Of a stretch of DNA of 64,000 bases, positions 1 to 64,000 are shown one piece after another. Positions within the stretch are counted from its first letter, which is position 1, and the number at the start of each line of letters is the position of its first letter. The stretch comes from an uncultured Clostridia bacterium (GTDB lineage Bacteria > Bacillota > Clostridia > Christensenellales > UBA1242). The translations under genes were made by a program, and so were the position numbers. The notes beneath the pieces were generated by a model that worked only from the letters and a program-made list of their open reading frames with translations, had not been told where the DNA came from and ran no database searches. The DNA is taken from assembly GCA_944383375.1 (NCBI GenBank), contig CALWPG010000001.1:46827-110826 (forward strand), written 5' to 3'.

Positions 1-28
1 TATTAAAGCGAACCAATGCAACTATTTT

Positions 29-592
29 TTAATGACCTGGAAATAATTTATACCCATTATCTAAGTATGGCTTAATTTTTTGTATACTTTGCATTAATTG
101 TTTATAGTCACCATCATAAAAATTAGTTCTACCAATACCATTTTCAAAAATTATATCACCACTAAACAAATAATTATCGATAATGTAGCAAACACTTCCT
201 GCGCTGTGACCAGGTGTATGCAAAATCAATAATTCAAAGTTCCCAATACAAAGTTCTCCTTCTTCTATGGTCCTATTTGCAAATAACTTATCAAAATGAA
301 TGCCAAACATGTTGGCCAAATTACCATCGGTATATAGTTTATCTGCGTCCAAGCTATGAATATAGACCAAAACTCCATTTTCTTGAAAACTTTTGCATGA
401 CATACAATGATCAAAATGACCATGTGTAAGTAAAACTGCCAACACGTTTAGATGTTTATTTTTAACAAATTTTATTATAGAATTATAACAATTTCCCGGA
501 TCAATAACAATTGCATTTCCATCGCTATAAATCAAGTAAGCCTTTTCTTGAAAAATATCACTAACAAATACTTTTACGTCAGGCCTTTTCAT
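29..592 (-). CDS. MBL-fold metallo-hydrolase (glyoxalase II-like)
   Basis: THGHFDH motif, HTPGHS, FSGD and terminal PGH metal ligands. Confidence 0.9.
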   Translation of the reverse strand: MKRPDVKVFVSDIFQEKAYLIYSDGNAIVIDPGNCYNSIIKFVKNKHLNVLAVLLTHGHFDHCMSCKSFQENGVLVYIHSLDADKLYTDGNLANMFGIHFDKLFANRTIEEGELCIGNFELLILHTPGHSAGSVCYIIDNYLFSGDIIFENGIGRTNFYDGDYKQLMQSIQKIKPYLDNGYKLFPGH

Positions 593-1436
593 AAATCTCC
601 TTTAAAATCAAACTGTCAGTCGCCATAAAGTCCTTTGATTCACAAATAATTGTTGGTGTAAATTTTAAGTCTTTAAGTGCTTTTGCAAGAGGCATAAAAT
701 CAGGTCCATAAATGTTATCATCATAATTCAAATGTCTGATTTCACCCTTTGTACCATATTCAATTTTAGAAAAATGAATGTGACATGTTTTTGCCCGATC
801 ACCAAGTTTGTCCAAGGCATGGTCCAGAATTTTTCTATAATCATCATAGGTTTTCAAACTACCGCCCGTCAAAGCATTAATATGCCCAAAATCAAAAGTG
901 GGAACCAAACAAGGATGGATACGACAAAGATCTATAATTTCTTCATATGTGCCTATTTGCTGAGGCTTCCCCATAGTTTCTAAGCACAATCTTTTTCCAT
1001 TGGTTAATAAATTGTCTTTCTCTAGTTCATCAATAAGTTTGACAAGATTACGTCGAACATTATTTAAAGCCTCTTCTCTTGTCAACTTACCACATGAGCC
1101 TATATGAACAACATAATCAATACCACCAAAACAATCCAATAACTGTAAACCACGTTTAACATATCCAAATGACTTTTGGATCATTTCAGGGTCAGGGTTT
1201 GCTAAATTTATATAATATGGCGCATGACAGGAAATCAAAACGTCATTTTTTCTAGCCTCTTCGCCAATCTTGGATGCGGTTTCTTCCTTTATAGTAAAGC
1301 CCCTGCCAAAAGAAAATTCATATGCATCAAGCCCCATAGACGCAAGCCATAAAGGTGCTTCTATACTGTGTTTGTGTCCTTCATCATAAAATAGTTTTTG
1401 GTTTCCCGAAGGACCAAATCTTGTTTTGTTATTCAT
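579..1436 (-). CDS. nfo: Endonuclease IV-like TIM-barrel AP endonuclease
   Basis: HAPYYINL, ETMGK, DFGH and HIHFS motifs. Confidence 0.8.
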   Translation of the reverse strand: MNNKTRFGPSGNQKLFYDEGHKHSIEAPLWLASMGLDAYEFSFGRGFTIKEETASKIGEEARKNDVLISCHAPYYINLANPDPEMIQKSFGYVKRGLQLLDCFGGIDYVVHIGSCGKLTREEALNNVRRNLVKLIDELEKDNLLTNGKRLCLETMGKPQQIGTYEEIIDLCRIHPCLVPTFDFGHINALTGGSLKTYDDYRKILDHALDKLGDRAKTCHIHFSKIEYGTKGEIRHLNYDDNIYGPDFMPLAKALKDLKFTPTIICESKDFMATDSLILKEIYEKA

Positions 1437-2121
1437 TTACTTTTACCTCTTTTGTTTCTATGAAATTAAATGATCCCACTTTGATATCTTCCAAAGTGCA
1501 ACTCCTAGAAATATCATATTCTCCACATCTTGTGCGTATTATCGCAAGCATAGTAGCACATGTTGATAATTTATTTGACATATCTCTGCAAATACTACGA
1601 ATATAAGTCCCCCCAGAACAAGTGATTTCAAAAGCGTACGTGTTACCAGCCACCATTCCCAAATTTTTTATGTCATAAATCGTAACTCGCCTTGGTCTCA
1701 GTTTAACTTCCTCCCCCTTTCTTGCAAGTTCATATGCTTTTTTTCCGTTTATTTTTTTTGCACTATAAATTGGAGGAAGCTGATCGAATTCTCCAATAAA
1801 CTTTTTACAAACCAAATCTACATCACTAATTGAAACTACTCTATCGCAGGTGTTGATTATTTTACCCTCACTATCCAATGTATCAGTTTCTTTACCAAAA
1901 TAAAATATTGTTCTGTATGTTTTCGTTTCATTTAAAAATCTATCAAATAATTTTGTTCCCTTATTTATTCCCAATATCAGCACTCCGCTCCCCAATGGAT
2001 CAAGTGTACCCATATGTCCAATTTTTTTGGGTTTTAACATACTTTTCACTATTTGAACTGCTTTATTACTAGACATTCCAGTAGGCTTATTCAATACAAT
2101 AATTCCGTCTTTATCGAACAT
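1429..2121 (-). CDS. truB: tRNA pseudouridine(55) synthase
   Basis: KIGHMGTLDPLGSG, PPIYSAKK and CSGGTYIRS; start moved to ATG 2121, downstream of GGAG. Confidence 0.95.
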   Translation of the reverse strand: MFDKDGIIVLNKPTGMSSNKAVQIVKSMLKPKKIGHMGTLDPLGSGVLILGINKGTKLFDRFLNETKTYRTIFYFGKETDTLDSEGKIINTCDRVVSISDVDLVCKKFIGEFDQLPPIYSAKKINGKKAYELARKGEEVKLRPRRVTIYDIKNLGMVAGNTYAFEITCSGGTYIRSICRDMSNKLSTCATMLAIIRTRCGEYDISRSCTLEDIKVGSFNFIETKEVKVNE

Positions 2122-3082
2122 CACCAGTCTCCTTAATGAGGATATCAAGTTCATTGAGTATCTTCTCTACATTCTTTTCTACACTTCCCTTAATTTCGGC
2201 ACCACATGCCTGTGCATGCCCTCCGCCACCAAAATGTTGTGCAACTTTAGCAACGTTGTATCCTTTTATACTCCTAAAACTTAATGAATAAATATTGTTT
2301 TGTTTTTCGGTCATGACAAATGAAACTTTTGTATTTTCAAAGTTTAAAAGATAATTGACATAATCTCCGATATCCGACTTTTGAAATCCGTTTTCATCAA
2401 AAAACTTTTTTCTTATAACTACATAATTTATATCATTATGCCTTTGGCGAATATCATCCAAAAGTTTTTTGACTTTATATGATTTTTCTGTAACGAGCTT
2501 AAAAAGATGATAATTAATAGTTTTAAAATCAGCACCAAAACTCAATAATTGTGAAGCCACCAAATGTGAATGTGCACTAGTGTTATCATGCAAAAAACAG
2601 CCTGTATCATCTGCAATCCCCATATATAAGAATGTGCTGACTTTTTTATCCAACTTTTGTTTTGATGTATTCAAAATTTCAAAATTTATTTCACAACACG
2701 AAGCATAATTAATGACAACATTGAGATCACTATTTAGGTTTCTGATATAATGATGATCAATGACTATTTTATTATCAAAATTGCAAAAAGCAGCTGCATA
2801 ACTTCCCAGCTGCTTTTTATCAGCAACATCTGTAGAGATTAATAAATCATAATTTTTTTCATCGAAAGTCTTGCCGTTTATGAATGAAGTATCTATAAAA
2901 TTAAATCTGCAAGATATTTCATCATCAACAAAAGCATCAGCATTTTTACCAAGCGCTTCACACAAAAAATGTATGGCAAACATACTGCCAATACAATCAC
3001 CATCAGGCGATTGATGTCCGAATATTGCCACATTTTTACTATTTTTAATCCTCTTGATTATCGCTTTGAACAGTTTCTTCAT
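2111..3082 (-). CDS. nrnA: DHH/DHHA1 family phosphoesterase (NrnA-like)
   Basis: PDGDCIGS, IDHH, DTG and GGGGH motifs; rbfA-DHH-truB synteny. Confidence 0.85.
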   Translation of the reverse strand: MKKLFKAIIKRIKNSKNVAIFGHQSPDGDCIGSMFAIHFLCEALGKNADAFVDDEISCRFNFIDTSFINGKTFDEKNYDLLISTDVADKKQLGSYAAAFCNFDNKIVIDHHYIRNLNSDLNVVINYASCCEINFEILNTSKQKLDKKVSTFLYMGIADDTGCFLHDNTSAHSHLVASQLLSFGADFKTINYHLFKLVTEKSYKVKKLLDDIRQRHNDINYVVIRKKFFDENGFQKSDIGDYVNYLLNFENTKVSFVMTEKQNNIYSLSFRSIKGYNVAKVAQHFGGGGHAQACGAEIKGSVEKNVEKILNELDILIKETGDVR

Positions 3083-3431
3083 CCACTTCCTCTGGAATAT
3101 CTAAAGTACTTAGAATTTCGTTTATTTTATCACTGTGTTTTGCACCTTCATCCAAAACAAATGTCAATTCGGGAGTATAAGGCAATTTCACCTCTTTAAC
3201 AAGCTCGCGCTTAATATACCCCTCGCTTTTTCGCAGTTGCTTAATCACGACATTCTCATCCCCCGTATAAACACTTATACCAACTTTGCAGTGCCTAAAA
3301 TCCACAGAGAGATGTGCATAGGTAACAGTAATGAATTCACTTAGACGTGGGTCATTTAATCTGTTTTGAATTATGTCGGCCAAAACTTTTTCAACCTCAG
3401 AATTGGCTCTTTGAGTCCTAATATTGTTCAT
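3045..3431 (-). CDS. rbfA: Ribosome-binding factor A
   Basis: DPRL and YTPELTFVLD motifs; follows infB. Confidence 0.95.
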   Translation of the reverse strand: MNNIRTQRANSEVEKVLADIIQNRLNDPRLSEFITVTYAHLSVDFRHCKVGISVYTGDENVVIKQLRKSEGYIKRELVKEVKLPYTPELTFVLDEGAKHSDKINEILSTLDIPEEVDEETVQSDNQED

Positions 3432-3433
3432 AT

Positions 3434-5890
3434 TTAACCTCTTTTTATTTCTACTTTTTGATACACTTCTAGCACATCCCCTACTTTTACACCCTGTGAG
3501 TCTTTAAGTTTTATGCCACATTCAAAACCATATGAAACTTCTGCTTTATCATCTTTTTGTATTCTTAGGGCAACAATACTCGTTTCAAGAATTTTTTCTT
3601 CGCCACGATAGACATTAACAAAAGCATTTCTAGTTATTTTACCGTCTGTCACATAACTACCACAAACTACTCCACTTGTTGAAAGTTTAAACATCATTCT
3701 TACTTCAGCATGACCTATTATTTGTTCTTCGTATTTTACAGACAACATACCATTTAGCGCTTTTGTAATCTCATCAACAACTTCATAGATTATTTTATAT
3801 GATTTTATTTGAACTGACATTGATTCAGCAAGTTGTTCAATTTTTGATGATAATTTCAAATTAAAATTAATTACAACAGCAGCACATGCCTGAGCCAGCA
3901 ATAGATCAGATTCGGTCACAGGGCCTGCTCCACTGTGTATACAAACAACCCTTGCTTCTTCATTTTTTATAGCTGTTAGCGATTGTTTTAATGCTTCAAC
4001 AGAGCCTTGAACATCTGCCTTGATGATAATATTTAAAGCCTTTAATTTGCCTTCATTAACTTTGTCCATAAAGTCTTCAAGTGAAACACCACTAGTAGAT
4101 TTTGAACGTAATTCCTTAGCCTTTGCAATTCGTTCATCAATAACTTGTTTTGACAATTTTTCATCAACAGCAAAAACTCGATCACCAGAATTTGGAACAC
4201 TATCCAAACCAAGAACAGCCACAGGCATACTTGGTTCAGCAGATTTAACCGGCTTTCCATTCTCATCAAACATCGCTCGCACTTTACCGAATGACGTTCC
4301 ACTGATTATAGAGTCACCTACTCTCAAAGTACCATTTTGGACGAGAATTGTGGCAACAGCACCACGGTTTTTATCAAGTTCCGCTTCCAAAACTGACCCC
4401 GTTGCACTTGTGTTAGGGTTTGCCTTTAACTCTGAAACTTCAGCCACAAGTAAAATAGTTTTCAGCAAATCATCAATACCTAACCCCTGCTTTGCAGACA
4501 CGGGAACTAAAATCGCATCGCCACCCCATTCTTCTGGTAAAACACCATTATCTGCAAGCTGTTGTTTTATTCTTTCGATATTTGCTTCGGGTTTATCTAT
4601 TTTGTTAATTGCCACAATCATAGGAACGTCAGCTGCTTTTATATGATTGATTGCCTCTATAGTTTGTGGCATTATTCCATCGTCAGCAGCAACAACCAAA
4701 ATTGCGATATCAGTTACTTTTGCACCTCTTGCACGCATTGCCGTGAAAGCAGCGTGACCTGGTGTGTCAATAAAGGTTATTTTCTCCCCTTCATATTCTA
4801 TCTGATATGCACCTATCTTCTGCGTAATGCCGCCAGCTTCTCCGGCCACAACATTTGTCTTACGAATAGCATCAAGAAGTGAAGTCTTTCCATGATCAAC
4901 GTGTCCCATAACGGCGACTACAGGAGGACGCTTAACCATATCTACATCATTTTGTTCATGTTCTTTGACGTCATCCATCAGTTGTTCTTCATAGGATTTC
5001 TCAATTTTTTGTTCTAGTTTAACTCCCAATTCTCCGGCAACCAATTCTGCTGTCATAAAATCAATAGAACTATTGATGTTGGCCATTATCCCGAGCATCA
5101 TTAACTGTTTGATAATTTCTGTTACAGGTCTTCCGGTTTTCTCAGAAAGTGTTTTCACTGTTACATCTTCTGTTGTAATAACCGCATTTTCAATTTTGGG
5201 AGCAACAAAGGTCTTTTGTTCTTTTTTCTTCCTTGCAAGTTTTCTGTTGCCCATCCTTTCGCCATCAAAATCTACACTATCATCAACAATAAAGTTTTTT
5301 CTTAATAAAGATTTTTTGTTAGTTTGCCTTTTTTCATCAAGAGTCCTGTTGGATTTATTTTTATTACCATAGTTCCTTTCTGGTTGTGAAAGTACACTGC
5401 TACTTTCCATAGGTTCAAAAACTTTGAATGAATTAGCTTTTGAACTAACAAAATTTTTGGTACCCGTTCTAGTGCCAAATGGCCTATTGTTTTGGTTGTA
5501 ACGATTCTGGTTTGGTCTGTTTGTATTTGCATGTTGCATTTTATTACTAGCATTTCTATCTTGTTTTTGAGAAAAATCTCTTTTTTTGTCGAAAACCGTC
5601 TTAATATTTTGATTTTTGTTTAAACCATTATTATTTACATTGGCATTTTTTTCATTCTGAGCCAGACTACTAGTTTCTTGGCTTTCTGTAATCCCTTGTG
5701 CATTATTATCTAACGTTGCACTAAGCTTTCTTTGTAACTCATTATTTAATGAATTTATTAACTCATCTAATTGAGATTTTGACGACCTTAAATCACGAAG
5801 CAGAATTTGCACTGTTCCGTTTCTTTGAAGCCCAAAGATAGCTTTTAAATTGTTTAATCCATTTTGTTGTTTTTCCGTTTGTTTAGCCAA
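3434..5890 (-). CDS. infB: Translation initiation factor IF-2
   Basis: GHVDHGKT, DTPGH, NKID and GFECGI; likely TTG start at 5890, downstream of GAGGTG. Confidence 0.97.
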   Translation of the reverse strand: MAKQTEKQQNGLNNLKAIFGLQRNGTVQILLRDLRSSKSQLDELINSLNNELQRKLSATLDNNAQGITESQETSSLAQNEKNANVNNNGLNKNQNIKTVFDKKRDFSQKQDRNASNKMQHANTNRPNQNRYNQNNRPFGTRTGTKNFVSSKANSFKVFEPMESSSVLSQPERNYGNKNKSNRTLDEKRQTNKKSLLRKNFIVDDSVDFDGERMGNRKLARKKKEQKTFVAPKIENAVITTEDVTVKTLSEKTGRPVTEIIKQLMMLGIMANINSSIDFMTAELVAGELGVKLEQKIEKSYEEQLMDDVKEHEQNDVDMVKRPPVVAVMGHVDHGKTSLLDAIRKTNVVAGEAGGITQKIGAYQIEYEGEKITFIDTPGHAAFTAMRARGAKVTDIAILVVAADDGIMPQTIEAINHIKAADVPMIVAINKIDKPEANIERIKQQLADNGVLPEEWGGDAILVPVSAKQGLGIDDLLKTILLVAEVSELKANPNTSATGSVLEAELDKNRGAVATILVQNGTLRVGDSIISGTSFGKVRAMFDENGKPVKSAEPSMPVAVLGLDSVPNSGDRVFAVDEKLSKQVIDERIAKAKELRSKSTSGVSLEDFMDKVNEGKLKALNIIIKADVQGSVEALKQSLTAIKNEEARVVCIHSGAGPVTESDLLLAQACAAVVINFNLKLSSKIEQLAESMSVQIKSYKIIYEVVDEITKALNGMLSVKYEEQIIGHAEVRMMFKLSTSGVVCGSYVTDGKITRNAFVNVYRGEEKILETSIVALRIQKDDKAEVSYGFECGIKLKDSQGVKVGDVLEVYQKVEIKRG

Positions 5891-6200
5891 TGTTTTCACC
5901 TCTTATACATTCTATGATTTTTTCTGACAATGCTTTATTTTTAAATGCAACTACTTTACATGCAGGAATATTCGTTATCGTTGTAAACTCATCATGTTTC
6001 AATTTTATTTTTTCATATTTTGTTTTAGTTTTTAAATTATTTATTATGCTAATCAAGCTTTCACCACAATCGTCTCTAAATAATACTAAATATATTTTTT
6101 TGCAATATTTTTTTAAGTTGTCTTGACCAATTATAGCAAAGCCACCTTTTCTTGCTATGTTGACTATTCCTTTAATGTCGTTAATTTGCTTTATTGTCAA
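5883..6200 (-). CDS. ylxQ: L7Ae/YlxQ-like RNA-binding protein
   Basis: GIVNIARKGG N-terminus; lies between ylxR and infB. Confidence 0.7.
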   Translation of the reverse strand: MTIKQINDIKGIVNIARKGGFAIIGQDNLKKYCKKIYLVLFRDDCGESLISIINNLKTKTKYEKIKLKHDEFTTITNIPACKVVAFKNKALSEKIIECIRGENIG

Positions 6201-6435
6201 TAGTTACCTCTTTGATATTAATCAGATTTTCTTCACTTACGTTAAATCTAAATACTTTATTTAATATTTTCGTGCTAAGTGAAGACAAACAATTTTTACA
6301 GACATAAGCACCTTTGCCATTTAGCATGCGTTTATTGTCGACTACAAGTTTGTTGTCAACTTTTACAAGTCGAACAAGGTTTTGTTTAGATAGTCTCTGC
6401 CTACAAGCAATACACATTCTTTGAACATCCATCAC
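6181..6435 (-). CDS. ylxR: YlxR/RnpM family protein
   Basis: RMCIACR and GKGAYVC motifs; follows nusA. Confidence 0.88.
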   Translation of the reverse strand: MMDVQRMCIACRQRLSKQNLVRLVKVDNKLVVDNKRMLNGKGAYVCKNCLSSLSTKILNKVFRFNVSEENLINIKEVTIDNKAN

Positions 6436-7577
6436 TCACCATCAATATCGTCAATATCTTCAAGACTTTCAAAGCTGTATTCATCATCACCGAGATCGGT
6501 AAGTTCGTATTCAACTTCTTTAACCTGAGATTCAGATTTAACTGAACTTTCCGGTTTAACATCAATTTTCCAACCTGTAAGTCTGGCAGCAAGGCGCACA
6601 TTTTGTCCACCTTTTCCTATTGCCAAAGACAATTTATCATCTGGAACAATAACTCTTGAAGATTTTAAACTTTCGTTAATCTCAACACTTAAAACTTTTG
6701 CAGGGCTCAGCGCATTTGCTATATATTCCAAAGGATCTTCAGAATAAGGCACGAGATCAATCTTCTCTCCGTTGATTTCACTCATTATGGTATTGATTCG
6801 AACTCCCCTGTTACCGACACATGCACCCAATGCATCTATGTGAGGCTTGGTTGCCATAATTGCAACCTTACTTCTGTTTCCAGGATCTCTAGCAATGTTT
6901 TTAATAACAACTTCTCCAGTTTCTATTTCTGGAACTTCAATTTCGAATAATTTTCTAAGAAATCCCACATTACTTCTTGAAACTTGAATCTGCACACCCT
7001 TAAAACTTTCTTTTATTTTTTTAACGTAAACTTTTACTCTGTCATTGACATGAAAGACCTCGCCCGGTATTTGGTCTTGCTCAAGCATAACTCCTTCTGT
7101 GTGTGAGCCTGCAATTTGAACATAAACCACTTTTTGGTCAATCCTTTTTACAACTGTAGTCAACAACTCATCTTCTTTTTCGGCAAGTTCGCCAAGAGTA
7201 ATTTGTTTTTCAATTTCTTTTATTTTTTGCATAACAACTTGTTTAGCTGTTTGTGCTGCAATTCGTCCAAAATCTTTCGTATTTTCCTCTTGCGTGACTA
7301 TGTCACCAATTTTGTAACTTGACTTTATCTTGGTTGCATCTTCTAAAGAAATTTCTTTGTCCGGATTCTCAACTTCCTCCACCACTGTTTTATAACTGAA
7401 AATTTTAATGGTGTTTTTTTCAGGGTTGAGTTTAACCTGTGCACTTTTAGCCTCACCATACATCTTTTTGTATGCAGAAGTAAGAGCAGATTCCAAGGCC
7501 TCAATTAATTGGTCTGGATTGATTTTCTTTGTTGTTTCAAGTTCTTCTAATGCTTGAAAAAAATCTTTGTTTATCAT
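6432..7577 (-). CDS. nusA: Transcription termination/antitermination factor NusA
   Basis: FGRIAAQTAKQV and AIGKGGQNVRLAARLTGWKIDVK; ATG 7577 downstream of AAGGAG. Confidence 0.97.
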   Translation of the reverse strand: MINKDFFQALEELETTKKINPDQLIEALESALTSAYKKMYGEAKSAQVKLNPEKNTIKIFSYKTVVEEVENPDKEISLEDATKIKSSYKIGDIVTQEENTKDFGRIAAQTAKQVVMQKIKEIEKQITLGELAEKEDELLTTVVKRIDQKVVYVQIAGSHTEGVMLEQDQIPGEVFHVNDRVKVYVKKIKESFKGVQIQVSRSNVGFLRKLFEIEVPEIETGEVVIKNIARDPGNRSKVAIMATKPHIDALGACVGNRGVRINTIMSEINGEKIDLVPYSEDPLEYIANALSPAKVLSVEINESLKSSRVIVPDDKLSLAIGKGGQNVRLAARLTGWKIDVKPESSVKSESQVKEVEYELTDLGDDEYSFESLEDIDDIDGE

Positions 7578-7587
7578 GTTTTTCTCC

Positions 7588-8049
7588 TTAAAATTCAATA
7601 ACTGGACTGATCAAAGCGACATCTGAAAGTGGAAATGTTACTTCTTTTTCATCCACACTGATCACAACATCACTAGCTGTGTAATCTTTCAAATAGCCCA
7701 CAAATTTTTTGTTGCCGTCTTTTTGTTTGTAGAGAGTGATCTCGAACTTTTTATTTTTATTCCGAACAAAATCATTGTAATTTTTGATAGGTCTGTCAAG
7801 CCCTGGTGAACTTATGTTTAAAATGTAAGGTGCATTAACAGTCGGATCCAATTCATCAAGTAAATCTGAAATGGCATCATTTACTTTTTCACAATCTTCT
7901 ACAGTTATGCCATCTTTAGAGTCAATATAAAAAGTCAAGTTCATCCCATCAACTTTCTTTTTATATTCTACCTCAACCACCTCATAACCCAGTGATTCAA
8001 TGATCGGGCAAACTTTTTCATTACACAATTCAACAACTTTACTTGGCAT
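7588..8049 (-). CDS. rimP: Ribosome maturation factor RimP
   Basis: ISSPGLDRP motif; ATG 8049 downstream of GAGGGAG. Confidence 0.95.
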   Translation of the reverse strand: MPSKVVELCNEKVCPIIESLGYEVVEVEYKKKVDGMNLTFYIDSKDGITVEDCEKVNDAISDLLDELDPTVNAPYILNISSPGLDRPIKNYNDFVRNKNKKFEITLYKQKDGNKKFVGYLKDYTASDVVISVDEKEVTFPLSDVALISPVIEF

Positions 8050-8064
8050 TTTTCTCCCTCTACA

Positions 8065-8097
8065 ATTAAGAGTGGGCAAGTTTTGCCCACTCTTAAT
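8065..8097 (-). promoter_or_regulatory. rimP leader hairpin
   Basis: Perfect 15-bp inverted repeat ATTAAGAGTGGGCAA-3nt-TTGCCCACTCTTAAT; AAGAGTGGG..CCCACTCTT hairpins are typical upstream of Bacillota rimP. Confidence 0.75.
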
Positions 8098-8108
8098 CTA
8101 GCAAGTAT

Positions 8109-8137
8109 AGTCTAACACATATGATATTAATAATCAA
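8109..8137 (-). promoter_or_regulatory. sigma-A promoter of the rimP-nusA-infB operon
   Basis: TTGATT-17 nt-TAGACT with an extended TG. Confidence 0.55.
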
Positions 8138-8154
8138 TCATTTTTTTAAAAAAA

Positions 8155-9729
8155 TTACATTTCATTGAGTTTTAAAAATACTTCAGCAGTTGCAATTGCA
8201 TCGGCAATTGCCCTATGCGCATTTTTTAGGGTGAGACCCAATGCATCAACAACATTGATTAGTTTATATCTTGACAAATACATTTTTTTTCTTACAATAT
8301 CCATTGCATCAACACTTTCATTATAAAAATGCAGTTTGGCTTTTTTGGCAGTATTCTGAATAAATCCCAAATCGAAATCCACGTTATAACCAACCAAAAC
8401 ACTTCCTTCACAAAATTTATAAAAGTCTGTTATTGCCTGACTTGAGTTTGGTGCATCTTTGACCATATCATTTGTAATGGTTGTAAGTTTTGTAATCTCA
8501 TCTGGGATTTCATTCTCTGGACAAATAAAAGTCTGAAACTGTTCTTTTATTAGCCCATCTACAATTTTTACAGCTCCTATTTCAATAATTTCATTGTAAG
8601 TACAGCTTAGTCCAGTAGTTTCACAGTCGAAGACCACAAAGGTGTTTTTGGTGATATAATCATTGTATGAAGGCTTGACATCAAACAAATTTTCTTGACG
8701 GTCGAGAACATATGGAGATGGCTTAACATATTTATATTCTTCAATATGTACATTTTTCAATATTGGTTCTTCGATATCTTGTTCTTTTGTTTCATTTTCT
8801 TTTATTAAAGATTTGTCAATTTCGCATAAAGCCATACTTTTTACATATAACTTTTTCTTATCATAGTCTTTTTTTATGTCACCTACAATTAAAATATCGT
8901 CACCATCTTTGAGTACACTAACCTTTTTATAACTGCTTTTATTTGCAAAATATATTGCATCAATACTAGACGTGTGATCTGTGAGTGTAAAAGTTAAATA
9001 GTGACTTTGCTCACTCAATCCCTTTTGTTTGTTGCGTTTCGAAATATATGTTTTGTCACTCAAGTTTGAAATTTTCCCAGCCAAAATAACTGCAATTTTT
9101 GATTCTGATTGGTTTTTAATTGGCTCGGGCATTGGAGTAATTTCTTGTCCACACAAAAGTACTGGATCAAAAACTGGATATCTTTCAATTCTTTTTTCCT
9201 GAGGCAGATGTTCTATCACAGATTTTTCGTGCATTGTTAACTCTTGTTGGTCAATCTGTGAGTCATCCATGACAATCTCAACACCAAACTGTGCAATAAA
9301 ATTTTTGTTTAAATTATCCGTAATTTTTTCTTTTATATTGTTGTCCATAAAATAGTTGTATACAACATCTAAAAGTGAGATCTCGATATTTATTTTATCA
9401 TCATGTCTTTCTACTTTTATCTTTTGTTCATCATAGTATGCAAACATCGATGGAAAAGTGGTTTTTAAAAAATCTATTAAATTTTTCTTAATCAGCCATT
9501 CATCTAAATAGCTTTTTTTGAATTTGATTTTAACATCACAGGATAAATTTAATTGGTTTTTTACGAATTCGCTCAAACTTTTTTTTTCATCGTCACTAAA
9601 ATTTTCACAACTTTCTGGATATAAAAAAATGATTTCCACAAAAGAGCCCATAATGTATTTAACACTAAGCACCTTTAAGAAATCATATTTATTTGCAAAT
9701 TTTGCATTTATCCTTTTTAAAATTTCCAC
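8155..9729 (-). CDS. PolC-derived protein: N-terminal domain + OB fold + DEDDh 3'-5' exonuclease, lacking PHP and polymerase domains
   Basis: OB segment (LTFTLTDHTSSI..GDDILIVGDI); ExoI VVFDCETTG, ExoII YNVDFD and ExoIII HRAIAD; occupies the polC slot between rseP and rimP. Confidence 0.85.
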   Translation of the reverse strand: MEILKRINAKFANKYDFLKVLSVKYIMGSFVEIIFLYPESCENFSDDEKKSLSEFVKNQLNLSCDVKIKFKKSYLDEWLIKKNLIDFLKTTFPSMFAYYDEQKIKVERHDDKINIEISLLDVVYNYFMDNNIKEKITDNLNKNFIAQFGVEIVMDDSQIDQQELTMHEKSVIEHLPQEKRIERYPVFDPVLLCGQEITPMPEPIKNQSESKIAVILAGKISNLSDKTYISKRNKQKGLSEQSHYLTFTLTDHTSSIDAIYFANKSSYKKVSVLKDGDDILIVGDIKKDYDKKKLYVKSMALCEIDKSLIKENETKEQDIEEPILKNVHIEEYKYVKPSPYVLDRQENLFDVKPSYNDYITKNTFVVFDCETTGLSCTYNEIIEIGAVKIVDGLIKEQFQTFICPENEIPDEITKLTTITNDMVKDAPNSSQAITDFYKFCEGSVLVGYNVDFDLGFIQNTAKKAKLHFYNESVDAMDIVRKKMYLSRYKLINVVDALGLTLKNAHRAIADAIATAEVFLKLNEM

Positions 9730-10983
9730 CTAAAGCCCCACGACGGCAATGTGAACTATGTCCACTATCACCACAAACAATAATAACACAATCAGGCCAT
9801 AAAAGTGAATATAATTTTCAACTTTTCTGCTAACTACTGGTTTTCTAAATATCAATTCCAAAAGAGTAAATACTGCATGACCGCCATCTAAAGCTGGTAT
9901 TGGAAGGAAGTTGAATACCGCCAAATTGGCAGCAAGAAGCGGCAACAAAATTAGGAAGTTTGCAAAACTTGTTTGCATAATTTCCGACATCATACCAATT
10001 GTGGAAATTGATCCACCAAGTTCTGAAAATGCAATTTGGCCAGTAATAATTTGCCAAAATCCTTTCAGTACCACCCAAGCAAAGCCTGCGGCAAGTTCAA
10101 AGCTTCGACCAAGAGCCTCCCAAAAATTATGGACATAAGCTTCAGTGGTGAAACCAGCAACAAGTCTTGTTTCCTCTTCACCATTGTCATTCGTTATGGT
10201 TTCTTGTGCCAACCTTATGGTGACTTCCATTCTTTGATTGTCGCGTTCAATATCTAATACGATATCTGTGTCAGGTCCTGCCTCGCTTAAAAGTTCAGAT
10301 AGTGTGCCGGAAAACGCAAAACTAATTCTTGTACCGTTCACACCCCAGATTATATCACCCTCTTGTAAATCTTGATAGAGATTTGCATAATTTGTGTCTA
10401 GAGTTTTAACCCTTGGAATATCATAACCGTATGAAATTAAAAGAATAAAAGAAAACAATATGGCACTTAGGAAATTGAAAGCGACGCCTGCCATATAGAC
10501 AAGCAATCTTTTCCAAGGTTTTTGGTTGATAAAGTCACCAGTGTGGTCCTCCACTTTTTTTGTGACCTTGTCATCAGTTATGTCGTTAATTTCTTTTATA
10601 ATGTCATTTGTCTGTGCGTTTTTGGTTGTGTTATTTTCTTTTGTTTTTTCTTTTTTATCTTCTTTAATTTCTTCGGTCTTTTCTTCTTTAACCTCTAAAT
10701 CTTTTTTGTCATCTTTCTTGTCATCTTTTTTATCTTCCTCATCGTCATCTCCCTCTCCAGCAAATGCACAGTAACCGCCTAGTGGAAAAATACGTAGCGA
10801 AATCTTTTCTCCACGTTTGTTGACTTTGGAAAATATAGCCTTACCAAATCCAATTGAAAATTCTGTAATTTTAAAACCAAGCCACCTACCAACACAGTAG
10901 TGACCAAATTCGTGTATTAACACCATCAAAAGTAATACACATATGGCTAGTATAACATAACCAATCGTAGTTAAAATTCCCAT
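9730..10983 (-). CDS. rseP: RIP metalloprotease RseP (M50, PDZ)
   Basis: HEFGH, FSIGFG, PLGGYC and NFLPIPALDGG. Confidence 0.93.
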   Translation of the reverse strand: MGILTTIGYVILAICVLLLMVLIHEFGHYCVGRWLGFKITEFSIGFGKAIFSKVNKRGEKISLRIFPLGGYCAFAGEGDDDEEDKKDDKKDDKKDLEVKEEKTEEIKEDKKEKTKENNTTKNAQTNDIIKEINDITDDKVTKKVEDHTGDFINQKPWKRLLVYMAGVAFNFLSAILFSFILLISYGYDIPRVKTLDTNYANLYQDLQEGDIIWGVNGTRISFAFSGTLSELLSEAGPDTDIVLDIERDNQRMEVTIRLAQETITNDNGEEETRLVAGFTTEAYVHNFWEALGRSFELAAGFAWVVLKGFWQIITGQIAFSELGGSISTIGMMSEIMQTSFANFLILLPLLAANLAVFNFLPIPALDGGHAVFTLLELIFRKPVVSRKVENYIHFYGLIVLLLFVVIVDIVHIAVVGL

Positions 10984-10992
10984 TTAAACTCC

Positions 10993-11943
10993 TTACAACA
11001 TTATCACTAAAAATATAAATATAAGTGGAGCGCAGACAATATGACTATCCATGCGATCCAAAACACCACCATGACCTGGCAATATGTCACCAGAGTCTTT
11101 AACATTGGCTCTTCGCTTCAAGTAACTTTCAAACAAATCCCCTAGTTCGCAAACTATAGAAACGACAACTCCAACTATGATAGACTGCCAAAAAGCGAAG
11201 CCAGCTTGTACAAAAACGGTGTTATATTGTGGAAAGGCGTTAAAGATAAGATATAAAATGACTGCTGAAATAGCTCCCCAAATCACACCACCAATTGCGC
11301 CAGAAATGGTTTTATTTGGACTTATTTTTGGACAAAGTTTTGACCCCTTGAACAATGAACCAGTAAGATATGCAAATGTATCGGTAAATACTGGTATTAT
11401 GAATGCCAATATCAATCCAAAGGTACTAATCAAAAACAAATCACTATCTGTGAAAGTGGAAAAATAGACCGACATCTGTGATATATCGTTAATAAATACA
11501 AAAAACAGCATGAGTATGGCTGGATAGAAATAGATATACATGGTTTGTATAGCTTTGTAAATTGAAAAACTTTCCACCCTAAGTTTTAGATTTCTTGTGG
11601 CTATCTCATTTTTAGTACGCTTATAAGTAAACAAACTGAAAAACCACTGTGCCATAACAAAAACTATTATTAAAGCAAGTTCCAAAAGTAACAGCATATA
11701 CCAACGCATATCTAAATTAATGCATAGAATGAATAGACCATATGCGAACAGTGGATATGCAATAGCAAAATATTTGTTGTTGTAAACTCCCATTTTTGCA
11801 AAAAGATTGCTTGTCTCATAGCATGCATACATGGCAATTATGAGTATGAAAGCATCAAAAATGTATGTTGATAATTGTCTTGCAAGTAATACAAGTATCA
11901 AAACGGCAATCAAAGTTGCACCTGTTATTATTCTTTGTTTCAT
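10993..11943 (-). CDS. cdsA: Phosphatidate cytidylyltransferase
   Basis: ISPNKT and GDLFESYLKRRANVKDSGDILPGHGGVLDRMDS. Confidence 0.95.
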   Translation of the reverse strand: MKQRIITGATLIAVLILVLLARQLSTYIFDAFILIIAMYACYETSNLFAKMGVYNNKYFAIAYPLFAYGLFILCINLDMRWYMLLLLELALIIVFVMAQWFFSLFTYKRTKNEIATRNLKLRVESFSIYKAIQTMYIYFYPAILMLFFVFINDISQMSVYFSTFTDSDLFLISTFGLILAFIIPVFTDTFAYLTGSLFKGSKLCPKISPNKTISGAIGGVIWGAISAVILYLIFNAFPQYNTVFVQAGFAFWQSIIVGVVVSIVCELGDLFESYLKRRANVKDSGDILPGHGGVLDRMDSHIVCAPLIFIFLVIML

Positions 11944-12662
11944 TGATTTTTCTCCTGTTTTACGTTACCGAAACGTCTGTCTCTCCTTTGGTATTCTATT
12001 ATGGCTTTTTTTAAATGCCTTTCATCAAAATCAGGCCAATGTATTTTAGGAAAATATAATTCCGCATAGGCATTTTGAAACAACATAAAATTGGAAAGTC
12101 TCATCTCACCACTGGTTCGAATTATTAGGTCAGGATCTGGGAGTTCATTTGTATAAAGTTCAGATCTTATATCCTCCTCAGTGATTTCAACTTTACCCTT
12201 TTGGGCAAGATTTGTAAAGGCTCTTGCAAGCTCACTTCTAGAGCCATAATTTAAACCAATGTTGACTATAAAATCAGTGTTGTTTTTTGTTTTTTCTGTG
12301 ACATCAAGTAAAAGGTCATACAATTCTTTTGGTAATTTGGATATGTCACCCATTGTCATAATTTTTGTATTACCTTTCACAAAGTCATCATAATTTTCTT
12401 TTAGATGTTTCAAGACCAAATCAAATATGCCATCAACTTCTTCCTTGCTCCTTTTCCAATTTTCAGTGGAAAAGGCAAAATAAGACATAACTTTAATACC
12501 TAAATCCTTCGCAGCTTGAGTCACTCTTTTTAAAGCATCAACTCCCGCTTTATGTCCTGCAAGCCTTGGCAAAAGGCGTCTTTTTGCCCACCTGCCGTTG
12601 CCATCCATAATGATGCCTATATGCTTAGGCAAATTTTGCATATCAATTTTTTTGTACATCAA
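11940..12662 (-). CDS. uppS: Undecaprenyl diphosphate synthase
   Basis: IMDGNGRWA, FSTENWKR and IRTSGEMRLSNF. Confidence 0.96.
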   Translation of the reverse strand: MMYKKIDMQNLPKHIGIIMDGNGRWAKRRLLPRLAGHKAGVDALKRVTQAAKDLGIKVMSYFAFSTENWKRSKEEVDGIFDLVLKHLKENYDDFVKGNTKIMTMGDISKLPKELYDLLLDVTEKTKNNTDFIVNIGLNYGSRSELARAFTNLAQKGKVEITEEDIRSELYTNELPDPDLIIRTSGEMRLSNFMLFQNAYAELYFPKIHWPDFDERHLKKAIIEYQRRDRRFGNVKQEKNQ

Positions 12663-12847
12663 TCTTCCTTTAAATTAAACAAAAATTCGCCATAAGTTAT
12701 AGTAGCACTATCACCACTATGCGAAACATTTGTAACGAGGTAAGTATCACCCTTTATGTTGTAATTGTTGCACACAGTGCGGCATTTAATACCCTTATCT
12801 CTCAAAATGGTTAGCACGGTGTCTAGTGGCATTAAAACATAGTCCAT
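12659..12847 (-). CDS. Small hypothetical protein (62 aa) between frr and uppS
   Basis: ATG overlaps the frr stop (TAATG) and its stop overlaps the uppS start, indicating translational coupling. Confidence 0.6.
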   Translation of the reverse strand: MDYVLMPLDTVLTILRDKGIKCRTVCNNYNIKGDTYLVTNVSHSGDSATITYGEFLFNLKED

Positions 12848-13419
12848 TATATTTCCATAACCTCTTTTTCTTTTGCCTCGCACTCTTCGTCACATAAGCC
12901 AATATATTTGTCTTGAAGTTTTTGAACATCGTCTTCAAGATTATTATATTCATCTTCGCTCAGCATGTTGTCTTTTTTCATTTGTTTGAACATATCCAAA
13001 CAATCACGTCTAGCAGAACGCATGGTTACTTTAGTCTCTTCACTAAGCTTTTTAACCTGCTTTACAATCTCACGTCTTCTTTCCTCAGTCAATGCTGGAA
13101 ATATCAACCTTATAATCTTTCCATCATCTGTTGGCTGAACACCCAAGTCTGCCATCTGAATGGCTTTTGAAACATTTTTAAGTTGACTTTGATCCCAAAC
13201 ATTTATGGCAAGCACCCTCGCCTCTTGAACCTGAATATTTGCCATTTGATTGAGTGGAGTCATAACCCCATAATATTCCACCATAACCTTGTCAAGTATG
13301 TGTGGGTTTGCCCTACCAGCACGAATTACTTGATATTCGCCAATAAGGTGTGCATGTGCCTTTTTTAAGTCCTCTTCATAGCCATCAAGTACATCGTTTA
13401 CCATTTGTTCGTCTTGCAT
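12847..13419 (-). CDS. frr: Ribosome recycling factor
   Basis: IRAGRANP and FPALTEERRREIVK. Confidence 0.96.
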   Translation of the reverse strand: MQDEQMVNDVLDGYEEDLKKAHAHLIGEYQVIRAGRANPHILDKVMVEYYGVMTPLNQMANIQVQEARVLAINVWDQSQLKNVSKAIQMADLGVQPTDDGKIIRLIFPALTEERRREIVKQVKKLSEETKVTMRSARRDCLDMFKQMKKDNMLSEDEYNNLEDDVQKLQDKYIGLCDEECEAKEKEVMEI

Positions 13420-13549
13420 ATATACTCCTTACATTATTTTAACTAAAAATTATATTACAACAAAACAACAATAAAATCAAATGAAATAAGGTAATTTAGC
13501 ATTTTGTCATATTCCACCGCATTTGTGTTATATCCAGCAATATACTCCT

Positions 13550-13762
13550 TGTCATGTCGAACGAAGTGAGACATCTCAAAGATTCCTCGGAACTAAAAGT
13601 TCCTCGGAATGACAGGAAGTTATGCATCGCATCTCGGAATGACAGGGGTATTGTGTTATGTTGAAACACACCCACCTGTCATCCAGAACAAAGTGAGGGA
13701 TCTCATAGATTCCTCACCTGAAGGTTCGAGATGACACAGTGGTGAGATTCCTCGGAATGACA
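13550..13762. repeat. Cluster of about 6 REP-like TGTC-tagged hairpin units
   Basis: Units at 13550-13577, 13580-13614, 13633-13644 (partial), 13677-13704, 13707-13736 and 13744-13762 share TGTCATTCCGA..GAGGAATCT or its reverse complement. Confidence 0.85.
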
Positions 13763-13789
13763 GAAGTAACATATGTCATGGCATAAAAC

Positions 13790-13821
13790 AAAAAAAATGC
13801 CCAACAACATGTTGGGCATTT
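13790..13821 (-). terminator. Intrinsic terminator of rpsB-tsf
   Basis: AAATGCCCAACA/TGTTGGGCATTT stem followed by a T-run on the minus strand. Confidence 0.85.
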
Positions 13822-13825
13822 GATG

Positions 13826-14476
13826 TTATTTTTTATTTGTCATTTTTGCAATTTCTTCAGCCAAGTTATCTTGACGTTTCTCAAGTCCCTCTCCCATTTC
13901 ATAGCGAACAAATCTTCTAACATTGATTTTTTCACCAATGGCGAGAACAGCTTCATTAATAACTTCTTTTACAGTTTTTGAAGTGTCTTTTACGAATTCC
14001 TGTTCCAAAAGGCAAATCTCTTTGTAGAATTTGTGTATTCTACCCTCAACCATTTTCTCAACAACATTTGCTGGTTTGCCTTCATTTAGAGATTGTTGAG
14101 TAAGAATTTCTTTTTCTTTTTCAACTTCTTCTGCTGGAACATCTTCAATTCGAACATATTTTGGATTGGCTGCAGCAATTTGCATAGCAACATCTTTAAG
14201 TAAAGTCAAAAATTGCTCACTTCTGGCGACAAAATCTGTTTCACAGTTAATTTCAACCAAAACGCCAATTTTGCCCCCCATATGAATATATGAGCCAACT
14301 GCACCTTCTGCAGCAATTCTATCAGCTTTTTTAGCAGCCGCAGCAATGCCTTTTTCTCTTAACCAAATAACTGCTTTGTCAAAATCTCCATCACTTTCGG
14401 TAAGAGCTTTTTTACAATCCATCATACCAGCACCTGTGCTAGCACGTAGTTTAACAACATCTTGAGCAGTAAACAT
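13826..14476 (-). CDS. tsf: Elongation factor Ts (short form)
   Basis: [12 protein letters not shown] and [10 protein letters not shown]. Confidence 0.97.
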
Positions 14477-14478
14477 AG

Positions 14479-15420
14479 TTATTCTCCTTTTTCTTCTTTG
14501 TTTTCAGTCTCTTTAATAGCTGCTTCTTCGGCAACTATTTCTTCAGCTTTAGGTTCAGCAGATTTTTCTGAGTCAACTGATTTTGTAGATTCTTTTTCTG
14601 CTTTTTTAGATGTTTTTTTTGCCTTAGCTTTCTTTGGCTTTTCTTCATCTTCTTCTTTAATTTCTGTTGGTTTAACTTCTGCCAAAACTGCACTTATATC
14701 AACATCTTCATCCTCTGCCTGTTCCTTATTGACTGAAACTCCTTCGCGAGCCTCAATAACAGCATCTGCAATTGCACTTGCTATAAGTTTTACTGATCGG
14801 ATAGCATCATCATTACCTGGTATAACATAGTCGATATCTGAAGGGTCACAATTTGTATCAATTAAACCCACCATTGGGATATGGAGTGCCTTGGCTTCCT
14901 TAACGCAAATGTGTTCTTTTGTTGAATCAACAATAAAGATAACGCCTGGCATTTCGTGCATATCTTTTATGCCACCAAGATTAGTCTCAAGTTTTTCCCT
15001 TTCATGTTTAAGTAATGCAACCTCTTTCTTAGGCAAAAGTTCGAACTCGCCAACTTTTTCCATTTGATTGAGTTTGTTCAATCTCTCAATTCTTTGTCTA
15101 ATGGTTTTGAAATTTGTCAAAGTGCCACCAAGCCAACGATTGTTGACATAGTACATACCACAGCGAAGAGCCTCTTCTTTTACTGCTTCCTGTGCTTGTT
15201 TTTTTGTACCTACAAAAAGTACTGATTTGCCTGAAGCAACTACATCTCTTACAAAGTTGTAAGCCTTATCAATAAGTTCAGAAGTTTGCTCAAGGTTTAT
15301 GATGTGGATATCGTTTCTAGCTGTAAAAATGTATTTAGCCATTTTTGGATTCCACTTTCTTGTCTGATGTCCAAAGTGTACACCAGCTTCAAGAAGTTGT
15401 TTCATTGAAATAACTGACAT
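14479..15420 (-). CDS. rpsB: 30S ribosomal protein S2
   Basis: [12 protein letters not shown] and RWLGGTLTN; ATG 15420 downstream of GGAGG; long charged C-terminal tail. Confidence 0.97.
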
Positions 15421-15546
15421 TAATTTTTCCTCCTTGTTTTTAGTCTTCCCCAATGTTTTAACGCTCTTTTTGCAACCTGCAAAACTGCATCGGCAACGGC
15501 AAAAAAATATACACTGGGTGTTAATTTGCCAATGAATGACTAAAAA

Positions 15547-15575
15547 AATATATCACAACAACAAAAATATTGCAA
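15547..15575 (-). promoter_or_regulatory. sigma-A promoter of rpsB-tsf
   Basis: TTGCAA-17 nt-TATATT with an extended TG, about 125 nt upstream of rpsB. Confidence 0.65.
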
Positions 15576-15857
15576 GTATTTTACATAAATAATATTGAAA
15601 GTAAATTAAAAACGTCCTGTTAGTTTTTGTTTGTTTATATCAATTTTCCTTGTATTCTTTTATGTTTCTTTATTTTTATTTGGTTTTATTATTTTTTTTT
15701 ACAAATTATTAATAATCTTCTGTTATTTTTATTTAATATTGTATTATATCATAATTTATTTGAAATAATGTTTTTTTATTAGCTTATGTTTTTTTTTATT
15801 ATTAATTATTCTGATTTGTCTAACTTTGTTGTTTTTAACTAAACATTTTTATACAAC

Positions 15858-15884
15858 AAAAAAAACCTGCTTTAATGCAGGTTT
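15858..15884 (-). terminator. Intrinsic terminator after the DAK2 gene
   Basis: AAACCTGC-6 nt-GCAGGTTT followed by a T-run. Confidence 0.85.
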
Positions 15885-15891
15885 CTGATTT

Positions 15892-17532
15892 TCATTCCAT
15901 AGATATAATATAATAATATACCGGCTGCCCACCGTCTATGATGGTCACTTCACACTCAGGATATTTGTTTGCAAGAGTGTCACGAAGTGCCTCGGCATCT
16001 TGTGCATTGACATCTTCACCATAAAATAGCGTAATGCTTACAACACTCTCATCAATCATTTTGCTGATCAAATCTTCAGTTGTTGGACCTACCAAATCGC
16101 CTTTTGCCAATATTGTTTTGTCATCAAGTCCTATGATCTCACCGACAGACAAATCAAATCCATCAACGTGAGTAGAACGAACTGCATATGTTACGGAGGC
16201 ACTCTTAACATTTTTGAAAGCACTGTTCATACTCTCTGTGTTTTCTTCAATGCTGCCTTCTGGATTAAATGCTAGCGATGCTGAAATGCCTTCAGGTATA
16301 TTTTTTGTTGGTATAACTACAAGATTTTTCGTTGTAAGCCCTTTTGCCTGTTCACATGCAAGTGTTATATTCTTATTGTTAGGGAAAACAAAAACAGTCT
16401 TTGCTGGGACTTTGTCCACTGCTTGCGCGATATCTGCAGCGCTTGGATTCATAGTTTGACCACCTTGAATGATTTCATCAATCATCAAGTCCTTCATAAG
16501 GTCTGCTATTCCCTTACCAGGAGCGACAGAAACCATGCCAAGTTCTTTTAAATTCTCTTGTTTTTGGCCAGCCTTTTTCTTAAGTTCACGATTTTGCTCA
16601 CGCATATTTTCTATCTTAAGATTATATAATTCGCCAAGTTCAAGTGCATAGCCAAGCGCCAAGTTAGGTTGATTGGTGTGAACGTGAACTTTAACCAACA
16701 GCAAATCACCAATACACAACACAGAGTCCCCTATTGCCATAAGCTTTTCTTTGAGCTTTTCAATATCGGCCTCCGTTGTCTTTTTATTCATGTTGATGAT
16801 CATGTATTCGGTGCAATATCCAAATTCAATTTCTGCCAAGTTGTTTATATCAGCAATCACATCATCTGCAGTTTGTACTGGTTGTCCATCACTGAACGTA
16901 ATGCCAGAAAAGTCTGTTTCACCGATAAGCGCCTTGTAAAAACCAGTGAAAATTACAATTAATCCTCTTCCACCAGAGTCGACAACACCTGCTTTTTTCA
17001 GTACAGGCAACATTTCAGGTGTCTGCTGAAGTGTTTCCTCTCCTTTTTCAAGAACTCGCTTAAAAAACTCCTCAAGATCACTGACCTTTTTAGCAATTTC
17101 AACTGCCTGCTCACTCATGACTCTAATCACAGTGAGAATTGTTCCTTCTTTTGGCTTTGTAACTGCTTTGTATGCGACTTTAGCACCTTCGGTCATCGCT
17201 TTTGCGAAATTTTTTGTTGTGATGTTTTCAACATTTGCAAGCACGGTGCACATACCCTTTACAATTTGTGAAGTAATGACACCAGAGTTTCCTCTCGCAC
17301 CACGAAGTGCACCCTTGGAAAATGCGTCACAAAGACTTTGGAAGGTGTTGTCCTGACAATTGTTCACTTCATTTCCAGCAGATTTCATGGTTAAAAACAT
17401 ATTTGTACCAGTGTCACCATCAGGAACTGGAAACACGTTGAGTGAATCCACTAATTGTTTATTTTGATCGAGTAGCGAAACGCCACCGAATATCATCTTT
17501 CTAAAAGTTGCGCCGTTTATGGACTTTTGCAT
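15892..17532 (-). CDS. fakA: DAK2-domain fatty acid kinase subunit (FakA/YloV)
   Basis: LNVFPVPDGDTGTNM, GARGNSGVI, GGQTMNPS and GGQPVYYY. Confidence 0.92.
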   Translation of the reverse strand: MQKSINGATFRKMIFGGVSLLDQNKQLVDSLNVFPVPDGDTGTNMFLTMKSAGNEVNNCQDNTFQSLCDAFSKGALRGARGNSGVITSQIVKGMCTVLANVENITTKNFAKAMTEGAKVAYKAVTKPKEGTILTVIRVMSEQAVEIAKKVSDLEEFFKRVLEKGEETLQQTPEMLPVLKKAGVVDSGGRGLIVIFTGFYKALIGETDFSGITFSDGQPVQTADDVIADINNLAEIEFGYCTEYMIINMNKKTTEADIEKLKEKLMAIGDSVLCIGDLLLVKVHVHTNQPNLALGYALELGELYNLKIENMREQNRELKKKAGQKQENLKELGMVSVAPGKGIADLMKDLMIDEIIQGGQTMNPSAADIAQAVDKVPAKTVFVFPNNKNITLACEQAKGLTTKNLVVIPTKNIPEGISASLAFNPEGSIEENTESMNSAFKNVKSASVTYAVRSTHVDGFDLSVGEIIGLDDKTILAKGDLVGPTTEDLISKMIDESVVSITLFYGEDVNAQDAEALRDTLANKYPECEVTIIDGGQPVYYYIISME

Positions 17533-17541
17533 TTTTATCTC

Positions 17542-17889
17542 CTAAACTCTAACTCCAACGACATGTATATTCACAGCATCTACAATCATACCAGTAAAGT
17601 CTTCAACACTGTACTTTATTGTTTTCTTCAAACTTTCAGCCACAGCGCTGACTGAAATACCGTATTTTAAAATACAGTAAATGTCGATGGATATTCTATT
17701 TTCTACATTTGATATTTTTATACCACGCGAATATGGTTGTTTAACTAACAATTCTCGTATGCCATCCTTAAGATTGCGCGATACAAGGTCAACCACACCG
17801 TAAGAATCTAGTGTCGCAAAACCGGCGACTGTTGCAATCGCTTCATCTGAAATGGTTATTTTGCCATAGAAATTATTTGTTTCTACCAA
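17542..17889 (-). CDS. yloU: Asp23/Gls24 family protein (YloU)
   Basis: YGKITISDEAIATVAG..VNIHVVGVRV; rpmB/yloU/yloV synteny. Confidence 0.88.
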   Translation of the reverse strand: MVETNNFYGKITISDEAIATVAGFATLDSYGVVDLVSRNLKDGIRELLVKQPYSRGIKISNVENRISIDIYCILKYGISVSAVAESLKKTIKYSVEDFTGMIVDAVNIHVVGVRV

Positions 17890-17992
17890 GATTGTTTCCT
17901 TTTAAGCATACGAAACGCAACAATAATATACATCAAAAAAACAAATACTTCAAGTGTTTTTAATGATTTTTCATAAAAATGCTTTAAAACTC

Positions 17993-18021
17993 TTGATTTA
18001 TTAAAAAAAAAATGATAACAT
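17993..18021 (+). promoter_or_regulatory. sigma-A promoter of rpmB
   Basis: TTGATT-17 nt-TAACAT with an extended TG. Confidence 0.55.
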
Positions 18022-18054
18022 ATGCGAGATCTAAAAATTAAAGCGGAGGAAATT

Positions 18055-18237
18055 ATGAGCAGAGTTTGTGAAATTTGTGGAAAAGGAAAAATGTCCGGTC
18101 ATAATGTAAGCCACAGCAATCGTAAATCAAACAGAACATATGAAGTAAATTTGCAAAAGACAACCATCAACGTTGATGGAAAAGAAAAAACTGTTAAGGC
18201 TTGCACAAAATGCATTAAAACAGCAAAAAAAGCATAA
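18055..18237 (+). CDS. rpmB: 50S ribosomal protein L28
   Basis: MSRVCEICGK..GHNVSHS..ACTKC; ATG 18055 downstream of GGAGG. Confidence 0.96.
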   Translation: MSRVCEICGKGKMSGHNVSHSNRKSNRTYEVNLQKTTINVDGKEKTVKACTKCIKTAKKA

Positions 18238-18242
18238 GTATT

Positions 18243-18265
18243 CTCACCTCTCGGTGAGTTTTTTT
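18243..18265 (+). terminator. Intrinsic terminator after rpmB
   Basis: CTCACC-TCTC-GGTGAG followed by T7. Confidence 0.85.
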
Positions 18266-18280
18266 ATGCTTATGTAATTA

Positions 18281-18361
18281 TTATTTTATAACAGATTTTC
18301 TGAATATAAATTTAATTATTCCAGCCAATATTTTTGGTGCTTTCACGCATATTATCTTCAT
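18281..18361 (-). CDS. spoVM: Stage V sporulation protein M (26 aa; not in the ORF track)
   Basis: Hand translation MKIICVKAPKILAGIIKFIFRKSVIK; Pro9, amphipathic pattern, AAGGAG RBS, and conserved position between rpe and rpmB. Confidence 0.88.
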   Translation of the reverse strand: MKIICVKAPKILAGIIKFIFRKSVIK

Positions 18362-18407
18362 GGTTTTTCTCCTTGTATAATAATATGCAAGCTCCTTACT
18401 CTTGGTG

Positions 18408-19064
18408 TCACCTCAGTTCATCAATTGCCAACTCTTTGTTATCGCTGTTAAAAACGTAACTTCCGCTAACAACCATATCGGCACCAAACATTTTGAGTTT
18501 TTGACTGATTGGTGGTGTTATTCCTCCATCAACTTCAATCTTTATATCTAATTTATAATCATTTTTGACTTTGCTTAGTTCAACTATCTTTTTATATATA
18601 TCCTCTATAAACTCCTGACCACTTTTACCCGGCTCAACACTCATAACCAAAATAACATCTACAAAACAAAGATAAGGCAAAATATCAGCAACCAGTGTTG
18701 ATGGCTTAATGCTCAAACCTGCCAATGCTTTCTTTTTCCTTATATATTTCAAGTCTCTAACCAACAGTTTTTTGTTTTTATATGCTTCAAAATGTATTGT
18801 CAAAATGTTTGCCCCAGCTAATAAATAATCTTTAATACACTTTGAAGGTGATTCCACCATCAAATGCACATCCAATGGCATTGTTGTCCTTTGGTTAACC
18901 TCTTTTAATCCCTTGTATGTATATGTTTTATTTTCAACAAATTTTCCGTCCATAATGTCACAATGTAAAAAATCAGCACAATGTTGCAAACTTCGTGCGT
19001 ATTCAATTATTTCACTAACATTTTTTATTGGATCTGTTGATGGTGCTACAATCAAATTATCCAT
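18408..19064 (-). CDS. rpe: Ribulose-phosphate 3-epimerase
   Basis: HCDIMDG, DVHLMV, MSVEPG and EVDGGI. Confidence 0.93.
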   Translation of the reverse strand: MDNLIVAPSTDPIKNVSEIIEYARSLQHCADFLHCDIMDGKFVENKTYTYKGLKEVNQRTTMPLDVHLMVESPSKCIKDYLLAGANILTIHFEAYKNKKLLVRDLKYIRKKKALAGLSIKPSTLVADILPYLCFVDVILVMSVEPGKSGQEFIEDIYKKIVELSKVKNDYKLDIKIEVDGGITPPISQKLKMFGADMVVSGSYVFNSDNKELAIDELR

Positions 19065-19923
19065 GTGTCCTCACCCATTTATCCATTAATATTTTATATA
19101 TTTCAGTGTAACGGTTATATCTCGCTTTGTCAAGTTGACCATTACAAACTGCGGTTTTAACTGCACATTCTGCCTTGTCTTCACTGATATGTTTGCAGTC
19201 AGAATACCTACATCTAGACATATATGGTAAGTAATCCTTATAATATAACGGAAGTTCATAATATGGAATTGGAAGCAAAGTTTCATCAAGTGATGTAAAC
19301 CCCGCTGTATCAGCAATAAGTATATCTTCTTTGCAAAAGATTTCACAATGCCTCGTTGTATTTTTCCCACGTTTTACTTTTTTACTAATTTCACCCTCTT
19401 TGGCAATAACTTCACCCATAATTGAATTTATAAGTGCACTTTTTCCTACCGCCGATTGGCCGGCAAAGGCACTTAATTTATTTCTTAGCAAAAATTTTAA
19501 TTCTTCAATGCCATAACCCGTTTTGGCCGAAACAAGTACAACTTTCATAATTGGCTTGTAAACCTCAGTAACATAATCATTTAATTCATCAGATAAATCT
19601 TGTTTATTTACAACAAGTATTGGTTCAATGTCGTATGCATATGAAAATAACATAAGTTTATCAAGCACATAAAAATCTGGTTTTGGCATTGGCGACAAGA
19701 CTATTACAAGTTGATCAAGATTTGCAAGAGGTGGTCTTATGAGCAAATTATGTCTTTTTTCAATATGCTCAATTACAATATCACTATGAAGAGAATTTAA
19801 TTTTACTTTATCACCCACAAAAATTCCCCTTGCTTTCATTGTTCCGCGAGGTTTAGCTAGTACTATACCATCCTTAGTTTTTACCCAAAAATTATCAGCG
19901 ATTTTTTTTACAACAATATCCAT
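19057..19923 (-). CDS. rsgA: Ribosome small subunit-dependent GTPase A
   Basis: NKQDL, GQSAVGKS, GKNTTRH and C-terminal Zn motif. Confidence 0.93.
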   Translation of the reverse strand: MDIVVKKIADNFWVKTKDGIVLAKPRGTMKARGIFVGDKVKLNSLHSDIVIEHIEKRHNLLIRPPLANLDQLVIVLSPMPKPDFYVLDKLMLFSYAYDIEPILVVNKQDLSDELNDYVTEVYKPIMKVVLVSAKTGYGIEELKFLLRNKLSAFAGQSAVGKSALINSIMGEVIAKEGEISKKVKRGKNTTRHCEIFCKEDILIADTAGFTSLDETLLPIPYYELPLYYKDYLPYMSRCRYSDCKHISEDKAECAVKTAVCNGQLDKARYNRYTEIYKILMDKWVRTHG

Positions 19924-19966
19924 ACTCCCACCACATTCAGTATTACGCAATTAAGCATAACACAAT

Positions 19967-21007
19967 CTATTGTGTAATATTTATAACTTTGGCACGTAAT
20001 TGTCCACAGGCGCCCTCAATATCTTCTCCCATGGTTCTACGCATTGTAGCACTTATACCTTTACTTTTTAGCCTCTCCATAAAGGCATAACCTTGGTGTT
20101 TGTTTGTTCCCTTCAAGCCTCTTTCTTTGACTTCATTTAGAGGTATCAAATTAACATGATTAGAAAACCCATGTAACAATGATGCCAATTCATCAGCGCA
20201 TTTAAAACTATCATTCTGCCCATCAATTAAAGCATATTCAAAAACAATTCTACGTTTTGTCTCTTTGAAATATCTCTTTGCACAATTCACGACATCTTTG
20301 ACAGAATACCTATTTGCAATGGGCATTGTCTGTCTTCTTAGATTATCATTTGGTGCATGCAATGAAATAGTCAATGTTATTTGTAATTTTTGTTTTGCTA
20401 ACAGATCGATTTTGTCCACAAGACCACATGTTGACAATGAGATATTTCTTTGACTGATATTTATCCCATGTTCATCTGAAATAAGCTTGATGAACTTTAA
20501 TACATTATCAAAGTTATCTAGAGGTTCACCACTCCCCATCAACACCACATTTGTTATTTTCCTGTTTTGCCTGCTTCCGTTTAAATATGCATTGACACAA
20601 AGTACCTGGGCAACAATTTCCCCAGCACTCAAATTTCTAACTAGACCGTTGAGTGTGGATGCGCAAAACTTACAACCCATTCTACAACCAACCTGCGTTG
20701 AAACGCAAAGAGTGTAACCATACTTATAGCGCATAAGCACACCCTCAATCAGATTTCCATCAGCAAGTTTATATAAAAACTTGATAGTACCATCACTACC
20801 TTTTAACTCTTTATAAATGGTCAGAGGCAAAAAATTATAATTTTGACTCAAAGAAGAAATTAAAGATTTTGGGATGTTGGTGATTTTATCTTCACCTTTA
20901 TACGAATAGATAGCATCATACAATTGAGTCGCTCTGTACGATGGTTGACCATATTGTTTTAATATATCTGAAATCTCTTGAAAAGAATAATCTAGTAAAC
21001 TATTCAT
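19967..21007 (-). CDS. rlmN: 23S rRNA m2A2503 radical SAM methyltransferase
   Basis: STQVGCRMGCKFC, MGSGEPL and GACGQL. Confidence 0.95.
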   Translation of the reverse strand: MNSLLDYSFQEISDILKQYGQPSYRATQLYDAIYSYKGEDKITNIPKSLISSLSQNYNFLPLTIYKELKGSDGTIKFLYKLADGNLIEGVLMRYKYGYTLCVSTQVGCRMGCKFCASTLNGLVRNLSAGEIVAQVLCVNAYLNGSRQNRKITNVVLMGSGEPLDNFDNVLKFIKLISDEHGINISQRNISLSTCGLVDKIDLLAKQKLQITLTISLHAPNDNLRRQTMPIANRYSVKDVVNCAKRYFKETKRRIVFEYALIDGQNDSFKCADELASLLHGFSNHVNLIPLNEVKERGLKGTNKHQGYAFMERLKSKGISATMRRTMGEDIEGACGQLRAKVINITQ

Positions 21008-21938
21008 TAATCACAGTTCCTACTTCTATTTTTTTGCCATTAAGATAACTTTTTGATGTCATTATCTTACCACCAGGTGCTTGCAAAAGCAAAATTTCAA
21101 CAGCACCGTCATTACATTTGATTACAAGCCCATCTTTTGGCGAGGACAAAACGACAGTGCCATTTTTTATGTCGTGATCAGGCTCAAGATTTGATTTTTT
21201 AATTTCAAACACCTTAAATATTGTACCATTAATTGTCATCTTGGAACCCAAGTTTGGTGAAAGTGCACGCGTTAAATTAATTAACGATTTTGCGTCATCA
21301 TCAAAATTTAGTATCATGTCATCGCTTTTTATCATCTTTGTGTAAGTTGCCTCATCCTCATTTTGTTTAGTTTTTGTTATTGAGCCATCTTCTATAGCAT
21401 CCAATGCAGAAACAACCAGAGAGCCTCCACAATTGGCAAGTTTAACCGTCAAAGATTCAAAATTGTCATTTTGGTCAATTTTTACTTCTTGTTTCAACAG
21501 CATATCTCCTGTGTCTATACCCGCCTGAGTTTCCATGATCGTAACGCCAGTTATCTCATCACCATTTTTTAATGCGTATTGGATTGGGGATGCTCCTCTA
21601 TACTTTGGCAATAAAGACGCATGCACATTGATGATTTTATGTGGACATATGTCAATTATTTCTTGGCTAAGGATTTGCCCATATGAAGCTGTTACCATAA
21701 TATCTGCGTTAAGTGATTTTAAACTGCTCACCCCGTCACGCCTAATTTTTTCAAATTGCAACACTTTAATATTTTTTTCTTTAGCCATCTCTTTAATCTT
21801 TGGCTGAGCAAGTTTGTGTCCACGACCGGATGGCTTATCAGGCTGAGTCACAACAGCAACAACACTATGCTTTGATTTTAAAATATAATCAAGACAAATA
21901 CAAGAAAAATCTGATGTACCCAAAAATATAACTTTCAT
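21000..21938 (-). CDS. fmt: Methionyl-tRNA formyltransferase
   Basis: VVTQPDKPSGRG and NVHASLLPKYRGASPI. Confidence 0.96.
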   Translation of the reverse strand: MKVIFLGTSDFSCICLDYILKSKHSVVAVVTQPDKPSGRGHKLAQPKIKEMAKEKNIKVLQFEKIRRDGVSSLKSLNADIMVTASYGQILSQEIIDICPHKIINVHASLLPKYRGASPIQYALKNGDEITGVTIMETQAGIDTGDMLLKQEVKIDQNDNFESLTVKLANCGGSLVVSALDAIEDGSITKTKQNEDEATYTKMIKSDDMILNFDDDAKSLINLTRALSPNLGSKMTINGTIFKVFEIKKSNLEPDHDIKNGTVVLSSPKDGLVIKCNDGAVEILLLQAPGGKIMTSKSYLNGKKIEVGTVINE

Positions 21939-21939
21939 G

Positions 21940-22383
21940 TTAATCTTTCTCCAATTTATCAATAAACAGAATGCCATTTAAATGGTCTATTTCATGGCAA
22001 AGACATCTAGCCAAATATTTTTCCCCAGTTATTGTAAAATGGAATCCAAATCTATCTTGTGCACTTACCGTTACAACCATAGGCCTTTTAACTTTTCCTC
22101 TAATTTTGCCACAGCTCAAACAACCTTCTTCCTCAATATCGCAACCACTTTGACTGATAATTACGGGGTTTACGAGTTCAAGTTTCATATTGTTGACATC
22201 CATAACAATAACTCTTTTAAGTATACCAACTTGAACTGCCGCAAGACCCATTCCATTATTCAGATACATCGTTTCCCACATATCATCAATCAAATCTTCC
22301 AATTTTTCATCAAAAACTTTTACTTCTTTGCTTGTCTTTCTTAACAATTCGTCTGATTTTTGTATTACCTCTCTTACTGCCAT
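21940..22383 (-). CDS. def: Peptide deformylase
   Basis: GMGLAAVQVG, EGCLS and HEIDHLNG. Confidence 0.96.
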   Translation of the reverse strand: MAVREVIQKSDELLRKTSKEVKVFDEKLEDLIDDMWETMYLNNGMGLAAVQVGILKRVIVMDVNNMKLELVNPVIISQSGCDIEEEGCLSCGKIRGKVKRPMVVTVSAQDRFGFHFTITGEKYLARCLCHEIDHLNGILFIDKLEKD

Positions 22384-22395
22384 ATATTTACTCCT

Positions 22396-24576
22396 TTAGC
22401 TTAAATTTTGTGGATCGATTTCCACAAAGACACTGACTTTGTTGTATTTGTCACAAATTTTATAAATTTTATCTATAATCTCATTTTCATGAGTGTGTTT
22501 TATTCTCATCAATATTTGATATCTTATATTATTCTTTATTTTCCTAATTGGACTTTTCATCGCATCCAAATAAACGAAATCTTCCAAATATTCATCTCTA
22601 AGGTGCTTAATATCATTATAACACAATTTTGTGGTTTCGCGAACAATTTCTTCGTTTTGTGAAGAAAAAAGCAATCTAAGAATGGTAGTAAACGGTGGAA
22701 ACATTGTGTTTTTTCTGATGTTAAGTTCCTTGTCAAAAAAGCTTTTATAGTCATAATTAGCTATAAACCTATAAGCATAGTGTCTTGGGGCGTATGTTTG
22801 CAGAATAACTTTACCCTCCACTTTATCCCTTCCAGCACGACCGCTCATCTGAGTTATAAGTTCAAAAGTCTTTTCCGTGCTTTTATAGTCAGTGTGGTAA
22901 AGGCTTTGATCAGCATCTATGATACCAACTAAAGTGACATCTGAAAAGTCGTGGCCTTTTGCTATCATTTGAGTGCCAACCAAAATACCTGGTTTGGATT
23001 TCCCAAATTCCGATAATATTCTTTGATAGGCATTTTTGGTGCGTGTCGTATCATTATCCATTTGAAAAATTGGCACATCTTTATACATTTCCTTAAGTGC
23101 GCTAACCACCTGTTCTGTGCCAATTGCACCATTCCTTATTGCAGTACTTTTGCACTGAGGACAGATAGTTAAAGCCTTAAATCTTTTTCCACAATAATGA
23201 CATTTTAATTTGTCCTCTTTTTTATGATAAACCAAAGTAACATCACAGTCAGTACATTTTGCTACATAACCACAATTCGTGCATCGCATAAAAGAACTGT
23301 AACCTCGCCTGTTAATGAATAGCATTGCCTGATGTTTTTCTTTGATGCATTTGTCAAGTTCAAATAATAGAGCACTAGAAAACATGCCAGTATTGCCATT
23401 TCTGATTTCACTAAGCATATCAACAATTTGAATTTTGGGCATTGGCTTATCATTGATACGTTTAGGAAGTTCTAAGAGTTTATATTCACCACTAAGTGCT
23501 TTTTGATAAGATGCAATATCTGGAGTGGCACTGGCAAGTACTAAAGGACAGTTGTTATACTCGCTCCTAAATTTTGCTATATGCAATGTATTATATCTTG
23601 GATTTGATTCACTAATATAACTTGTCTCGTGTTCTTCATCAATGATGATCACTCCAAGATTTTTTACAGGTGCAAAAATAGCTGATCTGGCCCCAACAAC
23701 TATATGTGCTTCACCAAACAAAACCCGCCTCCACTCATCAAATCGCTCACCTACGCTCAATCCACTATGTAAGATTGCTACATTGTTACCAAATCTTGCA
23801 CGAAAATTAGATAAAACTTGCGGAGTCAAAGAAATTTCGGGTACCAACATTATAGCATTCTTACCATTTTGAACTACTTTTTCAATAACTGACATATATA
23901 CTTCCGTTTTTCCACTTCCAGTGACTCCAAATAAAAGAGAAATTGAATTATCGGAGATAATTTCGTCAACTGCCCTTTGTTGAAGTGGTGTCAATTTATG
24001 CTTTTGACACTGAATGTCAATTGATGGGGGAGTTCGTTTTTCTTCAATTTTTTCTTGCCTCAAAATTCCATTCTCAATTAACTTTGAGACAGCTGATTGA
24101 GTAAATTTTGAGACCAATTCACTTTTTAGATATGACTGATTTGGCTTGATGTATTCGCATAATGCCAGTAAGTTTTTTGCATTACTTCTTACGGTTTTTT
24201 TGAATTTTTGTGGATCGCCACTAACAATTATATAGGTTTTTACAAGAGGTTTTACATTCTCGCTTCTAAGTTGGGCAGGAATGAAAAGCCTAAGACAATC
24301 GACAAAGCGTAGATGATATTTTTTTACCATAAAATGCATAATTTCAATATGTTCAGGTAAAATCAATGGATAATCATCTACAGTGGAAATAATGTTTTTA
24401 AGTTTTTCTTCATCTACGGTTGTTTCCTGTTTTAAATTAATTACAAAACCCTGAATATTTCTCTTACCAAATGGAACAATTACCCTCTGCCCCACGGTCA
24501 CGTCCTCAGATGCGTAGTAATCAAAAATTTTATCAACCATACTGTTTGTAATGTCAACAATTACTTCTGCAATCAT
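22396..24576 (-). CDS. priA: Primosomal protein N' (PriA helicase)
   Basis: GVTGSGKT, DEEH, Cys-rich region and GTQMIAKGHDF. Confidence 0.96.
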   Translation of the reverse strand: MIAEVIVDITNSMVDKIFDYYASEDVTVGQRVIVPFGKRNIQGFVINLKQETTVDEEKLKNIISTVDDYPLILPEHIEIMHFMVKKYHLRFVDCLRLFIPAQLRSENVKPLVKTYIIVSGDPQKFKKTVRSNAKNLLALCEYIKPNQSYLKSELVSKFTQSAVSKLIENGILRQEKIEEKRTPPSIDIQCQKHKLTPLQQRAVDEIISDNSISLLFGVTGSGKTEVYMSVIEKVVQNGKNAIMLVPEISLTPQVLSNFRARFGNNVAILHSGLSVGERFDEWRRVLFGEAHIVVGARSAIFAPVKNLGVIIIDEEHETSYISESNPRYNTLHIAKFRSEYNNCPLVLASATPDIASYQKALSGEYKLLELPKRINDKPMPKIQIVDMLSEIRNGNTGMFSSALLFELDKCIKEKHQAMLFINRRGYSSFMRCTNCGYVAKCTDCDVTLVYHKKEDKLKCHYCGKRFKALTICPQCKSTAIRNGAIGTEQVVSALKEMYKDVPIFQMDNDTTRTKNAYQRILSEFGKSKPGILVGTQMIAKGHDFSDVTLVGIIDADQSLYHTDYKSTEKTFELITQMSGRAGRDKVEGKVILQTYAPRHYAYRFIANYDYKSFFDKELNIRKNTMFPPFTTILRLLFSSQNEEIVRETTKLCYNDIKHLRDEYLEDFVYLDAMKSPIRKIKNNIRYQILMRIKHTHENEIIDKIYKICDKYNKVSVFVEIDPQNLS

Positions 24577-24643
24577 AGAACAATAATAACACATTAAATA
24601 AAGAAAAAAAACATATAAATAAAAAAATCCTCAAAACAGAGGA

Positions 24644-24853
24644 TTATTTTACATCATCACTGGAGACAATAAGGCCTTCATATATTTCATCAGCGGCCAT
24701 GCTTATTGCTTTTTTATCACTTTTTTCTATTTCAGCAGGAATGCGTTTTTCAAGTTCTTTAGCACGCTTTGCCATTACGCAACAAAGCTTGTACTTATTG
24801 CCATCCATTTTTTTAACCAATTCATCGATTGGTGGTTCATTCATCATAATCAA
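24644..24853 (-). CDS. rpoZ: RNA polymerase omega subunit
   Basis: PPIDEL..NKYKLCCVMAKRAKEL. Confidence 0.88.
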   Translation of the reverse strand: MIMMNEPPIDELVKKMDGNKYKLCCVMAKRAKELEKRIPAEIEKSDKKAISMAADEIYEGLIVSSDDVK

Positions 24854-24917
24854 TCACCTCATTTTTGAAAAATCTAGACAAGTATATCACATAATTAACT
24901 TTTTGTGAATATTTTTT

Positions 24918-26867
24918 TTATAATTTTAACATTTTTTTAAATTGCGTCTCGTCAATTATTTCAATTCCTAAGTTTTGCGCTTTAATAAGTTTGCTTCCCG
25001 CCTCCTTTCCAGCAAGGACATAGCTTGTTTTTTTGCTTACGGACGAGGAGGTTTGTCCACCATTTTTTTCTATCAATGATGTCGCCTCTTGACGTGTGAA
25101 ATCTTCAAGTGTTCCAGTTAGCACAAAAGTTTTATCTTCAAAGATTCCACTATTACTTCCATGTCCACTGTTGTTGGTGATTTTAATGCCAAGATTTAAT
25201 AGTTCATCAATCATTTTTATATTTTGTTCATTTGAAAAATACTCGACGATACTGTGTGCGACCACCTCACCAATATCTCTTATTTTTGCCAAATCTTCTT
25301 CTTTTGCTTTTATTAAATCATCTAGTGTTTTATAATATTTGGATAAATCCTTTGCCGTTTTTATGCCAACATTTAAAATACTTAGTGCATATATAAAATT
25401 GCTAAGTTCTACTTCTTTGCTTTTTTGAATTGCCGAAAGTAAATTTTGTGCTTTTTTTTGTTTAAATAGTGGTAATGTTAAAAGATCATCATATGTCAAT
25501 TTATACAAATCGGCCGGAGATTTAACGAGACCTTTTTCATAAAGCAAATTTGAAGTACTATCTCTAAAACCCTCAATGTTCATTGCGTCTCTACTAGCAA
25601 AATGGGTAATGCGATCTATAATTTGTTCAGGACAATTTTGTGTATTTGGACAAAAATCCAATGCCCCAATGTGCACAAGTTTTGTGCCACAACTAGGACA
25701 ATTCTGAGGAGGATCTATCTTTATTGATCCCTCAAGTTCTTGAGCTAGTCCCATAATTTCTGGAATAACTTCGTTACTTCTGCGTACAAAAACTCTTGAA
25801 CCTATTGAAATATTTTTACGCAATATATCCATATAATTATTGAGCGTAGCACGATATATAGTAGCACCACTTAAATTCACGGGCTCAATCAAAGCAATTG
25901 GCGTCACTTTTCCTGTTCTACCAACCTGCCATATAACATCTTTAAGTATTGTAGTTAACTCTTGCGCTTCGAACTTATATGCCATTGCCCATTTAGGAAA
26001 TTTTGATGTGTATCCAAACTCATCTCTTATTTTAATTTGATTTATTTTGACAACCATACCATCTATTAGAATATCTAAATTATTTTTGTTGTCATCTACA
26101 TTTTTGATTTCTTGAATTATGGACTGTGGTGTTTTAAATAATTTATATGGAGAAATCAAAAAACCATTTTGTTTCAAAAATTCAAACATTTCAACCTGAG
26201 TTAAAAAACTTTTCCCTTCTGCATAAAGAATATTGTAACAATACCAATCCAAATTCCGTTTTGCCGTTTCGCGTGGATCTAAATTTCTTATGGCACCACT
26301 TACTGCGTTCCTAGCATTCTTTAGTGCGTCTTGTGGATATCTTTGGTTAAATTTCTTTAAATTTGATAACGTTATCATTCCTTCGCCCTGAACAATAAGC
26401 TCTCCTTTAAACGGAATGGACAAAGGTACACTTTTAATAGTTTTTACCTGAAGTGTTACGTCTTCGCCAACAATTCCATTACCTCTAGTCGCACATGAAA
26501 CAAGTAACCCATTATTGTAAGTACAAACTATTGTCAAGCCATCAAATTTATATTCAAGTGTAAAATCGACATTGGGTTCTTCTTCCAAAGCATCTTGTAT
26601 CCATTTGTTTAACCCTTCAGTTGACTGGCACTTATCCAAACTATAAAGGCGCATCTTGTGTGTAACTTTGGTAAAATTGGACAAAACAGTATCACCTACT
26701 CTGTTTGTTGGAGAATTTGGTAATACTATTCCCAATTTTTTTTCCAAGTCCTGCAATTGATCATATAATTTGTCATATTCAGCATCAGAAATAATAGGTT
26801 TATCTAATACATAATAATGATAAGCATAATTATTTAGCAATTCTACCAATTTTTGCATTTCTTCCAT
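24918..26867 (-). CDS. ligA: NAD-dependent DNA ligase
   Basis: KFDG, TRGNG, Zn finger and C-terminal BRCT. Confidence 0.97.
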   Translation of the reverse strand: MEEMQKLVELLNNYAYHYYVLDKPIISDAEYDKLYDQLQDLEKKLGIVLPNSPTNRVGDTVLSNFTKVTHKMRLYSLDKCQSTEGLNKWIQDALEEEPNVDFTLEYKFDGLTIVCTYNNGLLVSCATRGNGIVGEDVTLQVKTIKSVPLSIPFKGELIVQGEGMITLSNLKKFNQRYPQDALKNARNAVSGAIRNLDPRETAKRNLDWYCYNILYAEGKSFLTQVEMFEFLKQNGFLISPYKLFKTPQSIIQEIKNVDDNKNNLDILIDGMVVKINQIKIRDEFGYTSKFPKWAMAYKFEAQELTTILKDVIWQVGRTGKVTPIALIEPVNLSGATIYRATLNNYMDILRKNISIGSRVFVRRSNEVIPEIMGLAQELEGSIKIDPPQNCPSCGTKLVHIGALDFCPNTQNCPEQIIDRITHFASRDAMNIEGFRDSTSNLLYEKGLVKSPADLYKLTYDDLLTLPLFKQKKAQNLLSAIQKSKEVELSNFIYALSILNVGIKTAKDLSKYYKTLDDLIKAKEEDLAKIRDIGEVVAHSIVEYFSNEQNIKMIDELLNLGIKITNNSGHGSNSGIFEDKTFVLTGTLEDFTRQEATSLIEKNGGQTSSSVSKKTSYVLAGKEAGSKLIKAQNLGIEIIDETQFKKMLKL

Positions 26868-26875
26868 AATTTACC

Positions 26876-29071
26876 TCAAGATATAATTTGCAATGGTGCT
26901 ATTTCAAGTATCAATGTTTTTTTACCAAAGTTTTCAAAGACAATTTCTGCACAAACCCCGTCATCCACTATGTCAACTATCTCACCTTTGCCGAACTTAG
27001 GATGTTCAACTATTTGCCCGATTTTATAAACTGATGTATCTTTTTTCTGTCTATCTTCATTTTTTGCAACAATGTAATTGGGTGTAGAAGTTGAACTAAA
27101 TATCGGCTGTTTTTCAATATATTTATTGGCTTTTGGCAAGTTTATAAAACTATGATAATCATATTTTTTTTGTGTAGTTGGTAATTGAATGTCCATCTCA
27201 TCCAAAAATCTACTAGCTTTAGTATAAGATCTCTTGCCATGAAGATATCTTGTCTGTGCGTATGACAAAAATATCCTTTCTTTTGCTCGTGTCAAAGCTA
27301 CATACATAAGTCTACGTTCTTCCTCTAAATCTTTTTGGCTATCATAAGCTCTAGATATTGGGAAAATTCCATCTTCCAACCCAATGATGAACACGACCTT
27401 AAATTCAAGACCTTTAACGGAATGAATAGTCGACAATGTTACTGTTTCATCTCCTATATAATCAATATCCGCTTCCATAGTAATACTTTCAAGATAATCT
27501 GACAGTGTAGCATTTCCATTAGCTTTTTCGAACTCACCAACTGAATTGACAAAAACGTCTATGTTCATTAGCTTTTCGGTATTTTCATCATTTTGCTCCA
27601 TGTAGGCACTTCTGATATTGAATTTATCTATAACAGACTCAGTAAATTCTTGAAGAGACAAGACATTTTTGCTTTCGTATAACGAATTATAAACTTCTAT
27701 AAAAGGTTTGATTTTCGTTGACAATTGGTGATTTTCATTACTGTTTCCAGCAAGCCTCTTCATCGCATTGATTAATCCAAGATCATTGTCCTTAGCATAT
27801 TCTCTAAGTTTAAGAATTGCACCGTCGCCTATTCCACGTCTAGGAAAATTTATAACTCTTAAAAGAGCAGTTTCATCATTTGGATTTGTGAATATTCTTA
27901 AATAGCTTATCAAATTTTTAATTTCTTGTCTTTCATAAAACTTGAATCCCCCATATATCCGATAAGGTATGTTATAATTTAATAACTTTTGTTCAAGAGG
28001 CAAAGACAGCGCATTCATTCTCATAAGAACGGCAAAATCGCTCAGTTTATAGTCCCCATTATTAAGCATAGCCCAAATTTTGGATACTACAGATTCAGCT
28101 TCATTTTGTTCATCATAATATCTGTTAAATTCAATATTCTTTCCTTGTTCATTTGAAGTCCAAAGGACTTTATCAAACCTTTCAAAATTATTAGAGATCA
28201 ATTTGTTAGCCGTTTCAAGGATTGTCTTTGTACTCCTATAATTTTGCTCCAACTTAAAAACTTTCACAGGCGCAAAGTCGTTTTTGAAATTAAAAATATT
28301 TTCGAAGTTGGCACCACGCCAAGTATATATACACTGATCCTCATCTCCAACAACAAAAATGTTTTTATGAACTTTTGACAACAGTCTTACAATGTCATAT
28401 TGAATTTTGTTCGTATCTTGAAATTCATCAACAAAAATATATTCAAACCTGATGGAATAATAATCCAAAACTTTAGGATAGCTAACAAGCAATTGATAGG
28501 CATTTGACAAAATATGGTCAAAATCCATTGCGTTGTTTCTTTTTAAAGCTTTTTCATACTCTATATATACTTTGTAGGAATCGCTTTCATCACGTCTTGA
28601 ATTTTTTACATAAGTTTCAATATCTATGTTGTGATTTTGGCAAATGCTAATAACAGTTGTATAGTGCTTGTAGTCATCCAATGGTAAAGATAAATCAGTT
28701 ATCACCATTTTTAGGAGTTTTTCACTGTCTTTCTCGTCATAAATGGAAAAATCTGATGTGTATCCATCCAACAGTGAAACATTTTCTCTAAGCATCTTTA
28801 AACACATAGAGTGAAATGTGGAGATCCAAATTTCGTTTCTTACACCAAGCATGTCAAAAATACGCGTTTTCATTTCGTTTGCTGCTTTGTTTGTAAACGT
28901 TATTGCAAGTATATTTTCCGGATTTACATTTTCATTTTTTATTAAATATGCAATACAATGCGTCAATAGTTTAGTTTTTCCGCTGCCTGCTCCAGCTGTC
29001 ACCAAAACAGCACCCTTAATATTTAAGAGTGCCTGCCTTTGTGCTTCATTAAGCTCAGATAAAATATCCAT
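26876..29071 (-). CDS. pcrA: ATP-dependent DNA helicase PcrA/UvrD
   Basis: AGAGSGKT, DEFQDTN, EEERRLMYVALTRA and C-terminal HPKFGKG. Confidence 0.95.
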   Translation of the reverse strand: MDILSELNEAQRQALLNIKGAVLVTAGAGSGKTKLLTHCIAYLIKNENVNPENILAITFTNKAANEMKTRIFDMLGVRNEIWISTFHSMCLKMLRENVSLLDGYTSDFSIYDEKDSEKLLKMVITDLSLPLDDYKHYTTVISICQNHNIDIETYVKNSRRDESDSYKVYIEYEKALKRNNAMDFDHILSNAYQLLVSYPKVLDYYSIRFEYIFVDEFQDTNKIQYDIVRLLSKVHKNIFVVGDEDQCIYTWRGANFENIFNFKNDFAPVKVFKLEQNYRSTKTILETANKLISNNFERFDKVLWTSNEQGKNIEFNRYYDEQNEAESVVSKIWAMLNNGDYKLSDFAVLMRMNALSLPLEQKLLNYNIPYRIYGGFKFYERQEIKNLISYLRIFTNPNDETALLRVINFPRRGIGDGAILKLREYAKDNDLGLINAMKRLAGNSNENHQLSTKIKPFIEVYNSLYESKNVLSLQEFTESVIDKFNIRSAYMEQNDENTEKLMNIDVFVNSVGEFEKANGNATLSDYLESITMEADIDYIGDETVTLSTIHSVKGLEFKVVFIIGLEDGIFPISRAYDSQKDLEEERRLMYVALTRAKERIFLSYAQTRYLHGKRSYTKASRFLDEMDIQLPTTQKKYDYHSFINLPKANKYIEKQPIFSSTSTPNYIVAKNEDRQKKDTSVYKIGQIVEHPKFGKGEIVDIVDDGVCAEIVFENFGKKTLILEIAPLQIIS

Positions 29072-29077
29072 GTGTTA

Positions 29078-29106
29078 ATTATATCATAGTATACAACATA
29101 AATCAA
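29078..29106 (-). promoter_or_regulatory. sigma-A promoter of pcrA-ligA (probably leaderless transcript)
   Basis: TTGATT-17 nt-TATAAT (extended TG), then 6 nt, then ATG; no SD. Confidence 0.7.
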
Positions 29107-29113
29107 AGTTTTT

Positions 29114-29419
29114 TTAATTGACTTGTTTTAGTTTTTCATGTTCATACCTATTTTTAAGCTGTCTATATTTATCAGCCAAAGAAAAGAAATATCTTTCTCT
29201 TTGTTCAAGCGAAAGTGATTTGTAATATTTAACATCAATTAATTCTGCCAACGGATTCGTGCATCCATTGTCAATTGTTTGTTTAACCTTCAAATATAAC
29301 TTATCATCATCTTTATCTATGTCGATGGTTTTGACATTTTGTCTTGAATTTAAGTCTTTACCTCTTAACCTATTTTTTGCTTGTTGTGCCATAAATTTTA
29401 AAATATCTCTACCTTCCAT
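29114..29419 (-). CDS. Hypothetical protein
   Basis: 101-aa ORF with an AAGGAG RBS. Confidence 0.7.
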   Translation of the reverse strand: MEGRDILKFMAQQAKNRLRGKDLNSRQNVKTIDIDKDDDKLYLKVKQTIDNGCTNPLAELIDVKYYKSLSLEQRERYFFSLADKYRQLKNRYEHEKLKQVN

Positions 29420-29512
29420 AATATCTCCTTAACCACAAAGATATTATAACAAAGATACAAAATATAGCCTACTGCAAAATTTGTCAATTTTTAACTATTT
29501 TGGTCGAATTTA

Positions 29513-31663
29513 TCAGTCCTTTATCAGAGATAATATATAGTCAAAATATCGCTCCTCTACCCCACCCAAACTCAAACTTTGAGATTTAATAGTTATATAT
29601 TTTTGTTGATCTCTCATGACCTCACTAAGCCTATAAAAACGAATGCTGTCAAGCGTAGCAACCGGTGAGATTGTAGTTATAGGCTTTTGAAATGAAATCT
29701 CAACAAGTAAATTTAAAATATTGTTCTCACAAACCATAGAGGTGAATTGAACTTCTCCATCTTTTATGTTAGGAACAAAACCGTGGTTTTTTAAATGTTT
29801 AACGAATTCAGCACCATCCACAATTGTTCCAACAAAATTTCCAACCGACATGCTTGCGCGATTGAAATCTCTGATATCAATCTTACTTCGGCGAAATTGT
29901 TCAAATAGTGCATTTTCTAGTTTGAGATTGATGTTTTCAAATCTTTCGTCAAGATCTAAAGTATGCACCAAACTAACAACAACATCATCTCCCTCTTGTC
30001 GGTTTCCATATATGTAAACAATATCCTGATTTTTCACCAAAAATATAGAATACAATTTACCTTGTTTGTATTCACCAAAAACCAGCCTGTTTGCAAACAT
30101 ATTAAAAATCTTATGATAGATAAACAGTTTGTTAAACATTTCCTTTGAGTATGTTCTGTGAGAAATAAAATTATTATACAATCTTTGCACTTCTTTTTCT
30201 ATCTCATTATCACTGAGAACTTCCGGCAATATTAAGTCTTTGATTTCTTCAACATTGCGTTTATTGCTAACAGAATAAATTTTGATATATTCTTCAATGT
30301 TGACCTTAAAGTTATTAAATTGCTGCAATCTCTTTAACATTTCTATAAAGTTTGGTTTTTGAGCATAGCAAAGACACAGAGTTAAATAATTCGCCTCTTT
30401 TGACCTACTAAGTTTGTATAGTGCATATAAAAACTCAAAAACCTTGCGCTCAAACAAGCCATTTGAAAATAAAGCAAACATTCTGACACACCATTTGCTA
30501 GAAAGAATATCCTCATTTTTACAATGTTTATCAAAAAGTTTTTCCACAAAAGAATTTAAACTACTTTCGTCGAATACATCATATAAAGATTTTAAACTAG
30601 AAAGATTAAGTAAATTTTTTTCTTCTTTAAAAATATCAATTAAATAAGTTTTATCAATTGCATTTGCCTCTTTTCCACTTTTAAAAATAAGTGGTAAGTT
30701 TTCAAATGCAATACCCAGTGTACGTTCCTGAGGTTGTTTAACTTTCCTTTTTGCAAGCACACTAAAGTGCGATTCAGTTCCAAAACTTAAAGTTTCACTA
30801 ATTCCAAGCCTATGTGATAAAAACTCTTTAATTTCTTCATCTGTTTCCTCATCATATATTTTTTCTAGTCTACTGTCTACTTCTACATTGTTTTTAATTC
30901 CAGCGAGAATTTTAATGTAATGGAATCTTAACGCTCCTGAATTTGACAGATATTTATCAAAATACGAAAGTGTATCGTTTAGATATTTTTTCAAGAAATA
31001 TTCTGAATTTTCTTCACTAATATTTTTATGAGACATATCATTGAAAATTATGCTTATTCCCTTTTGTGTATTGAAAGACAAAAGTAATGTTATGTATTGC
31101 AAAATATATTGATTGCTTTCAGTCATGAAAATATCTAGTTCATCCTCGTGTTCTCTCATGTAATTTTGCATATATTCCATAGCTATATCATGCCAAAAAT
31201 ACAACGGTGATTTATCTTCAAAAATGCAACTAAGAATCAATGGCAGATATAACTCACTAGCTATTTCTCCAACGATAACAAGTTCGATAAACCTGTCAAA
31301 AAGCCTTTCTTTTATGTTGTAAGGTTTGGCCTTGCTCACATAACTCGCTCCATTGACATGACTAGCATAAAGTTTGGAAATGAATTCCATTACATATGTA
31401 AAATGATTGGCATATAGAAAAATTTTTACATAATTCATCACTGCAGGCACATAGTCATTTAACTGAAAAACAAGTTCAGCCAATTCACCCACTTTTGTTA
31501 TTTCGCTAGTAAAGTTGCTGTGATTTGCTATGTATTCAAGATCAATGTCTGACATTTTGTCAAGCATAGGGGTTGAAGAAATGTCATAAGACAAAATTTC
31601 GTTTGTTTTGTTTACAAGTTGAGAATACTCTCTTAAAACTTCCATAAAATTCTCCATAGACAT
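29513..31663 (-). CDS. Hypothetical protein with a degenerate DUF4132-like C-terminal region
   Basis: QRLY..RTYSKEMFNKLFIYHKIFNMFANRLVFG, SLVHTLDL and LFEQFRR resemble the DUF4132 pattern. Confidence 0.55.
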   Translation of the reverse strand: MSMENFMEVLREYSQLVNKTNEILSYDISSTPMLDKMSDIDLEYIANHSNFTSEITKVGELAELVFQLNDYVPAVMNYVKIFLYANHFTYVMEFISKLYASHVNGASYVSKAKPYNIKERLFDRFIELVIVGEIASELYLPLILSCIFEDKSPLYFWHDIAMEYMQNYMREHEDELDIFMTESNQYILQYITLLLSFNTQKGISIIFNDMSHKNISEENSEYFLKKYLNDTLSYFDKYLSNSGALRFHYIKILAGIKNNVEVDSRLEKIYDEETDEEIKEFLSHRLGISETLSFGTESHFSVLAKRKVKQPQERTLGIAFENLPLIFKSGKEANAIDKTYLIDIFKEEKNLLNLSSLKSLYDVFDESSLNSFVEKLFDKHCKNEDILSSKWCVRMFALFSNGLFERKVFEFLYALYKLSRSKEANYLTLCLCYAQKPNFIEMLKRLQQFNNFKVNIEEYIKIYSVSNKRNVEEIKDLILPEVLSDNEIEKEVQRLYNNFISHRTYSKEMFNKLFIYHKIFNMFANRLVFGEYKQGKLYSIFLVKNQDIVYIYGNRQEGDDVVVSLVHTLDLDERFENINLKLENALFEQFRRSKIDIRDFNRASMSVGNFVGTIVDGAEFVKHLKNHGFVPNIKDGEVQFTSMVCENNILNLLVEISFQKPITTISPVATLDSIRFYRLSEVMRDQQKYITIKSQSLSLGGVEERYFDYILSLIKD

Positions 31664-31701
31664 TTTATCAAAGTTTTATAAAAAAACAAAACACTTTAAA
31701 A

Positions 31702-32049
31702 TTATTTAATGGTAAATAAATATTTTAATTTCTTTCCATATTCACCATAATAGATTTTTTTATTATGAAACTCATGTTTTAAGGTGTTATTAGAAAAACT
31801 TTCATTTATTGCATCTACTACTATAGCGTCATAATATTTTGAGCCAATGATATCATGAAGTTGTTCACAATCAAAATATTGCGCTTCTAGTGGAAAGTAA
31901 TCAAACATATAATTGAGCAAAGGCTTATACTCACATCCCCCCATAAATAACAAATGCTTGTAATGACAAAAGCAAATACTAGAAATCTCATATGGAATGG
32001 GATCATCTTCAACTATACTTAAAAGCCAAAAGGTCATCATCTCAATCAT
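31702..32049 (-). CDS. Hypothetical protein coupled to the upstream membrane gene
   Basis: ATG 32049 overlaps the upstream TGA (ATGA) and follows an AGAGGA RBS. Confidence 0.6.
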   Translation of the reverse strand: MIEMMTFWLLSIVEDDPIPYEISSICFCHYKHLLFMGGCEYKPLLNYMFDYFPLEAQYFDCEQLHDIIGSKYYDAIVVDAINESFSNNTLKHEFHNKKIYYGEYGKKLKYLFTIK

Positions 32050-32552
32050 ATCAAATTTCCTCTTATACAAACTGCCACGATGGTACACAAAATACTCAAA
32101 AAAAGAAAGAAGAGTGCATAATTAAAGTAACTAAATTTTATACTAACCAATTTTGCAATTGAGATCACTTCTCTGGCCAGATCTAAATCCATTTCATCGA
32201 TTTCATACTCTTTTGGCAAATTATATTCTTTTTTTATTTTTTTCACATATCCAATGTCTGTATATTGGCTAATCGTTCTATAACTCATCAAATTCTTTTG
32301 ATTTACTTCACGTTCTTCATGAGATATCTTTACATTTCTCGAAAGCAATGCAACGAAAGAATATATAATGGATAAAAGTGCCAACATGATTGTACCACTT
32401 GCCAAAATATTAATTAATTGATTGTTTGAAAAATATGTACTTGCAAAAGCTATTACAGCCGAAGCAATCGTCATTGTTATACTATGTTTAGTCTCTGCAT
32501 ACTTGAGATTTTCAAACAATGTTTGGTATATATATTTGAGTGTCTGCTTCAT
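32046..32552 (-). CDS. Pycsar effector-like (PycTM/DUF5706) membrane protein
   Basis: LKYAETK, two N-terminal TM helices, NLMSY..I, DLAREVISIAKLVSIKF and a C-terminal TM helix. Confidence 0.65.
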   Translation of the reverse strand: MKQTLKYIYQTLFENLKYAETKHSITMTIASAVIAFASTYFSNNQLINILASGTIMLALLSIIYSFVALLSRNVKISHEEREVNQKNLMSYRTISQYTDIGYVKKIKKEYNLPKEYEIDEMDLDLAREVISIAKLVSIKFSYFNYALFFLFLSILCTIVAVCIRGNLI

Positions 32553-32572
32553 GCAAGTATTTTGTGCAAAAA

Positions 32573-33409
32573 TTATTCAAATATTTCACTTAACGTAATT
32601 GTTGGGCTATATTTAACTGCTAGATTATTAATTGTGATTTCCGAAATTATTTTCATTGAATTGTTATTTAATAAAACATAAAAGATGTTGAATTTGAATT
32701 TGGACATCTTGGCCATTATTTTATATATAGGTTCAGTACCCAATACCAATAAAAACTTAATTTGATTATTTTTTTTATAAAAGTTTTTTCTATTAGAAAA
32801 TAAACTTAGATAACCATATGAAGTGGATTTATTAGGCTCTAAAATCCCTATAAATAAGAACAGGCTTATAATCAGCAAGTTTGTATTTATAACATTAAAA
32901 AATAGACCTAAAATAAAAGTCAATATAAATACTATACAAATTAACAAATTAAAAATTAAAGTGATTTTAATGGCAAATTTCCTGTCGTGTTTTTTTGTAA
33001 GAATGGCCGCCAGAATTCTTCCGCCATCAAGTGGAAAGCATGGCAAAAAATTAAATGTAAACATAACCACATTCGCCAGACAGAACATTCTTGTATAGTT
33101 ATAAGTTATGGGAAAGAGCCACCATAGTGCTATACTCATTGTTGCCAAAACAAAATTAACAATCGGCCCACTCATGGCTATAAGTATTTCATCTTTTGGT
33201 AGAAATGCATTAGTCTTGTAGTTTAAACACACACCATATGGCATCAATAAAAGTTTATCCAACTTGTATCCTAACTTTCTAGCGACATAACTGTGTGCGA
33301 ATTCATGAAGAGAGACGACCAACATATAAATCAATATGCTCTCATATTGTCCCATGATTATTAAAAAAATTAAGTATATTATAAAAAGTGGATGAATTTT
33401 ATATTTCAT
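32573..33409 (-). CDS. spoIVFB: M50 intramembrane protease, SpoIVFB-like
   Basis: IHPLF start, HEFAH, SGPIVN and NFLPCFPLDGGR; downstream of minDE. Confidence 0.8.
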   Translation of the reverse strand: MKYKIHPLFIIYLIFLIIMGQYESILIYMLVVSLHEFAHSYVARKLGYKLDKLLLMPYGVCLNYKTNAFLPKDEILIAMSGPIVNFVLATMSIALWWLFPITYNYTRMFCLANVVMFTFNFLPCFPLDGGRILAAILTKKHDRKFAIKITLIFNLLICIVFILTFILGLFFNVINTNLLIISLFLFIGILEPNKSTSYGYLSLFSNRKNFYKKNNQIKFLLVLGTEPIYKIMAKMSKFKFNIFYVLLNNNSMKIISEITINNLAVKYSPTITLSEIFE

Positions 33410-33605
33410 TTTATCACCACTTGTAAAATATTCAATATATTAAAAAATAAAAAAATTGAGGAAACAAAAATGCTAAGATTTAAAACATGTGCCAAAAAAA
33501 TTTCCTCGTTTATTCTATGTTTATAAACAACAAGTTCAATTGGTGATGCCCGTGTACATTCTATTTGTTTTCCCAAATTTTCCACAATATATTTTATTTT
33601 ATTAC

Positions 33606-33845
33606 CTACACACTTAGAACACCAATTGACTTCACTCTTTTTGCCTGTATTTCTACATTAAACTCAATTCCATCATCAGTTATATCTGCAGTAATATTTA
33701 CTTTTGGTTCGTCCATGTAGCACATACAAACATTTTTGATGTCACTGGATAGTACTTCACATAATTTTTCTGGACTATTTTCTTTGTCATCAACAAGAAC
33801 TCTTTTGAGTCTATTTTCTCCAATTTGAGCAATCGTAACTTTCAT
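33606..33845 (-). CDS. minE: Cell division topological specificity factor MinE-like
   Basis: NRLKRVLVDDK..DIKNV..YMD; coupled to minD. Confidence 0.7.
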   Translation of the reverse strand: MKVTIAQIGENRLKRVLVDDKENSPEKLCEVLSSDIKNVCMCYMDEPKVNITADITDDGIEFNVEIQAKRVKSIGVLSV

Positions 33846-33848
33846 ACA

Positions 33849-34637
33849 TCACACCTTCCTTTTAAGATTTCGCCTAAAAGCCCCAAAAATACCCCTATAT
33901 TTTTGTTTGCAATCATAAACCTTCTGTGTTCCATTATGTAAGTTTTCGGCAAGCAACATCCAAGCTCTATTTGATTCCCTTCCACCTAAAGCACCTATAC
34001 TGGATAGAGCTGCAATATCATCATCTTCAGGGACTACACCAAGTACTGGAATATGTAAAAATCTTATTATTTCATCTACATCAATCATTTCGCCATTCAT
34101 CATAAGATCGCCACGAACTCGATTAACAACAAGATATTTTTGATTTAAATTGTAAGTTGCGAGTATTGACAACACTTTATCTGCATCACGTATACTTGAA
34201 ATGTGAGGTGTGACTACAACGACTGCCTCTGTAGCACACGATACTGCACGTTTAAACCCTTGTTCAACGCCCGCTGGACAATCGATAAAAATATAATCAA
34301 AACTAGGCTCCAAACTTTTAACAACTCCCATTATATCATTTGCTGAAACTTCTTCACCCCGATATGAATGAGCCGAAGGTAATATATAAAGGTTTTCAAA
34401 ATTCTTATCCTGAACAAGAGCTTGCGTGGCACGACATCTGCTCTCAATAACATCTATGATATCAAAAACTACTTTGTTTTCAATACCCATAACAACATCT
34501 AAGTTATTAAGTCCAATATCAACGTCAAGAACGCAAACCCTGAATCCAAGATTTGAAAGAGTGGCACCAAGATTGGCACACACCGTCGTTTTTCCAACAC
34601 CACCCTTACCACTTGTAAATACTATCTTCCTTGCCAT
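33849..34637 (-). CDS. minD: Septum site-determining ATPase MinD
   Basis: SGKGGVGKTT, DIGLNNLD and IDCPAG. Confidence 0.94.
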   Translation of the reverse strand: MARKIVFTSGKGGVGKTTVCANLGATLSNLGFRVCVLDVDIGLNNLDVVMGIENKVVFDIIDVIESRCRATQALVQDKNFENLYILPSAHSYRGEEVSANDIMGVVKSLEPSFDYIFIDCPAGVEQGFKRAVSCATEAVVVVTPHISSIRDADKVLSILATYNLNQKYLVVNRVRGDLMMNGEMIDVDEIIRFLHIPVLGVVPEDDDIAALSSIGALGGRESNRAWMLLAENLHNGTQKVYDCKQKYRGIFGAFRRNLKRKV

Positions 34638-34728
34638 TTCTACCTCAAAATTAAGTTTAATAACATAATAAAAAAAAGCAAAGGAACATTTTGTACTATT
34701 ATGTCCCTTTTATGCTATTTTTGTTTTG

Positions 34729-35733
34729 TTATTTTTGTGTCACTGTTTCTAAAAGATTTATATTGTTAACAAGTCTTGTAAGGCCTTTTTGTGCAGCAAT
34801 ATCGCTCTCGTTGCTTACTAAAATATTTATTCCCAACTTTGTTCTAAGGTATTTTTCCAAACCAACAATTTTAGAATATCCACCTGTTATGGTTATACCA
34901 TTCCTGGTGACATCTGCTGCCAGTTCTGGTGGAAGTTGTATAATGGTCGTCTCTATCACCCTTATAAGTTCATCCAAAAACATAGTCATAGAATCAAAAA
35001 CATCTTTTGCACTGACTTCAATGGTATCAACAAGCATAGTTTCATTGTCAATACAAGAAACTTGCATAGTTGATGAGTCGTTTTGATATAAGCTGCCGAT
35101 ATCCTCTTTCAAGTTTTGAGCAGTCTTTAGACCTATTGTGACTCCGTATTTTTTTTGAATGAACTCTACAATCATACTATCAAGTGTCCGACCACCGAGA
35201 GCAAGTGTTGAGCCACAAACAACATGATTCATGTTAATAACAGCACAATCAATAGTTCCACCACCAATATCCACAACCATTTTTGCACTATTGGCACTTA
35301 TATTAATGTTTTCACCCAATGCACTGGCTATAATTCCCGGAACAATTACTACATCCTTGATTTTTACAGCATGGCACAATTCCATATACTTTTGGATTTC
35401 TTGCTCTTGCATCCCTACTGGCAAGAGTAAAACAAGTTTAATAGGATTTAAAAAACTAGGTTTTAAGTGAATTTTCTCAAGCAACTGTTTTAATAATATT
35501 ACTGCATAATCAAAGCTTACAATCTCACCAAAACCAACAGGACTAAATGTTGTAATATTGTCTCCCGTTTTGCCTAAAAGTTTATTTGATTGATTGCCCA
35601 CACATTCAAGCGTGTACCCATTTGTGGTTCTTCTTACTGATACTAAGTTTGACTCTTTTAAAATCAAACCTTCATTTTGCATGACTACAACTATATTGGA
35701 ACTACCAAAATCTAACCCTAAAATTGTTTGCAT
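34729..35733 (-). CDS. mreB: Divergent MreB/Mbl family actin-like protein
   Basis: GLDFGSS, VVDIGGGT, LPPELAAD and ITGG. Confidence 0.75.
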   Translation of the reverse strand: MQTILGLDFGSSNIVVVMQNEGLILKESNLVSVRRTTNGYTLECVGNQSNKLLGKTGDNITTFSPVGFGEIVSFDYAVILLKQLLEKIHLKPSFLNPIKLVLLLPVGMQEQEIQKYMELCHAVKIKDVVIVPGIIASALGENINISANSAKMVVDIGGGTIDCAVINMNHVVCGSTLALGGRTLDSMIVEFIQKKYGVTIGLKTAQNLKEDIGSLYQNDSSTMQVSCIDNETMLVDTIEVSAKDVFDSMTMFLDELIRVIETTIIQLPPELAADVTRNGITITGGYSKIVGLEKYLRTKLGINILVSNESDIAAQKGLTRLVNNINLLETVTQK

Positions 35734-35745
35734 GTACTATTCCTT

Positions 35746-36783
35746 TTAATTTAAAACAATATTAACACTTTGTACTACATTATTTCTATACAAATTTACA
35801 GTTACTTGCTGACCACTTGACAATTGCATTAAAGCATAGATTAAATCATTCCTACAATCAATTTTATATGTAAAAACATCATGAGAAATTGATATAATAA
35901 CATCTCCAACTTGGAAATTTCCATCATTATTTTCAACCAAAGTTACGTAAAGTCCATTATCGTTTATATAATCATAATTATAAATATCACAAATAGTGCT
36001 GTCAATAACACTTATTCCAATAGTGGGCAAAACATATTGCTGATTTGTGTTATAATTTTCAATAACTTTATCTAGTACAAGCAGCACAGGATAAATTGGA
36101 ACAGCAAAATACATTTCATTCCCACTATCTGAACCCAATGTATTTAAACCAATTAAATTTCCATTCAAATCAAAAAGTCCACCACCACTATTTCCATTGG
36201 ATATTGAAGCAGTGTGCTGAATCAAATCTTCATATACATTTTGGCTTAATAAACCTGATCTAGCAGATAGTGTGTATCTGTCAAGTCCACTTACATAGCC
36301 ATAAGTGCAAGAATTTTGATACGCAAAATCAATTGGAGTGCCAATAGCAATAACCGGTTCAAGTAAACGAAGTTTATTTTGGTTATTAATCACCCTATCT
36401 ATTGCTTTTACATAAGGAATATCATTTTTTTCACATTTTAAAATTGCAACATCCAAATTTGAATTTGACCATAAGATTTCTGCATCATACCCAGTGCTTT
36501 TTTGACCATTTAAATATATTGAAATAGACAAATTATCATTTGAAAGTGCACTGTAGATTACATGGTAGTTCGTAACAATATATCCTCCATCGCGTATACA
36601 CACACCACTGCCCATGCTCACCTGCGCATCTGTTTGTTCATTATCAACAAAAACGGTCACTACACTATCAATAACTTTTGCAGCTACATCTGAAGGTGCA
36701 GTTTGCGACGGATTGCCACCACACCCATAAAATGCAAAAAGTACAAGTAAAATAAGAGATAGCAAAAAGGTATTTTTTTTCAT
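35746..36783 (-). CDS. HtrA-like serine protease with PDZ, probable lipoprotein
   Basis: TNYHV, DVAIL and GNSGG catalytic triad; signal peptide ending FYGC. Confidence 0.88.
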   Translation of the reverse strand: MKKNTFLLSLILLVLFAFYGCGGNPSQTAPSDVAAKVIDSVVTVFVDNEQTDAQVSMGSGVCIRDGGYIVTNYHVIYSALSNDNLSISIYLNGQKSTGYDAEILWSNSNLDVAILKCEKNDIPYVKAIDRVINNQNKLRLLEPVIAIGTPIDFAYQNSCTYGYVSGLDRYTLSARSGLLSQNVYEDLIQHTASISNGNSGGGLFDLNGNLIGLNTLGSDSGNEMYFAVPIYPVLLVLDKVIENYNTNQQYVLPTIGISVIDSTICDIYNYDYINDNGLYVTLVENNDGNFQVGDVIISISHDVFTYKIDCRNDLIYALMQLSSGQQVTVNLYRNNVVQSVNIVLN

Positions 36784-36829
36784 ACAACTCCTTAAACTAA
36801 AATCTCATATCGATGATATGAGAAATTAA

Positions 36830-38320
36830 TTATATTATCTGTAAATTCTTTTTTAATATTTTCTTGAAATCTGCTGCCAGTTTCATAGCTTGTCTAATAT
36901 CAAATGCCGCATCGCGCTTTACAATTGTTTTCATTATTATTGAATCGCCTAAAATATCACAACTGATATCATGAACGTTTCCACTTTTTGAACTATCTAA
37001 TTTTGAAGCTAAATTGATTATTACCCCAAGCTTTCTAACTGCATCCAAATCATCTTCAGTCAATATATCCTTGTACTTAACCCACTCTGATAAAGATAAA
37101 TTGTCAAGGTTTTGACACTTACAAGCAAACCCAGCCAAAAGCAAGTCCTTGTGAGAAACTCCATTCAATTTTGAGTTTATGATAACGTCCAAGCTATATT
37201 TTGTATAGTTATCAAAATTTATACGTTTACCGCAATCATACATTGATGATGCAATTCTTAATGGTTTGATGTACCCTCTTGGCAACTTGTGCATTACTTT
37301 TAACTGCTTGAATAATATCAACGCCAAATTGTAAACATTCAAAGTATTACTTTTTTGCATATCATAAAAGACTCGTATATTATCTAAACTATAAGCAAGC
37401 ATATCACTAAGTGGCTTGTCGTTTGTCTCTGGCACAACATAATTATAGATTAATCCCTCACTAAGACCACCTGAAGATACAGAAATATTCTGGACATTAA
37501 AAACCTTCAACACGCCTTTTAATATTGCCATTCCAGAAACAAGATAATCAGCCCTATCCTCACTCACACCCTTTAATTTCACCGTTTGATCAAGATCCAA
37601 ATCTTTGACCTTATCAAATACCGCATCAAAAACATTGGAGGAAACCACATAGTTATTGTCAATGTCAAGTGGATAATGAGCAACACGTTTTGCAAGTTTT
37701 CCAACGCTTATCATTGTTTGACCTGTGCCAACATACATTACATCTTGTTCTGTTGGAAGAAAAATTTCCATACCTTCTAAATCATTGTTTACTTTTTCAA
37801 TAATCTCCGAATAAGGAACTTTGTTTTCGGCCAAACTTACGCAACCATATGGTAGAGTTTTAATATTCAATATAGTTCGTCTGTTATAATTGATCACATG
37901 TGTATAATTAGCTTCCACATCAATTATAACACCTTTTGGAACATCGACATAGTTTATGACGCCGCTATAAATTGCTTTTATTTCCTCATCCATGTTTAAC
38001 ACAGTGAAAGAAAATGATGTATTGTTGTATATCTCATCAAAGAAACTTTTTTGATTTTTTGCCTCTTTAATAAAGCTCGTAGCAACTGCAATAACTTTTG
38101 ATATAGAATTGTTTTCGCATACCATTCTGAACATCTTTAGTACATTTAATGTCTCGGTTATTTTAATTGAAGAAATTATTCCTTCACTTAAAACTGACTG
38201 GCCAAGTTTAAGGTTTTCGTTTACCTTGTCAAAAACATTGTAATATCCACCAGGTACCACATTCATTAAAACAAGTTTTAAATCAATTTCATTCATTTCA
38301 ATAATAGCAATTTTTTCCAT
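36830..38320 (-). CDS. Ppx/GppA family protein with degenerate catalytic motifs
   Basis: AVATS, GVSEDRAD, GLSEG and C-terminal HD-like region; GSNS and GGGSTE motifs altered. Confidence 0.8.
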   Translation of the reverse strand: MEKIAIIEMNEIDLKLVLMNVVPGGYYNVFDKVNENLKLGQSVLSEGIISSIKITETLNVLKMFRMVCENNSISKVIAVATSFIKEAKNQKSFFDEIYNNTSFSFTVLNMDEEIKAIYSGVINYVDVPKGVIIDVEANYTHVINYNRRTILNIKTLPYGCVSLAENKVPYSEIIEKVNNDLEGMEIFLPTEQDVMYVGTGQTMISVGKLAKRVAHYPLDIDNNYVVSSNVFDAVFDKVKDLDLDQTVKLKGVSEDRADYLVSGMAILKGVLKVFNVQNISVSSGGLSEGLIYNYVVPETNDKPLSDMLAYSLDNIRVFYDMQKSNTLNVYNLALILFKQLKVMHKLPRGYIKPLRIASSMYDCGKRINFDNYTKYSLDVIINSKLNGVSHKDLLLAGFACKCQNLDNLSLSEWVKYKDILTEDDLDAVRKLGVIINLASKLDSSKSGNVHDISCDILGDSIIMKTIVKRDAAFDIRQAMKLAADFKKILKKNLQII

Positions 38321-38334
38321 TTTTCCCTCTACAA

Positions 38335-38502
38335 TTATCTATTTATCTTAATGGCATTTACTGGACAAACAGCTTCACAAGTGCCACATTTTATGCAAAT
38401 ATTCGGATCTATCCAAGCCTTTCCTTCTTTATATGATATAGCATTTACCGGACACATCCCCAGGCAAGTGCCACAAGAAATGCATTTTTTAGGGTCAACC
38501 AT
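38335..38502 (-). CDS. 2[4Fe-4S] ferredoxin (55 aa; not in the ORF track)
   Basis: Hand translation MVDPKKCISCGTCLGMCPVNAISYKEGKAWIDPNICIKCGTCEAVCPVNAIKINR; two CxxCxxCxxxCP motifs; AAGGAG RBS. Confidence 0.93.
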   Translation of the reverse strand: MVDPKKCISCGTCLGMCPVNAISYKEGKAWIDPNICIKCGTCEAVCPVNAIKINR

Positions 38503-38566
38503 ATTATCATCTCCTTAACTGTGATTTATTGTAACATAACAATAAATATTTGTCCACTGTTAAAGT

Positions 38567-38929
38567 TTATTTTTTTAATATTTTGACAAACTCAAAAATG
38601 CTTAAAATAATTAAGAAAACACCAAATAGAATTTTTAAAATGTCGCCGTCAATCAAATTGGCCAAAAAACTTCCTCCTATGGCGAAAACTATACCTGAAG
38701 GAATTAAAATGTACAAATATTTGGGCTCAATTAGTTTGTTTTTGGCATGAATTAAAATGGCGATTAAACTCATAGGTAAAAATGCCAAAAGATTATATCC
38801 TTGTGCAAGAATTTGACTAACATCATTAAAAATTGTCAATAATGGTATGAGTAAAGTTCCTCCACCCATACCCATTGCTCCAACTACTCCTGCCAAGAAG
38901 CCAAAGATAATAAATAAATACCACATCAA
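38567..38929 (-). CDS. TauE/SafE (TSUP) family half-transporter
   Basis: GAMGMGGGTLLIP; four TM segments. Confidence 0.85.
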   Translation of the reverse strand: MMWYLFIIFGFLAGVVGAMGMGGGTLLIPLLTIFNDVSQILAQGYNLLAFLPMSLIAILIHAKNKLIEPKYLYILIPSGIVFAIGGSFLANLIDGDILKILFGVFLIILSIFEFVKILKK

Positions 38930-39297
38930 ATCACCATCTTAATACCTACTCCAAGCATAAGTATGGCAAAAATTACTCTCAAAACTTTATTGTTAATCTT
39001 ATTGAGCCATAATGCACCTACTATGCCACCGATTATTGTCCCCAAGCTTACCCAAGATAAATTTATAACGTCGACATCATTCTTGATTATGTATATCACT
39101 GCACTGACAATACTTAAAGGAAGAATAATGCAAAGTGTTGTCGCATGCGCACGTTTACTTTCAAGTTTCATAAAGCTTTCCAAAATTGGAACACAAAGCA
39201 TCCCACCTCCACCTCCAAAAAATCCATTTACAAGCCCAATGGATGCTCCACAAAGGATAAGGACAGCTATTTGCTTTTTTGAAAAATTGTTTTTCAT
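38926..39297 (-). CDS. TauE/SafE (TSUP) family half-transporter
   Basis: NGFFGGGGGMLCVP and AHAT; four TM segments. Confidence 0.85.
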   Translation of the reverse strand: MKNNFSKKQIAVLILCGASIGLVNGFFGGGGGMLCVPILESFMKLESKRAHATTLCIILPLSIVSAVIYIIKNDVDVINLSWVSLGTIIGGIVGALWLNKINNKVLRVIFAILMLGVGIKMVI

Positions 39298-39396
39298 AAA
39301 AATATTGTTGCACAAATATCGAAAAATATTTGCAAATATTAATAAGATGCTTTATACTAGCATAGTTAATTCTTATTTACTTTAAAGGATGTTTAT

Positions 39397-42300
39397 ATGA
39401 TTATCACAAGAAACAAATTTAACGTTATTTCAGTTATACTTTTAACCATTTTATTGTCTTTGTGCCTTTGTTTCTACACTGGCATAAATACTGATTTTGT
39501 ATATGCACAAAATATGGCATCACAAGAAATTACTTTAACCAACAGTGATTTCAATTCAAGTACCACTTCATCATTGCAATCCACACCAAATGGTTGGTCT
39601 AGAGTTGGTTCATCAAGTGGAACTAATGGTGTAATAAGTGTGAATTCTGAAACATTTTCTAGTCGCGCATCCAGTTATTCTCTCACAAGTTCTCAAAATC
39701 CAAGTAAACCTTATACTCAACCAAATGCAGAGCTTGATGATCATATTTTGATGATCAATGCAAAAAATTCAGCTACACAAATCGATGCACAAAACCATCT
39801 TGGATATGAATCTAACGACATAACCTTAGACGAGTACTCATATTATCGTTTCAGCATATGGACACTGACGCAAACAAATGCACGTGCCTCTATTTATATT
39901 GAAGGTTTGGACGACGACACGGCAAACACCAAATTTGAGGCTTACACAACAAATGGTTGGACTGAATATAGATTTTATATAGCAACTGGTATCGAAGAAC
40001 AAACAATCTCACTCCAACTTTGGCTTGGCACAAAGACTAGCGATAGCACAAACGCGGTTTTCTTTGATCACATAACCATCACCCAACTTTCTGGCAATTA
40101 TTTCTATCAGGAAGCTGGACAGTATGTAGGTAGTGATAGTGGTGTACTAAATAGAACAAACGTAATTGATTTAAGAGACACCCTTGGTGACATGATAGAC
40201 AATGCCAATTTTGAAACTGGCAATTTTTCTGGTTGGACAGTTGAGAACTATTTACCAATTGGCGGCAATGCTAAAATAGTTAGCATACAAAATCAAGCGA
40301 GCATGGAAAGTTTAGGCCTCAAGTATTTAGGCTCCTCACTCAGCGAGCAAAACGACTATGCTTTGGTTCTATATTCGACCTCAGATCAACCCGTAACCAT
40401 TCAATACAAAAGTTCTTCATTTGATGTTTTACCATATGAAACGTATAAAATTACGATTTGGGCTAAAGTTAGTGATGACTTTGATGGTAATGCATATGTT
40501 ACTTTGAAAGAAGGCACCGATGTATCTAACTTTTATGGAGAGCAATATTCTGAAAGTTTTTATACTCCCGTAGAACAATCTGTGACCATTTCTTCTAACA
40601 CTACAAATGTTCTAACAAATAACTATACTCCATACAGCATATACGTTAAAGGCCACGATTTATACAAAACATCATTTTCTTTGGTCCTTAGTTTAGGAAA
40701 CAATGAAGAAGGTGCAACTGGCAGCATTGTTTTTGATGATATCACTTTTGAAGCTATTTCATGGTCACAATTTGATGATGCGTCGTCAACAAATTCAATC
40801 TCAGTTTCACCTAGTATATTAACAGGTTCACCAACTGTTGAAAATGGTAATTTTAATGAAGCCGATACATTAGATAAAAATTTTGAATATCCTGTTACTC
40901 CTGCAAGTTGGACAAGTGAAACAGAAAATGCTACATCTAGCATGTATGGAATAATAAACACCCATTCCCCTCTTTATGAAACTCATCGCCAAGAGTATGG
41001 CAATGCTAGAAATCCAGGAAATCCTTCCACTGTAAGTAATCTTGGTGTTGACAAAGATGTTAATAATGTATTGATGTTATACAATTACCAAGAAACGTAT
41101 CAATCAATTACAAGTTCAGATATAACCACAACTGCAAACAGCTATCAGACCATTTCATTTGATTATAAAACCGTTACACAAGACGCAAACAATAGTCTAC
41201 TTAGTGTATACATTGTTGATGGTGACGGCAACACTTTATTTGCTGATACAGGACTTAGAAGCAATGATTGGACTAACTACACATTAATGATAAACACTGA
41301 TACCTACACAAGCACTTTGAGATTAAGACTTGCTTTAGGAACAGAAGAAAATCCCGTCGTGGGATACCTTTATGTGGACAATGTTCGTTTCGATACAAAT
41401 AGCACAATGACAGATGATCAATATGAAGTGTATGCTCAAACACATAAAACGTTGGACTTTTCATTGACAAACTTCAACTTTGTTTCCAGTGATTCATTGT
41501 ATGGTATCCATACCCCATATATGTACGAACAAAATCTCGAACAAGGATCAAATCCATCTCAGGGTGATCTTGTCGCATATGGTGGAATGATTGATAGTGA
41601 GAATAACATTTACGGAATTTCAAATAGTACAGATGATCCAGAACAAACCTATATGCCTGCATTTATTTCAAATTCCATTTCTCGCTATACCCTAACCGGA
41701 AAAGAAAGCCTATCACTTCAGGCAAATACCTATTATAAAGTATCTGTAAATGTATTGACCCGTTTCACGGGAAATACAGAACAAGCTGGCGTAAGTGATG
41801 AGGAAAAATTGGCCTTTGGTGCAATTTTTGGTTTAGTCGGTATGGACAAAAACTTTGAAGAGATTGTTTCAAATGATGAATGGACAACTTATACAATTTA
41901 TGTAACGGTATCTTCAACAACTTCTGTTCAACTACAATTTGGAATTTTAAATGAAAGTGCCGAGATTCAAGGACAGGCCTTCTTTGATAACCTAATGTTT
42001 GAAACCATTGAGGAAACAGAATATAACGATGCGCTTGAAAGATTTGCAGATGATAAATCAGTTTTACTATTAACAGCAGAAGATGCTACTTCCGATGACG
42101 ATAATGACGATATTGAAAATGACGATGAAACGGGAAATGAAGGACTATTTTGGTACCTAATTCCAACAGCAATTTTGTTTGTGGCTTTGGTTATCGCACT
42201 CTGTGCATACTTCATGAAAAAAGTTACTATAAAGAAATGGGAAAGAAAGAAAGCAAGTGAATATGACAGAGAAGCAACTCTTTATAGAGATGTCGTAAGA

Positions 42301-42678
42301 CGTGAGGCAGAGCAAATTCGTGACAATAAGATTAAAGAGTATGAAAATAAGATAAATGAAATAAAACAACAACTTGAAAAAATTGAACAAATTCATCAAG
42401 AAAATTTAAAACAACAACGCACTACACTTGGACAACAACAAATTACAAAATCGTCTGAACGTGATTTTAAAGCTTATGCTAGCAGACATACAAAACTTGA
42501 AAATCAAATAGAAGCTTTAAATGCAAAAATTGAATCGTTTAAACTTCCTGAATATCTTTTGTCGGTACAACGTTCAATCATATTGGAAAAAGTTAAAAAA
42601 GAAAAACTTGAAAAAGAAAAAAGGATTAAAGAAGAAAAAGCGAAAAAGAAAGCAGACAAACAAAAAAATAAAGGCTAA
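39397..42678 (+). CDS. Large single-pass surface protein with four CBM-like jelly-roll repeats and a cytoplasmic coiled coil
   Basis: Signal peptide; repeats begin N(S/A/G)(D/N)F and end FD(H/D/N)I/V/L; TM helix LFWYLIPTAILFVALVIALCAYFM; charged C-terminal tail. Confidence 0.7.
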   Translation: MIITRNKFNVISVILLTILLSLCLCFYTGINTDFVYAQNMASQEITLTNSDFNSSTTSSLQSTPNGWSRVGSSSGTNGVISVNSETFSSRASSYSLTSSQNPSKPYTQPNAELDDHILMINAKNSATQIDAQNHLGYESNDITLDEYSYYRFSIWTLTQTNARASIYIEGLDDDTANTKFEAYTTNGWTEYRFYIATGIEEQTISLQLWLGTKTSDSTNAVFFDHITITQLSGNYFYQEAGQYVGSDSGVLNRTNVIDLRDTLGDMIDNANFETGNFSGWTVENYLPIGGNAKIVSIQNQASMESLGLKYLGSSLSEQNDYALVLYSTSDQPVTIQYKSSSFDVLPYETYKITIWAKVSDDFDGNAYVTLKEGTDVSNFYGEQYSESFYTPVEQSVTISSNTTNVLTNNYTPYSIYVKGHDLYKTSFSLVLSLGNNEEGATGSIVFDDITFEAISWSQFDDASSTNSISVSPSILTGSPTVENGNFNEADTLDKNFEYPVTPASWTSETENATSSMYGIINTHSPLYETHRQEYGNARNPGNPSTVSNLGVDKDVNNVLMLYNYQETYQSITSSDITTTANSYQTISFDYKTVTQDANNSLLSVYIVDGDGNTLFADTGLRSNDWTNYTLMINTDTYTSTLRLRLALGTEENPVVGYLYVDNVRFDTNSTMTDDQYEVYAQTHKTLDFSLTNFNFVSSDSLYGIHTPYMYEQNLEQGSNPSQGDLVAYGGMIDSENNIYGISNSTDDPEQTYMPAFISNSISRYTLTGKESLSLQANTYYKVSVNVLTRFTGNTEQAGVSDEEKLAFGAIFGLVGMDKNFEEIVSNDEWTTYTIYVTVSSTTSVQLQFGILNESAEIQGQAFFDNLMFETIEETEYNDALERFADDKSVLLLTAEDATSDDDNDDIENDDETGNEGLFWYLIPTAILFVALVIALCAYFMKKVTIKKWERKKASEYDREATLYRDVVRREAEQIRDNKIKEYENKINEIKQQLEKIEQIHQENLKQQRTTLGQQQITKSSERDFKAYASRHTKLENQIEALNAKIESFKLPEYLLSVQRSIILEKVKKEKLEKEKRIKEEKAKKKADKQKNKG

Positions 42679-42698
42679 CCAAAAGTTAGCCTTTTTTT
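42670..42698 (+). terminator. Intrinsic (possibly bidirectional) terminator
   Basis: AAAGGCTAAC-5 nt-GTTAGCCTTT followed by a T-run, between convergent genes. Confidence 0.8.
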
Positions 42699-43257
42699 AA
42701 GAAAATGTTGGCAGCATGCTATTTAGTATTTCAACATGTTCTTCTTCATTTTCCCTTATATGCCTTATGATATCAATAACAGCTTGATTTCTAAGTCTAG
42801 AGATGATGTCATCGTATTGTTTTATTGCACATCTCTCTCCACAAAGCGACGCTTCAATAATTCTCCTTGGATTTTGCACATAATCTATAAATCTTGTTGT
42901 AAAATAACCATCTCTATTTGGTGGATATGCCGTGTAAATTGGATTAACTCCAAGGCGAATCAATGTTTGACCCAACAAATTTAAATGATGCATTTCTTGC
43001 TCAGCTATTTGCATCAGTTGTCTAGACTGATTTGTATAACCTAAATTATCCAAAATTATAGCATAATAAGCATATTGTAAAATAGCACCAAGTTCACTAT
43101 TTCTGCTAGCATAAGCTGGTGCAATAATTCTCGCACTTTGCAAATCTTCAGAAAGTGCAGATAAATCATAGTTGTATGTATTTGGTGTAATTATTTCTGC
43201 ATTATCGTTATTTATCTCGTCTACGTTGTTTTGGGTGTCATTTCTAGTATCTTCCAT
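42697..43257 (-). CDS. Ferritin-like / Mn-catalase-like protein
   Basis: SELGAILQY, EMHH, E..AIKQY and EEEH di-metal motifs. Confidence 0.75.
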   Translation of the reverse strand: MEDTRNDTQNNVDEINNDNAEIITPNTYNYDLSALSEDLQSARIIAPAYASRNSELGAILQYAYYAIILDNLGYTNQSRQLMQIAEQEMHHLNLLGQTLIRLGVNPIYTAYPPNRDGYFTTRFIDYVQNPRRIIEASLCGERCAIKQYDDIISRLRNQAVIDIIRHIRENEEEHVEILNSMLPTFS

Positions 43258-43313
43258 AAAAAAACAACTCCTTTGTACTAAGATATATTCAAAAGAGTTG
43301 TTTTTTGTTACTA

Positions 43314-44405
43314 TTAAACATTAAATCTAAAGAGCATTACATCACCGTCTTGAACTACATAATCTTTACCCTCTATTCGTACCTTACCTTTCTCTTTGGC
43401 AGCATTGTAACTTCCACATTCCACGAGATCCTCATATTTTACAACCTCCGCCTTGATGAAGCCCTTTTCAAAATCTGTATGAATTTTTCCTGCTGCCTGT
43501 GGAGCCTTTGTCCCCTTTTTTATCGTCCATGCGCGACATTCTGTCTCACCTGCTGTAAGATAACTCATAAGTCCAAGTAAGTCATAACTTGCTTTGACTA
43601 ATTGATCAAGTCCACTCTGTTCAATGCCAAGTTCCTGTTTAAAAAGTTCTCTATCTTCAACATTTAGCTTAGTTAATTCTTCCTCAATTTTTGCACACAA
43701 AGCTATTGTTTTTGCATTTTCACTTTCTGCATATTTACGGACTGCATCTACATAGCTATTGCTTTTTCCAATATCATTTTCACCTATGTTAGCACAATAT
43801 ATGACTGGCTTTGTGGTTAGTAAAAAGAATGAATTTATAATCTTTTGCTCATCTTCATCATTTGCGATAACCGTCCTAGCATTCTTGCCCTCTTCCAATG
43901 CTTGTTTTATTCGCTTAAGAATATCTAACTCTTTTTCTGATTGTTTCTCGCCAACTCTTGCTAATTTGTATAACTTGTCATATCTTTTGTTCACAGTCTC
44001 TAAATCTGCCAAAATAAGCTCTAAATTAATAATCTCAATATCTCTGACTGGATCAACAGAGCTGTTAACATTGATTATGTTTGAATCATCAAAACATCTT
44101 ACAACATGACAAATTGCATCAACTTCACGAATGTGGCTTAAAAATTTGTTGCCAAGCCCCTCACCCTTGCTTGCTCCTTTTACAAGTCCTGCTATATCAA
44201 CAAACTCTATTGATGCGTAAGTTATTTTTTTTGTGTTATACATTTTACCAAGCACGTCAAGCCTTTCATCTTTGACATCAACAACGCCCACATTTGGCTC
44301 AATTGTGCAAAATGGATAATTAGCACTTTCTGCACCGGCTTCGGTTATTGCATTAAAAAGTGTGCTCTTACCTACATTAGGTAGGCCAACTACTCCTATT
44401 TTCAT
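43314..44405 (-). CDS. ychF: Redox-regulated ATPase YchF
   Basis: GLPNVGKSTLFN, NYPFCTIEPN and DIAGLVKGAS. Confidence 0.97.
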   Translation of the reverse strand: MKIGVVGLPNVGKSTLFNAITEAGAESANYPFCTIEPNVGVVDVKDERLDVLGKMYNTKKITYASIEFVDIAGLVKGASKGEGLGNKFLSHIREVDAICHVVRCFDDSNIINVNSSVDPVRDIEIINLELILADLETVNKRYDKLYKLARVGEKQSEKELDILKRIKQALEEGKNARTVIANDEDEQKIINSFFLLTTKPVIYCANIGENDIGKSNSYVDAVRKYAESENAKTIALCAKIEEELTKLNVEDRELFKQELGIEQSGLDQLVKASYDLLGLMSYLTAGETECRAWTIKKGTKAPQAAGKIHTDFEKGFIKAEVVKYEDLVECGSYNAAKEKGKVRIEGKDYVVQDGDVMLFRFNV

Positions 44406-44416
44406 ATTTTTTCCTT

Positions 44417-45811
44417 TTAATATAATTGTTTTATGTCCCAAGTCGTTTGAGTTTTTGTGTCTTTTAAAATAATACCTTTGTCTAGAAGTTTATTTCTAAT
44501 ATCATCTGCTAAGACATAATTTTTTTGCAATTTTGCGTTCTGTCTGCAGGATATTGCTTGTTCAATTTCAATGGAATTAATTCCCAAAATTTTGAGATAT
44601 TTTTGCTTGATGTTTTGTATAAATTGACTTGGAGACTGTTTAAAAATTCCCAAAACATTTTGTATGAATGGCAAACATGAAGCAATTATGGAGGCATTTT
44701 GCGAATTTTTTGCTTTGGAAAAGTTTGAACATGTAACAAATAAATCTGCTATGACTTTTGAACTATTAAAATCATCATCCATGTTTTCAAAAAATTTGTT
44801 GACTAAATCCATATTTTCGCTGATTTCAAATTGTGAGATGTCTTGAAGCATGTTGTAAAAATAATATAAATTTTTTTCAGCCAAAGCCAAAGCATCATCT
44901 CCCAGATCTTGTGTTGAAGTGTAGTGGTTTGTCAGTATGGCAAGTCTAATTACTTCACTATCATAAGTTTTTAAAACATCATCAACAAGCATGAAGTTGC
45001 CAAGACTCTTGCTCATCTTTTGTCCATTTATTGTAATCAATCCATTATGAAGCCAGTATTTTGCTAAATCACAATCATTTGCACAATAACTTTGAGCAAT
45101 TTCATTTTCATGATGAGGAAAAATTAAATCTTTTCCACCACCATGAATGTCAATTTGATCTCCTAAATAAGTTTTTATCATGGTGGAACATTCAATGTGC
45201 CAACCTGGTCTTCCAATGCCCCAAGGAGAAGAAAATCCAAAATCATCACCTGCAGAGTGCTTCCAAAGCGCAAAATCAAGTGTGTCTCGTTTATTATCTG
45301 CACTTTCAATTCTGACAGAATCAATAAGTTCATCTATTTTTCTATTGGAAAGCATACCATAACCATGGAATTTCTTCACATCAAAATACACATCCCCATC
45401 GCCGGTTTCATATGCAAAGCCTTTTTTAATTAAATTTTCAATAAATTCAATGATTTGTGGAATGGTTTTGGTAACTCTTGGCCTATAATCTGGTTCAGAT
45501 ACACCAAGATTTTTCCATGTTGTATTTATCTTTTCTATTCGCTCATCAGCTAGTTCAACGGGTGAGATACCCATTTGCTTTGCTTGAAGGACTAATTTAT
45601 CATCAACATCGGTGTAATTTGAAGCATATTTTACATTGTAGCCTTTGAGTTTTAGGTATTTATATATCATATCAAATGTGATTGCTTGCCTTGCATGACC
45701 TAGATGTGCAAGTCCATTTATTGTCATACCGCATACATACATTTTTACTTCGTTGGAATTAATGGGTATAAATTCTTCTTTTTTTCTATGCAAAACATTA
45801 TAGACTTTCAT
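44417..45811 (-). CDS. cysS: Cysteine--tRNA ligase
   Basis: HLGH, GRPGWHIECS, FPHHENE and KMSKS. Confidence 0.97.
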   Translation of the reverse strand: MKVYNVLHRKKEEFIPINSNEVKMYVCGMTINGLAHLGHARQAITFDMIYKYLKLKGYNVKYASNYTDVDDKLVLQAKQMGISPVELADERIEKINTTWKNLGVSEPDYRPRVTKTIPQIIEFIENLIKKGFAYETGDGDVYFDVKKFHGYGMLSNRKIDELIDSVRIESADNKRDTLDFALWKHSAGDDFGFSSPWGIGRPGWHIECSTMIKTYLGDQIDIHGGGKDLIFPHHENEIAQSYCANDCDLAKYWLHNGLITINGQKMSKSLGNFMLVDDVLKTYDSEVIRLAILTNHYTSTQDLGDDALALAEKNLYYFYNMLQDISQFEISENMDLVNKFFENMDDDFNSSKVIADLFVTCSNFSKAKNSQNASIIASCLPFIQNVLGIFKQSPSQFIQNIKQKYLKILGINSIEIEQAISCRQNAKLQKNYVLADDIRNKLLDKGIILKDTKTQTTWDIKQLY

Positions 45812-45812
45812 A

Positions 45813-46454
45813 TTATTCCTCTATTTGAGATATTTTTTGTTTTTTAATTCTTGTAACTTTAAATTGTAATGCAAAGTTTTTATCTTTATATGTCAAAATG
45901 GCACAACAAAGTGCAGCCACAATTGCTCCAACAACTCCAGCTATCATATCAAACATTGTATCAAAAAGTGCGCTTTGTCCGACAAGTTCACCTGCGTGCT
46001 GCATATCCATATCAAATATTATATCTGCAATGAATTCATATATTTCCCAAAGGCCAGCAAAAGCAGTTGAGAATGCAAATACAAATATAAAGACATACAT
46101 GACCGAACCAGAACTTTTTTTACCCAAGTGATTGACAAAAAACATGCCCAAAAAGCCTAACAGAAGACCACTTGCAAAATGCACCACAAGATCCCACCAC
46201 CATACAATGTTGTATAGGTTTACAAATGTGCCAAGGTATATGCTTAAGAATAAAAATATATAAAATAAACTTGTGGCAGACAATGGAAATTGAATTTTAA
46301 ATATCCACCTAAGAAGATAAGGAATGAACAAAATAAATATTGCCAATATCCTTTGCAAAAGTGGCATATAAGATGTGGTTACATTTTCCACAATGTCAAC
46401 TATACAAAAAACAGTTGATATTATAAAAGCAACTAAAACTCCTACAAAAAGCAT
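45813..46454 (-). CDS. Multi-pass membrane protein (DUF2238-like)
   Basis: WWDLVVH, WEIYEF and DTMFDM motifs; start uncertain. Confidence 0.65.
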   Translation of the reverse strand: MLFVGVLVAFIISTVFCIVDIVENVTTSYMPLLQRILAIFILFIPYLLRWIFKIQFPLSATSLFYIFLFLSIYLGTFVNLYNIVWWWDLVVHFASGLLLGFLGMFFVNHLGKKSSGSVMYVFIFVFAFSTAFAGLWEIYEFIADIIFDMDMQHAGELVGQSALFDTMFDMIAGVVGAIVAALCCAILTYKDKNFALQFKVTRIKKQKISQIEE

Positions 46455-46600
46455 AATGTTCAGTGCATTAAAAGCATCAAAATTTCTTTATTGTTGACTA
46501 CGCTCTACAAAACTTTTCATACCAAATAATTATTACACAAGAGATTAAATAAATCAACCATTTAAACATAAAAAAACTCACCTTTAGTGGCGAGTTTAAA

Positions 46601-46984
46601 TTACATAGACAATTCATCATTTTTGTTTGAAACATCTTTTTGTTGTGAGTCCATATTGAAATTATTTTGAGCTTCGTGAAATTGCATACTGTTGTGTTGT
46701 TGAGTTTGTTTTTCTTGTTTTGGGTTGTATTTTTCTACTTGAACTTGTTTTTCAATAAACATTTCTTTTGAAACATCTTCTGCTTTCTTGTCAAGTACAA
46801 CTCCTCCGACAATGCTTCCAACTCCACATGCTACGCAACCGATAACTGCGAAGATTGCACCAATACCGCTTAACAGGAAACTTGAACAGATAAGCGCAGT
46901 AGAAACTATTAATCCCGAATACTTTACCACATTTGCCCAAATATTAAACATTTTTTGTTTCTTTTTTAATTCTCTTTTTGTCAT
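46601..46984 (-). CDS. Hypothetical two-TM protein
   Basis: AAGGAG RBS, its own TTGACA-16 nt-TATACT promoter and a downstream hairpin. Confidence 0.7.
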   Translation of the reverse strand: MTKRELKKKQKMFNIWANVVKYSGLIVSTALICSSFLLSGIGAIFAVIGCVACGVGSIVGGVVLDKKAEDVSKEMFIEKQVQVEKYNPKQEKQTQQHNSMQFHEAQNNFNMDSQQKDVSNKNDELSM

Positions 46985-47034
46985 AAAATCTCCTTGCCGA
47001 AATAGTATATCATAAACAATTAGAATGTCAAGAT

Positions 47035-49188
47035 CTACTTTTCAACATCTTTCATGGTTAGTGAAATCCTTTTCTTTTCAACATCAACCCCTATGACCTT
47101 GACCGTCACAACATCGCCTACTTTTAAAACTTCACTAGGGTGTTTGATATATCTGTCGCAAATTTGTGAAATATGCACAAGCCCATCTTGGTGCACCCCA
47201 ATATCGACAAAAGCACCAAAATCTATGACATTTCTGACAGTCCCGGTGAGTACCATGCCCTCTTTTAGATCTTCTAGCGACAAAAGATCACTTCTAAGCA
47301 CTGGTTTTGGCATGCTTTCGCGGATATCTCTTCCAGGACGCAAAAGTTCTGTGACTATATCATTTAATGTCGGAATACCAACATTGCAAAGTTTTGCTAC
47401 TTTTTCCTCTCCCTCATTTTTAATCAAACTTGGCAAAATAGCTAAATTGCCATTTTTTACATCTTCGCTATCAAGGTTAAAATGGTCTAAAAGTATTTTT
47501 ACAGCGCCATAACTTTCTGGATGAACAGCGGTATTATCCAAAACATTGTCGCCGTCAGTTATGCGCAAGAAACCCGCACATTGCTCATAGGCTTTTTGTC
47601 CTAAACCCGATACTTTTAAAAGTTGCTCTCTATTTGAGTAATGTTTAATATCTTTACGATACGCAACAATGTTTTTGGCTGTTTTGGTGTTTAAACCTGA
47701 AACAAACTCTAAAAGTCTAACTGATGCCGTATTTAAATCCACACCAACACTATTTACACAATCTTCAACAACTCCGGTGAGAACCTCTGTAAGCCTTGCC
47801 TGTGGCATGTCGTGTTGATATTGACCCACACCTATGGATTTAACATCAATTTTTATCAGTTCACTTAGTGGATCCTGAAGTCTTCTTGCAATACTTACTG
47901 CACTGCGTAAATTTACATCAAAATCTGGGAACTCTTGAGCGCCAAGTTTAGATGCACTATAAACTGAAGCACCTGCTTCATTAACCATAGCATAGGAAAC
48001 TTGACGTGGTATATGTTTTAAAAGTTCCACAACAAATATTTCACTCTCCTTGCTTGCAGTGCCGTTTCCAATGGCTATGATATCGACTTTATGTTTTAAA
48101 ATAAGTTTTGAAAGAATTTCCATACTTTCTTCAGTCTTTGACTGTGGAGGTGTTGGATATACGACTGCAGTGTCTAAAACGTCGCCCTTTTGGTCAATTA
48201 TGGCAATTTTACAACCCATTCTGTATCCCGGATCAAAACCCATTATGACATTATTCTTTAAAGGTGCTTGCAAAAGTAGTGGGCGAAGATTGACATCAAA
48301 CATCTTGATGGCCTGTTCATTTGCTTTGTCCGTTAAAGCAGTTCTAAGTTCTCTTTCAAGTGATGGAAACAACAATCTTTGATAGCTATCGAGGATAGTG
48401 TTTTTAATTAATTCATTGGTAAAATCGTTATCTTTTAGATACACTTTTTCTATATCTTTGATTGCTAACTTTTCATCTAAAATTATATTTACTTTCAAGC
48501 AATCTTCTTTTTCACCACGGTTTATGGCTAAAATTCTATGACTTGGTATCTTGCACACCTGTTCTGCGTAATCTGCATACATTTCATAAGTCTTATTTTT
48601 TTCATTCTCAAGAAGTTGTGTTTTTATGCTCGCTTGAACTTGTAAAAGCTCACGCAATGTTTTTCTAAGTTCACTGTCATCACTTATAATTTCAGCTACG
48701 ATATCCAAAGCGCCGTTTATTGCTTCTTCTGTATTTTTAACATCTTTGTCTGGATCAACATACTCTTCGGCAATAATTTTTGGCTCGCATGTTAAATTTT
48801 GAGCGAGCAATATGTCGGCTAAAGGTTGCAAACCTTTGCTTATCGCCACCGACGCACGGGTTTTTCTTTTTGGCTTGTATGGTCTGTAAATATCCTCAAC
48901 TTCTGTCAAAGTTTTGGCTTGGCTAAGTTTTTGCTCTAATTCATCAGACCATTTTTCTTGTTCTTTTATGCTATTTTCCACTTCTTGCTTGCGTTTTTCT
49001 AAGTTACGCAAATAATTTAGCCTGTCGTTCATCTCTCTTAAAATTTGGTCATCCAAACTTCCAGTAAGCTCTTTTCTGTACCTTGCAATAAAAGGAATAG
49101 TGTCGCCGTCATCTAACATTTTGACGATATTATCCACTCTGTCTAGTCTAACATCAAATTCTTTTGATAGTGTTTCATTTATATTCAT
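47035..49188 (-). CDS. tex: Tex family RNA-binding transcriptional accessory protein
   Basis: TIPFIARYRKE, IGVGQYQHD and C-terminal S1 domain. Confidence 0.95.
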   Translation of the reverse strand: MNINETLSKEFDVRLDRVDNIVKMLDDGDTIPFIARYRKELTGSLDDQILREMNDRLNYLRNLEKRKQEVENSIKEQEKWSDELEQKLSQAKTLTEVEDIYRPYKPKRKTRASVAISKGLQPLADILLAQNLTCEPKIIAEEYVDPDKDVKNTEEAINGALDIVAEIISDDSELRKTLRELLQVQASIKTQLLENEKNKTYEMYADYAEQVCKIPSHRILAINRGEKEDCLKVNIILDEKLAIKDIEKVYLKDNDFTNELIKNTILDSYQRLLFPSLERELRTALTDKANEQAIKMFDVNLRPLLLQAPLKNNVIMGFDPGYRMGCKIAIIDQKGDVLDTAVVYPTPPQSKTEESMEILSKLILKHKVDIIAIGNGTASKESEIFVVELLKHIPRQVSYAMVNEAGASVYSASKLGAQEFPDFDVNLRSAVSIARRLQDPLSELIKIDVKSIGVGQYQHDMPQARLTEVLTGVVEDCVNSVGVDLNTASVRLLEFVSGLNTKTAKNIVAYRKDIKHYSNREQLLKVSGLGQKAYEQCAGFLRITDGDNVLDNTAVHPESYGAVKILLDHFNLDSEDVKNGNLAILPSLIKNEGEEKVAKLCNVGIPTLNDIVTELLRPGRDIRESMPKPVLRSDLLSLEDLKEGMVLTGTVRNVIDFGAFVDIGVHQDGLVHISQICDRYIKHPSEVLKVGDVVTVKVIGVDVEKKRISLTMKDVEK

Positions 49189-50446
49189 TTTTTAACCTCT
49201 CTTTGATTTCATTAACTTTCTTGTAAATTGTATCCACATCCTCACGAAGGAACTTGCCATCTCTGTATAATATTTCGCCGTTAACCATAGTCAAATATAC
49301 ATCTGAAGATTTTGCGCTGTACACAAGGTGTGAAAGTAAATTATCGTTTGGCTGCATGTGTGGTTTTTGTGTGTCGATTAAAATTAAATCAGCTTTTTTA
49401 CCCACTTTAACTTCGCCACAATCAAATCCTAGAGCTTTGGCACCATTTATTATTGACATTTTCAAAACTTCTTTTGCTCTGACAACACTTGCATCAGATA
49501 TATCCACTTTTGATAACGTAGCTACCAAAAACATCTCTTTAAACATATCCAAACTGTTATTTGAAGCCGCACCGTCAGTACCTATTGATATATTTATATT
49601 TTTATTTTGCATAGCATAGACAGGAGCAATTCCACTTGCCAATTTTACATTACTCGATGGACAGGTACATATATTTGCATCATAGTCAGATAGTATTTGC
49701 AAATCATCTTTGTCCATATGCACACAGTGGTAACATAGAGTTTGTCTGTCAAAAAAGCCCAAACTTTCAAGATACTGAGGTGGTGTCAACCCACCATTAT
49801 TCACCGTGCAATTCCCAACCTCTTCAAGTGTTTCGCATAGGTGTATGCTCATGGGTAAGTTGTATTTTGCAGCAAAATCCACACATTGTTCAATCTCAGA
49901 ACTCGAGGTTGTGTAAATTGAATGAACATAGATACAAGGCTTAATCATCTCGCCGTCGCAAAGACTTAATTGCGACTTTAAAAAATCCACCAAATTCTCC
50001 ACTTTGCGAGTTGACGGCCCAAAGCCCACTCTTGCCCTAAGCCCAGATTGTTTAAGTGCCTTGATTATACTTTCATTTTCAAAATAACACTCTTCTATAC
50101 AGGTAATTCCAGAAGCCAAATACTCCAAAATGGCAAGTTTTTCGCCCCAAAAAATATCCTCAGCCGTCAATTTGTTTTCAAGTGGAATAATGTTATCAAA
50201 AAGCCAATTATTTAGTGGCATATCATCACAAGCACCACGAAGCAAAGTCATTGGAGAATGACAATGCGCATTCACAAATCCCGGCATTAAAATATTGTTG
50301 TGACAATCTATTATTTCGTCAAAAGACAACTTTGGAATAATTTCACCAACATAAATTATAGTATCCCCTTCAACGACAACATGACCCTGCAAAAAATTGC
50401 TTATCTCAGCATCTAAAATTTTTGCATTTTTAAATAAAATTCTCAT
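49175..50446 (-). CDS. Amidohydrolase (MTA/SAH deaminase-like)
   Basis: PGFVNAHCH, HLCET, HCVH and GTDGAASNN. Confidence 0.85.
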   Translation of the reverse strand: MRILFKNAKILDAEISNFLQGHVVVEGDTIIYVGEIIPKLSFDEIIDCHNNILMPGFVNAHCHSPMTLLRGACDDMPLNNWLFDNIIPLENKLTAEDIFWGEKLAILEYLASGITCIEECYFENESIIKALKQSGLRARVGFGPSTRKVENLVDFLKSQLSLCDGEMIKPCIYVHSIYTTSSSEIEQCVDFAAKYNLPMSIHLCETLEEVGNCTVNNGGLTPPQYLESLGFFDRQTLCYHCVHMDKDDLQILSDYDANICTCPSSNVKLASGIAPVYAMQNKNINISIGTDGAASNNSLDMFKEMFLVATLSKVDISDASVVRAKEVLKMSIINGAKALGFDCGEVKVGKKADLILIDTQKPHMQPNDNLLSHLVYSAKSSDVYLTMVNGEILYRDGKFLREDVDTIYKKVNEIKERLKNEYK

Positions 50447-50505
50447 AAAAAGCCCTTAATTTTGTCATATTAAAATCAGTATAATTATATCAAAAGGAGG
50501 AGAAA

Positions 50506-51738
50506 ATGCAAAATAAAAAAATCATTCTTCATTGCGATGCCAATAATTTTTATGCTTCCTGCGAATGTGCATTGAATCCTTCAATCAAAGACCAACCTGT
50601 TGCCGTGACCGGTGAAGTAAGTAAAAGAAATGGAATTGTACTTGCAAAAAACGAACTGGCAAAAAAATACGGTGTTAAAACTGGAGATGTGATTTTTGAG
50701 GCAAAAAGAAAATGTCCTGATCTTGTTTGCGTTCGACCACACCATAAAGTTTATGAAAAATATTCAAGAAGAATAAGATCAATCTATGAAGAATATACCG
50801 ACAAAGTGGAGCCTTTTGGAATTGATGAGTGTTGGCTTGATATAACAGATACATTAAAATTTTTTGGATCTGCCATGGATGTGGCAAACACACTTAGAAA
50901 AAGAGTTAAAGAAGAATTGGGGTTGACAATTTCTGTAGGTATCAGCTTTTCAAAAACTTTTGCAAAACTCGGTAGCGATATGAAAAAACCGGATGCTGTC
51001 ACGGTTATTTCTTTTGATAACTTTAAATCTATGACCTATCACCTTCCACTGAGCAGCATAATTGGTATTGGTAGAAAACTTGAGGCAAAATTAAACAGAC
51101 TAAATATTTTTACCTTAGGTGACTTGGCAAAATATGACGAGAATATAATAAAAAAAAAATTTGGCATTGTTGGTGAAAAATTACAAAAAAGTGTTCAAGG
51201 CATTGATGATGATGAGGTTCAAAGTGTCAACGACAGAAAAATAGCAAAAAGTGTTGGAAATGGAACAACCACACTTGTGGATGTAAAAAACAAAAAGGAA
51301 CTCAGAAGTGTTGTCATGTTTTTGTGTGATGAAATTGCAACAAGGCTTAGAGCCAAGCATCTCGCAGGCTCAACAATTTCTGTCAGCATTAGAAAAAACG
51401 ACCTTTCTTGGAGCAGTAAAAGTCACACTATAGCCAAAAACACCAATACATCTAAAGAAATATACCTTGCCGCTATGGATATTATTGACCAAATTTGGAA
51501 AGAAACCTGTCCACTTAGGAGCATAAGAATCAGTGTATCGAACTTGGACAGTGACAACCTAACGCAAATGGATTTGTTTGACACTCAAAACAACAGAAAT
51601 AAATTGGAAAATACCATAGACAAAATAAGACAAAAATATGGCTATGATAGTATTTCACCATTGATTACAAAAAACAGCAAACTTATAAACAAAGAGGCAT
51701 TAAGAATTGAAGATGACGAAGATGACGATTTATTTTAA
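50506..51738 (+). CDS. dinB: DNA polymerase IV (Y family)
   Basis: HCDANNFYAS, GIDE, KKPD and C-terminal QMDLF clamp motif. Confidence 0.92.
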   Translation: MQNKKIILHCDANNFYASCECALNPSIKDQPVAVTGEVSKRNGIVLAKNELAKKYGVKTGDVIFEAKRKCPDLVCVRPHHKVYEKYSRRIRSIYEEYTDKVEPFGIDECWLDITDTLKFFGSAMDVANTLRKRVKEELGLTISVGISFSKTFAKLGSDMKKPDAVTVISFDNFKSMTYHLPLSSIIGIGRKLEAKLNRLNIFTLGDLAKYDENIIKKKFGIVGEKLQKSVQGIDDDEVQSVNDRKIAKSVGNGTTTLVDVKNKKELRSVVMFLCDEIATRLRAKHLAGSTISVSIRKNDLSWSSKSHTIAKNTNTSKEIYLAAMDIIDQIWKETCPLRSIRISVSNLDSDNLTQMDLFDTQNNRNKLENTIDKIRQKYGYDSISPLITKNSKLINKEALRIEDDEDDDLF

Positions 51739-52272
51739 CTTTTTTGCATAGATGTCAAGCCCCTTCTCTACCTTTTCAACATACGTCTTGGTTTCTTGGT
51801 ATGGAATGACATCAAGTGTTTTGCCATCACTTGAATAATCGCTGTTTTTTAGCCAGGTTCTTACAACGCCTTCCCCTGCATTGTAGGCACACAAGACAAC
51901 TCGTGTATCTTCAAAAATATTTTCTAGGTATGATAGATAATATGTCCCCAGCCTTATGTTGTACTCTGGAAGATATAACATATCTTGACTATATTCAATT
52001 CCCATTTTTTTTGCTAACCATTCCCCTGTGGATGGCAAGATTTGCATAAGTCCGATTGCACCTTTTGTTGAAACTGCGTTTGCATCAAAACTACTCTCTG
52101 CATTAATTAAACTTGCAACTAAATTGCTTTCCACTTCATACTGTGATGAATAGGATATGATTGTATCTTTATACTTAATTGGATAAAGAATATAACTTAA
52201 ACATAAAAAAAGATATATGCCCACAATGGCAATAGTCACAAAAATAATTGATATGACTGCAGCTTTTTTCAT
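51730..52272 (-). CDS. Lytic transglycosylase (SLT domain)
   Basis: AESSF, GAIGLMQI and AYNAG. Confidence 0.9.
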   Translation of the reverse strand: MKKAAVISIIFVTIAIVGIYLFLCLSYILYPIKYKDTIISYSSQYEVESNLVASLINAESSFDANAVSTKGAIGLMQILPSTGEWLAKKMGIEYSQDMLYLPEYNIRLGTYYLSYLENIFEDTRVVLCAYNAGEGVVRTWLKNSDYSSDGKTLDVIPYQETKTYVEKVEKGLDIYAKKLK

Positions 52273-52317
52273 ATATGTATTTTATGAAAAAAGCAACTTT
52301 TTAATACAAATTAAATT

Positions 52318-52648
52318 GAGATTTCTCGCTTCGCTCGAAATGACACATAGGCAAAAACTGCGCTGACGGCACACTTTTGCCACAAGTGGCAAAAGGTAGT
52401 GCTTGGTGCTTGTTTTTGCCTGATTCTCGTGGCCAAACGAAAATCGCACTTCGTTGGCGATTTTGCCACGACTCCAAGGAAGGAATGCGCTGCATTCCTT
52501 GGCTCTGAAATGCCTCACAATGTTCGACAAGACACCGCAGACCCTTGTCATCCCTAGGAACTTTTGTTCTAAGGAATCTCACCCAAGAAATGCAATGGAT
52601 ACCTCACTTCGTTTGGGATGACACAAAGGAATGTGTTTCGACATGACA
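52318..52648. repeat. REP-like hairpin cluster enclosing a GC-rich multi-stem element
   Basis: Units at 52318-52345, 52546-52580 and 52597-52623, partial units at 52507-52534 and 52637-52648; three further stem-loops at 52349-52502. Confidence 0.8.
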
Positions 52649-52695
52649 CGGAGTGGTGTCGCTCAAAATATATCACTTGAAATAAAGCAATGAAA

Positions 52696-53229
52696 TTAAA
52701 TAATTAATTGTTTTTTAACTAAATTAGCAAGAGAAATTGTTAAAATAATTGATAACAATATGCCAGATAAAATATCTGTGAAATAATGTTGCCCTAGATA
52801 CATCCTGGATATTGCCACAAAAATTAAAAATAAAATGCACAAAGCTACCAAAAATATTTTAGTCCATTTTTTCTTGCATTTTTGTAAAATAAAAATAATT
52901 AAAAAAATTATCATCGTGGTAGCACAAATCATATGTCCACTAGGAAAACTTTGACCAAGTGCCTCAGCTTTGTTTATTATGTTTGCATCAATTTCAAATG
53001 GTCGTGGTCTATTGAAAAAAAATTTTAATATGTAATTAAAACAAACATTAATTGTGGTGCAAAGCGCATAATAAATTGCAAATTTTTTATTAGCAAAAAA
53101 TAAAAAGAAAATAAATAATAAAAATGCACCCAAAAAACTTGCAAATAAGCTTATTATCCAAAAAAACATATCAAAAAACCCATTTTGTATGCTTTGAATA
53201 ATTTTAATTAATTCTAACTCCCACTGCAT
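52696..53229 (-). CDS. PAP2 family phosphatase
   Basis: K..FNRPRP, SFPSGH and SRMYLGQHYFTD. Confidence 0.92.
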   Translation of the reverse strand: MQWELELIKIIQSIQNGFFDMFFWIISLFASFLGAFLLFIFFLFFANKKFAIYYALCTTINVCFNYILKFFFNRPRPFEIDANIINKAEALGQSFPSGHMICATTMIIFLIIFILQKCKKKWTKIFLVALCILFLIFVAISRMYLGQHYFTDILSGILLSIILTISLANLVKKQLII

Positions 53230-53318
53230 GATATTATTATATCAAAAAAATAAAATTTTCCAATAAAAATAATGAGGTTTCTAATTTATAATAAAAACAG
53301 CGACATTGAGAATGTTTA

Positions 53319-53352
53319 GAGATTCCTCGTGGCAAAGCCACTCGGAATGACA
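53319..53352. repeat. REP-like hairpin unit
   Basis: GAGATTCCTCGTGGCAAAGCCACTCGGAATGACA. Confidence 0.85.
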
Positions 53353-53475
53353 GAAAATCTTTTATGATTTTGTGCCATTTTTTACGATTATTCTGCGTAT
53401 TTTGACATTTTCACGACCATTCTTCGTATATTTGAAAAAATAACACAAAATCAGGGTCTTTTACTAATTTATAAT

Positions 53476-53512
53476 AAAAAAACACTAGTATGTTTTTAGC
53501 ATACGAGTGTTT
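53476..53512 (-). terminator. Probable terminator downstream of spoIVA
   Basis: AAACACTCGTATG..CATACTAGTGTTT followed by a T-run. Confidence 0.6.
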
Positions 53513-53542
53513 ATAAGGTATCATGTCAAGCGATGGCCTACA

Positions 53543-53615
53543 TGTCCTTTCGAACGAAGTGAGAAATATCATTGCGCCGGGCAAGATTCCTCGTGGCAAA
53601 GCCCTCGGAATGACA
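53543..53615. repeat. Inverted pair of REP-like units
   Basis: TGTCCTTTCGAACGAAGTGAGAAATATC and AGATTCCTCGTGGCAAAGCCCTCGGAATGACA. Confidence 0.8.
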
Positions 53616-53631
53616 ATGTTTTACCATTAGC

Positions 53632-55107
53632 TTACAGTAGGATACAGATTATTCCGCCTTTGCCCTCGTTGACAATTCTGCCAACAGTTTTTCTCATTTT
53701 GCGTTGCGCTTCAAGTGGCATGGCTGTGAGTTTATCGGAAATGCCATCACTCACCAATGATTCAAGGGTTTTGCCAAACATATTGGTCTGCCATACACTT
53801 TCTGGATTGGTCTCAAATTCGTCTTTAAGATATTGAACTAAGTCTTTTGATTGTTCTTCTGTCCCAACCAATGGGTTGATCTCGGTTTCAACATCGACCT
53901 TCATGATGTGCAAGCTTGGTGCAGTTGCTTTGATTTTTACACCATATCTTCCACCTTGTTTTACCACTTGTGGAGCTTCGAGCACCATGCTATCAAGTTT
54001 TGGAACAACAACTCCATAACCATTTTCATCAACTTCGTCAAGTGCTTTGGCAAGTTTGTCATATTGAGTTTTGGCAAATGCTAGTTCTTTGATATAGCGC
54101 ACAAGATGGAAATCGTCTTGAATTGGTGTTCCACACTGATTGGATAGCACTTTGTAGAACAGAGATTGACGAGGTTTTACATCAAACATTATTGTGCCCT
54201 CACCCATCCTTATTGAGCCAATAGTGAGAGGTTCAAAATCTTCACTTTCCAAAAAGGCAACATTGGTTTTATCTATCTGTCCTATTTTTTCTGCACCTTC
54301 ACCAAACTTTTTGACTTCTTCAATTATATCGCAAATGATTTTATCGTCGCCGTCAAGTGCACACAACCAATCTGGCATTCTGACCTTTAAAGAACGTATA
54401 GGGAATTCAAGTAATACTTTTTCAAAAATGTCCTGAATATCATTTTCAGATAATTCTTTAACATTTATTGCAAGTGTTGAGACATCGTATTTTTGTTGTA
54501 AACTTTTTGCTAGGTTTTGAGTTTCTTCACTTTTAGGATTCTTTGAATTTACAACTAATACAAAAGGCTTTCCCGTGTTTTTGAGTTCATCCACCACTTT
54601 TTGCTCTGCCTCAACATAGGCCGAACGAGGCAAATCACTGATAGTACCATCGGTGGTGATTGCAATACCTATGGTTGAATGTTCTGTTATGACCTTCTCA
54701 GTTCCAATGCGTGCAGCTTCTTCAAAAGGCATTTCTTTTTCTGACCAAGGTGTTTTGACTAATCTTGGTTTATCATTTTCTTCATGACCCATAGCACCAC
54801 TTATAAGATATCCGACACAGTCAACCAATCTTACAGACAGATCAACATTGTCCAAATGCACGTTTATGGCATTTTCAGGAACAAACTTGGGCTGAGTTGT
54901 CATGATTGTTTTACCCTCAGCACTTTGAGGTAATTCATCAATCGCTCTTTCCTTTTGTTGTTCGTTCTTTATATTTGGAATGACCAAATTTTGCATAAAT
55001 CGTGATATAAACATAGATTTACCACTTCTTACAGGTCCAACCACTCCTATATATATATCACCATTGGTGCGCTTTTTTATGTCTTCGTATATTTCAAATC
55101 TTTCCAT
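53632..55107 (-). CDS. spoIVA: Stage IV sporulation protein A
   Basis: IYIGVVGPVRSGKS, DELPQS and terminal GGIICILL; ATG 55107 downstream of GGAGG. Confidence 0.97.
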   Translation of the reverse strand: MERFEIYEDIKKRTNGDIYIGVVGPVRSGKSMFISRFMQNLVIPNIKNEQQKERAIDELPQSAEGKTIMTTQPKFVPENAINVHLDNVDLSVRLVDCVGYLISGAMGHEENDKPRLVKTPWSEKEMPFEEAARIGTEKVITEHSTIGIAITTDGTISDLPRSAYVEAEQKVVDELKNTGKPFVLVVNSKNPKSEETQNLAKSLQQKYDVSTLAINVKELSENDIQDIFEKVLLEFPIRSLKVRMPDWLCALDGDDKIICDIIEEVKKFGEGAEKIGQIDKTNVAFLESEDFEPLTIGSIRMGEGTIMFDVKPRQSLFYKVLSNQCGTPIQDDFHLVRYIKELAFAKTQYDKLAKALDEVDENGYGVVVPKLDSMVLEAPQVVKQGGRYGVKIKATAPSLHIMKVDVETEINPLVGTEEQSKDLVQYLKDEFETNPESVWQTNMFGKTLESLVSDGISDKLTAMPLEAQRKMRKTVGRIVNEGKGGIICILL

Positions 55108-55128
55108 ATAACCTCCGTGTGATACTTT

Positions 55129-55157
55129 AATGTATGATGTCAAAATTTGTAATATGC
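55129..55157 (-). promoter_or_regulatory. sigma-E promoter of spoIVA
   Basis: GCATATT-14 nt-CATACATT matches the mother-cell sigma-E consensus; spoIVA is a known sigma-E target. Confidence 0.8.
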
Positions 55158-55181
55158 CTAAATAAAAAAAATTATAAAAAT

Positions 55182-55195
55182 AGAACAAATGTTTG
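55182..55195 (+). promoter_or_regulatory. LexA (SOS) box overlapping the -35 region of the HTH gene promoter
   Basis: AGAACAAATGTTTG fits GAAC-N4-GTTY; TGcTATAAT at 55212-55220. Confidence 0.6.
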
Positions 55196-55235
55196 TTTTT
55201 TGTTAAAAGTGTGCTATAATAGTCATGGAGGAAAG

Positions 55236-55535
55236 ATGAAACAATATTTGATTTTTGGAATTTTTTTATTTGTTTTAAATAGACAAAAAACAACTGCTAA
55301 AGAAATAGCAGAATGTTTTGAAATAAGTACAAGGACGGTGTATAGATACATAGATTGCCTTTGCATGTCGGGAGTAAAGATCACCTCTAGTATTGGCAAA
55401 AATGGTGGCATTTCCATAAACAAAGATTTCAACATTGAAAATTATGTTTTATCCAATGATGAAAAGCAATTGATTAAAAACAATATTAGACAATATGACC
55501 CTCAGGTGTCAAGGGTGATCAATAAGATATGTTGA
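55236..55535 (+). CDS. HTH_11 protein resembling the N-terminus of YafY/WYL regulators, without a WYL domain
   Basis: TAKEIAECFEISTRTVYRYID..GKNGG; GGAGG RBS. Confidence 0.8.
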   Translation: MKQYLIFGIFLFVLNRQKTTAKEIAECFEISTRTVYRYIDCLCMSGVKITSSIGKNGGISINKDFNIENYVLSNDEKQLIKNNIRQYDPQVSRVINKIC

Positions 55536-55546
55536 AGAATGTTTAT

Positions 55547-56653
55547 TTATCTTTTCGCATATTTATTCATTGAATTTGGCTTGTAATCTGCTAATACGCT
55601 TGATGTGAATGTATATTTATGCTTATTTTGACGATTGAAGCGAGAGATGGCAATTTGAATAAGTTTGTCTAAGAGTTCAAAAAAATCATATTTATTTTTC
55701 CATAAATAAAATGCAAGAGAGCCCGGTATTGTGTTTATCTCGTTGATATAAACCTCGTCATCTTTGACCATATAATCTATTCTGACAACTCCCGAGAGGT
55801 CAAAAATTTTCCAAACTTTTTGGGAAATATTTTTAATTTCATCTATTACACCCTTGCCAAGGTTCGGATCTAAAATTTTCTTTGCATGACTATCGGTATA
55901 TTTTTTATCAAAATCCAAAAAGTTTTGCCATGAAAGTGGCTGCTCAAGTCTTGAAAATTCTGGCCGTGTATCGCCAAGACAAGAAATGTTTATTTCTTTG
56001 AAGTCCTCAAGGCATTTTTCAACAATTACCCTACTATCATAGTAAAAAGCTATTTCTATTGCTTGGGAAAGTGACTTTAAATCTGTTGATTTGTTTATAC
56101 CAATACTACTACCCAAATTTGATGGTTTGACAATCAGAGGAAAACCCAAGGCATTTACTATTTCTTCAAGTTTGCTTTCTTTGTCATCATCAGCAGTTAT
56201 CAGTCTATAATCAACGCAATTTATGTTATTAGCTTTAAATATATCTTTCATAATAACTTTATCCATGCAAGTGCTACTTCCTAGTATTGATGACGAAGTG
56301 ATTGGAATATGCGCCAAATTCATCACAGCATTCAATGTTCCGTCCTCTCCGCTGTTGCCATGACAACAATTTATTGCACAATCTATCTTCATTCTCTTTT
56401 TAAACAAATTTTTAACAATAACCTCACCTTTGCCGTAAGCGAATGTAACTTTCTTAAATTTCTCTACTTCACCTATGTATGTTTTGGGGTTAGTGTAATC
56501 ATCTGGAATTATAAATTCGCAGTTATGTGTTTGATAGATCGGTATAATATTATATTTTTTTTTATCTAAGTTTTGCATAACTTGAAGAGCAGTTAACACA
56601 GAAATATCATGTTCCACACTTTTTCCACCATACAAAATTGCTATATTTTGCAT
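55547..56653 (-). CDS. ddl: D-alanine--D-alanine ligase
   Basis: GGKSVEHDISV, HG..GEDG, GSSIGI and NEINTIPG. Confidence 0.92.
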   Translation of the reverse strand: MQNIAILYGGKSVEHDISVLTALQVMQNLDKKKYNIIPIYQTHNCEFIIPDDYTNPKTYIGEVEKFKKVTFAYGKGEVIVKNLFKKRMKIDCAINCCHGNSGEDGTLNAVMNLAHIPITSSSILGSSTCMDKVIMKDIFKANNINCVDYRLITADDDKESKLEEIVNALGFPLIVKPSNLGSSIGINKSTDLKSLSQAIEIAFYYDSRVIVEKCLEDFKEINISCLGDTRPEFSRLEQPLSWQNFLDFDKKYTDSHAKKILDPNLGKGVIDEIKNISQKVWKIFDLSGVVRIDYMVKDDEVYINEINTIPGSLAFYLWKNKYDFFELLDKLIQIAISRFNRQNKHKYTFTSSVLADYKPNSMNKYAKR

Positions 56654-56792
56654 TGCACACACCTCACCTATATTTTTATTCAAATAAACATATATTGGTG
56701 AAAAAAAACATAAACTTTAAACAAATTAAAAAAATTGTATTGTAATTTTGCTATTTAGATGTTATAATAAGTCGAAAGAGTTAGGAGGAAAT

Positions 56793-57023
56793 ATGTTTTC
56801 ATTACTTTTAGAGGCAACATTGCTTGAGTTTTTGCAAACACCTAATAAATTGGTAGGAATTATCTTGGCAGCCCTGGGCTTCGCTTTGTCTATCCTTGCA
56901 AAGAAAATAACTAAAGTAGCAAGGAAGACGGATAATCCAAGCAGTAAGGACCCTATTTACCTTATATTGCTAGCTGTAGCATTGTGTCTGATACTAGTTG
57001 GTATGATAATTACAATAGTATAA
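56793..57023 (+). CDS. Small two-TM membrane protein
   Basis: AGGAGG RBS, upstream TGtTATAAT and downstream terminator. Confidence 0.7.
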   Translation: MFSLLLEATLLEFLQTPNKLVGIILAALGFALSILAKKITKVARKTDNPSSKDPIYLILLAVALCLILVGMIITIV

Positions 57024-57035
57024 TAATTTCTCACA

Positions 57036-57062
57036 AAGCACTCAAACGTAGTGCTTTTTTTT
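57036..57062 (+). terminator. Intrinsic terminator
   Basis: AAAGCACT..AGTGCTTT followed by a T-run. Confidence 0.7.
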
Positions 57063-57139
57063 ATAATTTGGGAACATTTTAAAGATTTTTTTCGTATTCT
57101 ATTGACTTTAAGAAAATTATATAACATAATGATATTACT

Positions 57140-57583
57140 ATGAAAAAAGCAATTTTATACACTGATGGTGCCTGTTCTAACAACCCTGGCATGGGGGGAT
57201 GGGCATGTATTCTTAAATTTAATAGAAAAGTAACGGAAAACTCTGGTTTTGAAGCCGACACAACCAACAACAAGATGGAACTTATGGCAGTTATCAAAGG
57301 GCTTGAGATGTTGCCTGAAAAGTGCAATGTTGAAATATTTAGTGATAGTGCATATGTTGTCAACGCATTTTTGCAGGATTGGATTACGACTTGGGAAAAA
57401 AGAAATTGGCGCAATTCTGAAGGCAAAGTTGTTAAAAACTTGGAGCTTTGGCAAAGGCTTATTGAGTTGAATGCATACCATAAAATAAAATGGAACAAAG
57501 TCAAAGGACACAGTGATGATGAATTGAATAACCGCTGCGATCAGTTGGCTAAAGATGAAATTATAAAACACTTATCTGATTAA
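57140..57583 (+). CDS. rnhA: Ribonuclease HI
   Basis: YTDGACSNNPG, TTNNKMEL, SDS and KVKGH..N.RCD. Confidence 0.96.
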   Translation: MKKAILYTDGACSNNPGMGGWACILKFNRKVTENSGFEADTTNNKMELMAVIKGLEMLPEKCNVEIFSDSAYVVNAFLQDWITTWEKRNWRNSEGKVVKNLELWQRLIELNAYHKIKWNKVKGHSDDELNNRCDQLAKDEIIKHLSD

Positions 57584-57610
57584 AAAAACTAGGACAAACC
57601 TAGTTTTTTT
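57582..57610. terminator. Bidirectional terminator
   Basis: A7-CTAGG-ACAAA-CCTAG-T7 between convergent genes. Confidence 0.85.
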
Positions 57611-58307
57611 AATTGTTATATATTATTCTTCGGCAATGTTCACATTCCAAAAAACCATTGCGCTTTAATTTGTCTAAATTGGCCGATGGCAATTCCATCC
57701 TACACCCACCACAGGCCTTATCAACGACTGGGACAAAGATAGGAAATACCTTGTCCGCTCTTCGCTGCTTGTATTTTGACAAAAATGTAGGATCCATATT
57801 TTCTTCAACTTTTTTTATTTCCTGTTTTAAACTATCAATTTGGGGTTTTAATTTGTTTGAAAGAGCCTCAAATGCTTGTTTATGAAGAGTATATTTTTTT
57901 CTTGCATCATTGTACCTTTTTCTAGCAGCATCAAACTCACCAAGACAAGAATTGACCTGCTCAGCAAATGCCAACATTTTTTTCTCTAAAATATCTATAT
58001 TATCTATCATGCCTTTTGTGGTAGAAACAAGTTTTTCAAGTTCTTCCTTAGAAATGTCGCTTGTTTTTTTATTGACAAGTTCGCCACATTTTTTTATATT
58101 GTCGTCATATGCCTTTTTTAAATCTGAATACTGTTTTATCAGTTGTCCAGCTTCTTTTTCCAGATTGTTGGATTTGTTTTGTGCATCTTTGACAACATTT
58201 ATCATAGCATGATAAATTTTCTTATCTTCGCTTTCATCAAGTTGCCTTTCAAGTTTCAAAATTTCAAAATCTTGTTTTTGATAGGCCAAAATTTGTTGTA
58301 TATCCAT
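57609..58307 (-). CDS. Coiled-coil protein with a C4 zinc ribbon (DUF164-like)
   Basis: Long coiled coil followed by CGGC..CEHCRRIIY. Confidence 0.85.
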   Translation of the reverse strand: MDIQQILAYQKQDFEILKLERQLDESEDKKIYHAMINVVKDAQNKSNNLEKEAGQLIKQYSDLKKAYDDNIKKCGELVNKKTSDISKEELEKLVSTTKGMIDNIDILEKKMLAFAEQVNSCLGEFDAARKRYNDARKKYTLHKQAFEALSNKLKPQIDSLKQEIKKVEENMDPTFLSKYKQRRADKVFPIFVPVVDKACGGCRMELPSANLDKLKRNGFLECEHCRRIIYNN

Positions 58308-58335
58308 AATTACTCCTTTCTATAGGATAAAGTCA

Positions 58336-59391
58336 TCACTCCATAAAGTCAACAAGTTTTTTGCTTCTATTTGGATTTCTAAGTTTTTTTAATGCTTTTG
58401 CTTCTATCTGTCTTATACGCTCTCTTGTAACATTAAACTCCTTGCCTACTTCCTCTAAAGTTCTAGGATGAGAGTCATCAAGTCCATATCTAAGTCTTAT
58501 AACTTTTTGCTCGCGTGGGGTCAAAGTTTCAATTACCCCTAATAACTGTTCTCTGAGTAGATTTTGAGTTGCGACTTCAACAGGTGATTTAACAAGCTCA
58601 TCTTCAATAAAATCTGCCATTTTGCTGTCTTCTTCCTCGCCAACAGGAGTATCAATTGAAATTGGTTCCTGTGCAATTTTTTGAATTTCAGCCACTCTTT
58701 CTTCAGTTACATCCATGGCTTTGGCAATCTCCTCTAAAGTTGGATCTCTGCCCAATTCTTGAAGAAGTTGACGTTTGACACGTGTGAGTTTGTGAATGGT
58801 TTCAACCATATGGACTGGAATTCTTATTGTACGAGCCTGATCTGCCATAGCACGTGTAATGGATTGACGAATCCACCACGTTGCGTATGTGGAAAATCTG
58901 AAGCCTTTAGTGTGGTCAAATTTTTCAACGGCTTTCAAGAGTCCAATATTGCCCTCTTGGATAAGATCCAAAAATTGCATACTTGTTCTTCCAGCGTATC
59001 TTTTTGCTATGCTAACCACAAGCCTTAGGTTTGCTTCTGAAAGTTTTGCCTTTGCATATTCATCACCGTTAAGCATGCGTTTTGCAAGATCAATTTCTTC
59101 TTCACTGGTAAGAAGTGGGACTTTCCCTATATCCTTTAAATACATCTTTACAGGGTCATCAACACTTACTTGGCTGACTAAATCATCAAAATTTTCTTTC
59201 TCTACATCTGGGTTTTCAGCTTTGATAATTTTTATATTTGCATTTTCTATTGCTTGCATAACCTGTTCTATCTCTTCAGCTGATGCCTCATGTTTGAGCA
59301 AACGGAAATATATATCCTCTTCGTTTAGAGAACTTTTTTTGGTGCCTATTTCAATTAACTTTGCAAGTTCTTGTTCTAATTTTTCTCTCAA
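58336..59391 (-). CDS. sigA: Primary sigma factor
   Basis: [28 protein letters not shown] and [10 protein letters not shown]. Confidence 0.97.
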
Positions 59392-59395
59392 ATTT

Positions 59396-61159
59396 CTAAT
59401 CCTCCAAATTTTTATTCTTTAGTTTTTTTTGAATTTCATTTATTTTCTTTAGTATTTCCAATCTTTGAGTATTATCTGCCTGTGTGTCAATTTGTTTTGT
59501 ATATTGTTTAATTTTATCTTTTAAATATTCTTCCCTTATCTTCCATATACATTCTTCGTAATACTGACTTGGATTTTGAATTTCTTCAAAATTGTAGTCT
59601 ATAAGTTCCTTTATGGCAACGTCATTTTCTACATCAAAGTTATCGAAAAGGTTGCTTATTAAAAATGCTTTATTGCTTTGATGGTATGACAACAGGATGT
59701 CATAAAGTTTAATATACGATGGATTTTTTAGATATTTTCGAAGATCAAAATTAAAATTTGCATATTCCTTTTTAAAACACAAACTTGCAAGTACAAATTT
59801 AACTGCTTTAAGTTGTGCATCCTCAAAATATTCAATATGTGATTTTTCCTCCACACTATCCTGTTTCACAGAGGAAACCAAATCACGTTTTAGAATTTCA
59901 ATTGGAATATTTGTCAAGTTTTTAATCACATCAAGGTATAACTGTTTTTCGCTGTTGGTATTAAGTTCATTGACAATATTTATTGCAGTGCTTACAAATT
60001 TTGCCTTCTGATCAATTTTATTCAAGTCATATTGTTCCAATTTATGATAGATTTTAAACACGACATGATCCATTGCATTGTCTAGAAGTTTTTGGTAAGC
60101 TTCCTTGCCATTAGCTTTTATGTATTCATCTGGATCCATTTTATCAGGAATTTTGATTGCCTTGACATTTAGTCCGCCTTCAACCAAAGTGTCGATCGTC
60201 TTAACTGTTGCATTTTGACCCGCACTGTCACCATCTAAGGACACTATCACATTTTCACAAAGGTATTTAAGTTGTTTTGCATGATATGGCGTAAGAGCTG
60301 TTCCCAAACACGCAACACAATTTTTATAACCTGCTTGATGAAGTGCAACTACATCCATTTGTCCTTCAACTATGATTATGTAATCTAGATTATGTTGTTG
60401 TTTTAGTTTTTTCAAAAAGTTTATACCAAACATTGTCTTGCTTTTGTCAAACACCAAATTATTTGATGAGTTTTTGTATTTTGCATAGTCTGTTGGCACA
60501 ATACTCCTTGCGCTGAATCCAACGCATTCATCCATGATATTGTATATAGGAAATATGAGTCTTTCACCAAAGGCATCAAAGTATTTGTCTTTATATTCAA
60601 CCACACCGCTCGCGAGCATATCTTCGTAAGAAAAGCCTTTGGTTTTCAAAAATGTTACAATATCGGTCCAATTCTTGCTGTAACCAATATGAAACTCGTT
60701 TAATGAAGTACGTGTGAATTTGCGCGATTTTACGTACTCTTGAGCTTTTTTAGCCGAAGGGTCATAAAGATTAGCTTCATAGTGCCTTGCACTTTCTGCC
60801 AAAATATTCATGATAACTTCTTTTTGTTTTTTGCGCTTTTGCAAGTTTTGATCACCTTTAAAGGCTGGGATCTCCATGTTGGCATTTTTTGCCAAGATTT
60901 CAATTGCCGTCATAAAATCACAACTTTCAATCTTTTCAATAAAAGTAATTACGTCCCCATGCTCTTTACAACCAAAACAATGATAGTACTGCTCCAAAGG
61001 GTTTATGCTCATTGAAGGCGTTCGTTCGTTATGGAAAGGACAGCATGTCCAAAAATTTTTACCTTTTTGTGTCAACGTCAAATAGCGCGACATTACTGTC
61101 ACGATATCATTTTTTGATTTAAGTTGTTCTATCCAGGTTTCGTCAAAGCCTCTATTCAA
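59396..61159 (-). CDS. dnaG: DNA primase
   Basis: CPFH..CFGC zinc finger, KYKNS, VEGQMDV and DGDSAG. Confidence 0.97.
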
Positions 61160-61261
61160 AAAAAATACCTCTTACGCATCACAAAATTACAATTACATTA
61201 TTCGACACATAAAAGATATTTCCTTTATTTTTTTGTTTTTTGTGTTATTTTTTTATTACTT

Positions 61262-63160
61262 TTATTCAGTTATTAAAATAACTGTGGAATTCTGATCAAT
61301 TTGCGTTCCGGCTGGAGGTAATTGCCTTAGCACGCTTCCTCCATTTCCGTCAATTTCATAACTTAGTTTCAATGAGTTCAATGTCAATACGGCATCTGTC
61401 AAACTTTTACCAACAAGGTCAGGCATGGTCACATAATTAACCTCTACATCGGCCACGGGTTTGTCGCCTAAATAAGATATGATTTGACTTAAAATTTCTT
61501 TACCATATGGAGATGCAACAACACTGCCATAATATGCTCCTGCACCCGGTTCGTCAACAAGTATAAGCATAACATATTTTGGATTTGAAGCTGGATAAGT
61601 TCCTATGAAACTGGAAATATACTTGCCCTGCGCAATGGCACCATTTTCATATTTTTGAGCTGTTCCCGTCTTACCTCCAACATCATAGCCCGGAACAAAA
61701 CTGAATTCCTCCTGCTTGTTTACAACCTTTTTAAGCATATCATTTAATACATTTGATGTGTTTTGAGAAATGGTTGTGTTTTTGATTACTGCTTCATTGG
61801 TGTATTTTTTTATACCGTCAACTGATGTTATATTTTTGATAATGCTAGGAGTATAAAGATATCCTCCATTTACTGCACTACAGACTGCAGTGACTAGTTG
61901 AAGTGGTGTGACTGCAACTGCTTGCCCAAAACCTATACGTGCAAGATCCACATTTTTGACATTTGCTTGGTTCATAAGTATTCCACTGCTTTCTGAGGCT
62001 ATTTGTATTCCAGTTGTACTGCCAAGGCCAAATTTTTTTAAATAATCATAAAAAACGTCAGTTCCCATTCTTTGACTTAAAGCCATGAAGACACAGTTAC
62101 AAGAATTGACCAAACCTTGAGTGAGGTCAATTGAGCCATGTCCAATTGATTTCCAGCACCTAATTCTTTGACCATCCACTGTTGCGCTTCCTCCACAGTA
62201 GAAGTGATCACTTAATTTCGCATTACCGCTTTCTATTGCAGAAGCCATTGTAAGTATTTTAAAGGTGGATCCTGGCTCATAAACGTCTACAACTATTTTA
62301 TCACGTGTCATTTCCAAAAGATTTGCAGTGTCATCTCTTGGGATATTATTTAAGTCAAAACTAGGTTTTGTACTACTTGCAACAATTTCTCCGTTTGTTG
62401 CATCCATAATTAAGCATGAAACACTTTTGGCTTTTTGCTCAATCATCACCTTTTCAAGTACACTTTCAACTATACTTTGTATATTGACATCGATTGTGAG
62501 TGTTACATTGTCACCAGCGACACCATCTATGTAGGTACGAAGAGAGTTTTCTATCTCTTTTCCCTGAAGGTCACTTTGAACTAAAAAATATCCATCTTCA
62601 CCGCTTAGTGCATCATTAAAATATGCCTCAACACCTGCTTGACCGGTGTTGTCAACTGTTGTAAAGCCCAATATCTGAGTTAAAAGGTCACCATATGGAT
62701 AATATCTTTTTATACTCTCAGATAAAAAGACACCACTTAAATTTTCAAGTGCAATACTTTTAGCCGTTTCGCTATCCACCTGAAGTTTTACCAAAACCTC
62801 AGATACAGTTGTAATACTGGCCTTGTTGTAAACCAAGTCATAGCTCATATTCAATTTTTGTGACAAAAATTGAGCAACTTTACTTGCGTCTTTTATCTCT
62901 CTACCACGAACATAGACATCATAAGAAGTGAAAGAGACTGCCAATGTGGCCCCGTTTACATCGTAGATTTTACCTCGTTCTGCAGTTATAGGCAAGTCAC
63001 GTGTCCACTGAGACAAGGCAAGATTTTGAAGCCTTTCACTACCAAATATACAAACAAATGCCAATCTTATCACAAGTGCACCAAATAAAAAGGATATCGC
63101 TAACAAAAATGCTGATATCCTCTTTCGTAAACTATGTAATGTAAATTCCTTGTCTTGCAA
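61262..63160 (-). CDS. Class B penicillin-binding protein with PASTA (SpoVD/FtsI-like)
   Basis: RGKIYD, STFK, SCN, KTG and C-terminal PASTA; likely TTG start at 63160, downstream of GGAGG. Confidence 0.9.
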   Translation of the reverse strand: MQDKEFTLHSLRKRISAFLLAISFLFGALVIRLAFVCIFGSERLQNLALSQWTRDLPITAERGKIYDVNGATLAVSFTSYDVYVRGREIKDASKVAQFLSQKLNMSYDLVYNKASITTVSEVLVKLQVDSETAKSIALENLSGVFLSESIKRYYPYGDLLTQILGFTTVDNTGQAGVEAYFNDALSGEDGYFLVQSDLQGKEIENSLRTYIDGVAGDNVTLTIDVNIQSIVESVLEKVMIEQKAKSVSCLIMDATNGEIVASSTKPSFDLNNIPRDDTANLLEMTRDKIVVDVYEPGSTFKILTMASAIESGNAKLSDHFYCGGSATVDGQRIRCWKSIGHGSIDLTQGLVNSCNCVFMALSQRMGTDVFYDYLKKFGLGSTTGIQIASESSGILMNQANVKNVDLARIGFGQAVAVTPLQLVTAVCSAVNGGYLYTPSIIKNITSVDGIKKYTNEAVIKNTTISQNTSNVLNDMLKKVVNKQEEFSFVPGYDVGGKTGTAQKYENGAIAQGKYISSFIGTYPASNPKYVMLILVDEPGAGAYYGSVVASPYGKEILSQIISYLGDKPVADVEVNYVTMPDLVGKSLTDAVLTLNSLKLSYEIDGNGGSVLRQLPPAGTQIDQNSTVILITE

Positions 63161-63161
63161 A

Positions 63162-63941
63162 TTAGCCTCCAAACAAATGTCTTAGCCAATTACAAATACT
63201 ATCAAACCAATTACTTTCCTGCTCATACTCAGTTGGGTCATCTAGTGGCTGAGGTGTTATAGTTATCACCTCCTCAATAGGAAGTAACGAACCCTCTCCC
63301 GTCTGTGGTGGCACATCGTCGGTTGCATCGTTGAGTTTTTCTATCTTACTTAGATATTGCGCGATATTGACATTATACTCCTGCGAAGTTGCGGATTCGG
63401 TTGCAATACTTGAAGAAGTAGATGCAAGTTCAATAGAATTGCCTATTATCCAACCAACCAAAATTGCCATTAGACAACAGAACACCCCCGTAAGTAATCG
63501 AAACCTAAATTTATAACCTTTCTGATTGCTTTTATTTGTGCTTTCAATTTCTTCAATACTTACTTCATCAGCACTTGGTTCAATCATAAGGCTTGTATTA
63601 TACAAACTTTCAACACTTTCTTCCACCGCATCAGTTTGCTCAGTTTCAACGTCCTCATGAGTATGCTGTGCCTCTTCTTTCTCTTTCTCTTCTTTTTCGC
63701 GTTGATTTTCCAAGATTTGTTTTTTTAGTTTTTCAAGTTTGTCATCACTTTTTTCAGCTTTTGGTGAACTTTCTTCTATTTCAACTTTTTTTGTCAATGA
63801 ATCACTGGAAAACAAATTGATTTCTGGAAGAGTATGTACATGTTCAACTTCTTTTTGCGCATCCTGAGTTTGGATGACTTTTTCCAATGTAATGGTTTGA
63901 GTACTTTCATTGTTTTGGTTTTTAAAATCCATATTATACAT
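63162..63941 (-). CDS. Hypothetical acidic single-TM protein
   Basis: AAGGAG RBS, Glu-rich N-terminal part and one TM helix; directly upstream of the PBP gene. Confidence 0.7.
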   Translation of the reverse strand: MYNMDFKNQNNESTQTITLEKVIQTQDAQKEVEHVHTLPEINLFSSDSLTKKVEIEESSPKAEKSDDKLEKLKKQILENQREKEEKEKEEAQHTHEDVETEQTDAVEESVESLYNTSLMIEPSADEVSIEEIESTNKSNQKGYKFRFRLLTGVFCCLMAILVGWIIGNSIELASTSSSIATESATSQEYNVNIAQYLSKIEKLNDATDDVPPQTGEGSLLPIEEVITITPQPLDDPTEYEQESNWFDSICNWLRHLFGG

Positions 63942-64000
63942 ACTCCTTTTATTTCAATTTTATTACCTTATGTATATCACATCAAAAAATTTTTGGCAAT

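Follow-up and report, generated by a model that had tools for sequence, protein, structure and literature searches.

What remains of PolC when its polymerase is gone, and what does the remainder do? PolC is regarded as the essential hallmark replicase of the Firmicutes and is a target of antibiotics. In the 64-kb window (the whole stretch of DNA analysed here), the chromosomal slot of polC is occupied by an intact open reading frame (ORF) of 524 aa (8155..9729, minus strand), which carries a PolC-type N-terminal domain (NTD), an OB fold, a linker and a DEDDh exonuclease. The first-pass annotation of this DNA had described the ORF as a PolC reduced to NTD-OB-exonuclease and had proposed that it acts as an epsilon-like proofreader tethered to the clamp. 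The reduction was confirmed. The proposed function stood in part.

An intact short form in the polC slot

The ORF begins with a GTG codon and stops at 8155-8157. Its start codon abuts the stop codon of a 417-aa ORF (9730..10983, minus strand) for an RseP-like membrane protease, whose HEFGHY-type site suggests that it is RseP itself. On the other side lies the ORF that is rimP by position (7588..8079, minus strand), followed by nusA-like and infB-like ORFs. Synteny with PolC-bearing relatives identified the slot as that of polC: the order dxr-rseP-ispG-polC-rimP-nusA in one genome of the order (G030) corresponds to dxr-rseP-ispG-short form-rimP-nusA in another (G040).

The ORF ends 14 residues after the ExoIII motif, so that the early reading of a stop right after ExoIII was correct. 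The spacer up to the rimP-position ORF (8080..8154) measures 75 bp to a TTG start codon and ~102 bp to the first ATG, close to the ~105 bp estimated before, and is too short for any PolC remainder. Furthermore, three full PolCs of the same order, searched against the whole genome with tblastn, matched the 524-aa ORF and DnaE only. These data indicate that no frameshifted remainder of the gene is present. A contig of 269 bases from an RNA library falls inside the ORF (8554-8822) with 0 differences; it is a hint of transcription only, as DNA carry-over is possible and the rest of the ORF has no cover from RNA libraries.

The short form keeps the NTD, the OB fold and the exonuclease of PolC

Among NCBIfam families, the 524-aa ORF scored best with the PolC equivalog NF001688 (174.6 bits), below the cut-off of 873; TIGR01405 was also below threshold (150 bits, cut-off 1043). 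The best structural match was PolC (9qpc_A, E 4.4e-18 over 417 columns), and alignment showed that the short form and the PolCs are colinear over NTD, OB and Exo.

The NTD covers residues 1 to ~175 (9205..9729, minus strand). The AF2 models agree in predicting two KH-like halves of the type beta-beta-alpha-beta(-alpha) (19-98 and 104-154) and a helix at 161-173 after them. The Pfam models of the PolC N-terminus barely match: PF11490 was found in 1 of 57 family members, and PF14480 was absent from the 25 families listed. Homology was therefore established by profile-profile comparison, in which hhalign aligned 137 colinear columns with the PolC NTD profile at a probability of 96.9% (E 1.7e-10), as compared to 0.1% for the reversed control. 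A fold search returned KH-like matches, one at Z 9.6 and all others at Z ≤8.0, the range that the tool calls common arrangements. The Foldseek matches of the NTD to BON and NusA KH domains had an rmsd of at least 15 Å.

The OB fold (residues ~186-304; 8818..9174, minus strand) was recognised by Pfam as tRNA_anti-codon (PF01336) at 215-299 with an E value of 2.8e-6, and this match recurs in 54 of the 57 family members. It lines up with the OB in full-length PolCs, and in the predicted structure its strands span 186 to 304.

The following 58 residues (305-362; 8644..8817, minus strand) form a linker at the place of the N-terminal PHP half of PolC (PHP-N), of which ~75 aa are missing according to the alignment with full PolCs. 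Comparison of the linker with PolC PHP-N by hhalign aligned the ExoI strand alone. Because no match extended beyond this strand, the reading of the linker as an eroded PHP-N is unsupported. The C-terminal PHP half (PHP-C) is absent, the ORF ending before it, and neither half is recognisable in the short form. Pfam did not match PF07733, the catalytic core of Pol III alpha, in the 524-aa ORF, nor was any BRCT family among the Pfam matches of this ORF and of the 57 family members.

The exonuclease domain occupies residues 363-524 (8158..8643, minus strand). RNase_T (PF00929) matched at 365-518 with E 3e-36 and 125.9 bits against a cut-off of 24, and TIGR00573 exceeded its threshold with this domain (117 bits, cut-off 71.5). 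A sequence match in the PDB was the exonuclease of Thermotoga maritima PolC (2p1j, E 4.6e-28), and the predicted structure superimposes on the DinG exonuclease, DnaQ and epsilon with an rmsd of 1.3-2.2 Å (Foldseek). ExoI reads DCETTG (residues 368-373; 8611..8628) and is invariant in our alignment A1. ExoII (NVDFD, 449-453; 8371..8385) and ExoIII (HRAIAD, 505-510; 8200..8217) are conserved in the aligned homologues; all three motifs lie on the minus strand. The catalytic pentad D368, E370, D453, H505 and D510 is intact, with each residue kept in ≥95% of the 113 homologues aligned. The H.A..D pattern of ExoIII was found in 149 of the 150 best representatives, with a median of 16 aa following ExoIII in those 149. 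The first-pass annotation had recognised a PolC-like N-terminal region, an OB fold, a complete DEDDh exonuclease and a short linker instead of the PHP half between OB and Exo, and these assignments were borne out throughout.

A clamp-binding-type motif in the linker

The linker contains the sequence QENLF (residues 345-349; 8683..8697, minus strand), as noted in the first reading of the locus. The consensus for binding to the beta clamp is QL[S/D]LF or QxxLF (PMC12309361), and the candidate motif matches QxxLF at positions 1, 4 and 5. Of the 113 homologues, all have the Q, 96 the N, 107 an L or I in fourth place and 106 the F. Among the 150 best representatives (50% identity), 144 have the pattern Qxx[LIMFV][FLM] directly ahead of ExoI, as compared to 79 of 1391 control windows (5.7%); N, D or S takes position 3 in 123 of the 144. 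At the homologous place of full PolCs the motif was seen in none of 18, which makes it specific to the short forms. Two sequences without the D.ETTG pattern (L117, L122) were left out of the PolC control and of the tree described below, and a different exonuclease gene (L127, genome G049) was removed ahead of both the motif count and the tree. Judged from the sequences, conserved positions 1, 4 and 5 flanked by variable ones resemble what is seen in clamp-binding motifs, and we infer that the linker binds the clamp through QENLF.

The predicted structure has a pLDDT of 47-69 at 311-330, 94 at 331-340 and 76 at 341-350, the motif included, and assigns no secondary structure to 341-356. The value of 94 just before the motif suggests that the linker may in part be packed against a domain rather than free.

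The genome encodes a single DnaE1-type polymerase

The genome of the window (G000) is 99% complete. It contains one match to PF07733, the DnaE on contig C3, which is of the DnaE1 type. Together with the tblastn search, this shows that no full-length polC exists elsewhere in the genome, in line with the earlier suggestion that the lineage replicates with DnaE alone. The genome also holds one match to PF00929, namely the 524-aa ORF, which is its sole DEDDh domain. DnaN, of 370 aa, is encoded on contig C3 as well, and MutS and PolA were both found.

DnaE1 has an internal QFSLF motif, an OB fold, a C-terminal domain and an intact PHP site. In G000 and 8 relatives (9/9 sequences), all nine active-site residues of the PHP domain align and are kept, so that there is no obvious need for a DEDDh proofreader.

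The DnaX frame of this genome is gamma-like, with 384 aa. Short DnaX is limited to two families (f1, f17) and part of a third (f16), and most PolC-less families keep frames of 500-600 aa. For this reason a short DnaX was rejected as a correlate of PolC loss. The gene-strand bias of the genome, by a crude estimate, is still ~80%; high values have been associated with genomes in which PolC is present (PMC11040001).

The short form descends from PolC in a PolC-less half of the order

We surveyed 151 genomes of the order, which is probably GTDB Christensenellales. PolC exceeded the cut-off in 74 of them and was in pieces on small contigs in two others (G149, G172). The remaining 75 genomes have lost PolC, with best E values of 1e-31 to 1e-52; they make up 18 of 42 families, and no family is mixed. 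In the five PolC-bearing relatives that were checked, PolC is accompanied by one DnaE (5/5). About half of the sampled genomes of the order would thus run on DnaE1 alone and be intrinsically beyond the reach of PolC inhibitors.

In a tree with 21 PolCs of the order, the 38 short forms grouped together (SH-aLRT 100) on a stem of length 0.88, and this single clade was nested among those PolCs. The root was set with nine other clostridial PolCs, one of which landed among the PolCs of the order. The nested position, the shared slot and the colinearity of NTD, OB and Exo demonstrate that the N-terminal half of PolC survives in the 524-aa ORF.

The short-form architecture was found in at least 150 clusters at 50% identity; the best 150 representatives are all short forms (E ≤1e-109). 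The frame is intact across 18 families and, within the genus, in 17 of the other 19 species, although in 2 of these 17 the gene is split across contigs. The two species without a match have genomes that are 89-90% complete. Both the architecture and the QxxLF-type motif, with Q345 in 113 of 113 homologues, are therefore conserved in relatives. Since even the closest pair compared was saturated at synonymous sites, pN and pS are given instead of dN/dS. A pN of 0.076 against a saturated pS of 0.746 shows that the short form is under purifying selection. In this pair, pN was lowest in the exonuclease (0.045), followed by the linker (0.074) and NTD+OB (0.093).

One genus of the same family (g6) has kept NTD-OB and lost the linker and the exonuclease. 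Intact NTD-OB-only ORFs of 294-343 aa, which end right after the OB fold, were found in 5/5 species of g6, with 41-46% identity to the copy of G024. The motif has gone along with the exonuclease, and none of the five g6 genomes (65-91% complete) contained a DEDDh domain. This indicates that the exonuclease is dispensable at least in g6.

A proposed second proofreader tethered to the clamp

Taken at a probability of roughly 0.55, the reading that we favour is that the PolC remnant works as a clamp-tethered second proofreader beside DnaE1, with a role of its own for NTD-OB. In the ancestor of the clade, a large group of small-genome gut Clostridia, PolC would have lost its polymerase core and both its C-terminal and its N-terminal PHP halves, leaving NTD-OB-linker-DEDDh exonuclease. 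A Q-x-[N/D/S]-[L/F/M/I]-F motif would have arisen in the new linker, and the copying of the genome would have passed to a single, self-sufficient DnaE1. The remnant would then be a replisome subunit acting in trans. With DnaE1 on one DnaN protomer, the linker motif of the remnant could dock in the hydrophobic pocket of the other, and the exonuclease, which starts ~15-23 residues after the motif, would be held next to the primer terminus. There it would remove mismatched 3′ ends, in addition to the PHP exonuclease of DnaE1. The NTD, with its two KH-like subdomains, may anchor the protein to the clamp loader or to another replisome protein, and the OB fold to the single-stranded template; this NTD-OB module would have a selected role of its own. 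Exonuclease activity, the cooperation with DnaE1 and a partner of the NTD are what we infer from the conserved features.

The conserved motif, the presence of DnaE alone and purifying selection all agree with the clamp-tethered proofreader of the first-pass annotation. The nine PHP residues kept in DnaE1 and the loss of the exonuclease in g6 argue for an additional proofreader, not for a sole or indispensable one.

The comparison with PolC itself summarises what was kept and what was gained. Both occupy the same slot and share homologous, colinear NTD, OB and DEDDh exonuclease, and the short forms nest in the PolC tree; in contrast to PolC, the short form is devoid of the polymerase core, the HhH and the region of the C-terminal clamp motif, and has gained the QxxLF-type motif before its exonuclease.

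The clamp motif of epsilon lies C-terminal to its exonuclease domain, and in E. coli epsilon binds the PHP domain of alpha through a C-terminal segment. Like E. coli DnaQ (epsilon), the short form is a stand-alone DEDDh exonuclease (E 4e-10 to 1e-9 in sequence, rmsd ~2 Å in fold), has a clamp-type motif directly beside the exonuclease domain and, as proposed, a DnaE-type polymerase as partner. Unlike it, the short form carries the motif on the N-terminal side, has an additional NTD and OB, originated independently from PolC, and would be paired with a DnaE1 that has kept an intact PHP site. No counterpart of the alpha-binding segment is found in the 14 residues past ExoIII, and the term epsilon-like therefore holds for the putative clamp tether only.

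An active PHP domain and an E. coli-like DnaQ appear to be mutually exclusive (PMC11348249). The non-canonical DnaQ of mycobacteria is a closer parallel, since it combines a DEDDh exonuclease and a QxxLF-type motif alongside a PHP-intact DnaE1. It binds the clamp via Q[Y/L]ALF, cooperates with the active PHP proofreader and acts as an additional proofreader (PMC11348249). The mycobacterial protein has BRCT and a C-terminal motif, whereas the short form has the PolC NTD-OB. The clamp-binding motif of mycobacterial DnaQ is dispensable for its antimutator role (PMC11348249), so that a clamp motif alone is no proof of where the function lies.

Timinskas et al. (2014, PMC3919608) described a DnaE1 with an N-terminally fused exonuclease and a PolC without the Exo insert, and reported that some Clostridia have only DnaE1. 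These variants and ours have in common that the exonuclease module of the C family is gained, lost and rearranged, especially in Clostridia. In theirs the exonuclease is fused to or missing from a polymerase; in ours the polymerase is missing and the exonuclease stands separately with NTD-OB. In the literature searched, which includes that paper, PMC12926913, PMC11040001 and PMC3774996, no NTD-OB-Exo remnant of PolC was found described; the supplements of these four papers may name DnaE1-only Clostridia.

The remnant unites the least understood parts of PolC, NTD and OB, with its proofreader, and thus represents a natural dissection of this enzyme. It appears to document how a proofreading domain built into a polymerase became a subunit of its own, apparently tethered to the clamp. 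The PolC+DnaE1 system has been called experimentally uncharacterised (PMC3919608), and the clade offers a system for relating this replisome of Clostridia to one-polymerase replisomes. The genus g6, without the exonuclease, makes it possible to compare mutation spectra in the presence and absence of the additional proofreader.

Alternative explanations

The favoured proofreader has to be weighed against an exonuclease that the clamp recruits to repair or DNA processing, uncoupled from DnaE1, and for which the PolC ancestry would be merely historical. Possible jobs are the trimming of 3′ flaps, excision in mismatch repair and the handling of stalled forks. We consider this unlikely, although it would fit the intact PHP proofreader site of DnaE1 and the dispensable exonuclease of g6; MutS and PolA show that repair pathways using the clamp exist in this genome, and QxxLF motifs are carried by many repair proteins (PMC12309361). 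It would leave aside, however, that the polC slot and the PolC NTD-OB were kept throughout the history of the clade, that the genome has this one DEDDh domain, and that a clamp motif beside such a domain is the arrangement of two proofreaders, epsilon and mycobacterial DnaQ.

A tentative, rather doubtful idea places the N-terminal half of PolC at the centre, as a replisome organiser bridging DnaE1, the clamp loader and the template strand, with the exonuclease as its detachable proofreader. Here the two KH-like subdomains of the NTD would be like tau domain V and would have been kept with the OB after the loss of the polymerase. The need for them would be greatest in families whose DnaX is gamma-like, with 384 aa and no C-terminal tau domains, such as that of the window. 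An exonuclease riding on an NTD-OB scaffold would explain why g6 dropped it and yet kept NTD-OB. If this idea were true, the clade would record the change of a proofreading domain in cis into a subunit in trans, and would reveal a hidden function of the PolC N-terminus, valid also in PolC-bearing Firmicutes.

It is also conceivable, at low odds, that NTD-OB is the selected core, a non-catalytic scaffold of the replisome, and that the exonuclease and the motif are optional parts that most lineages have not yet lost. The exonuclease does not look like a dispensable appendage, being the best conserved part of the protein with an invariant pentad in at least 150 clusters. What speaks for a scaffold are the intact NTD-OB-only ORFs in all five g6 species, the predicted KH-like halves, which recall the interaction domains DnaA domain I and DciA, a match of the NTD to chain E of the E. 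coli Pol III complex (Z 6.0), the contact with the clamp loader proposed for the PolC NTD (PMC3919608) and the gamma-like DnaX of this genome. These Z scores are nevertheless within the range of common arrangements, and the short DnaX is not clade-wide.

Still on the side of the motif, QENLF could be a structural element that packs the linker on the exonuclease or the OB, in a protein working without the clamp. The pLDDT profile around the motif and a third position that is mostly N, not the classical S or D, would be compatible with this. We regard it as improbable, because positions 1, 4 and 5 are conserved between variable flanks, the same exonuclease domain folds without the motif in 18 of 18 full PolCs, and the model assigns no secondary structure to this segment.

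Finally, a decaying pseudogene, a sporadic paralogue or an assembly artefact can be dismissed, as the frames are intact in congeners and across families, pN is far below pS, no polC lies elsewhere, and an independent contig spans the locus. This contig comes from a run of another study, measures 32,382 bases and shows 5 substitutions, without indels, over 7500-10100. A further contig, from a second run, lies at 7830-8260 and joins the end of the ORF to rimP, which rules out a misassembly at the 3′ end.

An intact PolC-derived exonuclease ORF at the polC position

The ORF at 8155-9729 (minus strand) is intact and encodes 524 residues from a GTG start that adjoins the stop codon of the upstream gene, RseP-like in our reading. 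The next gene downstream, rimP by position, begins with a TTG 75 bp after the stop (the first ATG lies about 102 bp away) and is followed by nusA-like and infB-like ORFs. Pfam models place an OB fold at residues 215-299 and an RNase_T/DEDDh exonuclease at residues 365-518 (E 3e-36); the translation carries QENLF at residues 345-349 (nt 8683-8697, minus strand), and only 14 residues separate the aspartate of the exonuclease motif ExoIII from the end of the ORF. The coordinates and motifs listed for this ORF in the first-pass annotation were all correct. Among NCBIfam models the PolC equivalog ranks first with 174.6 bits, well below its cut-off of 873, and the DnaQ-family domain model TIGR00573 is satisfied (117 bits, cut-off 71.5).

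Eighteen sequencing runs contain at least half of the words sampled from stretch 7500-10100; they belong to about nine studies besides the possible source, and all are gut metagenomes, mostly chicken. A 32-kb contig from another study runs right across the stretch and differs by 5 substitutions, with no indel, and in a second run one contig bridges the end of the ORF and rimP. Independent contigs thus span the locus or the ORF end, which disposes of the misassembly at the 3′ end that the first-pass annotation had considered. The ORF is neither artefact nor wreck. Its linker region (8554-8822) is matched with 0 differences by a 269-base contig of a chicken-gut metatranscriptome library, a hint of transcription only, since DNA carry-over is possible. 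The RseP-like ORF (9730-10983, minus strand) contains a highly charged, K/E/D-rich low-complexity insert of about 80 residues (GEGDDDEEDKKDDKKDDKK..., 10500-10800, minus strand), located between the N-terminal HExxH region and the remaining protease.

The genome encodes one DnaE and no PolC

Searching the window's own genome (994,686 bases, 18 contigs, 99% complete) for full-length polC, dnaE and dnaQ gave exactly one Pol III alpha match, a 1209-aa DnaE-type gene, and exactly one DEDDh domain, that of the ORF itself. Three full PolCs of the order, used as tblastn queries, matched only the DnaE and the ORF there and revealed no other PolC piece. The suggestion that the lineage has only DnaE at its disposal was thereby borne out. 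The DnaE opens with a PHP domain in which all nine residues of the 'active' signature are present, and it further contains an internal QFSLF, an OB fold and a C-terminal domain; by criteria in the available text of two papers (PMC3919608, PMC12926913), it counts as a self-sufficient DnaE1 with its own proofreader. All five PolC-bearing relatives checked contain PolC and one DnaE, the PolC+DnaE1 set that the same texts report for Clostridia (PMC3919608, PMC12926913).

Descent of the short form from PolC

In relatives with full PolC the gene order is dxr-rseP-ispG-polC-rimP-nusA, and it is identical in those with the short gene, where a gene of 511-518 aa takes the place of polC. The short proteins align colinearly with PolC across the N-terminal domain (NTD), OB fold and exonuclease; a linker of about 45-58 residues, without detectable similarity to the N-terminal PHP half of PolC, replaces some 75 residues of that half. 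Pfam models of the PolC N-terminus matched the NTD of only 1 of 57 short-form members. Comparing a profile of 135 short-form NTDs with one of 28 PolC NTDs, however, gave a probability of 96.9% (E 1.7e-10, 137 colinear columns), against 0.1% for the reversed control.

The AlphaFold2 model of the whole protein reached a pLDDT of 88.8 but a pTM of 0.43, so that the domains can be trusted individually but not their placement relative to one another. The best-matching PDB entry is PolC (9qpc_A, E 4.4e-18, 417 columns), and the modelled exonuclease superposes on the DinG exonuclease, DnaQ and epsilon with an rmsd of 1.3-2.2 Å. Modelled alone (pLDDT 80.5), the NTD folds into two beta-beta-alpha-beta units. 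Residues 75-156 gave KH-like matches, led by one chain from a mitochondrial small-subunit assembly intermediate (Z 9.6) and ribosomal S3 (Z 8.0), with the Der KH-like domain, RbfA, DnaA domain I and DciA as further matches. Residues 1-74 matched chain E of the E. coli Pol III complex 5fku, which we take to be the tau C-terminus, with a Z of 6.0; values below about 8 may reflect a common arrangement. The two-unit model agrees with the two KH-like subdomains predicted for the PolC NTD in the available text of PMC3919608. The ORF is the front half of PolC.

A single PolC-less clade

The gene was found in 17 of 19 other species of the window's genus, at 50-74% identity; it is split across contigs in two of the 17, and the two genomes without a match are 89-90% complete. 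Across the order, which we infer to be GTDB Christensenellales, PolC scored above the curated cut-off in 74 of 151 sampled genomes, and two more (G149 and G172) hold it in pieces on small contigs. The remaining 75, the window's own included, gave a best PolC-model E of only 1e-31 to 1e-52; among the matches listed for these 75, it is the exonuclease part that matches, in a frame of about 500-560 aa. The PolC-less genomes make up 18 of 42 families, with no mixed family. Matching loci are recorded as uncultured Clostridia, Christensenellaceae or Christensenella MAGs, Candidatus Coproplasma, Onthoplasma, Scatosoma and Neoclostridium. When 1.84 billion representatives were searched with a profile, the 150 top-ranking clusters (50% identity) all proved to be short forms (E <= 1e-109, 313-573 aa). 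The architecture noticed in the window recurs across the 18 families and in these clusters.

A quick IQ-TREE analysis of 68 N-terminal halves (38 short forms, 21 PolCs of the order and 9 other clostridial PolCs; 505 columns) put all 38 short forms on one side of a branch of length 0.88 (SH-aLRT 100) lying within the PolCs of the order. This single branch suggests that PolC was truncated once and that the short form was then kept for a long time.

L127 (genome G049, contig C10, 985-2334, minus strand), the top PolC-model match in a genome of a PolC-less family, encodes a different protein of 449 aa whose DEDDh exonuclease is N-terminal (ExoI at residue 23), with about 280 further residues beyond ExoIII. 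Two full-length PolC loci of the order, L117 (G045) and L122 (G027), are without the D.ETTG pattern of ExoI, and the exonuclease region of G027 matched the query weakly (25% identity, E 1.4e-8). They may belong to the PolCs with degenerate or missing exonuclease reported in some Clostridia (PMC3919608, available text).

Conserved catalytic residues and a short-form-specific linker motif

The catalytic pentad is intact: in a set of 113 homologues, D368, E370, D453, H505 and D510 each occur in at least 95%. The protein is under selection, as nonsynonymous and synonymous differences in the closest pair compared (87% identical) amounted to pN 0.076 and pS 0.746, the latter saturated; by part, pN was 0.045 for the exonuclease, 0.074 for the linker and 0.093 for NTD and OB.

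The linker is variable except for its motif, with Q345 in 113 of 113 homologues, N347 in 96, L or I at 348 in 107 and F349 in 106. Among the 150 representatives, Qxx[LIMFV][FLM] occurs at most 45 residues ahead of ExoI in 144, at a median of 23 residues from the Q to the ExoI aspartate; four of the other six have near variants, such as QANWF. The third position is N in 64, D in 35 and S in 24, the fourth is L in 91 and the fifth F in 124. The clamp-binding consensus is given as QL[S/D]LF or QxxLF, positions 1, 4 and 5 being critical (PMC12309361, available text). Control windows from the rest of these proteins contain the pattern in 79 of 1391 cases (5.7%). Short forms from other families of the order have it in 18 of 19, the nineteenth reading QTDVF, and the homologous place of full PolCs in 0 of 18. 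Being near-universal in short forms and absent from these PolCs, the motif seems to have been acquired on the stem lineage of the short forms, and the QxxLF-type element singled out in the first-pass annotation is conserved in relatives. In the model, segment 341-356 is without secondary structure (pLDDT 76), and the ten residues before it have a pLDDT of 94, so the motif may not be fully exposed.

A genus that has lost the exonuclease

In all five species of genus g6, which belongs to the window's family, the ORF is 294-343 aa long and stops directly behind the OB fold; linker, motif and exonuclease are missing. The copy of G024 lies on contig C2 (L016, 5074-6090, minus strand), and the four others, including L145, L146 and L147, are 41-46% identical to it. 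Downstream of the G024 copy the gene order has changed, and a methyltransferase-like ORF occupies the expected place of rimP. No RNase_T/DEDDh domain was detected in the five g6 genomes (65-91% complete), each of which has a DnaE; the nine PHP residues are kept in the three g6 DnaEs compared, as in five PolC-bearing relatives. These data indicate that exonuclease and motif were lost together, that a lineage with intact PHP can do without the exonuclease, and that NTD-OB is kept for its own sake.

Proposed role of the remnant

We propose that the PolC remnant would act in trans as a subunit of a DnaE1-only replisome. The linker motif would bind one DnaN protomer and keep an active exonuclease close to the primer end, where it would cooperate with DnaE1 and add a second proofreading activity to that of the PHP domain. 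NTD and OB would serve as further anchors, the NTD presumably through a partner. E. coli epsilon is one of the nearest functional analogues. The mycobacterial non-canonical DnaQ is a closer one; it is reported to bind the clamp via Q[Y/L]ALF and to cooperate with an active PHP proofreader (PMC11348249, available text).

Timinskas et al. describe some Clostridia with DnaE1 only and a shuffling of exonuclease modules in the class (PMC3919608). The available text of that paper and that of a 2026 survey of complete genomes make no mention of a stand-alone PolC NTD-OB-Exo protein, and our search of the available literature text found no description of one. In databases the short forms are named only 'exonuclease domain-containing', 'ribonuclease H-like domain-containing' or 'hypothetical'. 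The remnant would belong to a known kind, the stand-alone DnaQ-type proofreading subunit, in a form derived from PolC that still has the PolC N-terminal module.

Strand bias and DnaX

High gene-strand bias has been linked to PolC (PMC11040001, available text). By a crude count in the window's genome, 586 of 731 ORFs of at least 120 aa (80%) lie on the locally G-rich strand, a measure that is partly circular because coding-strand composition feeds into skew; PolC-type bias would here persist without PolC. GC skew is negative throughout the window, and the named ORFs at 3434-14476 are all on the minus strand. The genome's DnaX is gamma-like: its 384-aa frame (contig C3, 59880-60947, L185, outside the window) spans only the dnaX N-terminal model, and the tau C-terminal domains would not fit. 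DnaX frames across the order are mostly 500-700 aa; short ones of 381-419 aa occur only in families f1, f17 and part of f16, all inside the PolC-less clade.
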